DNA of 64,000 nucleotides from Gemmatimonadaceae bacterium (GTDB taxonomy: Bacteria; Gemmatimonadota; Gemmatimonadetes; Gemmatimonadales; Gemmatimonadaceae), in contig JAIEMN010000020.1 of NCBI GenBank assembly GCA_019752115.1, positions 138,267 to 202,266 on the forward strand, read 5' to 3'. A program made the position numbers and the translations under genes. The notes under the pieces are model-generated. The model worked only from the letters and a program-made list of their open reading frames with translations. It ran no database searches and had not been told where the DNA came from. Shown one piece after another: positions 1 to 64,000 of this stretch; within the stretch, counting starts at the first letter, position 1, and the number at the start of each line of letters is the position of its first letter.

Positions 1-1492
1 GGGGCCGCGCGATGTGGCCCATCCGCACACGCTCGATCTGATCGTGGCGCTGGGCGTCGCGGTGGAGCAGATGCTCGCGGCGCGCGATGTGGAGCGGCGC
101 TATCTCGTGGTGCACAAACTGCTCGAGCTGTCGTCGCGCCACGCGGGTGATGGCTTCGTGGCCATCGACCGCGCGGGGACGGTGCTCTTTGCGCAGGGGA
201 ACGTGCCCGAGGTGATCAAGGCGCAGGGGCTGCTGCCGGATTCCTTCCGTCGCCTGGTGGTGCATGTCATGCAGGCGACGCGTGACCCATGGCCCGTTGA
301 GCTTGGCGCCCGCGATCTGAGCGACCCGCTCGCGCGCGCCGCGACGGCCCAGGTGGTGTGTGATGGGATCACGCCGATCGGTGCGGTGGTGCGCTTCTCG
401 CGCACGGCCAGCGAGATGGGCTCGCGCCGGGAGCTGGTGCGCGGCGTGGCGCGCGACGTGGCGCGCGATCTGCTGCGTGAGTCGCGCGCGGAACCAACGC
501 CGACCGCGGTGCGCGATGGAGCGCAGACGCGCTATGCCTTTGCCGACCTCGTGGGGAACAGCGCAGCGCTGGCGGCCGCGAGCCGTGTCGCCGAGATCGC
601 GGCGAGCAACGCCCTCCCGGTGTTCATCACCGGCGAAAGCGGTACCGGCAAGGAGCTGTTTGCTCAGGCGATTCACGGGGCGAGTGCGCGGCGTGCGCTG
701 CCGTTTGTGGCCGTGAACTGTGCCGCCTTGCCGCGTGACCTGCTGGAGGCGGAACTCTTCGGCTATGTCGGTGGCGCCTTCTCCGGCGCGCGCCGCGAAG
801 GCCATGCGGGATACGTGGTGGCCGCCGAGGGCGGCACACTGTTTCTCGACGAGATCGCCGAGCTCACGCCGGCGGCGCAGGCGGCGCTGTTGCGTGTGCT
901 GCAGGAGGGCGAAGTCACGGCGGTCGGGAGCACGCAGCGACGGCGGGTGAATGTGCGCGTCATCGCGGCGACCAACCGCCCCATCGCGGCGTCACTCGCC
1001 GACGGCTCGCTGCGCGAGGATCTGTTCTATCGCCTCGACGTCCTGCGTCTCGAGCTGCCGCCGCTGCGCGAACGCGCCGGCGACGTGGCGTTGCTTGCGC
1101 GCAGCTTCGTGGCCGCCACCTGCGTGGCGCTTGGCAAACCGCCGTGCACGCTGCTCCCGGATGCCGTCGCCGCGCTCTCGGCGTATCACTGGCCGGGGAA
1201 TGTGCGCGAACTGGAGAACGTGCTCCGCCGCGCGGTGGCGATGGCGCCGGGCCTCTCGCTCAGTGCGGCCGACCTGCCGGAGCATGTGCGCCGTGCCGCG
1301 CGGCCGGCCGAGCGGCGACCGGAGCCGCCCCGCGATGCGCCGGTGGACGCCGAGCGCGAACGCACGCTCATGGCGGTACGCACCGCGCGCACCATGCTCG
1401 AGGCGGCGCGCACACTCGGCATCACGCGCAGTACGCTCTATCGCCGTCTCGAGCGCTACGGCGTGCGCGGGGAGTGGGTGGTGCGGGAGTAA
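1..1492 (+). CDS. Sigma-54-dependent transcriptional activator (GAF/AcoR-like N-terminus, AAA+, Fis-type HTH); 5'-truncated by the window edge
   Basis: Walker A GESGTGKE, LEAELFGY, GAFSGA loop, Walker B LFLDEI, WPGNVREL, C-terminal AARTLGITRSTLYRRL. The frame is open back to base 2. Confidence 0.93.
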   Translation, partial: GPRDVAHPHTLDLIVALGVAVEQMLAARDVERRYLVVHKLLELSSRHAGDGFVAIDRAGTVLFAQGNVPEVIKAQGLLPDSFRRLVVHVMQATRDPWPVELGARDLSDPLARAATAQVVCDGITPIGAVVRFSRTASEMGSRRELVRGVARDVARDLLRESRAEPTPTAVRDGAQTRYAFADLVGNSAALAAASRVAEIAASNALPVFITGESGTGKELFAQAIHGASARRALPFVAVNCAALPRDLLEAELFGYVGGAFSGARREGHAGYVVAAEGGTLFLDEIAELTPAAQAALLRVLQEGEVTAVGSTQRRRVNVRVIAATNRPIAASLADGSLREDLFYRLDVLRLELPPLRERAGDVALLARSFVAATCVALGKPPCTLLPDAVAALSAYHWPGNVRELENVLRRAVAMAPGLSLSAADLPEHVRRAARPAERRPEPPRDAPVDAERERTLMAVRTARTMLEAARTLGITRSTLYRRLERYGVRGEWVVRE

Positions 1493-1505
1493 GGTACGCT
1501 CTCTC

Positions 1506-1564
1506 CGCTCCCCCGTGACCCCGACGAGCTGTTCAGAAAAGCTCGTCGGGGATTCGGGGGAACG
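1506..1564. terminator. GC-rich hairpin between convergent genes (possible bidirectional terminator or REP-like palindrome)
   Basis: Perfect 12-bp stem ccccgacgagct (1519-1530)/agctcgtcgggg (1540-1551), 9-nt loop, outer 9/10 pairing of 1506-1515 with 1555-1564. No U-tract. Confidence 0.55.
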
Positions 1565-1586
1565 GGGACGATCGAGCGGCGGCCGC

Positions 1587-2777
1587 TTACGGCAGGTTAT
1601 CGCAGAACGCCTGCCAATCCTGCCGGTTCGTCGTCGCCGCGCGGACGGCGTAGGCAATCACCTCGCCCTCCCAGTCGTCGCGCTGGGCGAACTGCTGCAG
1701 CGCATCGCCGCCGCTGGCGCCGTACCAGCCGCTGGCGCGCAGCTGCCCCCAGGCGAGCAGTTGCGCCATCTGCTCGAGGAGCTTGCGCACGGCGCGCGGG
1801 CGGGCCATCGCGACGTCCAACCGCACGCGATCTTCACTGGGCTGGAGTTCGCGCAGCACGAGCGCCTTCTCGCCGAACGGCACCACATGATGCAGCGCCG
1901 GCGGCGCCGCCTGCATGAGGCGTTGCACGGTGACGACGCGGGTGGCCTCGTTGGGCCATTCCGGTTGCACCGGCGCATGCATCACCGCGGGCGACGGCGC
2001 GGGGATCTTCGCATCGAGCAGCGCGAAGCGCGCATCCGGCACCGCGTGCTCCACCAGCAGCACCCACCGCGGGACGCCCAGACTGCCGTTACCGGCAATG
2101 CGGCGCGCGACATCGTGCACCACCAGATCGGGCGCCGTGGCCGCGAGCGCCTCCTGGACGGCCGCGGCCACGCGTGCCCGTTCTTCGTCGGGGGCCGGCA
2201 ACGCGTGTACGCCACGCACCCGCAGTTGGCGCTTGGCCAGACGTGCGCGCGTCTCGAGAAACTCGCGACGTGAGCGTTCCCGCAGATTGCGCAGCAGGTC
2301 GCGCACGAGACCCGTCGCGATCCCCCGCTCAATCCACCACGCCTTCCCCTCGGCCAGCGTGGCGCGATAGGTCGCCAGCAGGTGTGCGGCCATCGCGCGG
2401 CCATCGAACCCGCCCGCCACCTGCTCGGTGTGCAGATCGGCGGCGACCAGCACGCTGGTGCAGAGGCGCGTGATATCGAGCAGCACGGGCGCGAGGACCG
2501 CGTCGTCAAAATCGGTGAGATCGAAGTACGTCAACCGATTGCCGCCGCGGAATGAGCCCACATTCTCGGCGTGCAGATCGCCGCACTGCCAGGCGAGTGG
2601 TCCCTTCTTGAGCAGGCCGGCCCCAAGCGCCCAGTCTTCCTGGAAGAGCACGTTGGTGCCGCGCAGAAAGGCGAACGGATCGCGCCGCATGCGCGCGAGC
2701 TTGCGCTGCACCCGCTCGGGGTCGCGGGTGGCGTGGAACGCCTGCAGCCGCTTGAGACGGGGGCCCATGCTCGCCAT
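1587..2777 (-). CDS. DUF2252 family protein
   Basis: MRRDPFAFLRGT, CGDLHAENVG, FDLTDFDDA and RRIAGNGSLG motifs. Starts 3 bp after the SNF2 stop. Confidence 0.85.
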   Translation of the reverse strand: MASMGPRLKRLQAFHATRDPERVQRKLARMRRDPFAFLRGTNVLFQEDWALGAGLLKKGPLAWQCGDLHAENVGSFRGGNRLTYFDLTDFDDAVLAPVLLDITRLCTSVLVAADLHTEQVAGGFDGRAMAAHLLATYRATLAEGKAWWIERGIATGLVRDLLRNLRERSRREFLETRARLAKRQLRVRGVHALPAPDEERARVAAAVQEALAATAPDLVVHDVARRIAGNGSLGVPRWVLLVEHAVPDARFALLDAKIPAPSPAVMHAPVQPEWPNEATRVVTVQRLMQAAPPALHHVVPFGEKALVLRELQPSEDRVRLDVAMARPRAVRKLLEQMAQLLAWGQLRASGWYGASGGDALQQFAQRDDWEGEVIAYAVRAATTNRQDWQAFCDNLP

Positions 2778-2780
2778 GCG

Positions 2781-5700
2781 CTAGCCGAGCAGCAGTTCGA
2801 GTTCGGCGCGCCCGATCCCCGTGAGCCCACCCTTGTCTTCGGTCAGGATGGCGTCGGCGAGCGCGCGCTTGCTCGCCTGCAGTTCGAGAATCTTCGATTC
2901 GATGGTGTCACGCGCCACCACACGCGTGGCCATGACCTGCTGCGTCTGGCCAATGCGATGCGCGCGGTCGATGGCCTGTGCTTCAACGGCCGGGTTCCAC
3001 CACGGATCGAGCAGATACACGTACTCGGCGGCGGTGAGATTGAGCCCGTGCCCACCGGCCTTGAGCGAGATGAGGAACACCGGCGGCCCGTCGGTGCTCT
3101 GGAAGCGCTCGACGCGTGCCTGCCGATCGCGGGTGCGCCCGTCGAGATACTCGTAGCCGATCTTCTCGGCGTCGAGCCGCTCGCGCAGCAGGCTCAGGAA
3201 GCTCGTGAACTGCGAGAAGACGAGAATCTTGTGCCCTTCGCTCACGACTTCCTGAATGGCGGGCACGACCGCATCGAGCTTCGCGCTCGGCAGGCCGAAC
3301 TTGCCGCTCTCCACCAGCGCCGGATGACACGCCGCCTGGCGCAGGCGCAGGAGCGCCTCGAGAATGTGCAGCCGCGCCTTGCCGATGCCGTTCTTGTCGA
3401 CTTCGGCCATGACGCTCGAGAGATACTGCCGCCGCAGCATCTCGTAGTACGCGCGCTGCTTGGGTTCGAGCTCCACCTCGAGGGTCTGCTCGATGCGCTG
3501 CGGAAGCTCCGGGGCCACCATCGCCTTGGTGCGGCGCAGAATCACCGGGCGCAGCGCCCGCGCGAGCACGGCATCGGCGTCGCGCACTGGCTCACCGTCC
3601 ACGGCTTCGGCGCCGCGCACGATGGTGCTGAAGCGCGTGGCCGCGCCGAGCATGCCGGGGTTGAGGAACTCGAAGAGGCTCCAGAGTTCCTCGATGCGAT
3701 TCTCGATGGGCGTGCCGGAGAGGGCGAGCCGATGGTGGGCGCGCAGCAGGCGCGCCGCCTTCGCGGTGGCGGTGCTGGCGTTCTTGATCGCCTGCGCCTC
3801 GTCGAGCACGACGTAGTCGAACTCGCGCGCGCCGAGCTGCTGGATATCGCGCCGCAGCGTGCCGTAGGTCGTGATGACCACGTCGGCGGTCTCGGCGTCG
3901 AGCGCGCTCACTTCGCGATCGGCGCCACTCAAGTCCAGCATGCGGAGCTGCGGCACAAACCGCTCGGCTTCGCGCTTCCAGTTGAAGACGAGCGAGCGCG
4001 GGACGACAAGCAGCGACAGGCCACGCTTCTCGACGCGCCGCTCTTCGAGCAGCGCGAGCACCTGAATCGTCTTGCCGAGGCCCATGTCGTCGGCGAGACA
4101 GCCACCCAGGCCGAAGCGCCGCAGGAAGTCGAACCAGCCGAGGCCTTCCTTCTGGTAGTGCCGCAGCTCGCCGACAAAGCCGGAGGGTGCTTCGGGTGTG
4201 CCGATACCGGTGAACGCACGCAGCTGAGCGCGGGCCTGCGCGAGCTGCTCGTCCACATCGACCTGCGGGATCTGCTCGAGCAGGGCATCCAGCAGCAGCA
4301 GCTGCGCGCGTCCGAAACGCACCTTGTCGCGCGTGCGGTCGCCCAACGCCATGAGCATGCGGAGCCGCGAGAGCGCATCGGCGGGAATCAGCCCAACAGC
4401 GCCATCGCCCAGATCGATGAGTTCTTCCTGTCGTTGCACCGCATCGAACAGCGCCGGCAGCCCCACGACATGCGGGCCGAAGTTCACACTGCCCGTGAGA
4501 TCGAACGCATTGGCTTCGGTGCGAATGCGCACGGCGAGCGGATCGGCGGCAAAGAAGGTGCGGCCATCGAGCTGCACTTCCCACCCGTCGGCGGCGAGGG
4601 CGCCGGCGAGATCGGCCACATGCGTGGGCGGCACGAGGAACGCATCGCGGCTTTTGCGCGCCATCCAGTCTTCGCGGGCGCCCAGCCCCAGCAACCGCGC
4701 GCGGGCCGATCGCTCGAACATCGTGTTGCGCCGGTAGAGCACACTCGCGGTGCGATCAAAGCAGGTCGGCGCGCGCGAGCTCGGCTCCACCACGGCATGG
4801 CCGTAGCGGAAGCGCAGCACGAGTGCCGCCGGTGCCTGGCGCCAGCCGCCCATCTCGCGGCTGATCTGCAGGACCGGGACCGGCGTGATGTCCACCGAAT
4901 CGAGCTCATCGCCTTTGGGCAACGAGATCGGCGGCACCTTGGGGAGTCGGTGGAACTGCTCCAGGAAGCTCGACGGATCGGCGCCGAGCGACAGCGAGCC
5001 GGTGCCGCGCATCGCCATGGCGAGCGGCCAGGCGCCGGCGTGTTCGCAGCGCGCGAGCGACAGGGGGCCGGTGCCGTTGCTCGAGGAATCGGCGATCAGC
5101 ACGAGACCGGAACCATGCAGCCACTTCACCTGATCGAAGTACACCGTGGCGCGGTCGCGCGTGAGGGTACCGCTGAGCGAGTACGTCGCATCGACTTCCA
5201 TCTCGACGCGGAGCTGCAGTTTCCACGGCGCGCCGTCGTCCCACTTCACGAGCCGGCCGTCGATCGCGCGATCACTGCTGCGCACACGCGCGCGCCCGGT
5301 TTCGCAGATCATGCGCAGCGTCGTGCCGAAGGCACGCGGGCGAATGGCGAACCCGCCGGCGGGCATGCCGGTGATCCCCTCCTCTTCATGCGCGCCAATG
5401 AGCATCTCGGCGATCTGCCGATCGATGGCATCGGGCGCATTGAACCACGCCGCGGCGGAGAAGTGGTAGCGACGGACGTCGCCCCAGGTGCCGTCGCGAT
5501 CCTTGCGTTCGGTGCCCACCTCGACCTTCAACGCTTCGGCCCGTGCACTCGCGTCGAGATCGACGAGGTAGAGCAGCCGACGATCGGAAGGGAGGCCGGT
5601 GGCGGCGCGTGCGGTGCCCGGCGGATCGGCGAGCTGGAGCTGCCACTGCATTTCGCGGAGCGGCTGCTGCCAGGCCGGCCCGGTTTCCTCCTGCTCGGCG

Positions 5701-6032
5701 TCGCCGCCACCCTGCTCAAAGCCAAAGCGCGCAATGACGCCGGCGGTATCGAGCAGCGGCTGCAGGAGCTTTTCGCGATCGGCGAAGCGGAGGAGCGCCC
5801 AGAGGTGCTTACAGGTCCCGTGCTCGGTGGCGTGCGGGCAGCTGCAGCGCAGGCGCAGGAGCCCCGGAATGGCGTGTACGCGGACCTCGTAGCTCCCGGT
5901 CTTGCCCTGCACGGTGCCGTCGAGCAGCTCGGTGCTGGTCTCGCGGAGCTGGATGGCGTCGGCGTTCGCGAAGGCCTCTCCGCGACCCTGTACGTCGAGC
6001 TCGAAGCGACGCATAAGGGCGAGAGGGATCAT
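2781..6032 (-). CDS. SWIM zinc finger + SNF2-family (DEAD/DEAH-box) helicase/ATPase
   Basis: CSCPHATEHGTCKHLWA (SWIM), LADDMGLGKT, VLDEAQAIKN, LSGTPIEN, LKAGGHGLNLT, QAIDRAHRIGQ. Confidence 0.95.
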   Translation of the reverse strand: MIPLALMRRFELDVQGRGEAFANADAIQLRETSTELLDGTVQGKTGSYEVRVHAIPGLLRLRCSCPHATEHGTCKHLWALLRFADREKLLQPLLDTAGVIARFGFEQGGGDAEQEETGPAWQQPLREMQWQLQLADPPGTARAATGLPSDRRLLYLVDLDASARAEALKVEVGTERKDRDGTWGDVRRYHFSAAAWFNAPDAIDRQIAEMLIGAHEEEGITGMPAGGFAIRPRAFGTTLRMICETGRARVRSSDRAIDGRLVKWDDGAPWKLQLRVEMEVDATYSLSGTLTRDRATVYFDQVKWLHGSGLVLIADSSSNGTGPLSLARCEHAGAWPLAMAMRGTGSLSLGADPSSFLEQFHRLPKVPPISLPKGDELDSVDITPVPVLQISREMGGWRQAPAALVLRFRYGHAVVEPSSRAPTCFDRTASVLYRRNTMFERSARARLLGLGAREDWMARKSRDAFLVPPTHVADLAGALAADGWEVQLDGRTFFAADPLAVRIRTEANAFDLTGSVNFGPHVVGLPALFDAVQRQEELIDLGDGAVGLIPADALSRLRMLMALGDRTRDKVRFGRAQLLLLDALLEQIPQVDVDEQLAQARAQLRAFTGIGTPEAPSGFVGELRHYQKEGLGWFDFLRRFGLGGCLADDMGLGKTIQVLALLEERRVEKRGLSLLVVPRSLVFNWKREAERFVPQLRMLDLSGADREVSALDAETADVVITTYGTLRRDIQQLGAREFDYVVLDEAQAIKNASTATAKAARLLRAHHRLALSGTPIENRIEELWSLFEFLNPGMLGAATRFSTIVRGAEAVDGEPVRDADAVLARALRPVILRRTKAMVAPELPQRIEQTLEVELEPKQRAYYEMLRRQYLSSVMAEVDKNGIGKARLHILEALLRLRQAACHPALVESGKFGLPSAKLDAVVPAIQEVVSEGHKILVFSQFTSFLSLLRERLDAEKIGYEYLDGRTRDRQARVERFQSTDGPPVFLISLKAGGHGLNLTAAEYVYLLDPWWNPAVEAQAIDRAHRIGQTQQVMATRVVARDTIESKILELQASKRALADAILTEDKGGLTGIGRAELELLLG

Positions 6033-6104
6033 CGGCGAGCCGTCCGGGGCAGGGGGTGATTCGTGAGCAACCCCGAAACATAAGCAATCGCGGCGCGCGC
6101 GTGG

Positions 6105-6629
6105 CTATCGAAGCGGGCGGGCCTCCCACCCCCACTGCGTCATGAGCGCGTCCGGCACATGGTTCCGGCGCGCTCGCTCATGGGCCCAGGGCACGATGCG
6201 CCGGGCGGTGTCGGTGCAGAGCAGGTGGGGCAATGGGGTGATCCCCACCCGCCCCAGATCCAGTCGGTCGGCGTCCCAGCAGGCCTGAATGGTCGCGTCG
6301 GCCTCGGTCTCGCCGTCGGTGTGCCGCCGGCACGCCTCGTAGAGCAGGTCGAAGCGCTGGTCGTCGAGGTGGATCAGCGTCCCCCGCAGGCTGTGGGCGA
6401 GGTCGCCGCCGCGCTGCCCATGCCCCGGATCGTGGTCGTCGTTCACGCGGCGCGCGTCGTGGAAGAGCGCAAAGAGCGTGACCACCTCATGGTCGGCCCC
6501 ATTCTCGTTGGCCACCGCGTGCCCGTTCTCGAGCACGCGGGCCCAGTGCACCACCCCGTGGTAGCCATGGGGCGAGAGCGAATAGCCAGCCAGAATGAAC
6601 TGGAGCAACGACGCGTAATCGTGAGTCAT
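6105..6629 (-). CDS. HD-domain protein
   Basis: HGYHGVVHWARV...LFALFHD...CWDADRLDL. Start placed at ATG 6629 (MTHDYASLL); the longer ORF-track start runs into the repeat at 6695-6771. Confidence 0.8.
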   Translation of the reverse strand: MTHDYASLLQFILAGYSLSPHGYHGVVHWARVLENGHAVANENGADHEVVTLFALFHDARRVNDDHDPGHGQRGGDLAHSLRGTLIHLDDQRFDLLYEACRRHTDGETEADATIQACWDADRLDLGRVGITPLPHLLCTDTARRIVPWAHERARRNHVPDALMTQWGWEARPLR

Positions 6630-6694
6630 GCCAGAAAGTGCAGCCGGGAAGGCGCTGCTCTCAAGCCCCCCACAACACTCCCCAATCTCGCACT

Positions 6695-6771
6695 GAACGG
6701 ACCGTGCGTTTCCGTGCAATCCGTGGCAAACCAATAGAGTGGCCACGGATTACACGGATGAAGGGCCGTTT
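6695..6771. repeat. Imperfect intergenic palindrome (CCACGGATTACACGGAT type)
   Basis: Inner arms tccgtgcaatccgtggc (6711-6727) and gccacggattacacgga match 16/17 as an inverted repeat. Ends GAACGG (6695-6700) and CCGTTT (6766-6771). Begins 2 bp after the Tex stop. Confidence 0.85.
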
Positions 6772-6773
6772 GC

Positions 6774-9116
6774 CTACTTGAACCGGATGCCGTTGGGGGC
6801 AATCGCGCCCTTGGTCGGCACGAACGGCTTGGCGGCGGGCTTGAAGCCGCCCTTCAGGCGGTTGGGCTGCTGCTGCTGGTTGTTCTGCTGCACATCCCGC
6901 CGGGTGCCGCCCTCACCCGTGGCGCGCTTGGCGCCCTCGGTGCCGCCGTCGCTGCGCATGGAGAGCGCGATGCGGTTCCGCGGCAGGTCGATGCTCTGCA
7001 CGGTGACCTTCACCTTCTGCCCCACCTTCACCGCGTCGTTCGGATCCTTGATGTAGCGGTCGGCGAGCTGGCTCACGTGCACGAGCCCATCCTGATGCAC
7101 GCCGATGTCCACGAACGCACCGAAGGCCACGATGTTCGTCACGACGCCCTCGAGCACCATCCCCGGGAGCAGGTCGCTCGGCTTCTGAATATCATCGCGG
7201 AAGGCGGGCGGTTCGAACGCCGCGCGCGGGTCGCGCCCCGGCTTCTTGAGTTCCGCCACGATGTCGCGCAGCGTGGGCATGCCGACATCGCCGCTCACGT
7301 ACTTCGCGAGCTCGATGCGATCCACCAGCGCCTCATTGCCGATCAGCTCGCGCACATCAACGCCGAGATCCTGCGCCATGCGCTCCACGAGCGTGTAGCG
7401 CTCCGGGTGCACGGCGCTCGCGTCGAGCGGATGCGCCCCGCCGCGCACGCGCAAGAAGCCCGCGGCCTGCTCGAACGCCTTCGCGCCGAGGCGCGGCACT
7501 TCGGTGAGATCCTTCCGGGAGCCAAAGCCGCCCTTCTTGTCGCGCAGCGTGACGATGGCCTGAGCGAGACTGGGGCCGATGCCGGCCACGTAGCCCAGCA
7601 GTGCCGCCGACGCCGTGTTCACTTCCACGCCCACGCGATTTACCGCGCTCTCCACGGTTTCATCGAGACGCTGCTTGAGCTTCGTCTGATTCACGTCGTG
7701 CTGATACTGCCCCACGCCGATACTCTTGGGGTCGATCTTCACCAGCTCAGCGAGCGGATCCTGCAGGCGGCGCGCGATGCTCACGGCGCCGCGCAGCGAG
7801 ACGTCAAGCTCGGGGAACTCGGCGCGCGCCAGATCGCTCGCGCTGTACACCGAGGCGCCGGCTTCATTCACCACCACCACCTGCGGGCGCGGTGCATCCA
7901 TCTCGCGCAGTGCGGCCTTGGTGAGCGTCTCCGTTTCGCGGCTCGCGGTGCCGTTGCCGATCGCGATGAGTTCCGGCGTGAAGCGCTCGACCATGGCGCG
8001 AATGGCCCCGGCGAAGCGGTCTTCCTGATGGAGATAGAGCGTATCCGTGTGCACGAGCGCGCCCGTGGCACTCACCACCGCGACCTTCACACCGGTACGG
8101 AACCCCGGGTCGAGGCCGATGACCTTCTTCTCTCCCGCCGGGCTCGCGAGCAGCAGCTGCTCGAGATTGCGGCCGAAGATCGTGATCGCCTCGTCGTCGG
8201 CGCGCGTCTTGAGCTCGACGCGCAGTTCCACTTCGATGGTGGGCGCCAGCAGACGCTTGTAGGCGTCGGCCGCCACGAGCGTGAGCTGCTGCACCGCCTT
8301 GCGTGAGCCGATCACCTCGCCGGCGAGGCGGGCATTGATCTCCTCGACGGGCGCTTCCACGCGCCACAACAGCTCGCCCTCGGTTTCGCCGCGGCGGATC
8401 GCGAGCATGCGATGGCTCGGAATCGTGCCGAGCGCTTCGGAGAACTCGAAGTAGTCCTTGAACTTCGATTCGTCGCTCTTCTTCTCGGCGATCACGCTGC
8501 TCTTGACCACCCCCTTGGCGCGCGTGACTTCACGCACCCAGCCGCGCACGACCGCGTCTTCGGCGATCTGTTCGGCGAGGATATCCCGCGCGCCCTGCAG
8601 TGCCGCCTCGGCGGAGGGGACTTCGCTGGGCTTGCCGTCCACCTCGGGGAGGACGAACTCCGCCGCCTTCGCGGCGATGTCGGCATCACCGAGCGTGCCA
8701 TCCCACAGCGCCTCGGCCAGCGGACCGAGCCCGCGCTCGCGAGCGATCATCGCGCGCGTGCGGCGCTTCGGCTTGAAAGGCAGGTAGAGGTCTTCGAGCG
8801 CCTGCTTGGTGTCGGCCTTGAGGATCGCGGCCTTGAGCGCGTCGTCGAGCTTGCCCTGCTCCTCGATGCTCTTGAGGATGGCGGCGCGGCGGTCCTCCAT
8901 TTCCTGCAGGTACTCGGCGCGCTCACGCACATCGCGGAGCTGCACCTCGTCGAGCCCGCCAGTGACTTCCTTGCGGTAGCGCGCGATGAAGGGGAGCGTG
9001 GCCCCCTCGGCAAAAAGGGTCAGAGTGCGCTGAACCTGCTGCGGGTTCAGCGAGAGTTCGGTCGCGACGCGCGCAATGAGCGCGGGCGCGAGTGCGTCAG
9101 GGGAGGGAGCGGTCAT
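6774..9116 (-). CDS. tex: Tex family RNA-binding transcriptional accessory protein
   Basis: LFAEGATLPFIARYRKEVTGGLDE, IGLDPGFRTG, DPKSIGVGQYQHDV and a C-terminal S1 domain (GAFVDIGVHQDGLVHVS). Confidence 0.95.
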   Translation of the reverse strand: MTAPSPDALAPALIARVATELSLNPQQVQRTLTLFAEGATLPFIARYRKEVTGGLDEVQLRDVRERAEYLQEMEDRRAAILKSIEEQGKLDDALKAAILKADTKQALEDLYLPFKPKRRTRAMIARERGLGPLAEALWDGTLGDADIAAKAAEFVLPEVDGKPSEVPSAEAALQGARDILAEQIAEDAVVRGWVREVTRAKGVVKSSVIAEKKSDESKFKDYFEFSEALGTIPSHRMLAIRRGETEGELLWRVEAPVEEINARLAGEVIGSRKAVQQLTLVAADAYKRLLAPTIEVELRVELKTRADDEAITIFGRNLEQLLLASPAGEKKVIGLDPGFRTGVKVAVVSATGALVHTDTLYLHQEDRFAGAIRAMVERFTPELIAIGNGTASRETETLTKAALREMDAPRPQVVVVNEAGASVYSASDLARAEFPELDVSLRGAVSIARRLQDPLAELVKIDPKSIGVGQYQHDVNQTKLKQRLDETVESAVNRVGVEVNTASAALLGYVAGIGPSLAQAIVTLRDKKGGFGSRKDLTEVPRLGAKAFEQAAGFLRVRGGAHPLDASAVHPERYTLVERMAQDLGVDVRELIGNEALVDRIELAKYVSGDVGMPTLRDIVAELKKPGRDPRAAFEPPAFRDDIQKPSDLLPGMVLEGVVTNIVAFGAFVDIGVHQDGLVHVSQLADRYIKDPNDAVKVGQKVKVTVQSIDLPRNRIALSMRSDGGTEGAKRATGEGGTRRDVQQNNQQQQPNRLKGGFKPAAKPFVPTKGAIAPNGIRFK

Positions 9117-9235
9117 GGCGGCAGTCTATCCGGGCCGCGATGCCGGTGGCAGATCTTGATTTACGCGGAACTCCGACCGCGGGAGTCTGTGCGTGGCACT
9201 ACGAAACGGCGGTCTGGGGCGTCATTGTATGCACC

Positions 9236-10621
9236 ATGTCCGCCGCCCTCCCCTCCGCCGCCCCGACTGGCTCGCCCGCGTTTCGCCGGGCCATCCGCTG
9301 GGTCTCGGCGCGCTGTCTGGGGTGGTTCTATCGCGAGACCTGTGTGCTGCACGCCGATCGCATCCCGGCGGATGGACCGGTGCTGTTCATCGGCAACCAT
9401 CCCAATGACCTGCCCGATGTGCTGCTCGGGTATCAGGCCACCGCCCGGCCGCTTCGCTATCTCGCCACGATCTCGGCGGCGACCTCGTGGCTGTCCCGGA
9501 AGACGTACGAGTGGCTTGGGGTGATCCCCGTCGCCCGGATCCGCGACATGCGAAAGATGCAGGCGGCCGGTGCGGACGTGGTGGCGATCAACCGGGCCGC
9601 GACCGACGCGGTGGCGGCGGCGCTGGCCGCCGGTGAGATCGTCGGGGCGTTTCCCGAGGGCGGCGTTCGCGATACCTGCGCCCTGGCTGATTTCAAGATC
9701 GGTGTCGCGTCGATGATCCTAAAGTACATCGATACTGGCGCAGAAAATGACGTCACTGTCGTACCGTTCGGGATCCAATACGAAGCGCCGAGACACTACG
9801 GGAGCGATGTCTGCACCCTGATCGGCGCGCCCTTTTCGGTTCGCCGGTGGCTCGCCTCCCAGCCCGACGCCGAGCGCGGCGCGGGCGGGCTGACGCGCGC
9901 CATGCACGCGGCGGTGTCGGCGGTCACGCGAAATGCGCCGACCTGGGAGGCCGCCGAGCGTCGCGACCAGCTGGTGGCCGCGCTGGCCGGTCGGCGGGCG
10001 CCGCGTGATCCGGTGCGTGCGGCGCCGGGGTTTGTCGCCACTGCGACGGCCATCGCGATCGCCGAAAGCCCGGAGTCCATCGAGTGCCACGCCGCCGCGC
10101 GCGCGCTCGCGAACGCGGTCGCGAAGGCCGGCGGCATTCCGACGTCGTCCGTGGATCACGCCCGCCTGCTCTTTGCGCTGGATGTGCACGAGCAGGCGGC
10201 GCCGGTGCCGACCATCGTGATCTGGATGGGGCTGCCGGCCGCCCTGATCGGCTGGGCGGTGCACGGCCCGCTCTTTCTGATCATCCGCTGGCTGGCGGAT
10301 CGGGCGGCCAAGGAGCGGGCGGATGTGGTGGCCCTTCGCTTCGTGCCTGGCCTCTATGTCGCCGCGGTCTGGTATCTTCTGCTTGGCATCGCCGGTGCGC
10401 TCGCGCTCGGGGCGATCGGCTGGTCGCCGCTCTGGGTGCTCCCCGTCGTGATGCTCATGCCGCGCTTCGGGGATCTCGCCGTGGGATGGCAGCGCTGGTT
10501 CACCGCCTGGCGGATCGTGCGGCGCGTGCACCAGTGGGGGACGCCGGAGCGCATGGCGCTCCGCGACGCATCGGCGACGCTGGACGCACGCTGGGAGCGC
10601 GCCGCGGCGCGCTCCGCGTAA
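9236..10621 (+). CDS. 1-acyl-sn-glycerol-3-phosphate acyltransferase-like (PlsC domain + C-terminal TM helices)
   Basis: NHPNDLPD (HxxxxD) and FPEG motifs, hydrophobic C-terminal segments. Start uncertain (ATG 9236 chosen). Confidence 0.8.
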   Translation: MSAALPSAAPTGSPAFRRAIRWVSARCLGWFYRETCVLHADRIPADGPVLFIGNHPNDLPDVLLGYQATARPLRYLATISAATSWLSRKTYEWLGVIPVARIRDMRKMQAAGADVVAINRAATDAVAAALAAGEIVGAFPEGGVRDTCALADFKIGVASMILKYIDTGAENDVTVVPFGIQYEAPRHYGSDVCTLIGAPFSVRRWLASQPDAERGAGGLTRAMHAAVSAVTRNAPTWEAAERRDQLVAALAGRRAPRDPVRAAPGFVATATAIAIAESPESIECHAAARALANAVAKAGGIPTSSVDHARLLFALDVHEQAAPVPTIVIWMGLPAALIGWAVHGPLFLIIRWLADRAAKERADVVALRFVPGLYVAAVWYLLLGIAGALALGAIGWSPLWVLPVVMLMPRFGDLAVGWQRWFTAWRIVRRVHQWGTPERMALRDASATLDARWERAAARSA

Positions 10622-10641
10622 GCGCCGATTAGACTGCGCGC

Positions 10642-12627
10642 ATGACGCTCATCTCCATCGGCAACGTTGGCGTGGAATTCGGCGCGACCGAGATCTTCCG
10701 CGACGTCACCATGACCATCGCGCCCGGCGATCGCTGGGCCGTGGTCGGACGCAACGGCACCGGCAAGACCACGCTCGTCCGCCTCATCACGGGCGACGTG
10801 GCGCCCACCAAGGGGACGGTGGCGCGCATGCCGGGGCTGCGCGTGGCGCTTATGGATCAGCATCGGCGCTTCCCCGAGCAGATGCCGCTTTGGGACATCG
10901 TCGCCGACGGCTTTGGCGAACTGCGGCAACTCGAGCACTCGCTGGCAGAACAGGCCAAGCGCCTTGAGACCGATCACAGCGACGCCGCCATGGCCAAGTA
11001 CGGCCGCGATCTCGAGCGCTTTCAGCACGAGGGCGGCTACGAAATGGCGGCGCGCGTGGATGCGATGCTGCAGGGCATGGGGTTCGATCCCGCGCTCGCG
11101 CGTGTCACGACCATTGGCACGCTCTCCGGGGGCGAACGCGGACGCATTGCGCTCGCGCGGCAGCTCGCCACGCCGGCTGATCTGCTCATTCTCGACGAGC
11201 CCACCAACCACCTCGATCTCGAAACCACGGCGTGGCTCGAACAGCATCTCGCCGAGAGTGAACGCACGATCCTGTGCATCTCGCACGATCGCGCCTTTCT
11301 CAACGCCTTTGCCGATCACGTGCTGCACTTCGAGGGCGGCACCGCCTTCTTCTACACGGGGGGCTACCAGAGCTTCGTGCAGCAGCGGGAAGAGCGCCGA
11401 CTCACGCAGCAGCGCCAGTTCGACAAGCAGCAGGCCAAGATATCGTCGGAGATGGACTACATCGCGCGCAATCTGGCCGGCCAGAACACGCGGCAGGCAA
11501 AGGGGCGTCGCAAGCTGCTCGCGCGCATGCCGCGCCTGTCGGCCCCCATCGGCGCTGATGCTGTCATGTCGCTCAAGCTCGAATCGGGGAGCCGCAGCGG
11601 GGATCGCGTGATCGAGGCCAAGGATGTGGTCGTTGGTGTTCCCTCGCCCACCGGACCGCGCACGCTCGTGCGTGATGTCACCGTGGTGATGGAGCGCGGC
11701 GAAGTCATTGCGCTCGTGGGGCCCAACGGCGCCGGAAAAAGCACCCTCATCAAGACGTTGCTTGGCGAGCATCCGCCGCTGGCCGGTGACGTGAAGGTTG
11801 GCCAGAGCACTACGGTGGCGTACTACCGCCAGGATCTCGCGCATCTGCCGCTCGACAAGACGATCTACGACGCGATCGCCGATGAGCGCCCGCTCTGGGA
11901 GCGGCGGCAGGTGCAGGGGCATCTCGGCCGCTACGGCTACAGCGGCGATGAGGTGCAGCGCACCATTGGGACGCTCTCCGGCGGCGAGCGCGCCCGCGTG
12001 GCCATGGCGTTGCTGACGCTCTCCACGAACAACCTGCTGATCATGGACGAGCCCACCAACCACCTCGATGTCGAAAGCATCGAGGCGTTGGAAGATGCGA
12101 TTGATGGCTACGAGGGGAGCGTGCTCATCGTGAGCCACGACCGCGCCGTGCTGCGCGGGCTCGCAACGCAGGTGTGGGAGCTCCGCGGCCAGGAGCTCAA
12201 GATCTTCCCCGGCCCGTTCGTGGAGTGGGAGCAGCTGCGCGCGGAGCGGTTGGCCAGCGAGGCGCTGCAGCAGCGCGCCGAGGCGCAGCGCGAGGCCGAG
12301 CGGGTCGGCAAGGAACGCGAGCGCGCGGAGGCGGCGCGTCAGAAGGCGGCCGGCGCATCCTCCGGTGCCCCCACCGGTGACCTCCGGAAACAGATCCGCG
12401 CCGCCGAGAAGGCGCTCGCCGACGCCGAACTGCGGGTGAGCACGCTCGAAACGTCCATCGCCGAACTCACCGCGAAGCTGGAAGACCCCACGCTCTACGA
12501 CACGCCGGCCGGGATCCAGAAGGCCACGCAGTGGGGCAAGCAACTCGACGACGAGCGGGAAGCGCTCGACGAGGCGATGCACGCCTGGAGTGTTGCCGAG
12601 GAAACGCTCGCAGCGCTCAAAGGGTAG
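10642..12627 (+). CDS. ABC-F family ATPase (Uup-like, C-terminal coiled coil)
   Basis: Two ABC cassettes (GRNGTGKTT, LSGGE, LDEPTNHLD; GPNGAGKST, LSGGE, MDEPTNHLD) and no TM segments. Confidence 0.93.
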   Translation: MTLISIGNVGVEFGATEIFRDVTMTIAPGDRWAVVGRNGTGKTTLVRLITGDVAPTKGTVARMPGLRVALMDQHRRFPEQMPLWDIVADGFGELRQLEHSLAEQAKRLETDHSDAAMAKYGRDLERFQHEGGYEMAARVDAMLQGMGFDPALARVTTIGTLSGGERGRIALARQLATPADLLILDEPTNHLDLETTAWLEQHLAESERTILCISHDRAFLNAFADHVLHFEGGTAFFYTGGYQSFVQQREERRLTQQRQFDKQQAKISSEMDYIARNLAGQNTRQAKGRRKLLARMPRLSAPIGADAVMSLKLESGSRSGDRVIEAKDVVVGVPSPTGPRTLVRDVTVVMERGEVIALVGPNGAGKSTLIKTLLGEHPPLAGDVKVGQSTTVAYYRQDLAHLPLDKTIYDAIADERPLWERRQVQGHLGRYGYSGDEVQRTIGTLSGGERARVAMALLTLSTNNLLIMDEPTNHLDVESIEALEDAIDGYEGSVLIVSHDRAVLRGLATQVWELRGQELKIFPGPFVEWEQLRAERLASEALQQRAEAQREAERVGKERERAEAARQKAAGASSGAPTGDLRKQIRAAEKALADAELRVSTLETSIAELTAKLEDPTLYDTPAGIQKATQWGKQLDDEREALDEAMHAWSVAEETLAALKG

Positions 12628-12679
12628 GCGGCCACTGTTCCTGCAACTTTGGCGCGACGCCGGGCGTACGACGTCGCGT

Positions 12680-14932
12680 ATGCGACTCTCGAACTTCCGA
12701 CTTCTGGCAATTGTGGGGGCCGCCCTGTTCGGCGGCACCGTCCTGCGCGCACAGTCTGCGTCGTCGTCGGCACCGCCGCCGCTCGCGCCCGCGCTGCGTG
12801 ATCTGGTGGCGCGGGCGAGCCGCAACAATGCGCTCCCGCCGGATCTCATCTCCTATCGCGCCACGGCCGAAACGGAGATCTCCATTCTGCTGCGGCGCGA
12901 AGAGGGCACCGAAGCGGTCGCGGCGGTAGAGCAGGTGGCGAGCACGTTGCGCTGGAATCGCACCGGCGCGTACGAGCAGCATGTGACCGGCTATCGCAAT
13001 CAGCAGATCGGCGCCAACGTGTCGATGCTGTCGATCTTCCGCACGGGGTGGCTCAACCCGTCGCTGTACGGCAATCGGCTACGCGTGCGGCGTGAGGGCG
13101 CGCCCGACAGTGTGTCGCGACGGCGCGTCGCGGGGCCGGGGATGCGCGCCGCCCGTGCCGGCGTGCGCCGCGATGGGGCGGATACGATTCCCGCCGTGCA
13201 CCCGCTCGCCACCGACCGCGAGGGGTACTACGCGTACAGCGGCGGTGACACGGTCGTCACCATCACCGCCGGTGATCGCGTGATCCACATTGCGCAGCTG
13301 CGCGTGCAGCCCCGCAAGGATCTCACGAAGAACGTCGTGCTGTTCGACGGCGAGATGCAGCTCGACGCCGATCGCGCGACGCTGGTGCGCCTGCGCGGCA
13401 CCTTTGTGCGCGTGAACGGCCCCAAGCGCGGTCTGGCTGGCGCGATCGCCGATGCGATCGCGTTCATCGACTACGAGAACGGCGAACGCCTGGGCAAGTT
13501 TTGGCTGCCCGCACGCCAGCGCTTGGAGCTGCAGGCCATGTCGCCCCTGCTGGGCGACGGTCGCGCGGTGGCGCGCATCGTGTCGAAGTTCGCCGATATG
13601 CAGGTGAACGACACCACGCTGAGCGCGGAAACGATGGCGGTGGCCGACTCGCTGCGCGCGCTGGCGCGTCGCCGACTCACCTATGCCACCTCGGACTCGC
13701 TCACGCGCTTTGGGGGGTGGCGCGCCTCGATCGGCGCCATCTCGGAAGGGCTGCACAGCGACGACTTCGATGCCTTCGCGCCCGATCGCATGCGCCCCAC
13801 CGGCCCCCCGCGGCTCGACTTCACGGCGCCGCGCGCATCAGACGTGTTCCACTTCAATCGCGTCGAAGGGGCGTATACCGGCGCCGGCGTGAAGCTGGCG
13901 CTGCGTGACCTCGCCCCCGGTGTGGTCGTGCGCGCCAACGCCGGCTACGCGTGGGCGGAGCAGACGGTGCGTGGGCGCCTCGCGGTGACGCGCACGCGCG
14001 GCCCGTGGCAGCTCGAGGCCCGCGGCGGACGGTCGATGGACATCACCAATGACTTCCGCGCGCCGTTGGACTCGGGCAATACCTTCGGCGCGCTCTTTTC
14101 GCTCGATCCCTACGACTATGTGTCGCGCAACAGTGCGACGCTGGCCGCGGTGCGGCAGATCGGCCGTCGTCGCGCCCTGCTGCGCGCTGAGGTGGGGTAC
14201 GCCGACGATCGGTACCGGCCCAGCCAGTATGTGCGCGGGCCCTTCGGGGGCGAGGCCTATCGCCCCAATCGTGGTGTGACGCCCGGCAGCTACGTGCGGA
14301 GCGCGTTCCTCGCCGAGTGGCATCCGGACAACGCGGCCGAGTCGGCGCGCCCCGGGGTCGGTGCACGGGCCAGCTACGAACGCGGCGATGGCACGCTCAC
14401 GTGGCAGCGGGCGGAGCTCCGCCTCTCGGCGCGGCGGCCGATCGGCCCGATCGTCGCGATCACGCGGGCCGATGTCGGGATCGTCACCGGCGGCGTGATT
14501 CCCTCGCAGCAGCTCTTCGAGCTCGGCAAGTACCAGAACCTGCCGTACTACGACGACAAGCAGTTCGCCGGCTCGCGTGCGGCGGCGCTGCGCGCGAGTC
14601 TGCAGTACACGTCCCCGTTCCTGCGCAATCCGATCCGGTTGGGCCGCTCCCTGTTCCTGCCCGCGATCGCGCCGGGGCTCAGTGTTGGCGTGCAAAGCGG
14701 GTGGGCCGACGCACCGAGTGACGCGGCGCGCGCCGCCATCGCCGGGTTGGCGGTCGTTGACCCGCGTGTGCTGGCGCTGGTGCGCCCGGTCGCCGAGCCG
14801 ACCGGCCGCATTCGCGCCTCGATGACCGCCGGCCTCCGTTTCTTCGGTAACGGCCTCTTCGTTGGCGCCACGCGCCCGGTCGATCAGGCCGCGCCGTGGA
14901 AGGCGCTCGTCGCCTTCGGGCAGAACTGGTAA
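12680..14932 (+). CDS. Secreted/outer-membrane protein (DUF5686-like, C-terminal beta-barrel-like)
   Basis: N-terminal signal peptide, HFNRVEGAYTG motif, amphipathic strands ending in aromatic W. The family call is tentative. Confidence 0.55.
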   Translation: MRLSNFRLLAIVGAALFGGTVLRAQSASSSAPPPLAPALRDLVARASRNNALPPDLISYRATAETEISILLRREEGTEAVAAVEQVASTLRWNRTGAYEQHVTGYRNQQIGANVSMLSIFRTGWLNPSLYGNRLRVRREGAPDSVSRRRVAGPGMRAARAGVRRDGADTIPAVHPLATDREGYYAYSGGDTVVTITAGDRVIHIAQLRVQPRKDLTKNVVLFDGEMQLDADRATLVRLRGTFVRVNGPKRGLAGAIADAIAFIDYENGERLGKFWLPARQRLELQAMSPLLGDGRAVARIVSKFADMQVNDTTLSAETMAVADSLRALARRRLTYATSDSLTRFGGWRASIGAISEGLHSDDFDAFAPDRMRPTGPPRLDFTAPRASDVFHFNRVEGAYTGAGVKLALRDLAPGVVVRANAGYAWAEQTVRGRLAVTRTRGPWQLEARGGRSMDITNDFRAPLDSGNTFGALFSLDPYDYVSRNSATLAAVRQIGRRRALLRAEVGYADDRYRPSQYVRGPFGGEAYRPNRGVTPGSYVRSAFLAEWHPDNAAESARPGVGARASYERGDGTLTWQRAELRLSARRPIGPIVAITRADVGIVTGGVIPSQQLFELGKYQNLPYYDDKQFAGSRAAALRASLQYTSPFLRNPIRLGRSLFLPAIAPGLSVGVQSGWADAPSDAARAAIAGLAVVDPRVLALVRPVAEPTGRIRASMTAGLRFFGNGLFVGATRPVDQAAPWKALVAFGQNW

Positions 14933-14966
14933 CGGCGTGCCCGCGCGGGCGCGGTAGATTGATCGC

Positions 14967-15479
14967 ATGGCTGCGGATCTTCTCCTGCGCTTCAAGCGCC
15001 ACGCCGATGCCACGTCGCTGACGTGCACGCGCCGCGACGGCAGCACGACCTGGCAACGCTTCGACGGCCCCACGGCGATGGTCTTCCCGGGGCACGATCT
15101 CACACACTACGCGGTCGAAACCGTGCTCGGCTTTGGCGCCGGCTTCTACGGCCTGCTCGCCGATGGCTGGGAGATCCGCGACTTTGCCGCGCCCTGGCCG
15201 CGGGGCGAGATCCCCGCGGAGGCGCGCGAGGTCGAGCTCATCGTGGGGTTCTTCGACAGCGATCGCCGGCAGGGCGATGTGTGGACGGCCGCCGAGTTCG
15301 AGGCGCACGCCGAGCTGTTCATCGGCGCCGCGCGCGCGCGCGGCAAAGCTGTCCCGCCCCGCACGCGGGTGCTGACGGATGCCGACATCGCCCGCGTGCG
15401 CGCCGTCCGCGACCCCCTGCTGGCGCAGTGGTACGGGCTGGGAGTGGGGGAGGCGATGGAGTTGCAATTCAACCGCTAA
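14967..15479 (+). CDS. Hypothetical protein with HDxxHxxxE motif
   Basis: 170-aa ORF with normal codon usage and a TAGATT-N6-ATG start; contains HDLTHYAVE. Confidence 0.7.
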   Translation: MAADLLLRFKRHADATSLTCTRRDGSTTWQRFDGPTAMVFPGHDLTHYAVETVLGFGAGFYGLLADGWEIRDFAAPWPRGEIPAEAREVELIVGFFDSDRRQGDVWTAAEFEAHAELFIGAARARGKAVPPRTRVLTDADIARVRAVRDPLLAQWYGLGVGEAMELQFNR

Positions 15480-15480
15480 A

Positions 15481-15600
15481 GCCCAGAACGAACCCACAAC
15501 CCACCCACAACCCACGACCAAAAGCCCGAGACCCAAAAACTGATCAGTTCTGGGTCTCGGGTTTTTGGTTCTGGGTTGTGGGTTGGTTCTGGGTTTGGTG
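15481..15600. repeat. ~120-bp imperfect intergenic palindrome (ACCCACAAC/CCCGAGACCCA type)
   Basis: Perfect 11-bp cccgagaccca (15525-15535)/tgggtctcggg (15551-15561) around the loop-less palindrome aactgatcagtt (15538-15549). Outer cacaaccca/tgggttgtg arms. Confidence 0.85.
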
Positions 15601-15667
15601 GTACAACCAGCGGATTCCCTCGCGACCAGCGAAATTGCGGGCATCCCACCTTTTCCCGGAGTCGCTC

Positions 15668-16183
15668 ATGTCCCGTTCTGTGCTTGCTGTCGCGCTCGTT
15701 CTTGCCGCTGCCCCCCTCACGGCCCAGGCGCAGGACCCGGTCCTGGCGGCGGTGAAGGAGAACTGGAAGGGGATGATCACCAACGTCACCGCGGCCGCTG
15801 AAGAAGTGACGGAGGCGAACTACAGCTTCAAGCCGACCCCCGAGGTGCGCTCGTTCGGGCAGCTTATCGGGCACGTGGCCGGTACGCAGAACCTCATTTG
15901 CGCGGCGGTGCTGGGTGACAAGGTGCCGGCCGAAGACGCGATCGAAAAGACGGCCAAGACGAAGGCCGCCCTGGTGGCGGCGCTCAAGGCGTCGACGGCG
16001 TACTGCGACAAGGCGTATACGCTCGCGCCGGCCAAGTTCGGCGACAGCATCGAGATGTTTGGTGGCAAGCAGACCAAGATCGCGGCGCTGACGCTCAATG
16101 CGGTGCATGACGGCGAGCACTATGGCAACATCGTCACCTACATGCGCCTGAAGGGCATGGTGCCGCCGTCGAGCAAGCGATAA
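15668..16183 (+). CDS. Secreted DinB-family protein
   Basis: Signal peptide, FKPTPEVRSFGQLIGHVA and HDGEHYGNIVTYMRLKGMVPPSS; GGAG SD upstream. Confidence 0.88.
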   Translation: MSRSVLAVALVLAAAPLTAQAQDPVLAAVKENWKGMITNVTAAAEEVTEANYSFKPTPEVRSFGQLIGHVAGTQNLICAAVLGDKVPAEDAIEKTAKTKAALVAALKASTAYCDKAYTLAPAKFGDSIEMFGGKQTKIAALTLNAVHDGEHYGNIVTYMRLKGMVPPSSKR

Positions 16184-16204
16184 GTCCTGACGGTCAAGGC
16201 CACC

Positions 16205-16304
16205 GAACGGCTCGCACAGAGCTCACAAGGAACCACAGAGGGCACCGAGGACTGCAATCCTTGGTGCCCTCTGTGGTTCCCTGTGTACTCTGTGCGAGCT
16301 GTTT
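16205..16304. repeat. ~100-bp intergenic palindrome (CACAGAG type), the empty relative of the GxxExxY-flanking arms
   Basis: 42-bp arms 16210-16251 and 16258-16299 match 38/42, with a 6-nt loop. 16205-16222 is 18/18 identical to the reverse complement of 63267-63284. Confidence 0.92.
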
Positions 16305-16321
16305 GTTGTTAAAATTAGGGC

Positions 16322-17536
16322 ATGCTGCCTCACCTGCTGCCCAGCCGCCGTGAGTTCTCCGGCGATGACCTGATCTTCACCCTCAACGCGAAGGCGCAGA
16401 AGCGCATCGCCGAGGGCGCGTCCGTCATCAACGCCACCATTGGCGCGCTCTACGACGACGCGGGCAAACTGGTCGTGCTCAATACCGTGATGGGGCAGTG
16501 GCAGCAGCTGACGAGCGGCGAGGTGGCGCCGTATGCACCGATCGGCGGTGATCAGACGTACCTGCTCAACCTGGTGCAGCGCCACTGGCCCGACATCACC
16601 AAGGTGACGGTGGGGGTCGCGTCGCCCGGTGGGTCCGGCGCGCTGGCGCTGACGCTCAAGAACTTCCTCGAGCGCGGCGATACGGTCATCACGGCGGCCC
16701 CGTACTGGGGGCCGTACAGCACGCTGGCCATCGAAAACGGGCAGCAGCTCAAGACGGTGCCGTATCCCGATGTGCACACCGGCATCGACATCGGCGCCTG
16801 GGAAGCCACCTGCCGTGATGTGCTCGAAGCGCAGGGGCGCCTGCTGGTGTGGCTCAACGATCCGTGCCATAACCCCACCGGGCGCAGCTTCACGCGCGCC
16901 GACCGACAGGCGCTGATGGACATGCTGCGCGATCTGTCGAGCCAGGGGCCGGTGACGTTCGTGCTCGATCTCGCGTATCTCGACTACGCGCGCGACCCGC
17001 AGCAGGTGCGCGAGGCGCTCGACCACTACGCCGCCTTCGGCCGCGAGGGGCAGGTGCTGGTGGGCGCGTGTCTGAGCCTGTCAAAGGCGTACACGCTCTA
17101 CGGCGCCCGCGCGGGGGCCCTCGTGTTCCCGTGGACGAACGAGCCCGCCCTGCAGGCGGCGCTCATCACGAGCTGCCGCGGCACGTGGAGCAACTGCGCG
17201 CGCGGCCCGATGAGTGTGCTCAATCGCCTGTCGAAGGATCCGGCGCTCCAGGCCGCGCTCGAAGTGGAGCACGCGCAGTGGCGCACGCTGCTGGCCGATC
17301 GCGCGAACGCGCTCGACGCCGCGCTCAAGGCCGAAGGATTCCCCGGCGCGGTGTACGATGGCGGCTTCTTCGTGACGCTCGACGGCGGCCCCGACCCGAT
17401 GGCGACGTGCGAAAAGATGCAGGCGCACGATGTCTTCGTGATCCCGCTCCCCGAAGGCCTGCGCGTGGGGATCTGCGCAATGAAGGCGGCGGATGCGGCG
17501 AAGTTTGCGACGGCGTATGCTTCGGCGATGAGATAG
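16322..17536 (+). CDS. PLP-dependent aminotransferase class I/II
   Basis: NATIG, GGSGAL, NDPCHNPTG, DLAYLDY and the PLP-lysine motif SLSKAYTLYGARAG. Confidence 0.88.
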   Translation: MLPHLLPSRREFSGDDLIFTLNAKAQKRIAEGASVINATIGALYDDAGKLVVLNTVMGQWQQLTSGEVAPYAPIGGDQTYLLNLVQRHWPDITKVTVGVASPGGSGALALTLKNFLERGDTVITAAPYWGPYSTLAIENGQQLKTVPYPDVHTGIDIGAWEATCRDVLEAQGRLLVWLNDPCHNPTGRSFTRADRQALMDMLRDLSSQGPVTFVLDLAYLDYARDPQQVREALDHYAAFGREGQVLVGACLSLSKAYTLYGARAGALVFPWTNEPALQAALITSCRGTWSNCARGPMSVLNRLSKDPALQAALEVEHAQWRTLLADRANALDAALKAEGFPGAVYDGGFFVTLDGGPDPMATCEKMQAHDVFVIPLPEGLRVGICAMKAADAAKFATAYASAMR

Positions 17537-17722
17537 GAACAGCGTATACGTACTGCGCATACGTGGAGCGCATACGTGGCGCGCATACGTACGGCGCACA
17601 CATACCGCGGTTGCGCTTCACGTATGCGCCCCACGTATGCGCCCCACGTATGCGCCCCACGTATGCGCCCCACGTATGCGCCCCACGTATGCGCCCCACG
17701 TATGCGCTTCACGTATACGCCC
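17537..17722. repeat. Palindrome whose arms are 13-bp tandem repeats (CACGTATGCGCCC)
   Basis: Six perfect and two variant units at 17619-17722; four to five degenerate inverted units at 17542-17606. The outermost units gcgtatacgt/acgtatacgc are exact inverted copies. Confidence 0.92.
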
Positions 17723-17735
17723 CTCACTCCCCCCA

Positions 17736-18749
17736 ATGCCCCGCCGCCTCCTCCTCGCCCTCGCCCTCGCCTCCTCCGTCGCCAGCGCCCAGCGCGCGCC
17801 GAGTGGCACCTTGGTGGCGTCGAACATGGACGCGCACACGGTGTCGCTGGTGGACATTGCCAGCGGGCGCACGCTCGCGACGACGCCGGTGGGGACGGGG
17901 CCGCATGAAGTGGCGGTGTCACCCGATGGGAAGCAGGCGGTGGTCGCGATCTACGGCAATCGCGAGTCGGTCGGGAGTTCGCTCGCGGTGTTCGACCTCA
18001 CGAAGCCAATGACGCCACCGCGGGTCGTGGAGCTCGGGGCGGGCAATCAGCGGCCGCACGGACTCGCGTATCTCCCCGACGGGCACTCGCTGCTGGTGAC
18101 GGGGGAACGGGCGCAGCGGCTGCTGGTGGTGGATCTCGCCACCGGCGCGATCGATTCGACGATGGCCACGAAGCAGGCCACGACGCACATGGTCATGCTG
18201 ACGCGCGACGGGCGGCGGGCCTTCACCACGAATATCGTGGCGATGAGCGTGAGCGCGATCGATGTGCCGACGCGGACGGTGGGCGCGCCGTACGCAGTCG
18301 GCGCGCGCATCGAGGGGATCGCGATCACCCCCGACGGTGGCGAGGTCTGGGTGGGCGGCAACGAGTCGCATCAGGTCTACGTGCTCGACGGCGTCACCGG
18401 CGCGAAGCGCGCGACGCTCGATGGCTTCGGCATGGCCTATCGCCTCGCGATCACGCCCGACGCGAAGACGGCGGTCGTCTCCGACCCGGGGAGTGAACAG
18501 ATCCATCTGGTGGACGTCGCGTCGCGTACGATTCGGACGACGATCCGCGTGCCGGCGGTGCTGCCTGCCGAGGGCGAGCACCCATCGCCGCAGGGGATCG
18601 CGCTGTCCCGCGATGGCGCGTATGCGTACGTCACGCTCAAGGCCGTGGCGAAGGTGGCGGTGGTGGATACGAAAACCGGCAGCATCGTGAAGACGCTGCC
18701 GGTGGGGGCGGGCTCGGACGGTGTGGGGGTGTCGCCGCTGACGCGCTAG
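17736..18749 (+). CDS. Secreted YncE/YVTN-type beta-propeller protein
   Basis: Signal peptide MPRRLLLALALASSVASAQ; repeated PHEVAVSPDG/IAITPDG/LAITPDA blades. The ORF-track start at 17637 translates the tandem repeat. Confidence 0.85.
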   Translation: MPRRLLLALALASSVASAQRAPSGTLVASNMDAHTVSLVDIASGRTLATTPVGTGPHEVAVSPDGKQAVVAIYGNRESVGSSLAVFDLTKPMTPPRVVELGAGNQRPHGLAYLPDGHSLLVTGERAQRLLVVDLATGAIDSTMATKQATTHMVMLTRDGRRAFTTNIVAMSVSAIDVPTRTVGAPYAVGARIEGIAITPDGGEVWVGGNESHQVYVLDGVTGAKRATLDGFGMAYRLAITPDAKTAVVSDPGSEQIHLVDVASRTIRTTIRVPAVLPAEGEHPSPQGIALSRDGAYAYVTLKAVAKVAVVDTKTGSIVKTLPVGAGSDGVGVSPLTR

Positions 18750-20677
18750 CGGCTCGGCGACAGTGGTCGCTCCACCACTCCCGCATTCGTCACCAGCCGC
18801 ACACTGAGGCGCCCTGCGGCGTAGGCGTCGCGATCCGCCGCCGTGAGCGGGAGAACGCCGGCGTGCACGGATTCATCCGGACCGAGTAGACGCGCCACCA
18901 CGCGGGTGGCACTGTCGGCGATCGTGATGCGCGCGAGCGCCGGTGCGCTGCCGCTGGTGCTCGACGCGGGACCGGTAAGCGTACCACCGCCGCGGCGCAT
19001 CAGCACCACGGTGGCATTCGCCCCCGGACCCGGCGCGCGCAGGCGGCTCTCCCAGCGGAGTTCGTTGCGCAGCAGGTCCACGGTGATCGTGCTGGTGGCC
19101 TGCACCGCACCACGGGTGGTGATGATCGTGCGCCCCGCCATGACCGGTGCCGCCCCGTTCACCAGCGCCGGCGTGGTGGTCGGCGCTCGGCGCCGCGCGC
19201 CGGTCTGCTCGTAGGCGAAGGCGAGCGCCACCAACCGCTCATCGCTGAACCCCTTCCCAAGCAGTTCGACGCTCACCGGGAGTCCATCCGCCGTGAAGCC
19301 CACCGGCATGGCGATGGAGGGCAGACCACTCTGCGCACCGAGCGGGCACGTGCTGCCGCCCTGCACCTGTCCGGGGAACACCGGCTTCTGCCGCACCGTG
19401 GGGTACACGAGCGCGTCAAGCTTGAGGGAGTCGAGCAGGAACTCGACGCGCATACGGAGGGCGCGCTGGCGCGCGAGCGTGGTGCTGTGCGCGGGATTGG
19501 GGATCGCGGGGAAGGTATCCACGGTGCGGAACCGCACCTCGAGTTCCCTGTCGAACGCCCCGCGCGCGAGGATCTCGCCCATGCTGTGTACCGGCGCGTT
19601 GGGCACGCCGGCGAGATAGGCGGCGATGTCGCTCTTCATCTCCATGTTGATCACGCTCGTGTTGGCCAGCAGCGTATCAAACTCCGGCATCGCCACATCC
19701 AGCACGGTCGCGCCTCGTGCGCGCATCGTCGAGACCGCCGCGCGAATGCTGTCGGCAATCTCGGCGTCGGTATCGCGGAAGTAGGGCAGCAGCACACCCA
19801 GTCGCGCGCCCTTGAGTGCGTCCTTATCGAGCGCCGCCTGAAAGCGCGGGCGCTTGTCGCGAATCGCGCGCGTGGTCGTATCGCTCGGGTCGAAGCCCAC
19901 CGTGGCGTCGAGCGCGATGGCGAGGTCCGTCATGGTGCGTGCGAGCGGCCCGCCGATGTCCTGCGTGTGCGAAAGCGGCACGATGCCTGTGCGGCTCACC
20001 ATCCCGATCGTGGGGCGGAGGCCAAAGAGCGCACCGAAGGCACTCGGGATGCGAATGGAGCCACAGGTGTCGCTGCCCCACCCCACCGCCGCAAAGCTCG
20101 CCGCAATCGCCGCGCCTGTCCCGCCACTCGAGCCCCCGGGACAGCGCGCCGGATCATACGGATTGCGCGTCTGCCCGCCGAGCGAGCTGATGCTCGTGAT
20201 GCCGGCGGCCAGTTCGTGCATGTTCGACTTGGCCAGCACGATCGCGCCCGCCGCGCGCAGCTGCTGCACCACGAACCCGTCCTTCGCCGGACGGCTGTTC
20301 GCGAGCGCGAGCGATCCGGCCGTCGTGGGGAGGTCGCCGGTGTCGTAGTTGTCCTTGAGAATGATCGGAATGCCATGCAGCGGCCCGCGCACCTTCCCCG
20401 CCTTGCGCTCGGCATCCAGCGCCGCCGCTTCTGCGCGCGCCTTGGGGTTCACCCGGATGATCGCATTCAGTGCGGGACCCGCATGATCATAGGCCCGGAT
20501 GCGGGCGAGATACTGATCGACGAGCGCCACACTCGTCGTGCGCTTGGCGCTGAGTGCCGCCTGCAAGTCGGTGATGCTGGCCTCCGTGACTTCGACGGGG
20601 CTGGTCTGCGGGCGCGCTTGCGCGTGGGCCGCGGAATGCAGCAGACCAAGCAGGGCGAGGACAGTGACACGGCGCAT
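18746..20677 (-). CDS. Secreted amidase-signature family protein with an extra C-terminal domain
   Basis: LKDN, GGSSGG and GSDTCGSIRIP (Ser-cisSer-Lys triad). Start set at MRRVTVLALL (20677). Confidence 0.9.
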   Translation of the reverse strand: MRRVTVLALLGLLHSAAHAQARPQTSPVEVTEASITDLQAALSAKRTTSVALVDQYLARIRAYDHAGPALNAIIRVNPKARAEAAALDAERKAGKVRGPLHGIPIILKDNYDTGDLPTTAGSLALANSRPAKDGFVVQQLRAAGAIVLAKSNMHELAAGITSISSLGGQTRNPYDPARCPGGSSGGTGAAIAASFAAVGWGSDTCGSIRIPSAFGALFGLRPTIGMVSRTGIVPLSHTQDIGGPLARTMTDLAIALDATVGFDPSDTTTRAIRDKRPRFQAALDKDALKGARLGVLLPYFRDTDAEIADSIRAAVSTMRARGATVLDVAMPEFDTLLANTSVINMEMKSDIAAYLAGVPNAPVHSMGEILARGAFDRELEVRFRTVDTFPAIPNPAHSTTLARQRALRMRVEFLLDSLKLDALVYPTVRQKPVFPGQVQGGSTCPLGAQSGLPSIAMPVGFTADGLPVSVELLGKGFSDERLVALAFAYEQTGARRRAPTTTPALVNGAAPVMAGRTIITTRGAVQATSTITVDLLRNELRWESRLRAPGPGANATVVLMRRGGGTLTGPASSTSGSAPALARITIADSATRVVARLLGPDESVHAGVLPLTAADRDAYAAGRLSVRLVTNAGVVERPLSPSR

Positions 20678-20711
20678 GGCAGCAGGCGTTCGGGGGTGAG
20701 ACAGGGTTGGT

Positions 20712-20812
20712 TGAACTGATTTCATCCAAGGCATCCACGATTTCCGAGGCACCCGCGTGTCGCATCGCGGTTGCCTTGGGTTCCCTCGGATCGCTTGGAT
20801 GTGATCAGTTCA
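20712..20812. repeat. ~100-bp imperfect palindrome (ATCCAAGGC type)
   Basis: Ends tgaactgat/atcagttca. 20794-20810 is 17/17 identical to 44345-44361. Confidence 0.88.
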
Positions 20813-20819
20813 CGATCGA

Positions 20820-21170
20820 TCAGTCGGCACGAGAAACCGTCGGCGCCGCGGGCCGCTCGAGCATCTCAAAGCCCAGTGGCCCCGGAAAGTGCGCGCGCAG
20901 CTTCACGCTGCGCCGCGGCTCGGCCATCATCGGCTCGACGGCATCACGCCACCGCGCGTAGTGCGCCATCGCCTTGTGGGCGGCCGGCGCGTCTTCGGTG
21001 CGGTACACCTCGATCAGCATGAAGCGCGCCGGGTCGTCGAGCTGCTGCAGCACGTCGAAGCGGGCGATGCCCGGTTCCTGCACGCTGTGGCGGGCGTTGT
21101 CGAGGCTCGCCGCCTGGAAGGCGTCGATGAATTCGGGGCGCACGTGGACGTGCACATGAACGATCAGCAT
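20820..21170 (-). CDS. Antibiotic biosynthesis monooxygenase / putative quinol monooxygenase (ABM, LsrG-like)
   Basis: [10 protein letters not shown]...[12 protein letters not shown]...FMLIEVY...[12 protein letters not shown]; GGAG SD upstream of ATG 21170. Confidence 0.85.
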
Positions 21171-21255
21171 GGCCAGGACTCCAAGCGGGAAGCGATGCTG
21201 CACAACTTGCCGCCGTTGGCTTGCGGACGACAGCCCGAACTCGCAGCATAGCGCC

Positions 21256-22938
21256 ATGACCCGTGCGCTGATTCCCCTGCTGCTCGCCGCGTCCGCGCTC
21301 CGCGCCCAGTCGGCCGATGCCGTCGCGGATGCCATCTACGTGAACGGTCGTATCTGGACCGGTGATCCGGCGCAGCCGGCCGCGACCGCGCTGGCGGTGC
21401 AGGGCGGGCGCCTGATCCGCGTGGGCAGCGACAGCGCGGTCCGGGCGCTCGCCGCCGCGAATACGCGGGTGGTGGATCTCCAGGGCCATCGGGTCGTCCC
21501 GGGATTCATCGACAGTCACTGGCACCTGTCGTCGAATGCCGCGGTCGATCTCACCGACGCTGGCTCACCCGACTCCATCGTGGCGCGGCTCCGGCGCGCG
21601 GCGCAGCGGTTGCCGGCCGGGCAGTGGCTGCGCGGGCGCGGCTGGACGCCCAGTGACTTCCCGGGCAATGCCGCGCACAAGCGCTATCTCGACGCGGCGT
21701 TTCCCAACCGGCCGGTCTATCTCACCGATCGCGATGGGCATCAGGCACTGGTGAACAGTGAAGCGCTGCGGCGCGCGGCGCTCACCGCCGCCACGGCCGA
21801 TCCGCCGCGCGGGGTGATCGAGCGGGAAGCGGGCGGAGTGCCCACCGGGCTGCTCAAGGAAGGCGCCAGCGGCCTCGTGAGCCGCATCATTCCGCCCCCG
21901 ACGCGCGCCGACATCGCCCGGCGTATCGACGACGAAACGCGCAAAGCGACGGCCCTCGGGCTCACCTTCGTGCAGGAGGCGAGTCCGCGCGAGCCCACCG
22001 ATGTGGTCGTGTCGCTCCTGCAGGCGGCCGCGGCCGCCGACACGCTGCGTCTGCGTTGGCGGCAGGCGCTCCCCTTCAAGCCGACCGTCACCGCCGCCGA
22101 GCTGCGTCGCTATCGCGCGCTGTCGGACAGCACCCGCGGCCCGCTGCTGCGCTTTGGGATCGCGAAGGGGATGCTCGACGGCACCGTCGATGCCAAGACC
22201 GCCGCGATGCTCGAGCCCTACGCCGGGACCGATGCCACCGGACTCCCGTTCTGGCCGGCGGCGACGGTCAACGGCACCGTGGCGCGCTACGACAGCGCCG
22301 GTCTGCAGGTCGAGCTGCATGCGATCGGCGACAAGGCCATCCGTCTGGCGCTTGACGCCTATGGGGTGGCGGCGGCGCGCAACAAGACGAGCGGTCGCCG
22401 TCATCGGGTGGAGCACATCGAAGTCCCTGACCCGCGCGACGTGCCGCGCTTCAAGGCGCTGGGGGTCATCGCGAGCACGCAGGCGATCTTCGCCACGCCC
22501 GATGTCACCACGCTCACCAACTACGCGCCGCTCCTCGGCCCCACGCGCGCGGCGCGCTCGAACAACTTCCGGCAGTTCGACGACGCTGGCGCCGTGCAGG
22601 CGTTCGGCAGCGACTATCCGGTGTTTTCGATGGATCCGATGCTCGGCATCTACACGGCCGTCACGCGCATGACCCCGCAGGGGACGCCGGCGGGCGGATG
22701 GTATCCCGCCGGGCGCATCAGTGTGGAGGCGGCGCTCCGCCACTACACGCGCGACGCGGCGTACGCGGCGTTTCGCGAGACCGAACTCGGGGTGCTGCGC
22801 GCCGGCATGCTTGCCGACTTCGTGGAACTGTCCGAGGACATTCTCTCGATCCCTCCGGCGCGGCTGCTGCAGGCGAAGGTTCGGCGCACGGTGGTGCGGG
22901 GACGCGAAGTGCACGTCGCGGCGACGTCGTCCCGCTGA
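21256..22938 (+). CDS. Secreted amidohydrolase (Amidohydro_3)
   Basis: [43 protein letters not shown]. Confidence 0.9.
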
Positions 22939-22973
22939 GATCACGATGACATCCACCAACCGGATGGTGCCGC

Positions 22974-23831
22974 ATGACGCCTGATCTGCAAACGGTGCAA
23001 TTGCTCAGCGTCACGGGCATCTTTCTGCTGTTCGGGCTCGCCGAGGTGGCCATCGGCAAGTTCTTTGCGCCCGAGGCGGGACGCGAAGACAACCGACTTG
23101 ATGTGGCCGTTGGGATCATGTTCCCGATCGTTTCGGGCAGTGTGTTCGCCGCGTCGCGCGCGCTCTGCGCCTGGTGGATGCCAACGATGCGCGACGCCTG
23201 GGCCGACTGGCCGGCGTGGGCCATGGTGCTCGTCCTGCTTGTTGCGGACGACTTCACCCAGTACTGGTGGCACCGCCTCTCGCATACCTCGGTGATGTGG
23301 CCCCTGCACCGCGCCCATCACTCGGCGGCCTACATGAGCGTGCGGGTGGTGTACCGGAACAATCTGTTCTACTACGCGATGATGCCCGGCCTGTGGCTCA
23401 GCGGCGCGCTGCTTTATCTGGGCTTCGGCTGGACGTTCGTGTGGTACAGCGTGGTGAAGCTGCTGGTCATCATCGGCGCGCATTCAGCCATCCGATGGGA
23501 TCGCTGGTTGTATCGCTATCGATGGTTGCACCCCCTGGCGTGGGTCGTGGAGCGCACGATCTCCACGCCGGCCACGCACTTCGCGCATCATGCGCTCACG
23601 CAGGATGACGGCATCGGCCTCTATCAGGGCAACTACGGCAACCTGCTGTTTCTGTGGGATGTGCTGCTTGGCACCTCGCGCATCACCCGCCAGTATCCGC
23701 CGGCATACGGCCTCAAGGACGACCGACGGCACGGGTCGGAGCGCTGGTATCACCAGCTGCTCTATCCGCTCGTTCGCTCACGGCGCGCGGAAACGGTACT
23801 CGGCACCGAGCGCCATCTGCCGGTGGACTGA
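22974..23831 (+). CDS. Sterol desaturase / fatty acid hydroxylase superfamily protein
   Basis: His boxes YWWHRLSH, LHRAHHS and HFAHHA; NYGNLLFLWD; TM segments. Confidence 0.88.
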   Translation: MTPDLQTVQLLSVTGIFLLFGLAEVAIGKFFAPEAGREDNRLDVAVGIMFPIVSGSVFAASRALCAWWMPTMRDAWADWPAWAMVLVLLVADDFTQYWWHRLSHTSVMWPLHRAHHSAAYMSVRVVYRNNLFYYAMMPGLWLSGALLYLGFGWTFVWYSVVKLLVIIGAHSAIRWDRWLYRYRWLHPLAWVVERTISTPATHFAHHALTQDDGIGLYQGNYGNLLFLWDVLLGTSRITRQYPPAYGLKDDRRHGSERWYHQLLYPLVRSRRAETVLGTERHLPVD

Positions 23832-23871
23832 TTCTGAGCGACAGACACGCCGCGGCGCACGCGGCGTGCCC

Positions 23872-25830
23872 TCACTGCGGCCGCGGGCGCGCTCCCGTCC
23901 GCGGCGTCGGTTTGGTGACCGTCAGTCGCTGCACCGCGTGCCACCCCCCATCATCGGCGAGTACATCCAGCACCCACTCGCCCGGCATCGGGGGCGTGAA
24001 GGTAAAGTCGGCGGTCTGCCCGGGCCCCATGCGGGTCTGCGCCAGTGTCGGCACACGCAGCGCCACCGGGAGATCGGCGCCATCCTTGGCGATCGGGGTC
24101 CAGCGGCCGGTGCTCTGCGCCGTGGGGGACTCGCTGCGCAGGCGCACAGTGACGGTCCAATCGGGATGCAGCATCACGACCCGCAGCCGATGGGTTTCCC
24201 CCGCGGTGAGCGTGAGCGGTGCGGGGGTCGGGCTGCCGTTGACCACGCCGTACGGGCTTTCGAAGAACCGTTCAACCCAGGGACCGGCGCCGCCAATCAC
24301 CACGAGATGATCGTGCGCGAGATCGCGGGGCCCGTCGGTGACGAGCAACGCGCCATACAACCCCGCGAGCATCTGGCCGCGGTCATTGAAGTGCGTGTGA
24401 TACGGATACGTCCCCGCGCGCGGTGGCGTGAATTCGGCGGCGAAGGAATCGCGCGGCGAGACCTGCGTGAAGAGCCGCGTGCCATAGCCGCTGAAATTCG
24501 GCACGCCATCGGGGAAGCTCTCGATCTCCAACCCGTGCCAGTGAATCGCGGTGGGCTCCTGCAGGTTGTTGTGCACCATGATGCGCACGGGCTGGCCGCG
24601 CTGCAGCTCGATCACCGAGCTCGGAAACACGACCGAGTCGGGCGCGGGCGGCTTCGGGCCCTGCTGCAGCACATAGCTCTGCAGCGTGCCACTCGCGAAC
24701 AACACCCCCGGCTTCTCCTGCGCAAAGAGATGCATCGTGCGCGCGCCGGCCATGGAGGGTTCCACATAGTCCGGGCGGGGCTTCACCGTGAAGCCAAGGA
24801 CGAGCCCCCGCATGTGCTCTTCATTCGCCGCCATCGCGGCATGGTCATGCGAGACGGCGGCGGCGGCCGGTGCGGCCGGCGCCCCTTCGTACGTGGCACC
24901 GGTGAGCGTGACGCTTTCGTCGATATGAAAAGCGAAGTGGCAGTGATAGAGCCAGTTCCCCGGACGCGACGCCACGAACGACAGGGTGTAGGTGCCGAGT
25001 GCGGGGATGAGATCGGTATTGGAGAGCAGCTGCTTGGCGGCCGGAATGGGCGTGTCGACGCGCCCGTCGCCTTGCGACTCGAGGCGATAGTAGAAGCCGT
25101 GCAGGTGCATCGGATGATTGAAGCCGATGGTGTTGATCACCCGGAAGCGCACGGTGTCGCCCTGCGTGAACGCCAGCCGCGGCGTATGCGGCCACCCTTT
25201 GCCATTGATGACGGTGACCGTCTCGGCGGCGCGGGAGTTCGCGGCCGGATAAAACCACTCGGAGAGCAGCAGGATGTAGTCATCGGTCCGCGCCCCCGGC
25301 GCATCGACGACGATGGCGCCGTTGAGCTGGCCGTCCTTGAAGACGCGAAACGGATGATCCGCGAACGTGCCCTGGTAGTAGAAGGTCCCGGGCGTGGTGA
25401 AGCGAACCTCCACGTTGCGCGTGGCGCCGGCGGCGACGCGGATCGTGTCGGTCCCCGGTCGTGCGCCGGGGCGGAGGCCGCTGATCACCAGCGCGCTGTC
25501 GGTGCGATTGCGCAGCGTGAGCACCATCGTGGTGCCCTGCCGCACGCGAATGAGCGGACCGGGAACACTGGGCGCTCGGCCGGACTCGGCGAAGGCCAGC
25601 ACGGGCACTTCGGGATCCGTCTTGCCCTCGGGGCGCCACGCGCCTTCGACGATGTCCATCCCCAGTGTGAGGCGGGTGCCCACGAGCTGACCGGCCGGCA
25701 CGCGGTTGTCCTGCGCCACGGTGCGGACCGCGGTGGGGGCAACGCGCGGCAGCGGCACGCGCGGGGCGTGGGCCTGCGACACGACCTGCATCTGCGCGAG
25801 CAGCATGACCCGAAGCACTGCGGCAATCAT
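23872..25830 (-). CDS. Multicopper oxidase-type protein with four cupredoxin-like domains
   Basis: HPMHLHG and WLYHCHFAFH occur before IHWHG and YPYHTH; signal peptide; GGAG SD. Confidence 0.85.
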   Translation of the reverse strand: MIAAVLRVMLLAQMQVVSQAHAPRVPLPRVAPTAVRTVAQDNRVPAGQLVGTRLTLGMDIVEGAWRPEGKTDPEVPVLAFAESGRAPSVPGPLIRVRQGTTMVLTLRNRTDSALVISGLRPGARPGTDTIRVAAGATRNVEVRFTTPGTFYYQGTFADHPFRVFKDGQLNGAIVVDAPGARTDDYILLLSEWFYPAANSRAAETVTVINGKGWPHTPRLAFTQGDTVRFRVINTIGFNHPMHLHGFYYRLESQGDGRVDTPIPAAKQLLSNTDLIPALGTYTLSFVASRPGNWLYHCHFAFHIDESVTLTGATYEGAPAAPAAAAVSHDHAAMAANEEHMRGLVLGFTVKPRPDYVEPSMAGARTMHLFAQEKPGVLFASGTLQSYVLQQGPKPPAPDSVVFPSSVIELQRGQPVRIMVHNNLQEPTAIHWHGLEIESFPDGVPNFSGYGTRLFTQVSPRDSFAAEFTPPRAGTYPYHTHFNDRGQMLAGLYGALLVTDGPRDLAHDHLVVIGGAGPWVERFFESPYGVVNGSPTPAPLTLTAGETHRLRVVMLHPDWTVTVRLRSESPTAQSTGRWTPIAKDGADLPVALRVPTLAQTRMGPGQTADFTFTPPMPGEWVLDVLADDGGWHAVQRLTVTKPTPRTGARPRPQ

Positions 25831-25969
25831 CGTCGGAACTCCAATTCAGCCGTTGGCGGCGGCAAGGTTGCCATCGGCGCCTCCCCATGGAGCGCCCGTG
25901 CGAGCGTTCAGCCGCCTCACGCGTTAATCTCGGAGAGATCTTCCCTTTCCGCTCAGTTCGGGCGGTGAG

Positions 25970-28900
25970 GTGTTGTTCACCCTCACGCATCCACCCGTGC
26001 GTTCCCATCGCATTCTTTCAGCAGCCTCGGCTGTAGCCCTCGTGGCGGCAGCGACGGCCCTCCCCGCGCAGGGGCGCGGCGGCCGGGGCGGCGGGCAGGC
26101 GCCCGCTGCCGATACCAGCTTTGGCGTCTCCTGGCGCAACATCGGTCCCAATCAGGCTGGCCGTATGGTCGCGGTCGCCGGGTCCACGGCCCGCCCCGAC
26201 GAGTGGTACATGGGCACCACCGGCGGTGGCGTCTTCAAGAGCACCGATGGCGGCAAGACCGCCTTCCCGGTGACCGACGCCTACTTCGGCGGCACGATCG
26301 GCGCGCTCGCCGTGCAGCAGAGCAATCCGGATGTCGTCTGGGCTGGCGGCGGGGAAACGCCCATCCGCGGCAACGTCTCGCACGGCGAAGGCGTGTGGAA
26401 GAGCACCGACGCCGGCAAGACGTGGCAGTACATGGGGCTCAAGGAAACGCAGTACATCTCGCGGATCCGCATCCACCCCGACAACCCGGACATCGTGTAC
26501 GTCGGCGCGCTGGGCCATGTGTTCGGCCCGAACAAGGAGCGCGGCGTCTATCGCACGACCGACGGTGGCAAGACGTGGAAGAATATTCTCTTCCGCAATG
26601 ACTCGACGGGTGTGGCGGACATGATCATGGATCCGTCGAACCCCAAGACGATCTACGTCACGTTCTGGCAGGCCGGCCGCAAGCCGTGGATGCTCGTCTC
26701 CGGTGGCGCGCACAGCGGCATCTTCAAGACCACCGACGGTGGCGACACGTGGACCGAGATCACGCGCAACCCCGGGCTCCCCAAGAGTGGCCCGCTGGGC
26801 GCGATCGGCATCACGGTGAGCCCGGCCAAGCCGAGCCGCCTGTGGGCGATCATCGAGCACGAGCCGAACGGCGGCGTGTATCGCAGCGATGACGCCGGTG
26901 CGACGTGGACGTTCATGACCGGCGACCGCAATCTGCGGCAGCGGTCGTGGTACTACTCCAAGCTGTACGCCGATCCGAAGGACACCAACGTCGTGTATGC
27001 GCCGCAGGTGAGCCCGATGATCTCGAAGGACGGCGGCAAGACGTTCACGCGCGGCTTTGGTGGCGGCGACAACCACGACATGTGGATTGACCCCACCGAT
27101 CCCAAGCGCATCGCGGTGGCGCACGACAACGGCCTCATCGTGACGAAGGATGGTGGCACCAACGCGAATCGCGTGGCCGCGGCGACGGGGCAGTACTACC
27201 ACGTGCATCTGACGAACCACTTCCCGTACCATGTGTGCGGCGCGAAGCAGGATGCCGGCTCGAGCTGCGGCCCGGTGCGCGCGGCGGCGAATTTCGGCGG
27301 GCGTGGTGGCTTTGGTGGCCCGGCGGCGCCGGCGGCAGCGCCGGGGGGCTACAGCGAGTTCTACGGCGTGGCGGGTGGCGAGAGCGGCTACATCTCGAGC
27401 AACCCGAAGGATCCGGACATCATGTACGGCGCGAACTACGGCGGCAGCATGGACCGCCTGAATCGCCGCACCGGCAAGACCGACGCCATCGATCCGTGGC
27501 CGCTCAATCCGATGGGTCACGACGCGAAGGACTCCAAGTATCGTTTCCAGTGGACGTATCCGATCGTGCATTCGCCGCACGATGCGAACACGATCTACGT
27601 GGGCTCCAACGTCGTGTTCCGCTCCACGAACGGTGGCAACACCTGGACGCCCATCTCGAAGGACCTCACCCGCAACGATCCGCGCACGCTGGGCGCGTCG
27701 GGCGGCCCGATCACGAAGGACCAGACGAGCGTCGAGTACTACGGCACGGTGTTCACGATCGCCGAGTCGAAGCTCACGAAGGGGTTGATCTGGACGGGCT
27801 CCGACGACGGGTTGCTCTATGTATCGCGCGACAATGGTGCGACGTGGAAGAACGTCACGCCCAAGGGGCTGCCGGAGTGGATGCGTTGGTCGATCATCGA
27901 AGCGAGCCCGCACAACCCGGGCACCGCGTGGGTGGCCGGCAATCGCTATCAGATGGATGACTTCGCGCCGTATCTCTTCAAGACGACCGACTACGGCGTG
28001 ACGTGGACGAAGATCGTGAACGGCATCGCGCCGGATCACTTCACGCGCGCGATTCGCGAAGATCTGCATCGCCCGGGGATGGTGTACGCGGCGACCGAGC
28101 GCGGCATGTACGTGTCGTACGATGCGGGCGCCAACTGGCAGAGCCTGCAGAAGAACCTGCCGCCGGTGCCGGTACACGATGTCATGCTCCGCGACGACGA
28201 CATCGCGATCGCCACGCATGGCCGCGCGTTCTGGGTGATGGAGAACCTCACGCCGCTGCGCTGGGCGCCCGAAGCCGACAAGGCGGCGGGGAACGCGCCG
28301 TTCCTCTACAAGCCGGTGCCGTTCTATCGCCTCAACGGGCAGGCGCAGCCGACGTTCACCTATCGTCTGCCCGCCGACTCGATGGTCGTGAAGTTCGAGT
28401 TCTATGATGCGGCCGGAAAGCTCGTGGGCACGGCGGCGAGCAACGACACCACCACGGCGCAGCCGGCGGGGCGTGGCGGCGGCTTTGGTGGCTTTGCCGG
28501 TGGCCCTGCGAAGCCTGGTAACCGGAAGGGCGTGAACCGCTTCACGTATACCATGCGCCACGACAACGCGAAGACGTTCCGCGGCATGATCACGTGGGCC
28601 GGCAGCGGCAACGGCCCCGCGATGGCGCCGGGCACGTACCGTGTGCGCATGACGGCGGGCACCAGCGCGCCCATCTCCTACGAGTTCAAGCTCCTCCCCG
28701 ATCCGCGCGCCGATGCCACCGAAGCGGATCTCAAGGAACAGGTGCGCTTCGCGCTCGAGGTCCAGCAGAAGATCACGAAGGCCAACGAAGGCGTCATCGA
28801 GAGCCGCAATCTCAAGACCGATCTCAAGGATCGCGCGCCCAAGATGACGAGCGATGCCACATTCGGTCCGCTCGCCGATTCGTTCGCCGACGCGCTCAAC

Positions 28901-29212
28901 GTCGTGGAAGACTCGCTCTACCAGACGAAGAATCAGTCGGGGCAGGATCCGCTCAACTTCCCGATCCGCCTGAACGACCAGCTGGGCGGTCTGATGGGCT
29001 TCATCATGCAGGGCGAGCGGCGCCCGCCCAAGCAGGCGTATGATGTGTGGTCGGTGCTCGGCCCCAAGACCGATGCCGAGCTCACGAAGCTGGAGACGGT
29101 GATCACCACGAACCTGCCGAAGATCAACGCCAAGCTGAAGGCGGCGGGGCAGAAGGAGATCACGCGCAGCAAGAATGAACCGGCGACGCCGGTCCGACCG
29201 ATTACGCCGTGA
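25970..29212 (+). CDS. Secreted VPS10/sortilin-like BNR-repeat protein (annotated as glycosyl hydrolase in related taxa)
   Basis: Many S/TxDGGxTW Asp-box repeats, a signal peptide and a C-terminal helical domain. Confidence 0.88.
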   Translation: MLFTLTHPPVRSHRILSAASAVALVAAATALPAQGRGGRGGGQAPAADTSFGVSWRNIGPNQAGRMVAVAGSTARPDEWYMGTTGGGVFKSTDGGKTAFPVTDAYFGGTIGALAVQQSNPDVVWAGGGETPIRGNVSHGEGVWKSTDAGKTWQYMGLKETQYISRIRIHPDNPDIVYVGALGHVFGPNKERGVYRTTDGGKTWKNILFRNDSTGVADMIMDPSNPKTIYVTFWQAGRKPWMLVSGGAHSGIFKTTDGGDTWTEITRNPGLPKSGPLGAIGITVSPAKPSRLWAIIEHEPNGGVYRSDDAGATWTFMTGDRNLRQRSWYYSKLYADPKDTNVVYAPQVSPMISKDGGKTFTRGFGGGDNHDMWIDPTDPKRIAVAHDNGLIVTKDGGTNANRVAAATGQYYHVHLTNHFPYHVCGAKQDAGSSCGPVRAAANFGGRGGFGGPAAPAAAPGGYSEFYGVAGGESGYISSNPKDPDIMYGANYGGSMDRLNRRTGKTDAIDPWPLNPMGHDAKDSKYRFQWTYPIVHSPHDANTIYVGSNVVFRSTNGGNTWTPISKDLTRNDPRTLGASGGPITKDQTSVEYYGTVFTIAESKLTKGLIWTGSDDGLLYVSRDNGATWKNVTPKGLPEWMRWSIIEASPHNPGTAWVAGNRYQMDDFAPYLFKTTDYGVTWTKIVNGIAPDHFTRAIREDLHRPGMVYAATERGMYVSYDAGANWQSLQKNLPPVPVHDVMLRDDDIAIATHGRAFWVMENLTPLRWAPEADKAAGNAPFLYKPVPFYRLNGQAQPTFTYRLPADSMVVKFEFYDAAGKLVGTAASNDTTTAQPAGRGGGFGGFAGGPAKPGNRKGVNRFTYTMRHDNAKTFRGMITWAGSGNGPAMAPGTYRVRMTAGTSAPISYEFKLLPDPRADATEADLKEQVRFALEVQQKITKANEGVIESRNLKTDLKDRAPKMTSDATFGPLADSFADALNVVEDSLYQTKNQSGQDPLNFPIRLNDQLGGLMGFIMQGERRPPKQAYDVWSVLGPKTDAELTKLETVITTNLPKINAKLKAAGQKEITRSKNEPATPVRPITP

Positions 29213-29228
29213 TCTGAAAGTCCGGTGT

Positions 29229-29355
29229 GAACGGAAGGGTCATTAACCCCTGAGAGTTCAGGGCGTAGAACGTCAGGGGGGAGAGCTCAGGACAGCCACC
29301 GCGGTCCTGAACTCTCCCCCCTGACGTTCTCCCCCCTGACCCCTCGGGGGTTCAG
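29229..29355. repeat. ~107-bp imperfect palindrome (TCAGGG type) between convergent genes
   Basis: Arms 29267-29293 and 29304-29330 match 26/27; outer arms 29245-29266 and 29331-29352 match about 17/22. GAACGG at 29229-29234. Confidence 0.88.
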
Positions 29356-29362
29356 TCGGAAC

Positions 29363-30175
29363 TCAGATGTCCGAGGCGCCCGCCGCGAGCTCCTGCGTAT
29401 ATCGCATCTCCGCCGTATACCGCAGCTGCGCAAACCGCGCCAGCAAATCCGCCTCCGTCACGCCGGTGCGCTCGGCGCCGACCAGGTCGGCGACGATGGT
29501 GCCACGGTGCACCATCACCGTGCGGTCGCCGAAGCGCACCGCGTGCTCCATGCTGTGGGTGACCATCAGCGCGGTGAGCTGCTGGCTGCGCACCAGATGC
29601 TCGGAGACCTGCATGACCTGTTCGGCGGCACGCGGATCCAGTGCGGCGGTGTGTTCGTCGAGCAGCAGGAGCGCCGGGCGCTTGAGGGTGGCCATGAGCA
29701 GCGTGATGGCCTGACGCTGGCCGCCGCTGAGCGTGCCCATGAGCGCGTCGACGCGATGCTCGAGATGGAGGCCCAGCGAGGCCAGCTGCTCACGGTAGGC
29801 GTCGCGGGTGCGGCGCGTCAGTCCGAGCTGCAATCCGCGCCGCTCACCGCGTCGCGCCGCGAGGCGCAGGTTCTCGCCCACCGTCATGGAGGGACACGAT
29901 CCCTTGAACGGATCCTGAAAGACGCGACCGATGAGCGCGGCGCGCGTGTGCTCCGCCTGGTGGGTGACGTCCGTCCCGGCAATCCGAATGCTGCCTTCGT
30001 CCACCGCGAACGTGCCGGCAATGGCGTTGAGCACGGTGCTCTTGCCCGAGCCATTGGTGCCGATCACGGTGAGGAACTGCCCGGCGGGCATCGTGAGCGA
30101 CACGCCGCGAAGGGCGCGCACCCGATCGCCGCCGGGCTGATCGAAGGTCTTCACGAGATTCGTGAGCTCAATCAT
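29363..30175 (-). CDS. ABC transporter ATP-binding subunit (aromatic amino acid importer type)
   Basis: GTNGSGKST, RVFQDP, LSGGQRQ, LLDEHTAALDP, MVTH. Confidence 0.92.
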   Translation of the reverse strand: MIELTNLVKTFDQPGGDRVRALRGVSLTMPAGQFLTVIGTNGSGKSTVLNAIAGTFAVDEGSIRIAGTDVTHQAEHTRAALIGRVFQDPFKGSCPSMTVGENLRLAARRGERRGLQLGLTRRTRDAYREQLASLGLHLEHRVDALMGTLSGGQRQAITLLMATLKRPALLLLDEHTAALDPRAAEQVMQVSEHLVRSQQLTALMVTHSMEHAVRFGDRTVMVHRGTIVADLVGAERTGVTEADLLARFAQLRYTAEMRYTQELAAGASDI

Positions 30176-32106
30176 GACGCGCGCCCTCCCGGGAAGAGGC
30201 GCCGGCGGAGCGCCGGCGCCGTCAGTGTCAGCAGCACGAAGCCCGCGGTGGCGAGTTTGAGATCAACCGGGTCGAGCCCAATGCGCAAGGCGAGCGCAAT
30301 GAGCAGCCGGAAGAGAATGGCTCCGACCGCCGCCATGGCAATCGTGGTCCCGAGGCGCTGCGTGCGGCGTTGCAACGTTTCGCCGAGAATCACGGCGGCC
30401 ATACCGGCGACAAGCGTGCCCACGCCCATCGTGACATCGGCAAAGCCCTGGTACTGCGCGATCAGCGCGCCCGAGAGCGCCACCAGGCCGTTCGCGAGGG
30501 CCAGCCCGAACTCCACCATGCCGCGGCGATCCACGCCCTGGGCGGTGATCATCGCGGCGTTGTCGCCGACCGCCCGCAGCGCCATGCCGAAGACGGTGCG
30601 CAGGAACCAGGTGAGCGTCACCCCCAGGAGCAGCGCGAGCAGCGCAAACACGGCGCCGAAGGTGGCATCACTCGACCACGACGCCATCGCCGGCACGAGG
30701 GTGCGCAGCTGCGTGGCGACGGTCGCCTGATCGAGCAGTGAGAGATTCGAGCGCCCCATCACGTGCAGATTCACCGAGTAGAGCGCGGTCATGACGAGAA
30801 TGCCGGCGAGCAGTTCCGCGACGGCAAAACGGGTGTGCAGCACGCCGGTGACATAGCCTGCGGCCATGCCGACGACGAGTGCGGCCAGCGTGGCGAGCCA
30901 CGGGTTGAGGCCAGCCAGGATGCCCATGGCACACACGGCGGCACCGAGCGGCAGCGTGCCGTCGGGGGAGATGTCCGGAAAACGCAGCACGCGTGACGCG
31001 ATGTACACGCCCCACGCGAGCGAACTGAACGCCAACCCCAGCACCACCGCCGAAAACCAGAACGCCCACGGTGAGGTCGCCGCGGGGGCGGCTGCGCTCG
31101 CGTTCGCGGGAACCGGTGTCGCGGCGCGCGACGCCGCCGAATCGCCCGCGAGCGGAATCACTTTGGCGGCGCGCTGTACGATGGAGTCGGCGATCGTCAC
31201 GCCAAAGTCGCGGGCGGCCCGCAGATCGATGATCAGCTGATCCTTTGCGGTGACAGCGAATGGCACCGTGGCGGGATCGGCGCCGCGCAGCACCTTGATG
31301 AGCAACAGCCCCTGGCTGTAGCCGTTGTCGTAGAAGCTGTTCCCCAGCGCCATCGGGGCGCCGACATACCCGGTATTCGAGGGCACCACGGGCATGTGCA
31401 GTTCCCGCGCGGCCTTGATGAGCGCCGAGAAGCCGCCGCCAATCATGATGCTCGGGATCTGCATGATGCCATCGACGCCCTGAGCGCGAAGCGCCTGCAC
31501 CCCGGTCGCGATGTCCTGTGGACTGGTGCAGGCGACCAGCACGAAGCGGATCCCGAGCGCCTTCGCCGTTTCGCGCGCCATCGTCATGTAGTGCTCGGCG
31601 AACGGATCGGCGGGATCGTACAGCGTGCCCCACACCTTCGCGGCGGGAAACGCGCGCACCGCGAGGGCGAGCGCCGAGTCCGCCGGCTGAGGAATGGCCG
31701 CGCCCGTCACCGTGGGTCGATGGGAGGTAGGACTCGTCCCCGCCCCGATGACGTACGGATTCGCCACGGCGCCAAACACAATCGGGCGATCGGTGATGAT
31801 CTTGAGCGCGGTCTGTGTCGCCACCGAGGAGAGCGGCGCCACATGCGTCACCCCCTGCCGAAGGAATTCGTTCAGGATGAGCGACAACGTGGGGATATCG
31901 CCCTGCGCGTTGCGCTCGATGATCCGGATGTTCCGATCCGCGACAAACCCGGAGTCGGCGAGTGCCTGATGGAGGCCCGCGCGGGTTTCGTCGAGGATCG
32001 CCAGCGAGGAGACCTGGACGATCCCAACGACCGGACGGTTCGCCGGTGGCGCAGCGCTCCGGGAGCAGGCGGCCAGGGCCAGCGCGGCCGGCAACAGGGG
32101 ACGCAC
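30172..32106 (-). CDS. Fused ABC substrate-binding lipoprotein + permease
   Basis: Lipobox LAAC; RNAQGD/FGAVANP SBP motifs; Ala/Pro linker; then permease motifs FPDISPDGTLPLG, LAGILVMTALYSVN and YQGFADVTMGVG. No internal stop. Confidence 0.85.
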   Translation of the reverse strand: MRPLLPAALALAACSRSAAPPANRPVVGIVQVSSLAILDETRAGLHQALADSGFVADRNIRIIERNAQGDIPTLSLILNEFLRQGVTHVAPLSSVATQTALKIITDRPIVFGAVANPYVIGAGTSPTSHRPTVTGAAIPQPADSALALAVRAFPAAKVWGTLYDPADPFAEHYMTMARETAKALGIRFVLVACTSPQDIATGVQALRAQGVDGIMQIPSIMIGGGFSALIKAARELHMPVVPSNTGYVGAPMALGNSFYDNGYSQGLLLIKVLRGADPATVPFAVTAKDQLIIDLRAARDFGVTIADSIVQRAAKVIPLAGDSAASRAATPVPANASAAAPAATSPWAFWFSAVVLGLAFSSLAWGVYIASRVLRFPDISPDGTLPLGAAVCAMGILAGLNPWLATLAALVVGMAAGYVTGVLHTRFAVAELLAGILVMTALYSVNLHVMGRSNLSLLDQATVATQLRTLVPAMASWSSDATFGAVFALLALLLGVTLTWFLRTVFGMALRAVGDNAAMITAQGVDRRGMVEFGLALANGLVALSGALIAQYQGFADVTMGVGTLVAGMAAVILGETLQRRTQRLGTTIAMAAVGAILFRLLIALALRIGLDPVDLKLATAGFVLLTLTAPALRRRLFPGGRAS

Positions 32107-32293
32107 GGCGCGGCGTACGACGCGTTGAAGATTCAGCAGCGGATCCTCGTCGATCGCTGGAAAGTGGAGAGTGCGGCAGCTGGGACGAAAAGAATACGAT
32201 CCGGCTCACAACTTTGCGCTCGGCGGGTATACTCCCGCGTAGTGCTCCCAATGGTGCAGGTCGCGAATAATCCGACCAGTCGCAACGTCCCTC

Positions 32294-33148
32294 TTGGTGC
32301 TCATGTCGCAGGAAGCGGTCGTCTACACGGTCAATCTCATCATCGGCGTCATTCTGGCCGCGGTGATGAGTCAGCACTGGCGGCTGGAAGCCGGCGGCCT
32401 CTCGCTGCGCTTCTGGATCGTGGCCGCGTGGGTGCTGACGGGTGCGGACCTGCTCTTTGTGTTGCGCGGGGCCAGCGCCCCGCCGCTGCTGCGCGCGCTG
32501 CCGACGTTGGCGGTCACCGCCGGACATGCGCTGTTGCTGCTGGCGGCCCAACAGGTCACCGGCCGCGCGCCAATGCGCCGCGTCGCCGTCGCTGTCGTGC
32601 TGGGGCACGCCGCCCTGCTCCTGGGCTACATGACGGTGCCTGGACTGAGTGGCTGGCGCACGATCACCAACGGCATCGTCTGGGGCGCGCTGACGTTGTG
32701 GGCGGCGGCGATGCTCTGGGAGTCACCGGCGCCACTCACCCGGATGCTCCGGGTACCGGCCATCGTGCTCGCGGCGCACGGCGGCTTTCACGCCATGCGC
32801 ATCACGCTCGCCACGCAGGTGCTGGCCGAGCCCGGCAGCGGCACGGCGGGGCTGGTGCAGCTCCTCGGTGACTTCGAGGTCAGCCTGTTCATGGTGAGCC
32901 TCTTCGTCTCCGTGCTCGTGGCCTTCCTTCGGCAGAGCAACGCCGAGCTGCAGGCCGCGCTCGACAACGTGCGGCAGCTGTCGGGGATGCTCCCGCTGTG
33001 CGCGTGGTGCAACAAGGTGCGCAACGACGACGGCTACTGGCAGCGCATCGAACAGTATCTCGCCACGCACAAGGTCAGCGTGACGCACGCGCTGTGCGAA
33101 AGCTGTGCGGAGCAGCAGATCGCGGAGCTCGAGCGCACCCCCGGCTAG
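32294..33148 (+). CDS. Multi-TM membrane sensor with C-terminal Cys/His (CxxC...HxxCxxC) domain
   Basis: About seven hydrophobic segments, then a coiled coil, then LPLCAWCNKVRNDDGYW...HALCESC. Confidence 0.75.
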   Translation: MVLMSQEAVVYTVNLIIGVILAAVMSQHWRLEAGGLSLRFWIVAAWVLTGADLLFVLRGASAPPLLRALPTLAVTAGHALLLLAAQQVTGRAPMRRVAVAVVLGHAALLLGYMTVPGLSGWRTITNGIVWGALTLWAAAMLWESPAPLTRMLRVPAIVLAAHGGFHAMRITLATQVLAEPGSGTAGLVQLLGDFEVSLFMVSLFVSVLVAFLRQSNAELQAALDNVRQLSGMLPLCAWCNKVRNDDGYWQRIEQYLATHKVSVTHALCESCAEQQIAELERTPG

Positions 33149-33154
33149 CACGCG

Positions 33155-33487
33155 CTAGGGCATCGGCGGCTTTGTCGGCGCTTTGGCCGGGGCCTTGGCC
33201 GGTCGCGTCATCGCGCGGTTGATGCGACGCTTCTCCGCGGCCGACAGACCGACCGTCGGCTTGGGCGGCAGGACCACGGGAGCGGGCTGCGCCTCGAGGG
33301 CCGTCTTCGACGGCGTGAGCGAGGGGGCCGGCGGCACGCTGTCCTTGGTCGGCGGCGCGGGCTTGGCCGCCGCCCCGCCCCGCAGTCCAGCGGGCTTGAT
33401 GGCCTGCGCCTGCGACGCCGCGGGGGCGGTCAGTCCGATCGCCAGCAGGAGGCCGGCGCCGATCGCGAGATGAGAAGGGGTCGTCAT
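33155..33487 (-). CDS. Small secreted Pro/Ala/Lys-rich hypothetical protein
   Basis: Signal-peptide-like N-terminus MTTPSHLAIGAGLLLAIG; fills the gap between neighbouring genes. Confidence 0.5.
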   Translation of the reverse strand: MTTPSHLAIGAGLLLAIGLTAPAASQAQAIKPAGLRGGAAAKPAPPTKDSVPPAPSLTPSKTALEAQPAPVVLPPKPTVGLSAAEKRRINRAMTRPAKAPAKAPTKPPMP

Positions 33488-33506
33488 GCCGCTAATATGC
33501 GCCGTC

Positions 33507-33887
33507 ATGACCCAACGTGTCGTTGCCGCCGTCGTGCGCCGTGGGGCGCAGCTGCTCGTGTGCCAGCGCCCGGCCCACAAGCGGCATGGCGGACTCTGGG
33601 AGTTTCCCGGCGGGAAGTGCGAGCCCGGGGAATCGGATCATGACGCCACCGCGCGTGAGCTCGATGAAGAACTCGGAGTCACCGTGCGCGCCGTGGGCGC
33701 ACCGCTCTTCACGGCGCACGACGAGGGATCACCGTTTGAGATCGTCTTCCTGCCGGTCGAGATCGACGGCGAACCGGAGCGGCGTGAACACGATGCCCTC
33801 TGCTGGGGCACGCCGGCCGAGCTGTTGCAGCTCCCGCTCGCGCCGAGCGACGATCGCTTCGTGCGGTCGCTCGTGCCGTGGGCGTGA
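33507..33887 (+). CDS. NUDIX hydrolase (MutT-like)
   Basis: Nudix box WEFPGGKCEPGESDHDATARELDEELG. Confidence 0.9.
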   Translation: MTQRVVAAVVRRGAQLLVCQRPAHKRHGGLWEFPGGKCEPGESDHDATARELDEELGVTVRAVGAPLFTAHDEGSPFEIVFLPVEIDGEPERREHDALCWGTPAELLQLPLAPSDDRFVRSLVPWA

Positions 33888-33919
33888 TCGGCTGATCGGC
33901 TGATCGCCGATCGCCGGTG

Positions 33920-35590
33920 CTACTCGCGCGTCATGTCGTACGCGAGGTCGTACAGCATGACGTCGACGATGCCGATGAACACCTGCAGGAACAGTGCGCC
34001 CGAGAAGGCCATCCCGGCGACCGCGCCGAGCACGGGAAGGGCGCTGGCCGGTGCGACGGCCAGGACTCGCAACACGCCGATCGCGGCGAAGACCATGATG
34101 GTGGGGAGTACCGCGAGCGCGATGAGCTGCGCGATGGCCATCGTGGCAAACGCCCGGGTGGGCAGCACGGCCGCCATCCGCTCGAGGCGCTCGGGGGTAC
34201 TCGTGGCGCCGCCGTGCCGGAAGCCGTCCACATAGGCGAGCATGTTGCGGAGTCCGTTGCCCTTGGCGGCCTTGCTGGTGGCCAGATAGCGGGTGAACGC
34301 CACGCGCAGCCAATCCAGGTAGAGCGCGGCCCCATCGCGTTCGCTTCCGGAGACGGCGCGAGCGGCCCCGCGCCAGGTGAGGCGGGCAAACGGTCGGCTA
34401 CGCAGATCGCCAAACACCGCGGCGATGCTCGCCATCGCCATGGGCGTGGCGGCGAGCATGCCGCTCGGGACGATCATCAACCAGAGCACAGGCTGCAGGA
34501 GCCGCGGCGCCCAGGCGAAGAGCAGGTATCCGGCGGTCGCGAGTAACCCGGGCATCGCAAAGCAGAGCCCGAGCACCGACAACTCGGGCATCCGATCGGC
34601 GAAGACGCCGAGCGCGCGCCGCATGCTGTCGCCAAACCCCGAGGCATGCGCGCGCAACGCGGCGGCGAAGGCGGGGGCCGACTGAAAGCGCTCGGCGGGC
34701 GTCTTGGCGAGCGCACGACGCAGCACCGCATCCACCCCTGGCGGGATGGCGCGATCGGCGGGCAGCGCCGGCACCTCGGCGACGAAATGCTGCCGCAGGA
34801 GGGCCATCGTATCGCCCTGGAAGGGGAGCACACCCACCAGCATCTGGTAGACGACCACGCCGAGGCTGTAGAGGTCGCTCCGCCAATCGACGTCATCGCC
34901 GACACACTGCTCGGGCGACATGTAGGCCGGTGTGCCCACCGATTCGCCCACCTGCGTCGCCGGACCGTCGGTCTCGGGTCGTGCGCGCGGCGCGACCGCT
35001 GCTCGCTCGGGGAGTGCCGTGAGGCGCGCGTCGGCGGGCCGCTGCGCGAACTGCGCGTCGCGCAACTTGGCGATGCCGAAATCCAGCAGCGTCACGTGAA
35101 AGCCGCCACGCGCATCGGGCGTGAGCCAGATATTGGCGGGCTTGAGATCGCGATGCACCACACCGGCGTGATGCGCGGCGGCGAGCCCCTCGGCGACCTG
35201 CGCCACGATATCGACCACTTCGCGCAACGCCAGCGCGCCGCGCTCGTGCAGGACCTCCTCGAGGGTCTGCCCCGAGAGTCGCTCCATGACGAGATACGCG
35301 ATGTCCTGCGTATCCACGCGATCGACGCCAAAATCGGTGACGTTGACGACGTGGCGATGCTGGATGCCCCCGGCGGCGCGCGCTTCGCGCGTGAATCGCT
35401 CGACGGCGAGCGGATCGGCCAGCAGCTCGGGGTGCACGATCTTGAGCGCGACATCGCGGCCGATGCCGACATGCTCCGCGAGGTAGACGGCGCCCATGCC
35501 GCCTTCACCGAGTCGACGCCCGATCCGGTACTTTCGCTCGAGGACCCGACCGGTCAGCGCGTCGGCGTCGGTCTGCAGCGGCGCCGCCAA
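33920..35590 (-). CDS. Hanks-type Ser/Thr protein kinase with C-terminal membrane region
   Basis: LGEGGMGAVY, VALK, HRDLKPAN, LLDFGIAK, GTPAYMSPEQ, DLYSLG. Start probably TTG 35590, 4 bp after the upstream gene's stop. Confidence 0.9.
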   Translation of the reverse strand: MAAPLQTDADALTGRVLERKYRIGRRLGEGGMGAVYLAEHVGIGRDVALKIVHPELLADPLAVERFTREARAAGGIQHRHVVNVTDFGVDRVDTQDIAYLVMERLSGQTLEEVLHERGALALREVVDIVAQVAEGLAAAHHAGVVHRDLKPANIWLTPDARGGFHVTLLDFGIAKLRDAQFAQRPADARLTALPERAAVAPRARPETDGPATQVGESVGTPAYMSPEQCVGDDVDWRSDLYSLGVVVYQMLVGVLPFQGDTMALLRQHFVAEVPALPADRAIPPGVDAVLRRALAKTPAERFQSAPAFAAALRAHASGFGDSMRRALGVFADRMPELSVLGLCFAMPGLLATAGYLLFAWAPRLLQPVLWLMIVPSGMLAATPMAMASIAAVFGDLRSRPFARLTWRGAARAVSGSERDGAALYLDWLRVAFTRYLATSKAAKGNGLRNMLAYVDGFRHGGATSTPERLERMAAVLPTRAFATMAIAQLIALAVLPTIMVFAAIGVLRVLAVAPASALPVLGAVAGMAFSGALFLQVFIGIVDVMLYDLAYDMTRE

Positions 35591-35594
35591 TCGC

Positions 35595-35867
35595 CTACTT
35601 CCCGCCCTTCGCCTTCCACTGGTCGTACTCCGCCGGCATGCACACGGCGCACGGGCGATAGCCGGCCGCGATCGCGGTGGCTTCGTCGGCAAAGAAGACG
35701 CGCTGCTGTTCGTAGCTGCGGCCGGTGCCCAGCGCCCGTCGCGCGGCCTTGCAGTCGAGGCGCCCGTAAATGCGATTCTTGCGGTGGCCGCCGATCGTGC
35801 CCTTGGTGGGGCTTGGGTACGGCGAGCCGTCGGGGCCGATCAGCGTGTAGAACGGTCTCTCAGTCAT
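35595..35867 (-). CDS. Stand-alone Ada metal-binding-like domain protein
   Basis: IYGRLDC...VFFADEATAIAAGYRPCAVC; TACCTT-N6-ATG start. Confidence 0.8.
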   Translation of the reverse strand: MTERPFYTLIGPDGSPYPSPTKGTIGGHRKNRIYGRLDCKAARRALGTGRSYEQQRVFFADEATAIAAGYRPCAVCMPAEYDQWKAKGGK

Positions 35868-35914
35868 GGGCGAAAGGTAGCCGGGCCCCCTAGGGGCCCG
35901 CGCACGGGTGCCGT

Positions 35915-36883
35915 TCAGCCCGCGCCCACCGCGTCGCTGGCCCGCAGTCGCCACGGGATGTCCGCTTCGGCGGCATTCCGCCGCCGGAATTCGCCGGGCG
36001 ATTCGCCCACGGCCTTCTTGAACGCCTTGGAAAACCCAAAGGCGTCCTGATAGCCCACGGCGAGCGCCACCTGCTCGAGCGTCTGCGTGCCGTCGGTGAG
36101 CAGCCGCATGGCGCGCTGCAGCCGCACCGTGCGGAGATAGGCGAGCGGCGTCTCGCCCATGGCATCGCGAAAGCGTTCGGCCAACACACTGCGCGAGAGC
36201 CCCACCGCGCGCGCCAGCGCCTCGAGTGTCCAGTCGCGCGCGAACTCCTGATGCAGGAGCGTGACCGCGTGCCGGATGTGTGGCTCACGCACCGCCTGGC
36301 TCCACCCGGACGCGCGGGCGCCCTGCTGCTCGACCACGACGCGCAGCAGCTGCGTGAAGAGCACATCGAGCAGGCCGTGCAACACGGTCTCCCGCCCCAA
36401 CCCCTGCTGCCGCGCCTCCTCGGCGAGCATGGCCACGGTCAGCGACACGGGGCTGAGCGACAGTGTCCGTTCGGCGCGCAGCACGAACCAGGGGGGCAGT
36501 TCGGTGAAGAACGGATGCAGCGGGGCATTCCACAGCTGATAGGCACCACTGACCAGCGCGGCGCTGCTCTCCCCGGGGTGCGCCTCGCGCGGCTGCCCCG
36601 TGGGCGCGAGTGAGATGTCATCGACCGGCAACCCGGCGAGGGTGGCGGCCCCGCTCAGCAGATGCTCGCAGCCCCGGGCCATGATGGCGATATCGCCGGC
36701 CGCGAGCGCGATCGGGGCGGGCTCGCCCGGGGCGTGGATATAGGCGGTGCCCGTGAGCACCACGTGAAAGCCCACGCTGCGGTCGCAGGGGAAGCGCAGG
36801 GCCCGCGCCGCGGGCAAATGGTGCAGATCGAGCAGGCGCCGGCGCAGGCCGGATTCCCGGAACAGGTCGGTCAGGACGTCCAT
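35915..36883 (-). CDS. AraC family transcriptional regulator (Cupin_6 + HTH)
   Basis: GFHVVLTG cupin; WTLEALARAVGLSRS...VGYQDAFGFSKAFKK. Divergent from the NmrA-like gene. Confidence 0.93.
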   Translation of the reverse strand: MDVLTDLFRESGLRRRLLDLHHLPAARALRFPCDRSVGFHVVLTGTAYIHAPGEPAPIALAAGDIAIMARGCEHLLSGAATLAGLPVDDISLAPTGQPREAHPGESSAALVSGAYQLWNAPLHPFFTELPPWFVLRAERTLSLSPVSLTVAMLAEEARQQGLGRETVLHGLLDVLFTQLLRVVVEQQGARASGWSQAVREPHIRHAVTLLHQEFARDWTLEALARAVGLSRSVLAERFRDAMGETPLAYLRTVRLQRAMRLLTDGTQTLEQVALAVGYQDAFGFSKAFKKAVGESPGEFRRRNAAEADIPWRLRASDAVGAG

Positions 36884-37020
36884 ATCCCAAAGGTATCATT
36901 CTTCGGACGATTGGACAATAAATCGAGACTTTATGCCATTTTGCGTCTGTGAGGACCGGGCCATCATGGGTACGGGCGGGGCCGACTCCCGGCGCCGCAT
37001 CTCTCGATCCGGAGTGGCAG

Positions 37021-37866
37021 ATGTCGACGTACTTGGTGGTAGGGGCCAATGGGACCGTGGCGCACGAGGTCGCCCGTTTGCTGGAAGCGGCGGGGCATGT
37101 GGTCCGTCGCGGCACGAGCCGGGCGGCGGGGGCGGGGCAGGTGCATATCGATCTGGTGAGCGGCGCGGGCATCGATGACGCCCTGCGCGGCGTGGATGGC
37201 GCCTTCGTCTTCGCGCCGCCGGGCTACACCAATCAGGACGTGCTGCTGCCGCCGGTGTTTGCGGCCGCGCAGCGCCTGGGGGTGCGCAAGGTGGTCATGA
37301 TGAGCGCCATGGGGGCCGATGCCAGCGACGAGGCGCCGATGCGGAAGGCCGAGTTGGCGCTCGAACGGTCGGGGGTCGCGTGGAACGTGATTCGCCCCAA
37401 CTGGTTCATGCAGAACTTCCACACCTTCTGGCTGCACGGCATCACGCACCACAACGCCGTGCAGCTGCCGGTGGGTGACGCCCGGACGAGCTTCATCGAT
37501 GCGCGCGATATCGCCGCGGTGGCGGCGGCGTTGCTCCAGCGCGCGGACTTCGACAATCAGGCGTTCGATCTGACGGGTGGCGCGTCGCTGACGCACGCCG
37601 AGGTGGCCGCGATCCTGTCACGCGAACTCGATCGCCCGATCCGCTTTGAGGACATCACCTCGGAGTCGATGCGTCCCGGGCTGCTCGCCGCGGGGCTCCC
37701 GGCCGACTACGTCGAGTTTCTCCTGCTGATTCTGTCGTATCTCAAGGCCGGCTACGCCGAGCGCACGACCGATGCGGTGGAGCGCATCACGGGGCGTGCA
37801 CCGCGAACCTTCGAGGCGTATGCGCGCGATTTCCGCGCCGCTTATCCCTCGCCGGTGGCCGCCTGA
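37021..37866 (+). CDS. NmrA-like NAD(P)-binding oxidoreductase
   Basis: LVVGANGTVA, IRPNWFMQNF, FIDARDIA; GGAG SD. Confidence 0.88.
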   Translation: MSTYLVVGANGTVAHEVARLLEAAGHVVRRGTSRAAGAGQVHIDLVSGAGIDDALRGVDGAFVFAPPGYTNQDVLLPPVFAAAQRLGVRKVVMMSAMGADASDEAPMRKAELALERSGVAWNVIRPNWFMQNFHTFWLHGITHHNAVQLPVGDARTSFIDARDIAAVAAALLQRADFDNQAFDLTGGASLTHAEVAAILSRELDRPIRFEDITSESMRPGLLAAGLPADYVEFLLLILSYLKAGYAERTTDAVERITGRAPRTFEAYARDFRAAYPSPVAA

Positions 37867-37993
37867 CGGTGACGACCCGTTCGTTCAGGGCGGGGGCCAA
37901 CGGTAATTCGGTCGTATTGGCCCTTTGCGCGGCCCTCGCTCTCCCCTAGCTCTCAAGAGAGGCATTTTCGCACCTCAGGTGCGTTCTCTCGAG

Positions 37994-38416
37994 ATGGATG
38001 GTCCCGTGGCAGCAAGCGTTTCGCATATCCGGCATTTCGTGCATTACCACGACTCGGAGGTGCTCGGGATCAATTTCGCGAAAGTCGCCTCGTGGAGCGT
38101 TCTCGCGAACAAGCGCGTGCGCGATCTCGCGGGCGACTTCGTGTGGATGATCGGCCGCGAGGCCGCCACCGCCGAGCACTATCTCTTCGGCCGCTTCCGT
38201 GTCGATAGCGACGCGCCGGGCAACCACGACCAGTTCAAGTACCGCATCTCGGGCCGCACCGGCCTGTGGCTCAAGCCGGCCGTGCCGCTCAGCGACCTGC
38301 CGTGGTTCAGCCGCCTCCAGCAGAAGCCGGCCGGCGGTTTCGTGGCGGTGACCGACGAGGAAGTCCTCGACGGCCTCCGCCACGTCGTGCATCCGCCCGT
38401 CGCCGCCGTCGCCTGA
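37994..38416 (+). CDS. Hypothetical protein (possible PUA/EVE-like fold)
   Basis: 140-aa beta-rich ORF (DFVWMIG...HYLFGRFRVD...LSDLPWF) with typical codon usage. The fold call is inference. Confidence 0.6.
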   Translation: MDGPVAASVSHIRHFVHYHDSEVLGINFAKVASWSVLANKRVRDLAGDFVWMIGREAATAEHYLFGRFRVDSDAPGNHDQFKYRISGRTGLWLKPAVPLSDLPWFSRLQQKPAGGFVAVTDEEVLDGLRHVVHPPVAAVA

Positions 38417-38443
38417 CGCGCTCGGCGGAGCGGGCATCGCGGC

Positions 38444-39817
38444 TCAGCGCAGCGACTGCTCCAGATCCGCCGCGATGTAGGCCATCACCGCCATGACCGC
38501 CACGCACCGCTGGACCTCCTTGGGGTCCAGCTTGTCCGGGGTATCGGCATCGGTGTGGTGGAACCAGAAGTAGCGCGATCCGTCGACCTCGAGCCCCATG
38601 CCGGGGACGCCAGTTTGCATGATCGGCCCGATATCGGCGCCCCCGCCGCTCGGGCCGATTTTGTTGGCGCCGATGGGCGCCAGCAGGGACCCGATGGCCT
38701 CGACGACCTTCCGTGATTCGGCCGGGCCGGTAAAGCCGAAGCCGAGCGGCGAGAAGACGCCGCCGTCGCTTTCGATCGCGAGCTGGTGCACCTCGTTCTG
38801 GTGCGCGTCCTTGTAGGCCTGGCCGCCCTTGCCGCCATTTTCTTCGTTGGTCCAGCCGACCACGCGAATCGTGCGGCGCGGCGTGAGCCCGAGCTTCTTG
38901 AGCAGGCGAATCGCTTCCCACGCCACGACCACGCCCCCGGCGTCGTCCATCGCGCCCTGCCCCACATCCCATGAGTCGATGTGGCCGCCCATCACGACGA
39001 TCTCGTCGGGCTTCTCACGCCCCACGAGTTCGCCCATCACGTTGTGGCTCTGCGCATCGGGGAGCGTCTTCGCGCTCATCCTGAGCGTGACGACCACCTT
39101 CTGCCCGCGCGCGATCATGCGCCGCATCATCATCGCGTCTTCGGCGGTGACACTCGCGTGCGGAATCTTCTTCACCGTGGAGTCGTAGCTCATGTTGCCG
39201 GTGTGCGGCGTGCGCATGCTGTACGGCCCCGCGGCGCGCGCGAGACTGGCGACCGCGCCCGCCTTGGCCGCCGCGATCGCGCCCTGCCGGCGGAACGCGC
39301 CGTTGTAGCCGTAGTCGCGCCACTCGGCGTCGTACAGCACAATCTTCCCCTTGGCTTCGGCCGCCCGTTGCGTGAGCTCCTCGAAGCTCGCCACCACCAT
39401 CACCTCGGCGGTGATTCCCTGCGGCGGCGTGGCGATGCTGCCGCCCAGCCCCAGCATCGGGAGGGTCTGCATGCGCGGGGAGACCAGCGTGAGCGATTCG
39501 GCACCCCGCACCCAGTGCGGCACCATCGCCTTCTCCTTGCGCACATTGGCGAGACCATCGGCCTTCATCGTGGCGACGGTCCAGTCGATGGCCTGCTCGA
39601 GCGCCTTCGACCCGCTCAGCCGATGCCCGAACGTGTCGGTGAGTTCGGCAATCCGGTTCCACGCGGCGGCACTGTCGGCCTGCGCGGCGGCGATGATCCG
39701 AGTGGCCACGTCACGGTACTTCTCGGGGATTTGCGCGGCCGGTTGAGCGAAGAGCGTCGCGCGCGGGAGCGCGAGCAGGGCGGCGCTGAGCAGCGCGGCG
39801 GTACGGGGCATGGACAT
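38444..39817 (-). CDS. Secreted M28-family peptidase (carboxypeptidase Q-like)
   Basis: GGHIDSWD, GAMDDAGG, NEENG, ESDGG, FHHTDAD; PA domain. Confidence 0.92.
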   Translation of the reverse strand: MSMPRTAALLSAALLALPRATLFAQPAAQIPEKYRDVATRIIAAAQADSAAAWNRIAELTDTFGHRLSGSKALEQAIDWTVATMKADGLANVRKEKAMVPHWVRGAESLTLVSPRMQTLPMLGLGGSIATPPQGITAEVMVVASFEELTQRAAEAKGKIVLYDAEWRDYGYNGAFRRQGAIAAAKAGAVASLARAAGPYSMRTPHTGNMSYDSTVKKIPHASVTAEDAMMMRRMIARGQKVVVTLRMSAKTLPDAQSHNVMGELVGREKPDEIVVMGGHIDSWDVGQGAMDDAGGVVVAWEAIRLLKKLGLTPRRTIRVVGWTNEENGGKGGQAYKDAHQNEVHQLAIESDGGVFSPLGFGFTGPAESRKVVEAIGSLLAPIGANKIGPSGGGADIGPIMQTGVPGMGLEVDGSRYFWFHHTDADTPDKLDPKEVQRCVAVMAVMAYIAADLEQSLR

Positions 39818-39931
39818 GGACGCAGGGGACGGGAACAGGGACACGGGGGGACGGGAACGCCGCCTCGCGGGGCGGGGCTGGAGCGTACCTTACCGCATGC
39901 CGAAGAATTCCGCTGCCGGGAGGCCGGCGTG

Positions 39932-40438
39932 ATGGTCCGCGCGTGCAAGGCCCTGCTGGTGGGCGCGACCGGGCTGTATCTGGCGCTGGTCGCGTTCAAC
40001 AACGTCACCGACTACGGGTCCAACCTGCAGTTCGTGCAGCACGTGCTGAGCATGGACACCACGTTCCCGGGCAATGCGCTGCTCTGGCGCGCGATTCGCG
40101 CGCCGTGGGTGCACCACGCGTTCTACGTCACCATCATCGCGTGGGAAATCCGGTCGGCGGTGCTGTTGCTCCTTGGCGCGTGGCGCCTGTGGGCGGCGCG
40201 CCGCGCGCCCCGCGCGTTCGTGGCCGCCAAGGGGCTCGCGCTGCTGGGGCTCACCAGCAATCTGCTGCAATGGCTCGTGGCCTTTCTCACCGTGGGCGGC
40301 GAATGGTTCGCCATGTGGCAGTCGAACGTCTGGAACGGCAGTGAGACGGCGGGGCGCATGTTCACCGTCGTTGGCATCGTTCTGCTCTTCGTCAGCGCCC
40401 CGGAGTCCGAGGGGCCAGCGCCGGAGGTGACCGCATGA
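39932..40438 (+). CDS. DUF2165 family membrane protein
   Basis: [25 protein letters not shown] and [10 protein letters not shown]. Confidence 0.88.
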
Positions 40439-41136
40439 CCCAGTCCCTACGCCGATCGCCGGCGCCGCGGTCGCGCTGGATGACGGCGCTGTTGATCGGC
40501 CTCGCCGCCTGCGGCGGTGGCTCCGATTCCGCCGCCACGCGCTCCGCCGCCCCGCCGGCCGTGAGCGACGCGCCGCCGCGCGCCGTGCCTGGTCCGGCGG
40601 CGACCCCCACGAAGAGCCCGGACCAGTACCGGGCCGAGTTCATTACCAGCAAGGGCGTGTTCATCGTGGCCGTCACGCGAGCGCTCGCGCCGCGCGCGGC
40701 CGACCGCTTCTACGAACTCGTCCAGAACGGCTACTACGTGCGCACCCGTTTCTATCGGGTGGTGCCGGGGTTCATCACGCAGTGGGGCATTCACGGCGAT
40801 ACGGCGGTGAACGCCCAATGGGATCGCGCCACGATCCCCGATGAACCGATGAAGACCTCCAACGTGCGCGGTCGCATCGCCTTCGCGGCCAACGGCCCCA
40901 ACTCCCGCGCCACCGAGGTGTTCATCGCCACCGGCGACCAGGCCAAGACCCTCGATCGCCAGCGCTTCGCCCCCTTTGGCGAGGTGGTACAGGGCATGGA
41001 CGTGGTGGACAAGATCAGCGCCGAGTACGGCGAGGAGCCCAACTACTCGCGCATCAGCCATCAGGGGAACAGCTACTTGCGAAAGTGGTTTCCCGCGTTG
41101 GATTCGATCGTGAGCGCACGCATCATTCAGCCGTAG
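40435..41136 (+). CDS. Cyclophilin-type peptidyl-prolyl isomerase (lipoprotein)
   Basis: Lipobox LAAC; [13 protein letters not shown] and [15 protein letters not shown]. Confidence 0.9.
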
Positions 41137-41170
41137 CCTCCACCTTCCGACTCACGCATCCCGCACTCGC

Positions 41171-41716
41171 ATGGCGTACCTCTGGTTCAAGGCGTTCCAT
41201 ATCGTGTTCATGGTCAGCTGGATGGCTGGCCTGTTCTATCTGGTGCGGCTGTTCGTCTATCACGCCGACGCCAACCGGGAGAGCGAGCCGCGCCGCGGGA
41301 TTCTGGCGCCGCAGTTCGCGCTGATGGAACGCCGGCTGCTCAATGTGATCACCACGCCGGCAATGGTGCTGAGCTGGATCACCGGCGTCTCCATGATCGC
41401 GCTCCAGCCAGGACTCCTCGGCGAACCGTGGCTGCGCGCCAAGCTGCTGCTGGTGCTGCTGCTCAGCGCCTATCACGGCCTGTGTGTAAAGGTCATGAAG
41501 GAGCTCGCCACCGGCGCCACGTCGCGCACCGGGGAGTTCTTCCGCGTGGCCAACGAAGGGCCCACGCTCGTGCTCGTGCTCGTCAGCGTGCTCGTGATCT
41601 TCAAGAGCGCCGTGCAATTCGGCCAGCTGGGCTGGACGCTGGCCGGTGTCATTCTGTCGATCTACCTCGGCTTCAAGGCGTACGCCGGGTATCGGCGCAC
41701 GCATCCCGAGCACTGA
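41171..41716 (+). CDS. hemJ: Protoporphyrinogen IX oxidase HemJ
   Basis: WFKAFHIVFMVSWMAGLFYLVRLFVYH, MERRL, WLRAKL, ANEGPT. Confidence 0.9.
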   Translation: MAYLWFKAFHIVFMVSWMAGLFYLVRLFVYHADANRESEPRRGILAPQFALMERRLLNVITTPAMVLSWITGVSMIALQPGLLGEPWLRAKLLLVLLLSAYHGLCVKVMKELATGATSRTGEFFRVANEGPTLVLVLVSVLVIFKSAVQFGQLGWTLAGVILSIYLGFKAYAGYRRTHPEH

Positions 41717-41722
41717 GCGGCG

Positions 41723-42319
41723 TCAGACCGCGGCGACCGATTCGATGCGGTCGAGCGTGGCGACGAAGAGGGTGTAGAGCGCGCGCAGGGTGTCCACCTC
41801 CTCGACGTAGCCCGGGAGCGTGAGCTCCAGCGGGTCGAACCCCGGGGTGGGATCGCTGAAGAGCACCTTGTCGTCGCGCAGCGCGAGCTGGCCGCTGAAG
41901 TCGCGCTGGTAGCGCTCGCGCAGCGCGGCGTCGGCAAAGACCGCACGCACGAAATCCGGCGTCTCCCCCTTGAGCACGAACTGCTGGTCGAAGGTCGCGT
42001 CGTCAACATGAATGTCGAGGCTTCCGAACCACTCGGCCACCGACGTCGCGAAGTTGGCGCGCGATACCGAGAAGCGCCGCGGGCGCGCGGTGGGGCGGAG
42101 CGCCGTGAACACGGTGGAGAGCACCGGCACCATGACCTTGCCCACCAGGATCATCGACGCGTCGGCCTGAATCACCACGGGGCCATGGGGATGTGCCACC
42201 TCGATGCGCGCCTGCTCACCGGGGCTCGGGTCATTCCATGTGCCACCGATTTCGGCGGCAAAGGCCGCCCACACGTCCACATGCTTGCCGCGCAGGAGAT
42301 GCTTGAGGCGATCGCTCAT
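41723..42319 (-). CDS. Hypothetical protein
   Basis: Start overlaps the sulfurtransferase stop (ATGA-type coupling); DATFDQQFVLKG motif; no confident family. Confidence 0.65.
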   Translation of the reverse strand: MSDRLKHLLRGKHVDVWAAFAAEIGGTWNDPSPGEQARIEVAHPHGPVVIQADASMILVGKVMVPVLSTVFTALRPTARPRRFSVSRANFATSVAEWFGSLDIHVDDATFDQQFVLKGETPDFVRAVFADAALRERYQRDFSGQLALRDDKVLFSDPTPGFDPLELTLPGYVEEVDTLRALYTLFVATLDRIESVAAV

Positions 42320-43191
42320 GCGCGCGGCTCCGCGGCGGGGCCCGTCTCGACCGGCGTGTTGGCCTGACTGCCCCATTCCGTCCAGCTGCCATCGTACACC
42401 GCCACCTGCGTTGCGCCGGCCACTTCAAGTCCGAGCGTCACGGCGCACGCGGTGATGCCGCTACCGCATGAGGCCACAATGGGCGCTGAGAGATCGAGGC
42501 CGGCTGCCGCGAACTGGGCGCGCAGCGCGTCGGCCGACTTGAGCGTGCCGTCGGCGTTGACCAGCGTGGCGTAGTGCACGTTGCGCGCACCGGGGATGTG
42601 CCCGCCGCGCACGCCCGCGCGCGGTTCCGGTTCGATGGCCTGAAAGCGACCGGGTGAGCGCGCGTCCACCACCTGCTCGGCGTGTGACGCCACATTCGCC
42701 TGCATGGCGGTGAGGTCGCGCCATTGGGCCGCGTTGAGTGCCGGGGTGAAGGTGGCTGGCGGCAGGGACACCGCCTCGTGGCTGAGGGGGCGGCCTTCGG
42801 CGGTCCACTTCGCCAGCCCGCCATCGAGGATGGCCACCCGCGCGTGCCCCATGGTGCGCAGCATGTACCAGACACGCGGGGCGCTGAAGTTCTGCGCACT
42901 GCTGTCGTAGACCACGATGGCGTGCGCACTCCCGAGCCCCAGCGCCCCCACGCGCGCCGCGAACGTCTCGGGCGACGGCAGGGTGTGCGGGTACGGCGCG
43001 GTCTCGTCGCTCAGCGCGTCGATATCCGCGAAGACGGCACCGGGGATATGGCCCGCCGCGTACTCGTCGCGCGCCTTGCGGCCGGTGGCGGGCATGTGCC
43101 ACGTGGCATCCACCACGCGGAGCGACGGGTCACCGAGATGCGCGGCGAGCCAGTCGGTGGAAACGATCGGAGTGGGCAGGTCGAGAGCCAT
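42316..43191 (-). CDS. sseA: 3-mercaptopyruvate sulfurtransferase (two-domain rhodanese)
   Basis: GHIPGAVF, DGGLAKW, VDARSPGRF, active site CGSGITAC, YDGSWTEWG. Confidence 0.9.
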   Translation of the reverse strand: MALDLPTPIVSTDWLAAHLGDPSLRVVDATWHMPATGRKARDEYAAGHIPGAVFADIDALSDETAPYPHTLPSPETFAARVGALGLGSAHAIVVYDSSAQNFSAPRVWYMLRTMGHARVAILDGGLAKWTAEGRPLSHEAVSLPPATFTPALNAAQWRDLTAMQANVASHAEQVVDARSPGRFQAIEPEPRAGVRGGHIPGARNVHYATLVNADGTLKSADALRAQFAAAGLDLSAPIVASCGSGITACAVTLGLEVAGATQVAVYDGSWTEWGSQANTPVETGPAAEPRA

Positions 43192-43271
43192 GCGTCCATT
43201 CAACGACGGGCGGCCGCTCGGCACAAGGCCGGGGATTGCTGGGCCTGCCGGGGCCGTATTCATTGCGGGGC

Positions 43272-44249
43272 ATGAATTCCGAACGACTCGCCCCGAAGCG
43301 GGTGGTGATGCTGGGTGCCACGGGCACCATCGGGCGGGCGACCGTGCGCGCGCTGCTGCGCCACGGGCATGCCGTGAAGTGTCTGGTGCGTCCCGGGACT
43401 GCCCGCGCCGCGCTGCCGGATGGGGTCACGATCCACGAGTGCGTGGTCACCGATCCGCTGTCCATCCGTGACGCGCTGGGGAGCGATCGCTTCGATGCCG
43501 TGGTGAGCTGCATGGCGTCGCGCACCGGAGCGCCCAAGGATGCGTGGGCGATCGATCATCAGGCGCATCTGCACCTCCTCGATGCCGCCAAGGGGCATGG
43601 CGCCACGCAGTTCGTCCTGCTCTCCGCGATCTGCGTGCAGAAGCCGCGGCTCGAGTTCCAGCGCGCCAAGCTCGCGTTCGAACAGGAGCTGATGGCATCG
43701 GGGCTCACCTGGTCCATCGTGCGCCCGACTGCGTTCTTCAAGTCGATCTCGGGGCAGATCGAGCGCGTGCAGCAGGGGAAGCCGTTCCTGCTCTTTGGCG
43801 ACGGCACGCTCACCGCCTGCAAGCCGATCAGCGACGACGACTGCGCGGAGTATCTCGCGACGTGTCTGCGCGAGCCGGATCGCTGGAATCGCATCCTCCC
43901 CATCGGCGGACCGGGGATGGCGATCACGCTCAAGCAGCAGGGCGAACTGCTCTTCTCGCTCGCCGGTAAGCCGCCCAAGTTCACGAGCGTGCCGGTGGCG
44001 ATGTTCGACGTGATCATCGGCGCGCTCTCGGTGCTGGGCACCGTCATCCCGCCGCTCAGGAACAAGGCGGAGTTCGCGCGTATCGGCCGCTACTACGCCA
44101 CCGAGAGCATGCTCGTGTGGGATGCGCAGCGCCAGCGCTACGACGCCGCTGCCACGCCGTCATTCGGCAACGATACGCTGGCCGAGTACTACACGAAAAT
44201 GCTCCGCGGTGAAGTGGCCGACGATCGCGGCGAGCATGCGGTGTTCTGA
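43272..44249 (+). CDS. bciA: BciA-like divinyl (proto)chlorophyllide a 8-vinyl reductase
   Basis: GATGTIG, VVSCMASRTG, LLSAICVQKPRLEFQRAKL, IVRPTAFFKS, CKPIS, IGRYYATESM, HAVF C-terminus; matches my recollection of BciA/DVR family motifs. Confidence 0.78.
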   Translation: MNSERLAPKRVVMLGATGTIGRATVRALLRHGHAVKCLVRPGTARAALPDGVTIHECVVTDPLSIRDALGSDRFDAVVSCMASRTGAPKDAWAIDHQAHLHLLDAAKGHGATQFVLLSAICVQKPRLEFQRAKLAFEQELMASGLTWSIVRPTAFFKSISGQIERVQQGKPFLLFGDGTLTACKPISDDDCAEYLATCLREPDRWNRILPIGGPGMAITLKQQGELLFSLAGKPPKFTSVPVAMFDVIIGALSVLGTVIPPLRNKAEFARIGRYYATESMLVWDAQRQRYDAAATPSFGNDTLAEYYTKMLRGEVADDRGEHAVF

Positions 44250-44260
44250 GTGATGGGTGT

Positions 44261-44362
44261 GAACTGATCACATCCAAGACGTCCGAGCGATCCAAGGCGT
44301 CAGAGAACCATGTCGTGACTTCATGCCTTGGATCGCTTGAATGCCTTGGATGTGATCAGTTT
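44261..44362. repeat. ~100-bp imperfect palindrome (ATCCAAGGC type), second copy
   Basis: 39-bp arms 44262-44300 and 44323-44361 match 34/39, all mismatches being transitions. Ends GAACTG/CAGTTT. Confidence 0.9.
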
Positions 44363-44373
44363 ACCTCCACTCC

Positions 44374-46002
44374 CTACTGCCCAATCGGCCGCGGCGGCGC
44401 CACGAAGCGTTTGGACGCCTGCTCGTACGCGTGGGCGAGGGCGAGCATCTTGGCGTCGGTGCCGGGGAGTCCCACGAACGAGAGATTGCCGGCGGGCATG
44501 CCGTCGGTGCCGTAACCGGCGGGCACGCTCACTTCGGGGAGGCCGAGCCAGTTGCCGAAGCCGAGCGCGGTACGCACGTCGGGCCAGCCGGCCTGCGTGA
44601 CCCAGGCGCCGAAGGGCATCGTGGGGTACACCAGCGCGTCGAGCTGCTGCTTGGCCATCGACTCGGCGAGCTGCGCCACCACGGCGTCGCGGGAACGCAG
44701 GAACGAACGGGACGCCGCATCGCGCTCGTAGGGCTGTTCGATGAGCACGGCCATCGCGTCGGAATCGGCGGGCAACACATCGTAGTACGCGCGATAGGCG
44801 GCCAGGCCACGCTTGATCGCGTCGCGCGCGTCGAACGGATGCGAGGCATCGCCGTGGCGCAGGAAATAGCGCAGCAGCGCATTGGCCGTGGCCGCGGGGC
44901 TGTTGGCGTTGGGCGCGACATCGCCACGGGCCTGCGCGGCGGCGGCGAACTGATCGCGATACGTCACGCGCGTCACGGCCGGTGAACACGATTCCACGAT
45001 GGCACCGGCCGACACGCAGTCGGTGATGGCGCGATCGAAGATCGCCTGACACTCGAGGCTCATCTGGGCGCGCGGGACATGCGCTTCCACGAGACCCAGG
45101 CGGGCGCCCTTGAGCGCCTCCGGGTGGAGCGTGCGCAGGGCGCCGCGGGTGTAGGGCGTCTTGAGCACGAGTCCGTCGCTCGTGTCGGGGCCGGCGATCG
45201 CATCGAGCAGCAGCGCGGCATCGGCCACGGTGCGCGCGAGCGGGCCGTGCGTGTCGAGCACGGGCCACGTGGGAATCACGCCGGTGCGCGGCACCAGCCC
45301 GAAGGTGGGCTTCATGCCCACGACGCCGGTGCATTGCGCGGGGATGCGATTGGAGCCGCCGTCGTCGGTCCCCAGCGCGGCGAAGGCGATGCCGCAGGCC
45401 ACACTCACGGCACTGCCGGCGCTCGAGCCGCCGGGGGTGCGCGTGCCGGTGCGATCGTGCGGATTGCGCACCTGCCCGGTGAGCGTGCTGGTGCCCACCC
45501 CGTGGTACGCGAAATCATCGGCGGCCGTCTTGCCCAGCACCACCGCACCGGCCGCGCGCATCCGCGCGACTTCCACGGCATCGAACAGCGCCGGTTCGGG
45601 GAAGAGCTGCGACCACTCGAGGTTCGAGGCGGTCGTCGGCAGCCCCTTCACGTCGTAGATCGCCTTCGCAAAGACGGGCACGCCATCGAGTGGTCCGCGC
45701 AGCGCGCCGCGCTTGAGGCGCGCGTCGGATGCGCGCGCCTCGGCCATCGCGGTGGTGGCCAGCAGATCGATCGCGCGCAGCGTGGCCGTCCACGCGCGCG
45801 CCCGATCGAGGGCGGTGGCGGTGACGCTGGCGGCGGTCCAGCTGCCGGCGGCGCGGCCCGCCTGATAGGCGGCGATCGTTCCGGCCAGCGGATCATCCGC
45901 GGCGCCGTGCGCGGCCTCGTGCACCAGCCGCGACCAGTCCACGAACGGAAGCGCACAGAGTGCGCCAAGCTGGCGCAGGGCATCGCGACGCGTTGGGCTC
46001 AT
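44374..46002 (-). CDS. Amidase-signature family protein with Tat-like N-terminus
   Basis: TRRDAL N-terminus, GGSSAGS, GTDDGGSNRIP, GMKPTFG. Confidence 0.88.
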   Translation of the reverse strand: MSPTRRDALRQLGALCALPFVDWSRLVHEAAHGAADDPLAGTIAAYQAGRAAGSWTAASVTATALDRARAWTATLRAIDLLATTAMAEARASDARLKRGALRGPLDGVPVFAKAIYDVKGLPTTASNLEWSQLFPEPALFDAVEVARMRAAGAVVLGKTAADDFAYHGVGTSTLTGQVRNPHDRTGTRTPGGSSAGSAVSVACGIAFAALGTDDGGSNRIPAQCTGVVGMKPTFGLVPRTGVIPTWPVLDTHGPLARTVADAALLLDAIAGPDTSDGLVLKTPYTRGALRTLHPEALKGARLGLVEAHVPRAQMSLECQAIFDRAITDCVSAGAIVESCSPAVTRVTYRDQFAAAAQARGDVAPNANSPAATANALLRYFLRHGDASHPFDARDAIKRGLAAYRAYYDVLPADSDAMAVLIEQPYERDAASRSFLRSRDAVVAQLAESMAKQQLDALVYPTMPFGAWVTQAGWPDVRTALGFGNWLGLPEVSVPAGYGTDGMPAGNLSFVGLPGTDAKMLALAHAYEQASKRFVAPPRPIGQ

Positions 46003-46033
46003 GCCCCTAATGTGCCGCCGGAACGCGGCAGAC

Positions 46034-46984
46034 TCAATTTGCCGTGAGTGACCGCGTCGGGATGCGCTCCCGCAGAAACGCCCGCACCGGCACGAGCGCG
46101 GTGCCCGGCGACTCCTCGAAGGGCACGTGTCCCAACCCGGGCAGTCGGGTGAGCTGCGCGTGTGGCAGCGCCGCCAGATAGTCGTTGGCATTTGCCGGCG
46201 GGATCATCTGGTCCTGCGTGCCCCACACCAGCAGCGTCGGCGCCGTGATCGTGCGCAGCCGCGGCACGGGGTCGTGCAGCGTCACCTGTCGCATGCGATC
46301 GTAGAGCGCCGCGCGATTGCCGGGCGCCCGCATCAGGTCGTAGTACCGGCCCACGAGTGCATCGGTGAGGCGCGAGGGATCGGCGTACGCCGGCGTCATG
46401 TTCGCCTCGAGCATCGCCCGCGGGAGCACCCAGCGCATCACGCCCAGGACGGCCGGTACTTCGGCGGGCTTCTCGTACGCGAAGCCGGGGCTCGCGAAGC
46501 CATCGGGCGCGATCAGGACCAGGCGTTCGACGCGCTCGGGGTGCGCAGCCGCGAAGGACCAGGCGATCCGCCCGCCCATCGAGTTCCCCACGAGCGTGGC
46601 GCGCGTGATCCCCAGTGTGTCGAGCAGCGCCTGCACCAGGCGGATCGTGCGGGGGTCGCGATAATCGCGATCGGGATCGGCGCCGCTCAGCCCGTGGCCC
46701 GGAAAGTCGAAACGCACGACGCGGAACGAATCCGCGAGCGCGCGCGCCCACGGCTCCCACGTGTGCAGGCTCGAACCCAGGCCGTGCATGAGCACGAGCA
46801 CCGGCGCCTCACGCGGGCCGCTGTCGCGCACATGAAGTGCCACCCCATCGATGCGGCGGATATCACCAGGCTGCGCCAGATAGCGCTGCTCGACGACGGT
46901 GCGAGCGAGATCGGGGGTATAGAGCCACGCGGCGAGCGCCGTCAGCGCGGCCGCGAGCACTGGAAGCCAGAGACGTTTGATCAC
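46034..46984 (-). CDS. Alpha/beta hydrolase
   Basis: HGLGSS, GNSMGG nucleophile elbow, GTQD, LGHVPFEE. Confidence 0.9.
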   Translation of the reverse strand: MIKRLWLPVLAAALTALAAWLYTPDLARTVVEQRYLAQPGDIRRIDGVALHVRDSGPREAPVLVLMHGLGSSLHTWEPWARALADSFRVVRFDFPGHGLSGADPDRDYRDPRTIRLVQALLDTLGITRATLVGNSMGGRIAWSFAAAHPERVERLVLIAPDGFASPGFAYEKPAEVPAVLGVMRWVLPRAMLEANMTPAYADPSRLTDALVGRYYDLMRAPGNRAALYDRMRQVTLHDPVPRLRTITAPTLLVWGTQDQMIPPANANDYLAALPHAQLTRLPGLGHVPFEESPGTALVPVRAFLRERIPTRSLTAN

Positions 46985-47035
46985 GCAGGCGAACGGTCAC
47001 GGGTCCCCGAGGGGTTCCGTGACCGCGCCAGTGCG

Positions 47036-48184
47036 TCAGTATCGCTGAAACAGCTTCTGGATTTCGCGCGGGTCGCGCGTGCGCGTGAGCGCCACCATGA
47101 GCAGGATGCGCGCCTTCGCCGGGGTGAGGTGTTGCACCGTGACCATCGGTGGGGCCGGCGCGGGGCGACGGACGGTGTCCGCAGGAGTGCTGCTGTCGCG
47201 CGGCGCATTCGGGCGCGCCGCGGCCGGCGCCCCGAAGTCGCCGCCGCCGCCCACCGCCGACATGTTGTCGCCGTAGGCGAAGATCGACGCCACCACGACC
47301 CCCTCGCGACGCAGCGCGGCGTAGACCTGCGACTCGGCCGGGGTCATGCCATTGCTGGCTACCGCCACGCCGTCGGGCTTCTTCGCAAACATCGGCCCGG
47401 TGCCGCCGGGATACGAGTAGGTGAGTTCGACCGTGGGGAGTGAATCGACCTTCATGACATCGAACTCACTCGCCGCACCGTGCACGCGCACCGGCGCAAA
47501 GAGAAACTCCACGCTCGCGTTGTTCACCACGCCCAGCATCCCCATCTCGCCACCACTGAAGCCGCCGGTGCGCTGATAGAGCTTGCGGGATTCCCGCGCC
47601 GACAGAATGCGATCGTCCATGACGACCATCACGCCCTTGCCGACCGCCTCCGGGGTGACGACGGTGCGCACGGCGCTCAGCAGGTTGATTGGCCCATCGG
47701 GGCTGATGCCGGTGGCCGGCCGCTGCGCACCCACCACCACCACCGGCTTGTCCGATCGCACGGTGAGATAGAGGAAGAACGACGTCTCTTCGAGCCGGTC
47801 GGTGCCGTGCGTGACGACCACGCCGGCCAGATCCTTCCGCTCCTTGAGCACCGTGTTGATCCGCTTGGAGAGCGCGAGCCACTGCGCCGGCGTGATGGCG
47901 GTACTCGCCACGTTCGAGAACTGCTCGGTCTCGATCTCGGCGAAGCGGGAGAGCTCCGGGACCGAGGCGACGATCTCTTCGGCCTTGAGGCTGCCGGCGC
48001 GATACGCGCCCAACGTGCCCGGGGCCTGCTGCGCGCCGGCGATCGTGCCGCCGGTGGCGATGATCAGGACCTTGGGCTTGGGGCCGGTGGCGGCCGGTGC
48101 CTGCGCCGCCACGGGAAGATGCGCCACGACGAACAACGCAACGCCCGCGAGGGCGGACGGCAGACGGACACGCAGGACAGGCAC
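47036..48184 (-). CDS. Secreted asparaginase/glutaminase (type II-like)
   Basis: IIATGGTIAG, THGTDRLEET, GAQRP, SPDGPINL. Start GTG 48184 has a GGAG SD 5 nt upstream. Confidence 0.9.
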   Translation of the reverse strand: MPVLRVRLPSALAGVALFVVAHLPVAAQAPAATGPKPKVLIIATGGTIAGAQQAPGTLGAYRAGSLKAEEIVASVPELSRFAEIETEQFSNVASTAITPAQWLALSKRINTVLKERKDLAGVVVTHGTDRLEETSFFLYLTVRSDKPVVVVGAQRPATGISPDGPINLLSAVRTVVTPEAVGKGVMVVMDDRILSARESRKLYQRTGGFSGGEMGMLGVVNNASVEFLFAPVRVHGAASEFDVMKVDSLPTVELTYSYPGGTGPMFAKKPDGVAVASNGMTPAESQVYAALRREGVVVASIFAYGDNMSAVGGGGDFGAPAAARPNAPRDSSTPADTVRRPAPAPPMVTVQHLTPAKARILLMVALTRTRDPREIQKLFQRY

Positions 48185-48222
48185 GAGGTCTCCGAGAAGG
48201 ACGACGAGGGCGGAGTCCAAAC

Positions 48223-51197
<2,975 letters not shown>

Positions 51198-51241
51198 GGA
51201 CTGGTTGTCACTCGCCTGAGCGTGCCGGTCACCGGCACCGC

Positions 51242-51364
51242 AGTTCAGGAGCCAGGCGGAAGGGTCTAGGGGGAGGAGCAGTGCGGAACGGGGGCGACGT
51301 GCATGGCACGTCGCCCCCGCCGCGTTTCACTGCTCCCTTGGTACTTCCCCCTGGCCCCTGAGCT
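51242..51364. repeat. Nested palindrome (AGTTCAGGAGCCAGG type) between convergent argG and VOC genes
   Basis: Perfect 14-bp inner stem 51289-51302/51306-51319, 9-bp middle stem, outer arms 18/21. Confidence 0.88.
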
Positions 51365-51421
51365 ACGGTGCGCGTGACGAGCACGCGCGGGCGGTTCGCT
51401 CGAGGGCCCGTCGGCGCGCTC

Positions 51422-52195
51422 TCACTGCGCGCTCATGTACGCGATCACTGCTCCCTGCGCATCCTGCCCGATCATGATCCTGCCGTACGGCGACGGCATC
51501 GGGCCCCGGATGATGGTGCCGCCGTGCTTCGTCCACGTCGCGTTGGCCTCCTCGAGGTTGGCCACGGCGAAGTAGGCGAGCCAATGCGCCGGGATGCCCT
51601 CCCAGCCGGCGCCGCTCATGAGCATCGCGCCGGCGACGGCTTCGTCGACACCGGCCTGATGCAGGGTCCAGTAATCCACGCCGGGCGCGTCGAGCTTGTG
51701 GGCGGTGAGGCCGAACACGGCTTCATAGAACGCGGCGTTGGCCGGCTCCGGCGACGCGACTTCGGCCCAGCACATGGACCCGTGTTCGCCTTCGACGCGT
51801 GCGCCGGCGAAGCCAGCTGCTTGCCAGAGACCAAACGCGGCGCCGCCGCGGTCGATGGCGATGGCCATGCGCCCATTCCCGGGCACATCCATCGGCGGCA
51901 CCATCATCGATCCGCCGTTGGCGACGATGGCGGCGGCGGTGGCATCGGCGTCCGAGACGCCGAGATACACGGTCCACACCGTGGGCGCCTGCTCCTGCCC
52001 CGGCATCTTGGGGGCGATGGCTGCCGCGGGTTGGCCGTTGCGGAAGGCCATCGTGTAGTGGCCCATCTCGGGGCCGCTGTCGACAAAGGTCCAGCCGAAC
52101 AGCTCGCCGTAGAGGGCTTTGGCGGCGTCGAGGTTACTGGTGGAGAGGTCGAACCAGACGGGGCGGTTCGTCAGCGTGCCAGTGATGGTGGGCAT
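51422..52195 (-). CDS. Two-domain VOC/glyoxalase family protein
   Basis: PVWFDLST...FYGELFGW pattern, WTVYLGVSD, MDVPGNGRM, WLAYFAV, SPYGR. Start ATG 52195. Confidence 0.88.
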   Translation of the reverse strand: MPTITGTLTNRPVWFDLSTSNLDAAKALYGELFGWTFVDSGPEMGHYTMAFRNGQPAAAIAPKMPGQEQAPTVWTVYLGVSDADATAAAIVANGGSMMVPPMDVPGNGRMAIAIDRGGAAFGLWQAAGFAGARVEGEHGSMCWAEVASPEPANAAFYEAVFGLTAHKLDAPGVDYWTLHQAGVDEAVAGAMLMSGAGWEGIPAHWLAYFAVANLEEANATWTKHGGTIIRGPMPSPYGRIMIGQDAQGAVIAYMSAQ

Positions 52196-52353
52196 GGCCA
52201 GGTGGGAGAAAGGGGCCAGCGGGAATTCGGTGCGCCACGGATCTATCGCCGACGCCGAGGGGTCGCAAGAATTGTGTCGGGCCGTTTGCTGCACACCCGC
52301 GTCCGATTCGGTCGCCGCCCCCGCTGGTCTCCCACCTCATTCGGAGTTACCCC

Positions 52354-53049
52354 ATGTCGTCAGTTGTCAGAAGCGCGTGCGTCGCGCTCGCGCTGCTCGC
52401 CCCCGTCGCCGTGCACGCCCAGGAAGAAAAGGTCATGGCCGTGAAGGGAGGCATTCAGGTGAAGGGTTGGATGGGCAAGGTTGACGCGAACGAAGCGAAG
52501 GCTGGCATGTCCGTCGACAGCACGAAGATGGTGTCGATGGGCAAGGACATGCACGCCACGACGGGGCCGGCGACGACGTACTGGAACCCGTCGATGATGG
52601 CGAAGGGGAACTACACCGTGAAGGCGACCTTCACCGAGCGGGAGTACATGGGGCTCAACAGCCATCCGCATCCCTACGGCATCGTGATCGCCGGCAACAA
52701 GATGGGGACGGATGACGCGAGCTTCCTGTACTGCGCGGCGTACGGCAACGGCACGTTCATCGTGCGCGGCTTCGGCCCGGCCCCGTTCCAGATGAACGGC
52801 CGTCGTGGCGAAGCGAACGACGCAGTCAACAAGGCCGCCGAGAAGGGCAAGCCGGTGACGCAGGAAATCGCGATGAGCGTGACGGCCGACAAGGTCACCT
52901 GCAGCATCAACGGCAAGGAAGTCGGCAGCTATCCGAAGGCCGATGTCGTCGCCGCCGGCAAGCTCACGACGACCGATGGCATGGTGGGTTTCCGCATGGG
53001 ACACAACACCGACGCGCACGTCGCCGGGTTCTCGCTGACGAAGAACTGA
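52354..53049 (+). CDS. Secreted hypothetical protein (beta-sandwich, DUF1080-like)
   Basis: Signal peptide, GGAG SD, beta-rich sequence ending GMVGFRMGHN. The fold is tentative. Confidence 0.65.
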   Translation: MSSVVRSACVALALLAPVAVHAQEEKVMAVKGGIQVKGWMGKVDANEAKAGMSVDSTKMVSMGKDMHATTGPATTYWNPSMMAKGNYTVKATFTEREYMGLNSHPHPYGIVIAGNKMGTDDASFLYCAAYGNGTFIVRGFGPAPFQMNGRRGEANDAVNKAAEKGKPVTQEIAMSVTADKVTCSINGKEVGSYPKADVVAAGKLTTTDGMVGFRMGHNTDAHVAGFSLTKN

Positions 53050-53984
53050 TGCGCATTGCGGTCATTGGAGCGGGCGCCGTGGGAGGCTTACTCGGCGCCC
53101 GCTTGCAACACGCCGGCCACACGGTCGCGTTCGTGGCGCGCGGGGCGACCTGCGCGCATCTGCGCGCACAGGGCCTCGTCATCGACAGCATTGATGGCAA
53201 CCTGCGCCTGCCGCAGATCACCGTCACCGATGATCCGGCCACGATTGGCGTGGTCGATCTGGTGCTCGTGTCGGTGAAGGCCACGCAGGTCGCGGCGGTG
53301 GCGCCGTCGCTGCGCCCGCTGATCGTGGCGCACACGGCCGTGATCCCCATGCAGAACGGCGTCGAGGCGGGCGTACACCTCGCGGCCGCGCTGGGCGCGG
53401 GGCATGTGCTCGAAGGGGTCGCCCGGGTCATCGCGGCGCTGGCCGGCCCCGGCCATGTCTCCCATACGGCCGTGACCCCGGTCGTGGAGTTCGGCCCCCG
53501 CGCGGGGGCCCCGCTCGATCCGGCGGTCGCGGCCCAGCTGCCGGCGATCGACGCGGCGTTCCGCGGCGCCGGGCTGGTGCCCATGCAGCCGGTGGACATG
53601 GCGATCGCCAGCTGGGAGAAGTTCCTGTTCATCGAGCCGATGGGCGTCGTGAGTGCGGCGTCGCGTCAGCCGTTCGGCACCGTACGATCGCTGCCGGAGC
53701 TCCGGGCCCTCACCGACTCAGCCCTGGAAGAGCTGATCGCCGTGGGGCGAGCCGTGGGTGTGGCATGGCCGGCGGATGCCAAGACCCGGGTTTGGGAGCG
53801 CTACGACAGTTTGCCGCCAGACAGCACGACCTCGCTGGCGCGCGACCTCATGGCCGGTCGGCCGAGCGAGTTCGACGCCCAGACCGGCGCGATCGTGCGC
53901 TTGGCGACCGCGCACGGCGTGCCGGTGCCGGTGCATCGCACGCTGCATGCGATCCTGCTCCCCACCGCCAAGAACGCGGACTGA
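53049..53984 (+). CDS. panE: 2-dehydropantoate 2-reductase
   Basis: IAVIGAGAVGG, LVSVKA, PMQNGVE, SWEKF, SLARDL...RPSEFD. Confidence 0.88.
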   Translation: MRIAVIGAGAVGGLLGARLQHAGHTVAFVARGATCAHLRAQGLVIDSIDGNLRLPQITVTDDPATIGVVDLVLVSVKATQVAAVAPSLRPLIVAHTAVIPMQNGVEAGVHLAAALGAGHVLEGVARVIAALAGPGHVSHTAVTPVVEFGPRAGAPLDPAVAAQLPAIDAAFRGAGLVPMQPVDMAIASWEKFLFIEPMGVVSAASRQPFGTVRSLPELRALTDSALEELIAVGRAVGVAWPADAKTRVWERYDSLPPDSTTSLARDLMAGRPSEFDAQTGAIVRLATAHGVPVPVHRTLHAILLPTAKNAD

Positions 53985-54061
53985 CGCGGCGGCAGGCCGG
54001 TGACCCCGGCGAGCGGGTCACAGTTTTCCACAACGCGTGTGGATAGAGAACACTTCATCTG

Positions 54062-54103
54062 GGCGCTGCAACCGACGGGTTGGTAATCGGTTGCAGCGCC
54101 TTT
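54062..54103 (+). terminator. Hairpin downstream of panE (possible intrinsic terminator)
   Basis: Perfect 14-bp stem ggcgctgcaaccga/tcggttgcagcgcc, 11-nt loop, followed by TTT. Confidence 0.5.
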
Positions 54104-54276
54104 GACCCTTGGTACGTACATTCCTTTGTGTCTCATCCCGGCATGCGGATCCCCGCCCAGGATGATCACCGGAATTATTCCCTCACCGGCCCCCCACCCG
54201 CCGACCAGAGGGAAGGCAGCCCGTCGTTGCAGGTTCCGCAGGTCTCCCCGCGCACCAACTCCGTGGAGTGGCAGGC

Positions 54277-56805
54277 ATGAAGGTTCTGCTCGCGTGGTCC
54301 GGTATCACCGCAACCGTGGCGACACTCGTGTCGACACCGGTGATCGGACATTCCCGTGCGACACCGCCGGCAACGGCCGGTGATCGTATCCCGCTACCGA
54401 CGTTCCTCGCGTCGCCCATCACGCCGTCCGCCGAAAAGGTCGCGCCAGGCCACACGCGCACCGGCTCCAAGACGCGCTTCGGCACGCGCGGTATCGCGAT
54501 GGCGGCGCTCGATTCCACGATCAGCCGCTACTGCGGCTCGTGCCACAATCCCACCATGAAGCGCGGCAATCTGAGCCTGCGCGGGTTCGGGATCGATTCG
54601 AGTGCGCGTCATCTCGACGTGGCCGAGAAGATGATCCGCAAGCTGCGCGCCGACATGATGCCGCCGCCGGGCTCGAAGCGCCCGGGCGGGGACACGCTGA
54701 TCGCGCTGGTGGAGACGCTCGAGAACACGGTGGACGCGCTCCCGACCAATCCGGGGACGCGCACCTTCCAGCGCCTCAACCGCGCCGAGTACCAGCACGT
54801 GGTGAAGGATCTGTTCGGGCTCGAGGTCGACGCCGGCAACTGGCTGCCGCTCGACCAGAAGAGCGCGAACTTCGACAACGTCTCCGACGTGCAGGCGCTC
54901 TCGCCGACGCTCCTCGAAGGCTACATGAATGCGGCCGCCGGCGTGGTGCGCATGGCGATCGGCGATCGCAAGGCGATCGACGCCCAGACGACGTACAAGC
55001 CGTCGATCTTCGTGTCGCAGCATCCGTGGGATCATGTCGAGGGCACGCCCTACGGCACGCGCGGCGGCATGGTGGTGAAGCACATCTTCCCCGCCGACGG
55101 GACGTACGAAATCCGCGTCAACGTGGGTGGTGGCATGGGCGGGCGCCCGGTGGAAGACGTGGACGTCTCCATCGACGGCAAGCGCATCGCGATGCTCGCG
55201 TATGACAAGGGCATCTCGCGCAACAACGAATCGGCCGACCTGCCGCTGGGCGCCGACTACATCCGCACCGGGCCGATCCAGATTCCGGCCGGCCAGCACA
55301 CGGTGTCGGTGGCCTTCGTGCGCCGCGCCGAAGGGCCGTACGAGGATCTGATCAAGCCGCATGAGTGGTCGCGCGCCTCGGGCGGCACGGCCTCGGCGGG
55401 CACGACCGAACCGACCTACCTCTTCGACTTCACGATCGCCGGCCCGAGCAAGATCACCGGCATGAGCATGTCGCCGTCGCGGCAGCGCATCTTCACCTGC
55501 GCGCCCACGGCGAAGGTGGCGCAGCGCGCCTGCGCCGAAACGATCCTCAGCCGCTTTGCGACGCGCGCCTATCGCCGCCCGCTCACGGCCGAGGATCGCG
55601 CCGACCTCATGAAGTTCTATGACAAGGCCGCCACCGCCGACAACCCGAACGCGTTCGAAGATGGCGTGCGCCTCGGGCTGCAGGCGGTGCTCGCCAGCCC
55701 GTACTTCATCTTCCGCTTCGAGAAGACGCCGGCGTCGGTCGCCGAAGGGCAGGACTACAAGATCGACGATCTGGAGCTGGCGACGCGCCTGTCGTTCTTC
55801 CTCTGGAGCACGATCCCCGACGAGCGCCTGCTGACGCTCGCCAAGAACCGCACGCTCCACACGCCAGCGGTCTACCAGGCGGAAGTGAAGCGCATGCTGG
55901 CCGATCCGCGGGCCGAGGCGCTGGCGACGCGCTTCGCGGCGCAGTGGCTCCGCCTGCAGGACCTCGAGAAGGTCCACCCGGACGCGTTCATCTTCCCCGA
56001 CTTTGATCAGTCGATCGCCAACGCGATGTACAAGGAGACGGAGCTCTTCTTCAACGACATCGTGCGGAACAACAAGAGCGTGCTCACGGTCTTCACGGCC
56101 GAGTCCACGTTCGTGAACGAAAAGCTCGCGCGGCACTACGGCATCCCGAATGTGACCGGCGACTACTTCCGCAAGGTCGCCTACATCGACGACCAGCGCC
56201 GCGGCGTGCTCGGCCACGGCAGCGTGCTGGTGCAGACGTCGCTCGGCAACCGCACGAGCCCGGTGCTCCGCGGCAAGTGGGTGATGGAAGTGCTCCTCGG
56301 AGCCCCGCCGCCACCGCCGCCCCCCAATGTGCCCGACCTCGAGCAGACGAACGGCGCGAAGGAAGGGCGCCAGCTCACCACGCGTGAGCGCATGGAAGCC
56401 CACCGCTCGAACCCGACGTGCAAGTCGTGCCACCAGTTCATCGATCCGATCGGGCTCGCGCTCGACAACTTCGACGTGACCGGGCGCATGCGCTATCGCG
56501 AGAACGGCGCGATGCTCGACACGCGGGGCCAGCTGTACGACGGCACGGCGCTCAACACGCCGGCGGATCTCTCGAAGGCGCTGCTCAAGCGGCCGCTGCC
56601 GCTCATGCGGAACTTCACCGAGAACCTCATGACGTACGCCCTCGGGCGTCGCGTCGAGGACAGCGACATGGCGACGGTCCGCGCCATCGTGCGCGACGCC
56701 GGCAAGCAGAACTACAAGTTCTCCGCGTTCGTGACGGGCATCGTCACGAGCAAGGCCTTCACCTCACGGCGCGCCGAACCCGCGGTCGCCGACGACTCCA
56801 AGTAA
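54277..56805 (+). CDS. DUF1592-family protein (DUF1587/1595/1592/1588/1585) with two CxxCH motifs
   Basis: CGSCH, RLNRAEY, LATRLSFFLWSTIPD, FAAQWL, TSPVLRGKW, CKSCH, DPIGLALDNFD. Confidence 0.9.
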   Translation: MKVLLAWSGITATVATLVSTPVIGHSRATPPATAGDRIPLPTFLASPITPSAEKVAPGHTRTGSKTRFGTRGIAMAALDSTISRYCGSCHNPTMKRGNLSLRGFGIDSSARHLDVAEKMIRKLRADMMPPPGSKRPGGDTLIALVETLENTVDALPTNPGTRTFQRLNRAEYQHVVKDLFGLEVDAGNWLPLDQKSANFDNVSDVQALSPTLLEGYMNAAAGVVRMAIGDRKAIDAQTTYKPSIFVSQHPWDHVEGTPYGTRGGMVVKHIFPADGTYEIRVNVGGGMGGRPVEDVDVSIDGKRIAMLAYDKGISRNNESADLPLGADYIRTGPIQIPAGQHTVSVAFVRRAEGPYEDLIKPHEWSRASGGTASAGTTEPTYLFDFTIAGPSKITGMSMSPSRQRIFTCAPTAKVAQRACAETILSRFATRAYRRPLTAEDRADLMKFYDKAATADNPNAFEDGVRLGLQAVLASPYFIFRFEKTPASVAEGQDYKIDDLELATRLSFFLWSTIPDERLLTLAKNRTLHTPAVYQAEVKRMLADPRAEALATRFAAQWLRLQDLEKVHPDAFIFPDFDQSIANAMYKETELFFNDIVRNNKSVLTVFTAESTFVNEKLARHYGIPNVTGDYFRKVAYIDDQRRGVLGHGSVLVQTSLGNRTSPVLRGKWVMEVLLGAPPPPPPPNVPDLEQTNGAKEGRQLTTRERMEAHRSNPTCKSCHQFIDPIGLALDNFDVTGRMRYRENGAMLDTRGQLYDGTALNTPADLSKALLKRPLPLMRNFTENLMTYALGRRVEDSDMATVRAIVRDAGKQNYKFSAFVTGIVTSKAFTSRRAEPAVADDSK

Positions 56806-56832
56806 CTCCTCTTCACTGATCCGGAGCATTCG

Positions 56833-58233
56833 ATGAATTTGCTGACCCAGAAGGCCCTGCATCGGCGCACGTTTCTGAAGGGGATGAGCGCGGCGATCGC
56901 GCTCCCGTATCTCGATGCCATGGTGCCGGCCGGCAAGCTGTTCGGGTCGTCGGCGTCGTGGGCGGCGACGAGCCGTCAGCGCTTTGTGGCGATCGAGTCG
57001 GTGCACGGCGCCGCCGGCAGCAATGCGTGGGGCGCCTCCAAGTACCTGTGGGCGCCGGAAGGCGTGGGCCGCAGCTTCCAGCTCAACCCGGAAGGCGCGC
57101 TCGCGCCGCTCGACGCGTGGCGGAAGTACCTCACGATCGTGAGCAACACCGACTGCCGCATGGCCGAGCCGTTCGACGCGCCGGAGATCGGCGGCGACCA
57201 CTTCCGCTCGAGCGCGGTGTTCCTCACGCAGGCGCACCCGAAGCAGACGCAGGGCTCGGACCTTTACGCCGGCACGTCGCTCGATCAGCTCATCGCGCGC
57301 AAGATCGGCCAGGACACGCCGATGCCGTCGCTGCAGCTCTGCATCGAGAATCTCGACCAGGCCGGCGGCTGCACGTACAACTACTCCTGCGCCTACACCG
57401 ACACGATCAGCTGGGCGTCGCCCAATGATCCGCTGCCGATGATCCGCAATCCGCGCGCGGCGTTCGATCTGCTCTTCGGCGCCGGTGCCGACAACAAGGA
57501 CCGCGCGTCGCGCCGCAAGGAAAACGGCTCGATCCTCGACTGGGTCGTGGGCGAGATGTCCACGCTCAAGACGCAGCTCGGGCCGACCGACCGGCGCCGC
57601 GTCGATCAGTATCTCACGAACGTGCGCGAACTCGAGCGCCGCATCCAGGCGATCGAAGCCAAGAACACGAGCGGCGAAGAGCGGCTCATCCCGGAAGCGC
57701 CCGCGGGCGTGCCGGACAGCTTTGAAGAGCATGTGAAGCTGATGTTCGACATCCAGGTGCTCGCGCTGCAGGCGGACATGACGCGCGTGGTCAGCTTCAA
57801 GACCGGCCGCGATGCCTCGAGCCGCACGTTCCCGGAGTCGGGCACGAACAAGGGCTTCCACCCGGCGTCGCACCATGGCGGACGCGAGGCGGCGGTGCTC
57901 GAGTTCAACATGATCAACAAGTACCACGTGTCGATGCTGCCGTACTTCCTGCAGCGCCTGCAGGAAACGAAGGATGCCGATGGCAACCTGCTCGACAACA
58001 CGACGATCATCTACGGCTCGCCGATGGCCGACGGCAACATCCACAACCATCGCCGCTGCCCGCTCATCGTGCTCGGCGGCAACACGGCCATTCACGCCGG
58101 CAACATGCACCTGAAGGCGCCGGACGGCACGCCGATGGCTGATGCGATGCTCTCGCTGCTGCACAGCTTTGGCGTGGACACGCCGAGCTTCGGTGACAGT
58201 GTTCAGCCGTTCACTCTCTCGACCACCGTCTGA
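56833..58233 (+). CDS. DUF1552 family protein (Tat-like signal)
   Basis: HRRTFLKG...ALPYLDAM, HFRSSAVFLT, SLDQLIA, YSCAYTDTISW, HPASHH, YGSPMADGNIHNH. Confidence 0.9.
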   Translation: MNLLTQKALHRRTFLKGMSAAIALPYLDAMVPAGKLFGSSASWAATSRQRFVAIESVHGAAGSNAWGASKYLWAPEGVGRSFQLNPEGALAPLDAWRKYLTIVSNTDCRMAEPFDAPEIGGDHFRSSAVFLTQAHPKQTQGSDLYAGTSLDQLIARKIGQDTPMPSLQLCIENLDQAGGCTYNYSCAYTDTISWASPNDPLPMIRNPRAAFDLLFGAGADNKDRASRRKENGSILDWVVGEMSTLKTQLGPTDRRRVDQYLTNVRELERRIQAIEAKNTSGEERLIPEAPAGVPDSFEEHVKLMFDIQVLALQADMTRVVSFKTGRDASSRTFPESGTNKGFHPASHHGGREAAVLEFNMINKYHVSMLPYFLQRLQETKDADGNLLDNTTIIYGSPMADGNIHNHRRCPLIVLGGNTAIHAGNMHLKAPDGTPMADAMLSLLHSFGVDTPSFGDSVQPFTLSTTV

Positions 58234-58240
58234 GGTGTCC

Positions 58241-60334
58241 ATGACGCACCGTGTCTTTGCCACCCGGTTGTCGATGGCCCTCGCGCTTGGCGCGGGGCTG
58301 GCGACGCCGTTGGCGGCGCAGAACAACGCGGGCAACGCCGCCGACGCGAAAAAGTCGGTGCGTGTGAGCACGCCGCGCGAGTCGCGCGCCACGCCGGCGA
58401 TCGCCGATGCGGCGCAGCGCGGCGATCTCGCCGAAGTGCGCGCGCTGCTCACCAAGTATGACGTGAATGCCCCGCTGGGCGACGGCATGACGGCGCTGCA
58501 CTGGGCCGCCGAGCGTGGTGATGTCGCGATGACGATGGCGCTGCTGCGTGCCGGTGCGAAGCCGGTGGGCACGACGGTGAATGGCGGCTACACGCCGCTC
58601 CACGTAGCCGCGCGCAGTGGCTCCGGAGAGATCGTGAAGGCCCTCCTGGCCGCTGGCGCCAATCCGAATGCGGTGACCACGACCGGGGCGACGGCGATGC
58701 ACCTGGCGGCGGAAGCCGGCAACGCCGAGGCCATCAAGGCGCTCGTGGCCAAGAAGGCCGATGTGAACGCGAAGGAAACGAGCTGGGGGCAGACGCCGCT
58801 GATGTTTGCGGCGTCGGCCGATCGCCCGGCGGCGGTGAAGGCGCTGCTCGCGGCTGGCGCGGATGTGAAGGCCCGCACGCGCACGGTGAGCCTTACCGAA
58901 GAACTCGCGCGCACGCAGGCGGCGGCGAAGAAGCGCAATGAAGTGCTCTGGGGCTTCCTCCCCGAAGCCACGCGCGACTCGATCAAGAAGGCGGAAGCGA
59001 AGAAGGCGGCCGACGCCCGGGCGGCGCTCGGCGGCGCCGGCGGTCGTGGCGGCTTTGCGGGTGGTGGGCGTGGTGGCCCGCCGGGTGGGGCCGGTGCGCC
59101 GGGCGCTCCGGGTGCGGCGCGTGGTGGTGATTCCACGCGCATCGCTGCGGCGGCGGCGCCGGACACGGCGTTCAAGGTGCCGAACCTCCCCGACAAGTTC
59201 TTCACGCCGGCGCAGGTTGCCGAAGCGGTGCTCGCCGGTCGCAAGATGTACACGGCCGACAAGGTCGGCGCGGCCACGCAGGAAGTGCCGGCCGATACGA
59301 CCAACGGCTTCCAGTTCGGTCTGGAAGCGACCGTCGGCTCGATGGGTGGCCTGACGGCGCTGCATCACGCGGTGCGGCAGGGGAATATCGAAGCGGCGCT
59401 GGCGCTGGTGGACGGCGGGGCCGACATCAACGCCCCCATGCTCTCCGACAGCACGACGCCGCTGCTGATGGCGGCGGTCAACGGCCAGTACGACATGGCG
59501 ATGGCGCTCATCAAGAAGGGCGCGAATCCGAAGCTCATGTCCACCGCCGGGCTGACGCCGCTGTACGCCGTGCTCAACACGTACTGGCACCCGAAGTCGC
59601 GCTATCCGCAGCCGCAGGATTGGCAGGTCCAGAAGACCAGCTACCTCGAGGTCATGGATGCGCTGATCAAGGCGGGCGCTGATGTGAACGTGCCGCTCAA
59701 GAAGAACCTCTGGTTCTTTGGCTACAGCAACTGCGGCAACGCGAACTGCGGGCTCGAGATGCTCGATGGGACGACGCCGTTCTGGCGCGCGGCGTATGCC
59801 GTGGACCTCGACGCGATGAAGCTCCTCAAGGCCGCGGGCGCGATCGACACGATGCCCAGCCGTCCCCCCGCGCGTCGTGCGCGTCCGGGTGCCGGTGCGC
59901 CGGGCGGTCCGGATTCGTTCAACCCGAACCCCGACGCGGCCGCGCAGGCGGCGCCGGTGGGTGTGGGCACCTATCCGATTCACTCGGCGGCCGGCGTGGG
60001 CTACGGCAACGGCTTCGCGGGGAACGCGCACCGTCATGCGCCCGATGGCTGGATGCCGGTGATGAAGTATCTCGTGGAAGAGCTCCATCACGACGTGAAC
60101 AAGCGCGACGCCGGTGGCTTCACGCCGCTGCATCACGCCGCCGCGCGTGGCGACAACGAGATGATCCTCTATCTCGTGAGCAAGGGCGCCGATCCGAAGG
60201 CGGTCGCGCGCAACGGCCAGACCACGGTCGACATGGCCAACGGTCCCGTGCAGCGCCTGCGTCCGTTCCCGGAGACGATCCAGCTGCTGGAGAAAATGGG
60301 CGCGAAGAACAACCATAAGTGCGTGGGATGCTAA
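58241..60334 (+). CDS. Secreted ankyrin-repeat protein
   Basis: Signal peptide; repeated TALHWAA/TPLHVAA/TPLMFAA/TALHHAV/TPLHHAA motifs; Gly-rich insert. Confidence 0.9.
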   Translation: MTHRVFATRLSMALALGAGLATPLAAQNNAGNAADAKKSVRVSTPRESRATPAIADAAQRGDLAEVRALLTKYDVNAPLGDGMTALHWAAERGDVAMTMALLRAGAKPVGTTVNGGYTPLHVAARSGSGEIVKALLAAGANPNAVTTTGATAMHLAAEAGNAEAIKALVAKKADVNAKETSWGQTPLMFAASADRPAAVKALLAAGADVKARTRTVSLTEELARTQAAAKKRNEVLWGFLPEATRDSIKKAEAKKAADARAALGGAGGRGGFAGGGRGGPPGGAGAPGAPGAARGGDSTRIAAAAAPDTAFKVPNLPDKFFTPAQVAEAVLAGRKMYTADKVGAATQEVPADTTNGFQFGLEATVGSMGGLTALHHAVRQGNIEAALALVDGGADINAPMLSDSTTPLLMAAVNGQYDMAMALIKKGANPKLMSTAGLTPLYAVLNTYWHPKSRYPQPQDWQVQKTSYLEVMDALIKAGADVNVPLKKNLWFFGYSNCGNANCGLEMLDGTTPFWRAAYAVDLDAMKLLKAAGAIDTMPSRPPARRARPGAGAPGGPDSFNPNPDAAAQAAPVGVGTYPIHSAAGVGYGNGFAGNAHRHAPDGWMPVMKYLVEELHHDVNKRDAGGFTPLHHAAARGDNEMILYLVSKGADPKAVARNGQTTVDMANGPVQRLRPFPETIQLLEKMGAKNNHKCVGC

Positions 60335-60363
60335 CGCGCGGGAGAGCGTGATTCTGGCCTCGT

Positions 60364-60447
60364 AGTTCAGGAGCCAGGGAGAAGCAATCAGGGGGGAGTG
60401 CCGGTCATCGGCACTCCCCCCTGTCTTCTCCCGCCTGACTTCTAAAC
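60364..60447. repeat. Nested palindrome (AGTTCAGGAGCCAGG type), second copy
   Basis: Perfect 15-bp stem 60389-60403/60409-60423. 60364-60378 is 15/15 identical to 51242-51256. Confidence 0.88.
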
Positions 60448-60467
60448 AACGGTGTCAGTCGAGCGCT

Positions 60468-61535
60468 CTACTTCTTCTCCCCCGCCAGCATCAGCTGCAC
60501 ATGCTCATTCGCCTGTTGCAGCCCTCCTTCCTTGTCCGACCAATCAATGCGCCCATCGGCGTTGACGTCGGCGCCCATGGTGATCTGCTGGCAGAGCGAG
60601 ACGAGCTGCGACATCAGCGCGGCGGCGGCCTTGGCGTCTTTCGCCTGCCGCACCTGCTGGGCGAGCGCGATCGCGGCGTCGGCGCGGGCGGCGGTGGCGC
60701 GGGCGGCGGTGGCGATGTGCGTGGCGTGCACCTTCACGTTGGGGCTCGCGTTGGGTTCCTTGGCCGCGAGTTCGATGTGGTTGGCCACGCCGAGCGCGGC
60801 GGCCTTCACGCCAAAACCCTTGCCCGGACCGGTCTTCTCGATGGCCGGATCGAGCGCGTTCAGAATGTGGCCGGCGTGCAGCTGCAGCTGGGCCAGATCA
60901 TTCGGATTGCGCATCGCCAGCGCGGCGTGCTGTGAGGCGACCGTCGCCTCCGCAAAGGCCATCACGAGCAGCCCCGACTTGTCAGGGGTGTCGATGAAGC
61001 TGGTCGTAAGATGCGAGATATGCGTGCCCACCATGCCACCGGGCAGCTGACTCGACGGCACGAAGCCGCTCACCGTGGCCGCCACGGCGCGCCCGGGGAG
61101 CGGGGCGCCGGTGAGCTTGGCCATGATGCTGTCGAAGGAATTCCGCAGCCCTTCGGTGGTGCTCACCATGAAGCGCTGCCGCCGGTACTCGGCGTCGGTC
61201 ATCCCCTTCTGCTTGAGCACCTCACCGATCAGTCGCTGCTTTTCCTTGGCCAGGTCGGCCTGGGTCTCGTCCTTCTTGTTCTTCGCCTGCGCGGCACGCG
61301 CGTCGGCCGAGTCATGGACGAGGCCGATGGCGAGCTGCGTTTCGGCCAGCTTGCGGATCTGCTCGATCGAAAGCGCCGGCTGCCCGGCCGCGCTGGCCGC
61401 CGGGGGCGCCGGGGGGGCGCCGCCGGCCGTCTGCGCCTCGAGCGAGGCGGTGGTGAAGAACAGCCCCAGCGCGAGCAGCGCGGGAACATAGGAGGGCCGC
61501 CAGGTGCGGCCATCACGAAGCGGGAGGGAGTGCAT
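60468..61535 (-). CDS. Secreted, mostly helical hypothetical protein
   Basis: Long ORF with typical codon usage and a signal peptide; no family recognised. Confidence 0.7.
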   Translation of the reverse strand: MHSLPLRDGRTWRPSYVPALLALGLFFTTASLEAQTAGGAPPAPPAASAAGQPALSIEQIRKLAETQLAIGLVHDSADARAAQAKNKKDETQADLAKEKQRLIGEVLKQKGMTDAEYRRQRFMVSTTEGLRNSFDSIMAKLTGAPLPGRAVAATVSGFVPSSQLPGGMVGTHISHLTTSFIDTPDKSGLLVMAFAEATVASQHAALAMRNPNDLAQLQLHAGHILNALDPAIEKTGPGKGFGVKAAALGVANHIELAAKEPNASPNVKVHATHIATAARATAARADAAIALAQQVRQAKDAKAAAALMSQLVSLCQQITMGADVNADGRIDWSDKEGGLQQANEHVQLMLAGEKK

Positions 61536-61758
61536 CGTGGCGCCTGAAAGGTTGGTCGGGGGCGCGTCGGGTCAGCTTCTGGTGGCGACGCGTCCCACCC
61601 CGCGAAAGTGCGTGCCAGACACGGGTCGCACCAGTCCCAAACGTGCAGCGCACGCCAAGCGTTGGGCCGCCGCGCCCGTTCACTGGCGACCGGCACGGCG
61701 GACCTGCAAACTCTTGGCATCCTGCCTCACGGCCCCACCCCGCCTTTGGGAGCGCTCC

Positions 61759-62715
61759 ATGCGTCGACTACCGCAGCACCTGCTCGCGACCACCCTGCTG
61801 GCTGGCCTCGTTTCGCTCGCGCCGGCCGCTCACGCCCAGGGCGGCGGTGCGCCCCCCGATCCACGTAACCGCGGTGGCGGCAACTGCGCCCAGAATGCGT
61901 ACAACTGCGTGGACGCCGTCAATCCGCTCCCCGCACCGAACACGGTGTGGATGGAAGAGATGACGTGGATGGATGTGCGCGACGCCATCAAGGCCGGCAA
62001 GACCACGGTCATCATCGCCACCGGCGGCATGGAGCCCAACGGCCCGTGGCTCGCCACCGGCAAGCACAACTACGTGCTGCACGCCAACTGCGAAGCCATT
62101 GGCCGCAAGCTCGGCAACGCGTTGTGCGCGCCGATCGTGAAGTTCGTGCCCGAAGGGCGTATCGATCCGCCCACGAGCCACATGGTCAGCCCGGGCACGA
62201 TCTCGATGCGCGAGGAGACGTTCCGCGCGATGCTGATGGATATCGGGATGAGCCTCAAGCAGCATGGCTTCCAGAACATCATCTACATCGGCGACAGCGG
62301 CGGCAATCAGGCCGGCCAGCGCTGGGTCGCCGACTCGCTCACGAAGATCTGGCAGGGCTCGCCGGTCATCGCACACATCCAGGAGTACTACGACTACGCC
62401 GGCGCCGCGGCGTACATGAAAGACCACGGCATCGTGGATGGGGCGTCGGACAACCTGCACGACGACGCGATCATCTCGCTCAACATGTTCATGGATGATC
62501 CGAAGAGCATCCGCTACGAGGAGCGCGTGAAGATCGGCAAGGCGTCGATCAACGGCGTGAACATTGCCGATAAGAAGAAGAACACCGAGCTCGGCAAGCA
62601 GATCATCGCCTTCCGCGCGCAGGTGGCGGTGGATGCGATCAACAAGGCGATCGCGAACAAAGGCACGCTGCCCGCGCCCGCCGGGCGTGGGCGCGGAGGG
62701 CCGGGGTCGTTCTAA
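61759..62715 (+). CDS. Secreted creatininase-family protein
   Basis: EEMTWMDVRDAI, TTVII.TGG.E, GTISM, IIYIGDSGGN; signal peptide. Confidence 0.85.
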   Translation: MRRLPQHLLATTLLAGLVSLAPAAHAQGGGAPPDPRNRGGGNCAQNAYNCVDAVNPLPAPNTVWMEEMTWMDVRDAIKAGKTTVIIATGGMEPNGPWLATGKHNYVLHANCEAIGRKLGNALCAPIVKFVPEGRIDPPTSHMVSPGTISMREETFRAMLMDIGMSLKQHGFQNIIYIGDSGGNQAGQRWVADSLTKIWQGSPVIAHIQEYYDYAGAAAYMKDHGIVDGASDNLHDDAIISLNMFMDDPKSIRYEERVKIGKASINGVNIADKKKNTELGKQIIAFRAQVAVDAINKAIANKGTLPAPAGRGRGGPGSF

Positions 62716-63284
62716 CTGCGCACACAGGGTGCATGGAGACGGACGAGGGCACAGGGGACTACGGTCTCCTGTGCCTTTCTCCTATTGCCATCCGTTCATC
62801 ACTCGGTGAATGCCGTCGGTGAGACGTTCCATGCCGAAATTTAGGAGGAGGCCCGTACGCTTGTTCGAGAGTCTGAGGTAGGTGAGCAATTGTTTGGTAT
62901 AAACCGGATGATGCAGTTCGGAGCACTTGATCTCGACTATCACCCGGTCATTCACGAGGAGGTCGACTCGGTAGCCGAGCTCCACGCGAATTCCTCGATA
63001 CTCTACAGGGAGCACCAGTTCCCGTTGCGGGTCGAGTCCCCGATCGCGCAGTGCATGGGTCAGGCACTCGGCGTACACTCGCTCGAATGCCCCTGGTCCG
63101 ATATGCCGGTGCAGCCGGATCGCCTCCTCAATGATCACGCCGGTGATGTCGGTATCTGTGAGCATGCGTGAATAGATACGCGGCGATCGTCATCACACCG
63201 TCACCACGCGGGATCAAGAAGGGCACAGAGGACTGTAGTCCCCTGTGCCCTCTTCTGTCTCCGTGCGCTCTGTGCGAGCCGTTC
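62713..63284. mobile_element. Candidate GxxExxY element: nuclease gene between 68-bp imperfect inverted arms
   Basis: 62713-62780 versus the reverse complement of 63217-63284 aligns ungapped at 55/68, including an 18/18 core. Each arm carries a 12-13-bp hairpin. Mobility is not shown. Confidence 0.55.
62782..63165 (-). CDS. GxxExxY protein (PD-(D/E)XK nuclease fold)
   Basis: GPGAFERVY (GxxExxY), YRVDLLV...VIVEIK catalytic motif, QLLTYLRL...GLLLNFG. Visibly more AT-rich than its neighbours. Confidence 0.93.
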   Translation of the reverse strand: MLTDTDITGVIIEEAIRLHRHIGPGAFERVYAECLTHALRDRGLDPQRELVLPVEYRGIRVELGYRVDLLVNDRVIVEIKCSELHHPVYTKQLLTYLRLSNKRTGLLLNFGMERLTDGIHRVMNGWQ

Positions 63285-64000
63285 AGCGCACCTTCGCCCG
63301 TTCGATCTTCATCGCCGCGCCCGTCGGTAGCGCGCCCGCGGCCCCGATGGCCGTGGCAGGGCCTTCGCGTACCGCGAGATAGACCACACCGCCGGCGCCG
63401 AAGCCGAGGATGGTGCGGCCTTCGGGGATGAGTACGCGATCGATCGCCTGCCCGTCCTTGTCGAGGATGTCGTAGACCACACCGGCGGGCTGCGGCTTCG
63501 TGGGGATCGTCTGGATCCAGATGTTGCCGTCGAGGTCCGCGCGCGCGCTATTCGCAAAGAACGGCGGCTGATAATCCGGCAGTTCGCTTGGCGACACCAC
63601 CGTGAGCTTCGGGGCCGTCATCTGCGGGGCGCGCACTGGGCCACCGCCGCCGCCCGGGCCGTCACCGGCGCGCATTTCGAAGCGCATGGTGACCGCCGGG
63701 GCCGCGCCGCCACCACCGCCCATCATGGACTGGAAGCCCTGCTGCAGCGCGTTGCCGCCGGCGGAGCCACTCGCGAACTGCTTCTCCAGGATCTTCGACA
63801 CCGAGTCAACCAGCTTCGCCTTGTCGTCGTCGGTCATGCGCTTCCAGTCGAACGCGACCTTCTGCGAGCTGCGGCGCTGACCGTCGGCGCCGACCCAGTC
63901 CACATGGAAGTCCTTGCCACGCAGGATGGCAATGTCGCCGTTCGACGTCACGACCCACTCGTCGATCACGGGTAGCGGGTTGATCTCCACCGACACGCTG
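63283..64000 (-). CDS. Hypothetical protein (beta-propeller-like with Gly-rich insert); 5' end beyond the window
   Basis: Open frame to the window edge; ADLDGNIWIQ...VYDILD...GFGAGGVVYL strands. Confidence 0.7.
   Translation of the reverse strand, partial: SVSVEINPLPVIDEWVVTSNGDIAILRGKDFHVDWVGADGQRRSSQKVAFDWKRMTDDDKAKLVDSVSKILEKQFASGSAGGNALQQGFQSMMGGGGGAAPAVTMRFEMRAGDGPGGGGGPVRAPQMTAPKLTVVSPSELPDYQPPFFANSARADLDGNIWIQTIPTKPQPAGVVYDILDKDGQAIDRVLIPEGRTILGFGAGGVVYLAVREGPATAIGAAGALPTGAAMKIERAKVR

Follow-up and report, generated by a model that had tools for sequence, protein, structure and literature searches.

A long palindrome between two genes of an uncultured member of the Gemmatimonadaceae probably belongs, as a gene-less and non-autonomous form, to a family of palindromic elements that at full length carry a gene for a GxxExxY nuclease. 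This palindrome, here called the solo, lies in a stretch of 64,000 nt (the window), the sequence of which is contained in drinking-water metagenome runs; the same window holds a GxxExxY gene enclosed by two arms (the GxxExxY unit). Among named homologues, those closest to the proteins encoded beside these elements come from Gemmatimonadaceae. We find that the solo and the arms of the unit are homologous, that the source genome has further copies, that arms of this type accompany GxxExxY genes across phyla, and that elements are rapidly gained, lost and replaced at orthologous sites. The best reading of the solo is a non-autonomous derivative of the MITE or REPIN kind, for the mobilisation of which we propose a mechanism below.

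The solo and the GxxExxY unit have homologous arms

The solo lies between a DinB-family gene and a class I/II aminotransferase gene (Table 1). A preliminary description of the window had given it as a palindrome at 16205-16304 with 42-nt arms paired at 38 positions; the palindrome is real, yet slightly larger, and the 42-nt arms pair at 37 of 42 positions. Each complete arm consists of about four tandem 9-nt units (CGCACAGAG / CTCACAAGG.. / CCACAGAGG / GCACCGAGG), and the folding energy of the solo is -90.8 kcal/mol for RNA (z = -14.6) and -49.9 for DNA (z = -11.7). No promoter was called by consensus scans in the solo region or the region of the GxxExxY unit, and no Rfam covariance model matched the window at its gathering score.

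Table 1 Features of the solo palindrome, the GxxExxY unit and their neighbouring genes (window coordinates)
Feature	Start	End	Strand	Description
DinB-family gene	15668	16183	+	stop codon 21 nt upstream of the solo
Solo palindrome	16201	16308		A-B-loop-B'-A'; two 54-nt arms (16201-16254 and 16255-16308), 85% complementary, spacer 0 nt
Outer terminal motif of the solo	16205	16222	+	GAACGGCTCGCACAGAGC; same as the right terminus of the GxxExxY unit
Central hairpin of the solo	16240	16269		B-loop-B'
Aminotransferase gene, class I/II	16322	17536	+	start 13 nt past the solo
Creatininase-family gene	61759	62715	+	left neighbour of the unit; served to locate orthologous sites
Left arm of the unit	62714	62780	+	outer part A (AACTGCGCACACAGGG...) and inner hairpin 62746-62780
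GxxExxY protein gene	62782	63165	-	127 aa, PD-(D/E)XK nuclease superfamily
Right arm of the unit	63217	63283	-	inner hairpin 63220-63251 and outer part A', ending ...CTCTGTGCGAGCCGTT
Convergent gene, function not known	63283	64000	-	right neighbour of the unit; continues past the window end

In the GxxExxY unit (62714-63283), the gene is flanked by inverted arms of 67 nt that are 82% complementary and are each terminated by an inner hairpin; these two hairpins are also 83% identical to each other as direct repeats. The start of the left arm overlaps the stop codon of the creatininase-family gene (TAAC...), and the end of the right arm overlaps that of the convergent gene (...GTTCA). The layout of the unit corresponds to a solo with [B'-gene-B] inserted in its central loop.

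The proposed homology of the solo to the arms of the unit was confirmed at several levels. The outer terminal motif GAACGGCTCGCACAGAGC is identical at 18 of 18 positions to the reverse complement of 63267-63284, and the central hairpin matches 63221-63250 at 24 of 30 positions, both as previously described. With up to 3 mismatches, the motif occurs at 3 sites in the window, compared with 0.21 expected from shuffles. Moreover, a degenerate arm pattern matched exactly four arms in the 64 kb, two of the solo and two of the unit (0.00 expected); the arms start with AAC(G/T)GCTCGCACAGAG and have lengths of 45-67 nt. Arms of the solo and the unit are identical at 33-40 of 50 positions (66-80%), and therefore the two are not a recent parent-offspring pair.

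The window contains at least six other long intergenic palindromes (1502-1568, 15491-15595, 17542-17720, 29245-29352, 44254-44369 and 60343-60469), with folding energies between -59 and -120 kcal/mol; these are of unrelated sequence families and unlike the GxxExxY arms. Several have arms of short tandem units, and that at 17542-17720 comprises about seven copies of the 13-nt unit GCGCATACGTGGx. Long palindromes from many families characterise the source genome and, because these six families have no link to GxxExxY, long palindromes in general do not need a GxxExxY gene. An AAC start and a GTT end are common to GxxExxY-type elements and two of the unrelated palindromes (those starting at 15491 and 29245); at the site of the unit, the AAC and GTT bases (62713-62716 and 63281-63285) extend into the stop codons of the two convergent genes.

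Gene-less copies are present elsewhere in the source genome and in Gemmatirosa

Further copies in the source genome, on the existence of which the preliminary description had staked its reading, were found: arms with at least 80% likeness to those of the solo are present at three further loci of the source organism, with five distinct flanks (Logan contigs, runs X1-X4), so that the copy number is at least 3 besides the window solo, as a lower bound. The read depth of these loci resembles that of the host (e.g. 8.0 compared with 7.1), and one of them is itself a solo, one arm of which is identical at 46 of 46 positions to the left arm of the window solo. A multi-copy solo with a near-identical arm elsewhere points to solos spreading without the gene. 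Additional contigs, with other flanks, contain matches to the right terminus of the unit. In the metagenomic GxxExxY loci described below, gene-less palindromes with the arms of the filled units occur in the vicinity of these units, and motif matches remote from the genes are mostly plus/minus pairs, i.e. solos.

An exact look-up of the GxxExxY protein of the window returned two short Logan contigs only, both of which break inside the right arm. Short-read contigs of the source community (Logan L001 and L002, run X1) stop inside the arms (63278-63283), and the read depth at 63226-63279 is approximately 3-fold that of the flanks. The arm repeats fragment assemblies. A scan of contigs of species-representative genomes, among which the source genome is absent, gave 78 matches to the degenerate arm pattern, nearly all of them chance matches and close in number to the prior estimate; only two contigs of one Gemmatimonadaceae MAG (L012, L079) were real.

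In the metagenomic locus L100, a second element is located 1.3 kb from a filled unit, and 86 nt at each end are common to both; this common part comprises the arm together with its inner hairpin and another ~15 nt. The interior of the second element, ~115 nt of unrelated sequence, retains nothing of the gene. The two stand in the classic relation of an autonomous to a non-autonomous element.

A cultured member of the Gemmatimonadaceae, Gemmatirosa kalamazoonensis KBS708, has on its plasmid 1 a GxxExxY gene between two complete solos, both of which start with GAACCGCAGAGGACGCAGAGGGCCGCAGAGG. For this 90-nt solo, a search of 72,556 plasmids gave at least 40 matching pieces on plasmid 1, at least 39 on plasmid 2 and no match on any other; by contrast, tblastn located GxxExxY only on plasmid 1, in two places. 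Thus, in Gemmatirosa solos are at least 10-fold more numerous than GxxExxY genes (at least 79 pieces compared with 2 places), and 190 kb that we sampled contain 7 solos and 1 gene. The homologue at 19993-20414 of L193 (plasmid 1, 993.8 kb) is covered by two tblastn segments in different frames and may be frameshifted, by mutation or by sequencing error.

Elements are gained, lost and replaced at orthologous sites

At the site of the solo, relatives were ranked by the identity of their DinB protein to that of the window. The same solo is present in the strain in run X5 (L177, 99%), while L178 and L179 (96%) carry a different solo of a CACGAAG subtype with arms GGCACGAAG / GACGGGAAG / GGCACGAAG. 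In L180 and L181 (91%), a 5'-truncated GxxExxY-family gene is located right after the stop codon and is followed by C[AG]CGGAT palindromes, which in L180 (10850-11350) form about 2.5 tandem palindromic units of ~190 nt; the C[AG]CGGAT arm units of L180 also occur in an AT-rich metagenomic locus (L162). The site is empty in eight contigs from different samples (L182-L189, 90%), in which a 12-nt spacer separates the DinB and aminotransferase genes, and in the outgroup (L190 and L191, 79%) the spacer measures 87 nt and contains an ordinary GC hairpin. Comparison of the window solo with the empty site revealed no target-site duplication. Because eight contigs lack a hairpin, no structure is required at this site. 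In total, we conclude that the solo is a derived insertion and that its site was struck by three subtypes of one superfamily. The suggestion that solos are polymorphic between strains therefore holds, with the orthologous site being empty or occupied by an ordinary hairpin, another subtype or a truncated GxxExxY gene, and these differences in presence are as expected for mobile DNA.

The solos of L177 and the window differ at 14 of 100 positions, compared with about 3% over the 1.1-kb region as a whole, and both versions fold at about -87 kcal/mol. That arm substitutions might be compensatory, a point raised in the preliminary description, is true of part of them: one double substitution is compensatory and five single substitutions keep the pair, whereas two break it.

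At the site of the unit (the filled site), identities refer to the C-terminal ~190-280 residues of the creatininase-family protein. L167-L170 (97.8%) carry a GxxExxY gene on the plus strand, i.e. opposite to that of the window, which is only 63% identical and has different arms; L167-type arms are also present at this site in the strain of X5. In L171 (97.4%), the gene is absent and the site is occupied by a 190-nt palindrome of an unrelated family (2338-2525; four ~19-nt units GCAGATGGGGTAC.. per arm, -147 kcal/mol), which begins TAACTGC at the stop codon. More distantly, L079 (87%) has the gene on the plus strand (81% identical to that of L167 and 65% to that of the window), L081 (83%) has it on the minus strand (62% identical to that of the window), and L173-L176 (85%) have an ordinary 42-nt GC hairpin within a 67-nt spacer. 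Thus, within the clade of the window, L167 and L171, the flanking protein is 97-98% identical, yet the site has three different occupants. The stop codon (TAAC...) contains the start of every element at the filled site, and strains with different occupants differ in the final residues of the creatininase-family protein. We conclude that whole elements, arms included, are replaced between near-identical strains.

Two joints in metagenomic contigs were considered and rejected. A joint on opposite strands in X6 does not prove an inversion: the contig is 153 nt long and comprises one hairpin and the region upstream of the gene and, given the likeness of the two inner hairpins, the normal arrangement would account for it just as well. 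A joint from 62727 to 63215 in X5 and X6 is not an empty site: ~485 unaligned bases lie between its sides and an L167-type arm follows, and this joint represents a different filled unit. Separately, a PIN / PhdYeFM toxin-antitoxin pair is located ~7 kb from the filled site in L167 (11712-12475) and L171 (8896-9644).

Arms of one type flank GxxExxY genes across phyla

We collected 80 metagenomic GxxExxY loci by means of two peptide motifs; as the loci were picked by protein motifs alone, their flanks had no part in the selection. For the 63 unrelated loci with at least 220 nt on each side, the upstream flank was compared with the reverse-complemented downstream flank by best local alignment, with 160 same-length positions elsewhere in the same loci as controls. 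The median inverted-repeat score was 17, compared with 8.35 for shuffles and 8.5 for controls; a score of at least 15 was reached by 41 of 63 GxxExxY loci and by none of the 160 controls (Mann-Whitney p = 1e-23).

Everywhere the arms are of one type, with three or four tandem units of the core C[AG]C[N][AG][AG]G (CRCNGAG type), most commonly CACAGAG, CGCAGAG, CGCAAAG and CACGGAG, spaced 8-9 nt from start to start. This type is present in organisms of 37-69% GC, and the arms in the window (TCGCACAGAG|CGCACGGAG|ACAGAAGAG|GGCACAGGG) belong to it. A triple-unit pattern was found 144 times within 250 nt of gene ends (~40 kb) compared with 31 times in the remaining ~315 kb, an enrichment of ~37-fold. 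Many metagenomic arms begin with (T)TAAC or TCAC. Locus layouts vary: A-gene-A' is the most frequent, and in some loci the gene has an entire palindrome at one flank or at both. We detected no other cargo between arms and no second gene remnants in the 80 loci, and no consistent direct repeats indicative of target-site duplication at the arm ends of 29 loci; Rfam searches of 20 related loci returned tRNAs only, with sub-threshold matches to generic miRNA-type hairpins. Together with L100 and Gemmatirosa, these data extend the link of GxxExxY genes to arms and gene-less derivatives, drawn in the preliminary description from the window, across phyla.

In L102, L097, L088 and L131, GxxExxY genes are located within arrays of up to 11 arms of alternating orientation, ~30-100 nt apart. 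We suspect that repeat finders may take such arrays for CRISPR-like repeats.

The GxxExxY protein is a minimal PD-(D/E)XK nuclease homologue

The protein encoded in the unit matches TIGR04256 (121.6 bits, 2e-35; cut-off 35) and PF13366 (PDDEXK_3; 118.3 bits, 3e-34; cut-off 22). G25, E28 and Y31 as well as the catalytic residues D68, E78 and K80 are invariant among 47 homologues, and the AF2 model of the window protein (pLDDT 92.9) displays a minimal PD-(D/E)XK core. A sequence search of the PDB detected no solved relative, and Foldseek against the PDB gave weak, generic PD-(D/E)XK matches, e.g. Cas4 SSO0001 and lambda exonuclease. The family is very large and diverse, with 2,364 clusters at E<=1e-10 among the 2,407 candidates scored; the nearest homologue of the window protein among them is 62% identical. 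The function of PF13366 was listed as unknown in a superfamily survey of 2012 (PMC3424549).

Proposed mechanism and alternative explanations

The rows of three or four 8-9-nt CRCNGAG units in the arms look like an array of putative protein-binding sites. We propose that the nuclease would bind these units and cut the palindrome in its hairpin or cruciform state, and that copies would afterwards spread through repair or recombination. The combination of a palindrome with a PD-(D/E)XK enzyme that is small and probably a dimer is suggestive of hairpin or cruciform cutting followed by repair copying, and the lack of target-site duplications fits a route by repair or recombination better than classical cut-and-paste transposition. 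Recombination between the two inner hairpins might delete the gene, and so give rise to a solo, or flip it; because the inner hairpin is itself a palindrome, its two copies are both direct and inverted repeats and either outcome would be possible. The preliminary description had solos and filled units interconvert by exchange at the central hairpin; such exchange was not seen, in that no site, the two orthologous sites included, was found with a solo and a filled unit of the same arms.

More broadly, we tentatively suggest, while aware that this may well prove too wide, that GxxExxY proteins, a family of 125-aa nucleases, could be the cognate enzymes of cross-phylum palindromic mobile elements with CRCNGAG units. 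These would make up another REPIN-like system, independent of the first, in which a PD-(D/E)XK nuclease takes the place of the HUH transposase and recognises DNA in hairpin or cruciform form; the system would comprise units with the gene and far more gene-less palindromes, and would preferentially replace ordinary hairpins at gene ends. Counting against the non-autonomous reading of the solo, elements sit where relatives have ordinary hairpins, and a host role, in termination or insulation, could maintain them.

The solo had been described either as the non-autonomous form or as the target into which the nuclease gene inserts. Under the second reading, which we consider unlikely, the GxxExxY protein would be a homing endonuclease that cuts the centre of a vacant palindrome, and repair from a filled copy would add the gene, with the 40-60-nt arms providing homology for repair and the gene landing in the loop. 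This would agree with the layout of filled units, in which the gene occupies the loop of a solo (in the window as well as in most metagenomic loci, with their simple A-gene-A' order), with the GxxExxY remnant at the orthologous site of the solo in one relative, with the replacement of cargo at one site between near-identical strains and with the lack of target-site duplications. However, the solo, missing from relatives and the outgroup, is a derived insertion in its own right and is multi-copy with a near-identical arm elsewhere, and for these reasons the non-autonomous form is favoured over the target. Moreover, solos in Gemmatirosa outnumber genes at least 10-fold, and the filled unit retains two intact inner hairpins and both arm junctions, the survival of which would argue against simple disruption of a recognition site. 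The data thus favour the non-autonomous form; the two readings are compatible, as the solo could be a derivative and a target at once.

Alternatively, the arms could act mainly in RNA, with a stem of ~60 bp enclosing the nuclease mRNA for RNase III-type processing or insulation, similarly to the stems around ORFs in rRNA intervening sequences, and with solos as the remains after gene loss; we regard this as very unlikely. The minimum-energy fold of the whole unit does pair both 67-nt arms around the ORF (-259 kcal/mol, z = -6.7), and pairing is retained despite 14% divergence of the solo between strains. By contrast, mismatches between arms have no strand bias towards G-U on the sense strand (89 vs 88), so that the palindromy is symmetric at the DNA level and selection does not look RNA-strand-specific; there is no Rfam family match, and the dispersal of solos to new sites is left unexplained.

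Least probable of all, and harder than the other two alternatives to reconcile with the cross-phylum association, is an ordinary palindrome (a terminator, an insulator or REP-like) that serves the host itself and in which a GxxExxY gene landed by chance with no functional tie: ordinary GC hairpins are present at both sites in relatives (L173, L190), unrelated long intergenic palindromes are numerous in the window, and the very stable solo hairpin is followed on the plus strand by an interrupted T-rich run (TGTTTGTTGTT), whereas the GC-rich stem is not immediately followed by a U-run as in an intrinsic terminator, a consensus scan called no intrinsic terminator at the solo or the unit, the flanking genes lie 12 nt apart with no hairpin in eight relatives' contigs, and GxxExxY is linked to this arm type across phyla and a wide range of GC, with 0 of 160 controls reaching the score.

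If the non-autonomous reading of the solo and its link to GxxExxY are correct, DNA with CRCNGAG arms, around the gene and as gene-less palindromes, would provide a first testable function for GxxExxY/PDDEXK_3, explain a class of long intergenic palindromes in the Gemmatimonadota and other phyla that break assemblies, and extend the REPIN-type lifestyle to a second class of enzyme. The cultured G. kalamazoonensis KBS708 carries the GxxExxY-solo system and makes direct testing possible.

Comparison with known systems

In REPIN-RAYT systems, palindromic repeats flank the RAYT gene and are also dispersed as gene-less hairpin doublets, while RAYTs are typically single-copy and vertically inherited (PMC3116915, PMC3337134, PMC8266576); REPs measure 20-40 nt and carry GTAG (or CGTC) as a conserved end tag (PMC3733652). 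The elements described here are similar in that the gene is flanked by repeats, inverted doublets form hairpins, gene-less copies are far more numerous than the gene (at least 3 loci in the source genome; at least 79 compared with 2 in Gemmatirosa) and target-site duplications are lacking. They differ in that the protein is a 127-aa PD-(D/E)XK nuclease and not an HUH/Y1 transposase (RAYT), the arms are 45-67 nt long and consist of tandem 8-9-nt units with no GTAG/CGTC tag, and gene and arms are replaced between strains that are 97-98% identical in the flanking protein. The label REPIN is thus used for the solo by analogy only.

As in MITEs, a small non-coding element, the solo, shares terminal inverted repeats with a longer coding element; however, the duplication typical of MITEs was not seen (29 loci; window solo compared with the empty site), and the coding partner encodes a predicted nuclease that would be the putative mobiliser of both forms. 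The Correia/NEMIS and ERIC elements are MITEs with long hairpin-forming inverted repeats, with a TA target duplication in Correia; they are intergenic, non-coding palindromes of ~100-150 bp that are polymorphic between strains and form long DNA or RNA hairpins. To our knowledge, they have no cognate gene with the same ends, whereas the elements described here have a gene-carrying counterpart and no visible duplication.

IS200/IS605 elements have hairpin ends, and their TnpB has been reported to act as a homing nuclease (10.1101/2023.11.20.567912 / PMC10690162). The elements described here are alike in their hairpin ends and in encoding a nuclease that could cut vacant sites and so lead to recombinational repair, and differ in that they have no TnpA, TnpB or guide RNA, that their end hairpins are mutually inverted and that recognition would be by protein or DNA structure.

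As with homing endonuclease genes, a small nuclease gene is present or absent at a fixed site with divergent alleles and conserved flanks, as observed at the creatininase site. Free-standing homing endonuclease genes include PD-(D/E)XK examples, e.g. I-Ssp6803I. By contrast, the target would here be a palindrome repeated at many sites and not a unique conserved gene sequence, and the gene-less copies are themselves insertions.

Integron attC sites are imperfect palindromes of ~60-140 bp that are bounded by ...AAC / GTT... and recombined when folded. An attC reading was rejected, as there are no RYYYAAC/GTTRRRY cores, cassette array or intI nearby; unlike attC sites, GxxExxY-type elements are dispersed among housekeeping genes.

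In the literature searched, mostly from outside the subscription journals, we found no description of an association of GxxExxY with palindromes, and an earlier description is possible; the element family is widespread and apparently undescribed. What is already known, from REPIN-RAYT, is a gene flanked by repeats that also spread gene-less; what differs here is the class of enzyme, the architecture of the arms and the turnover of the elements.
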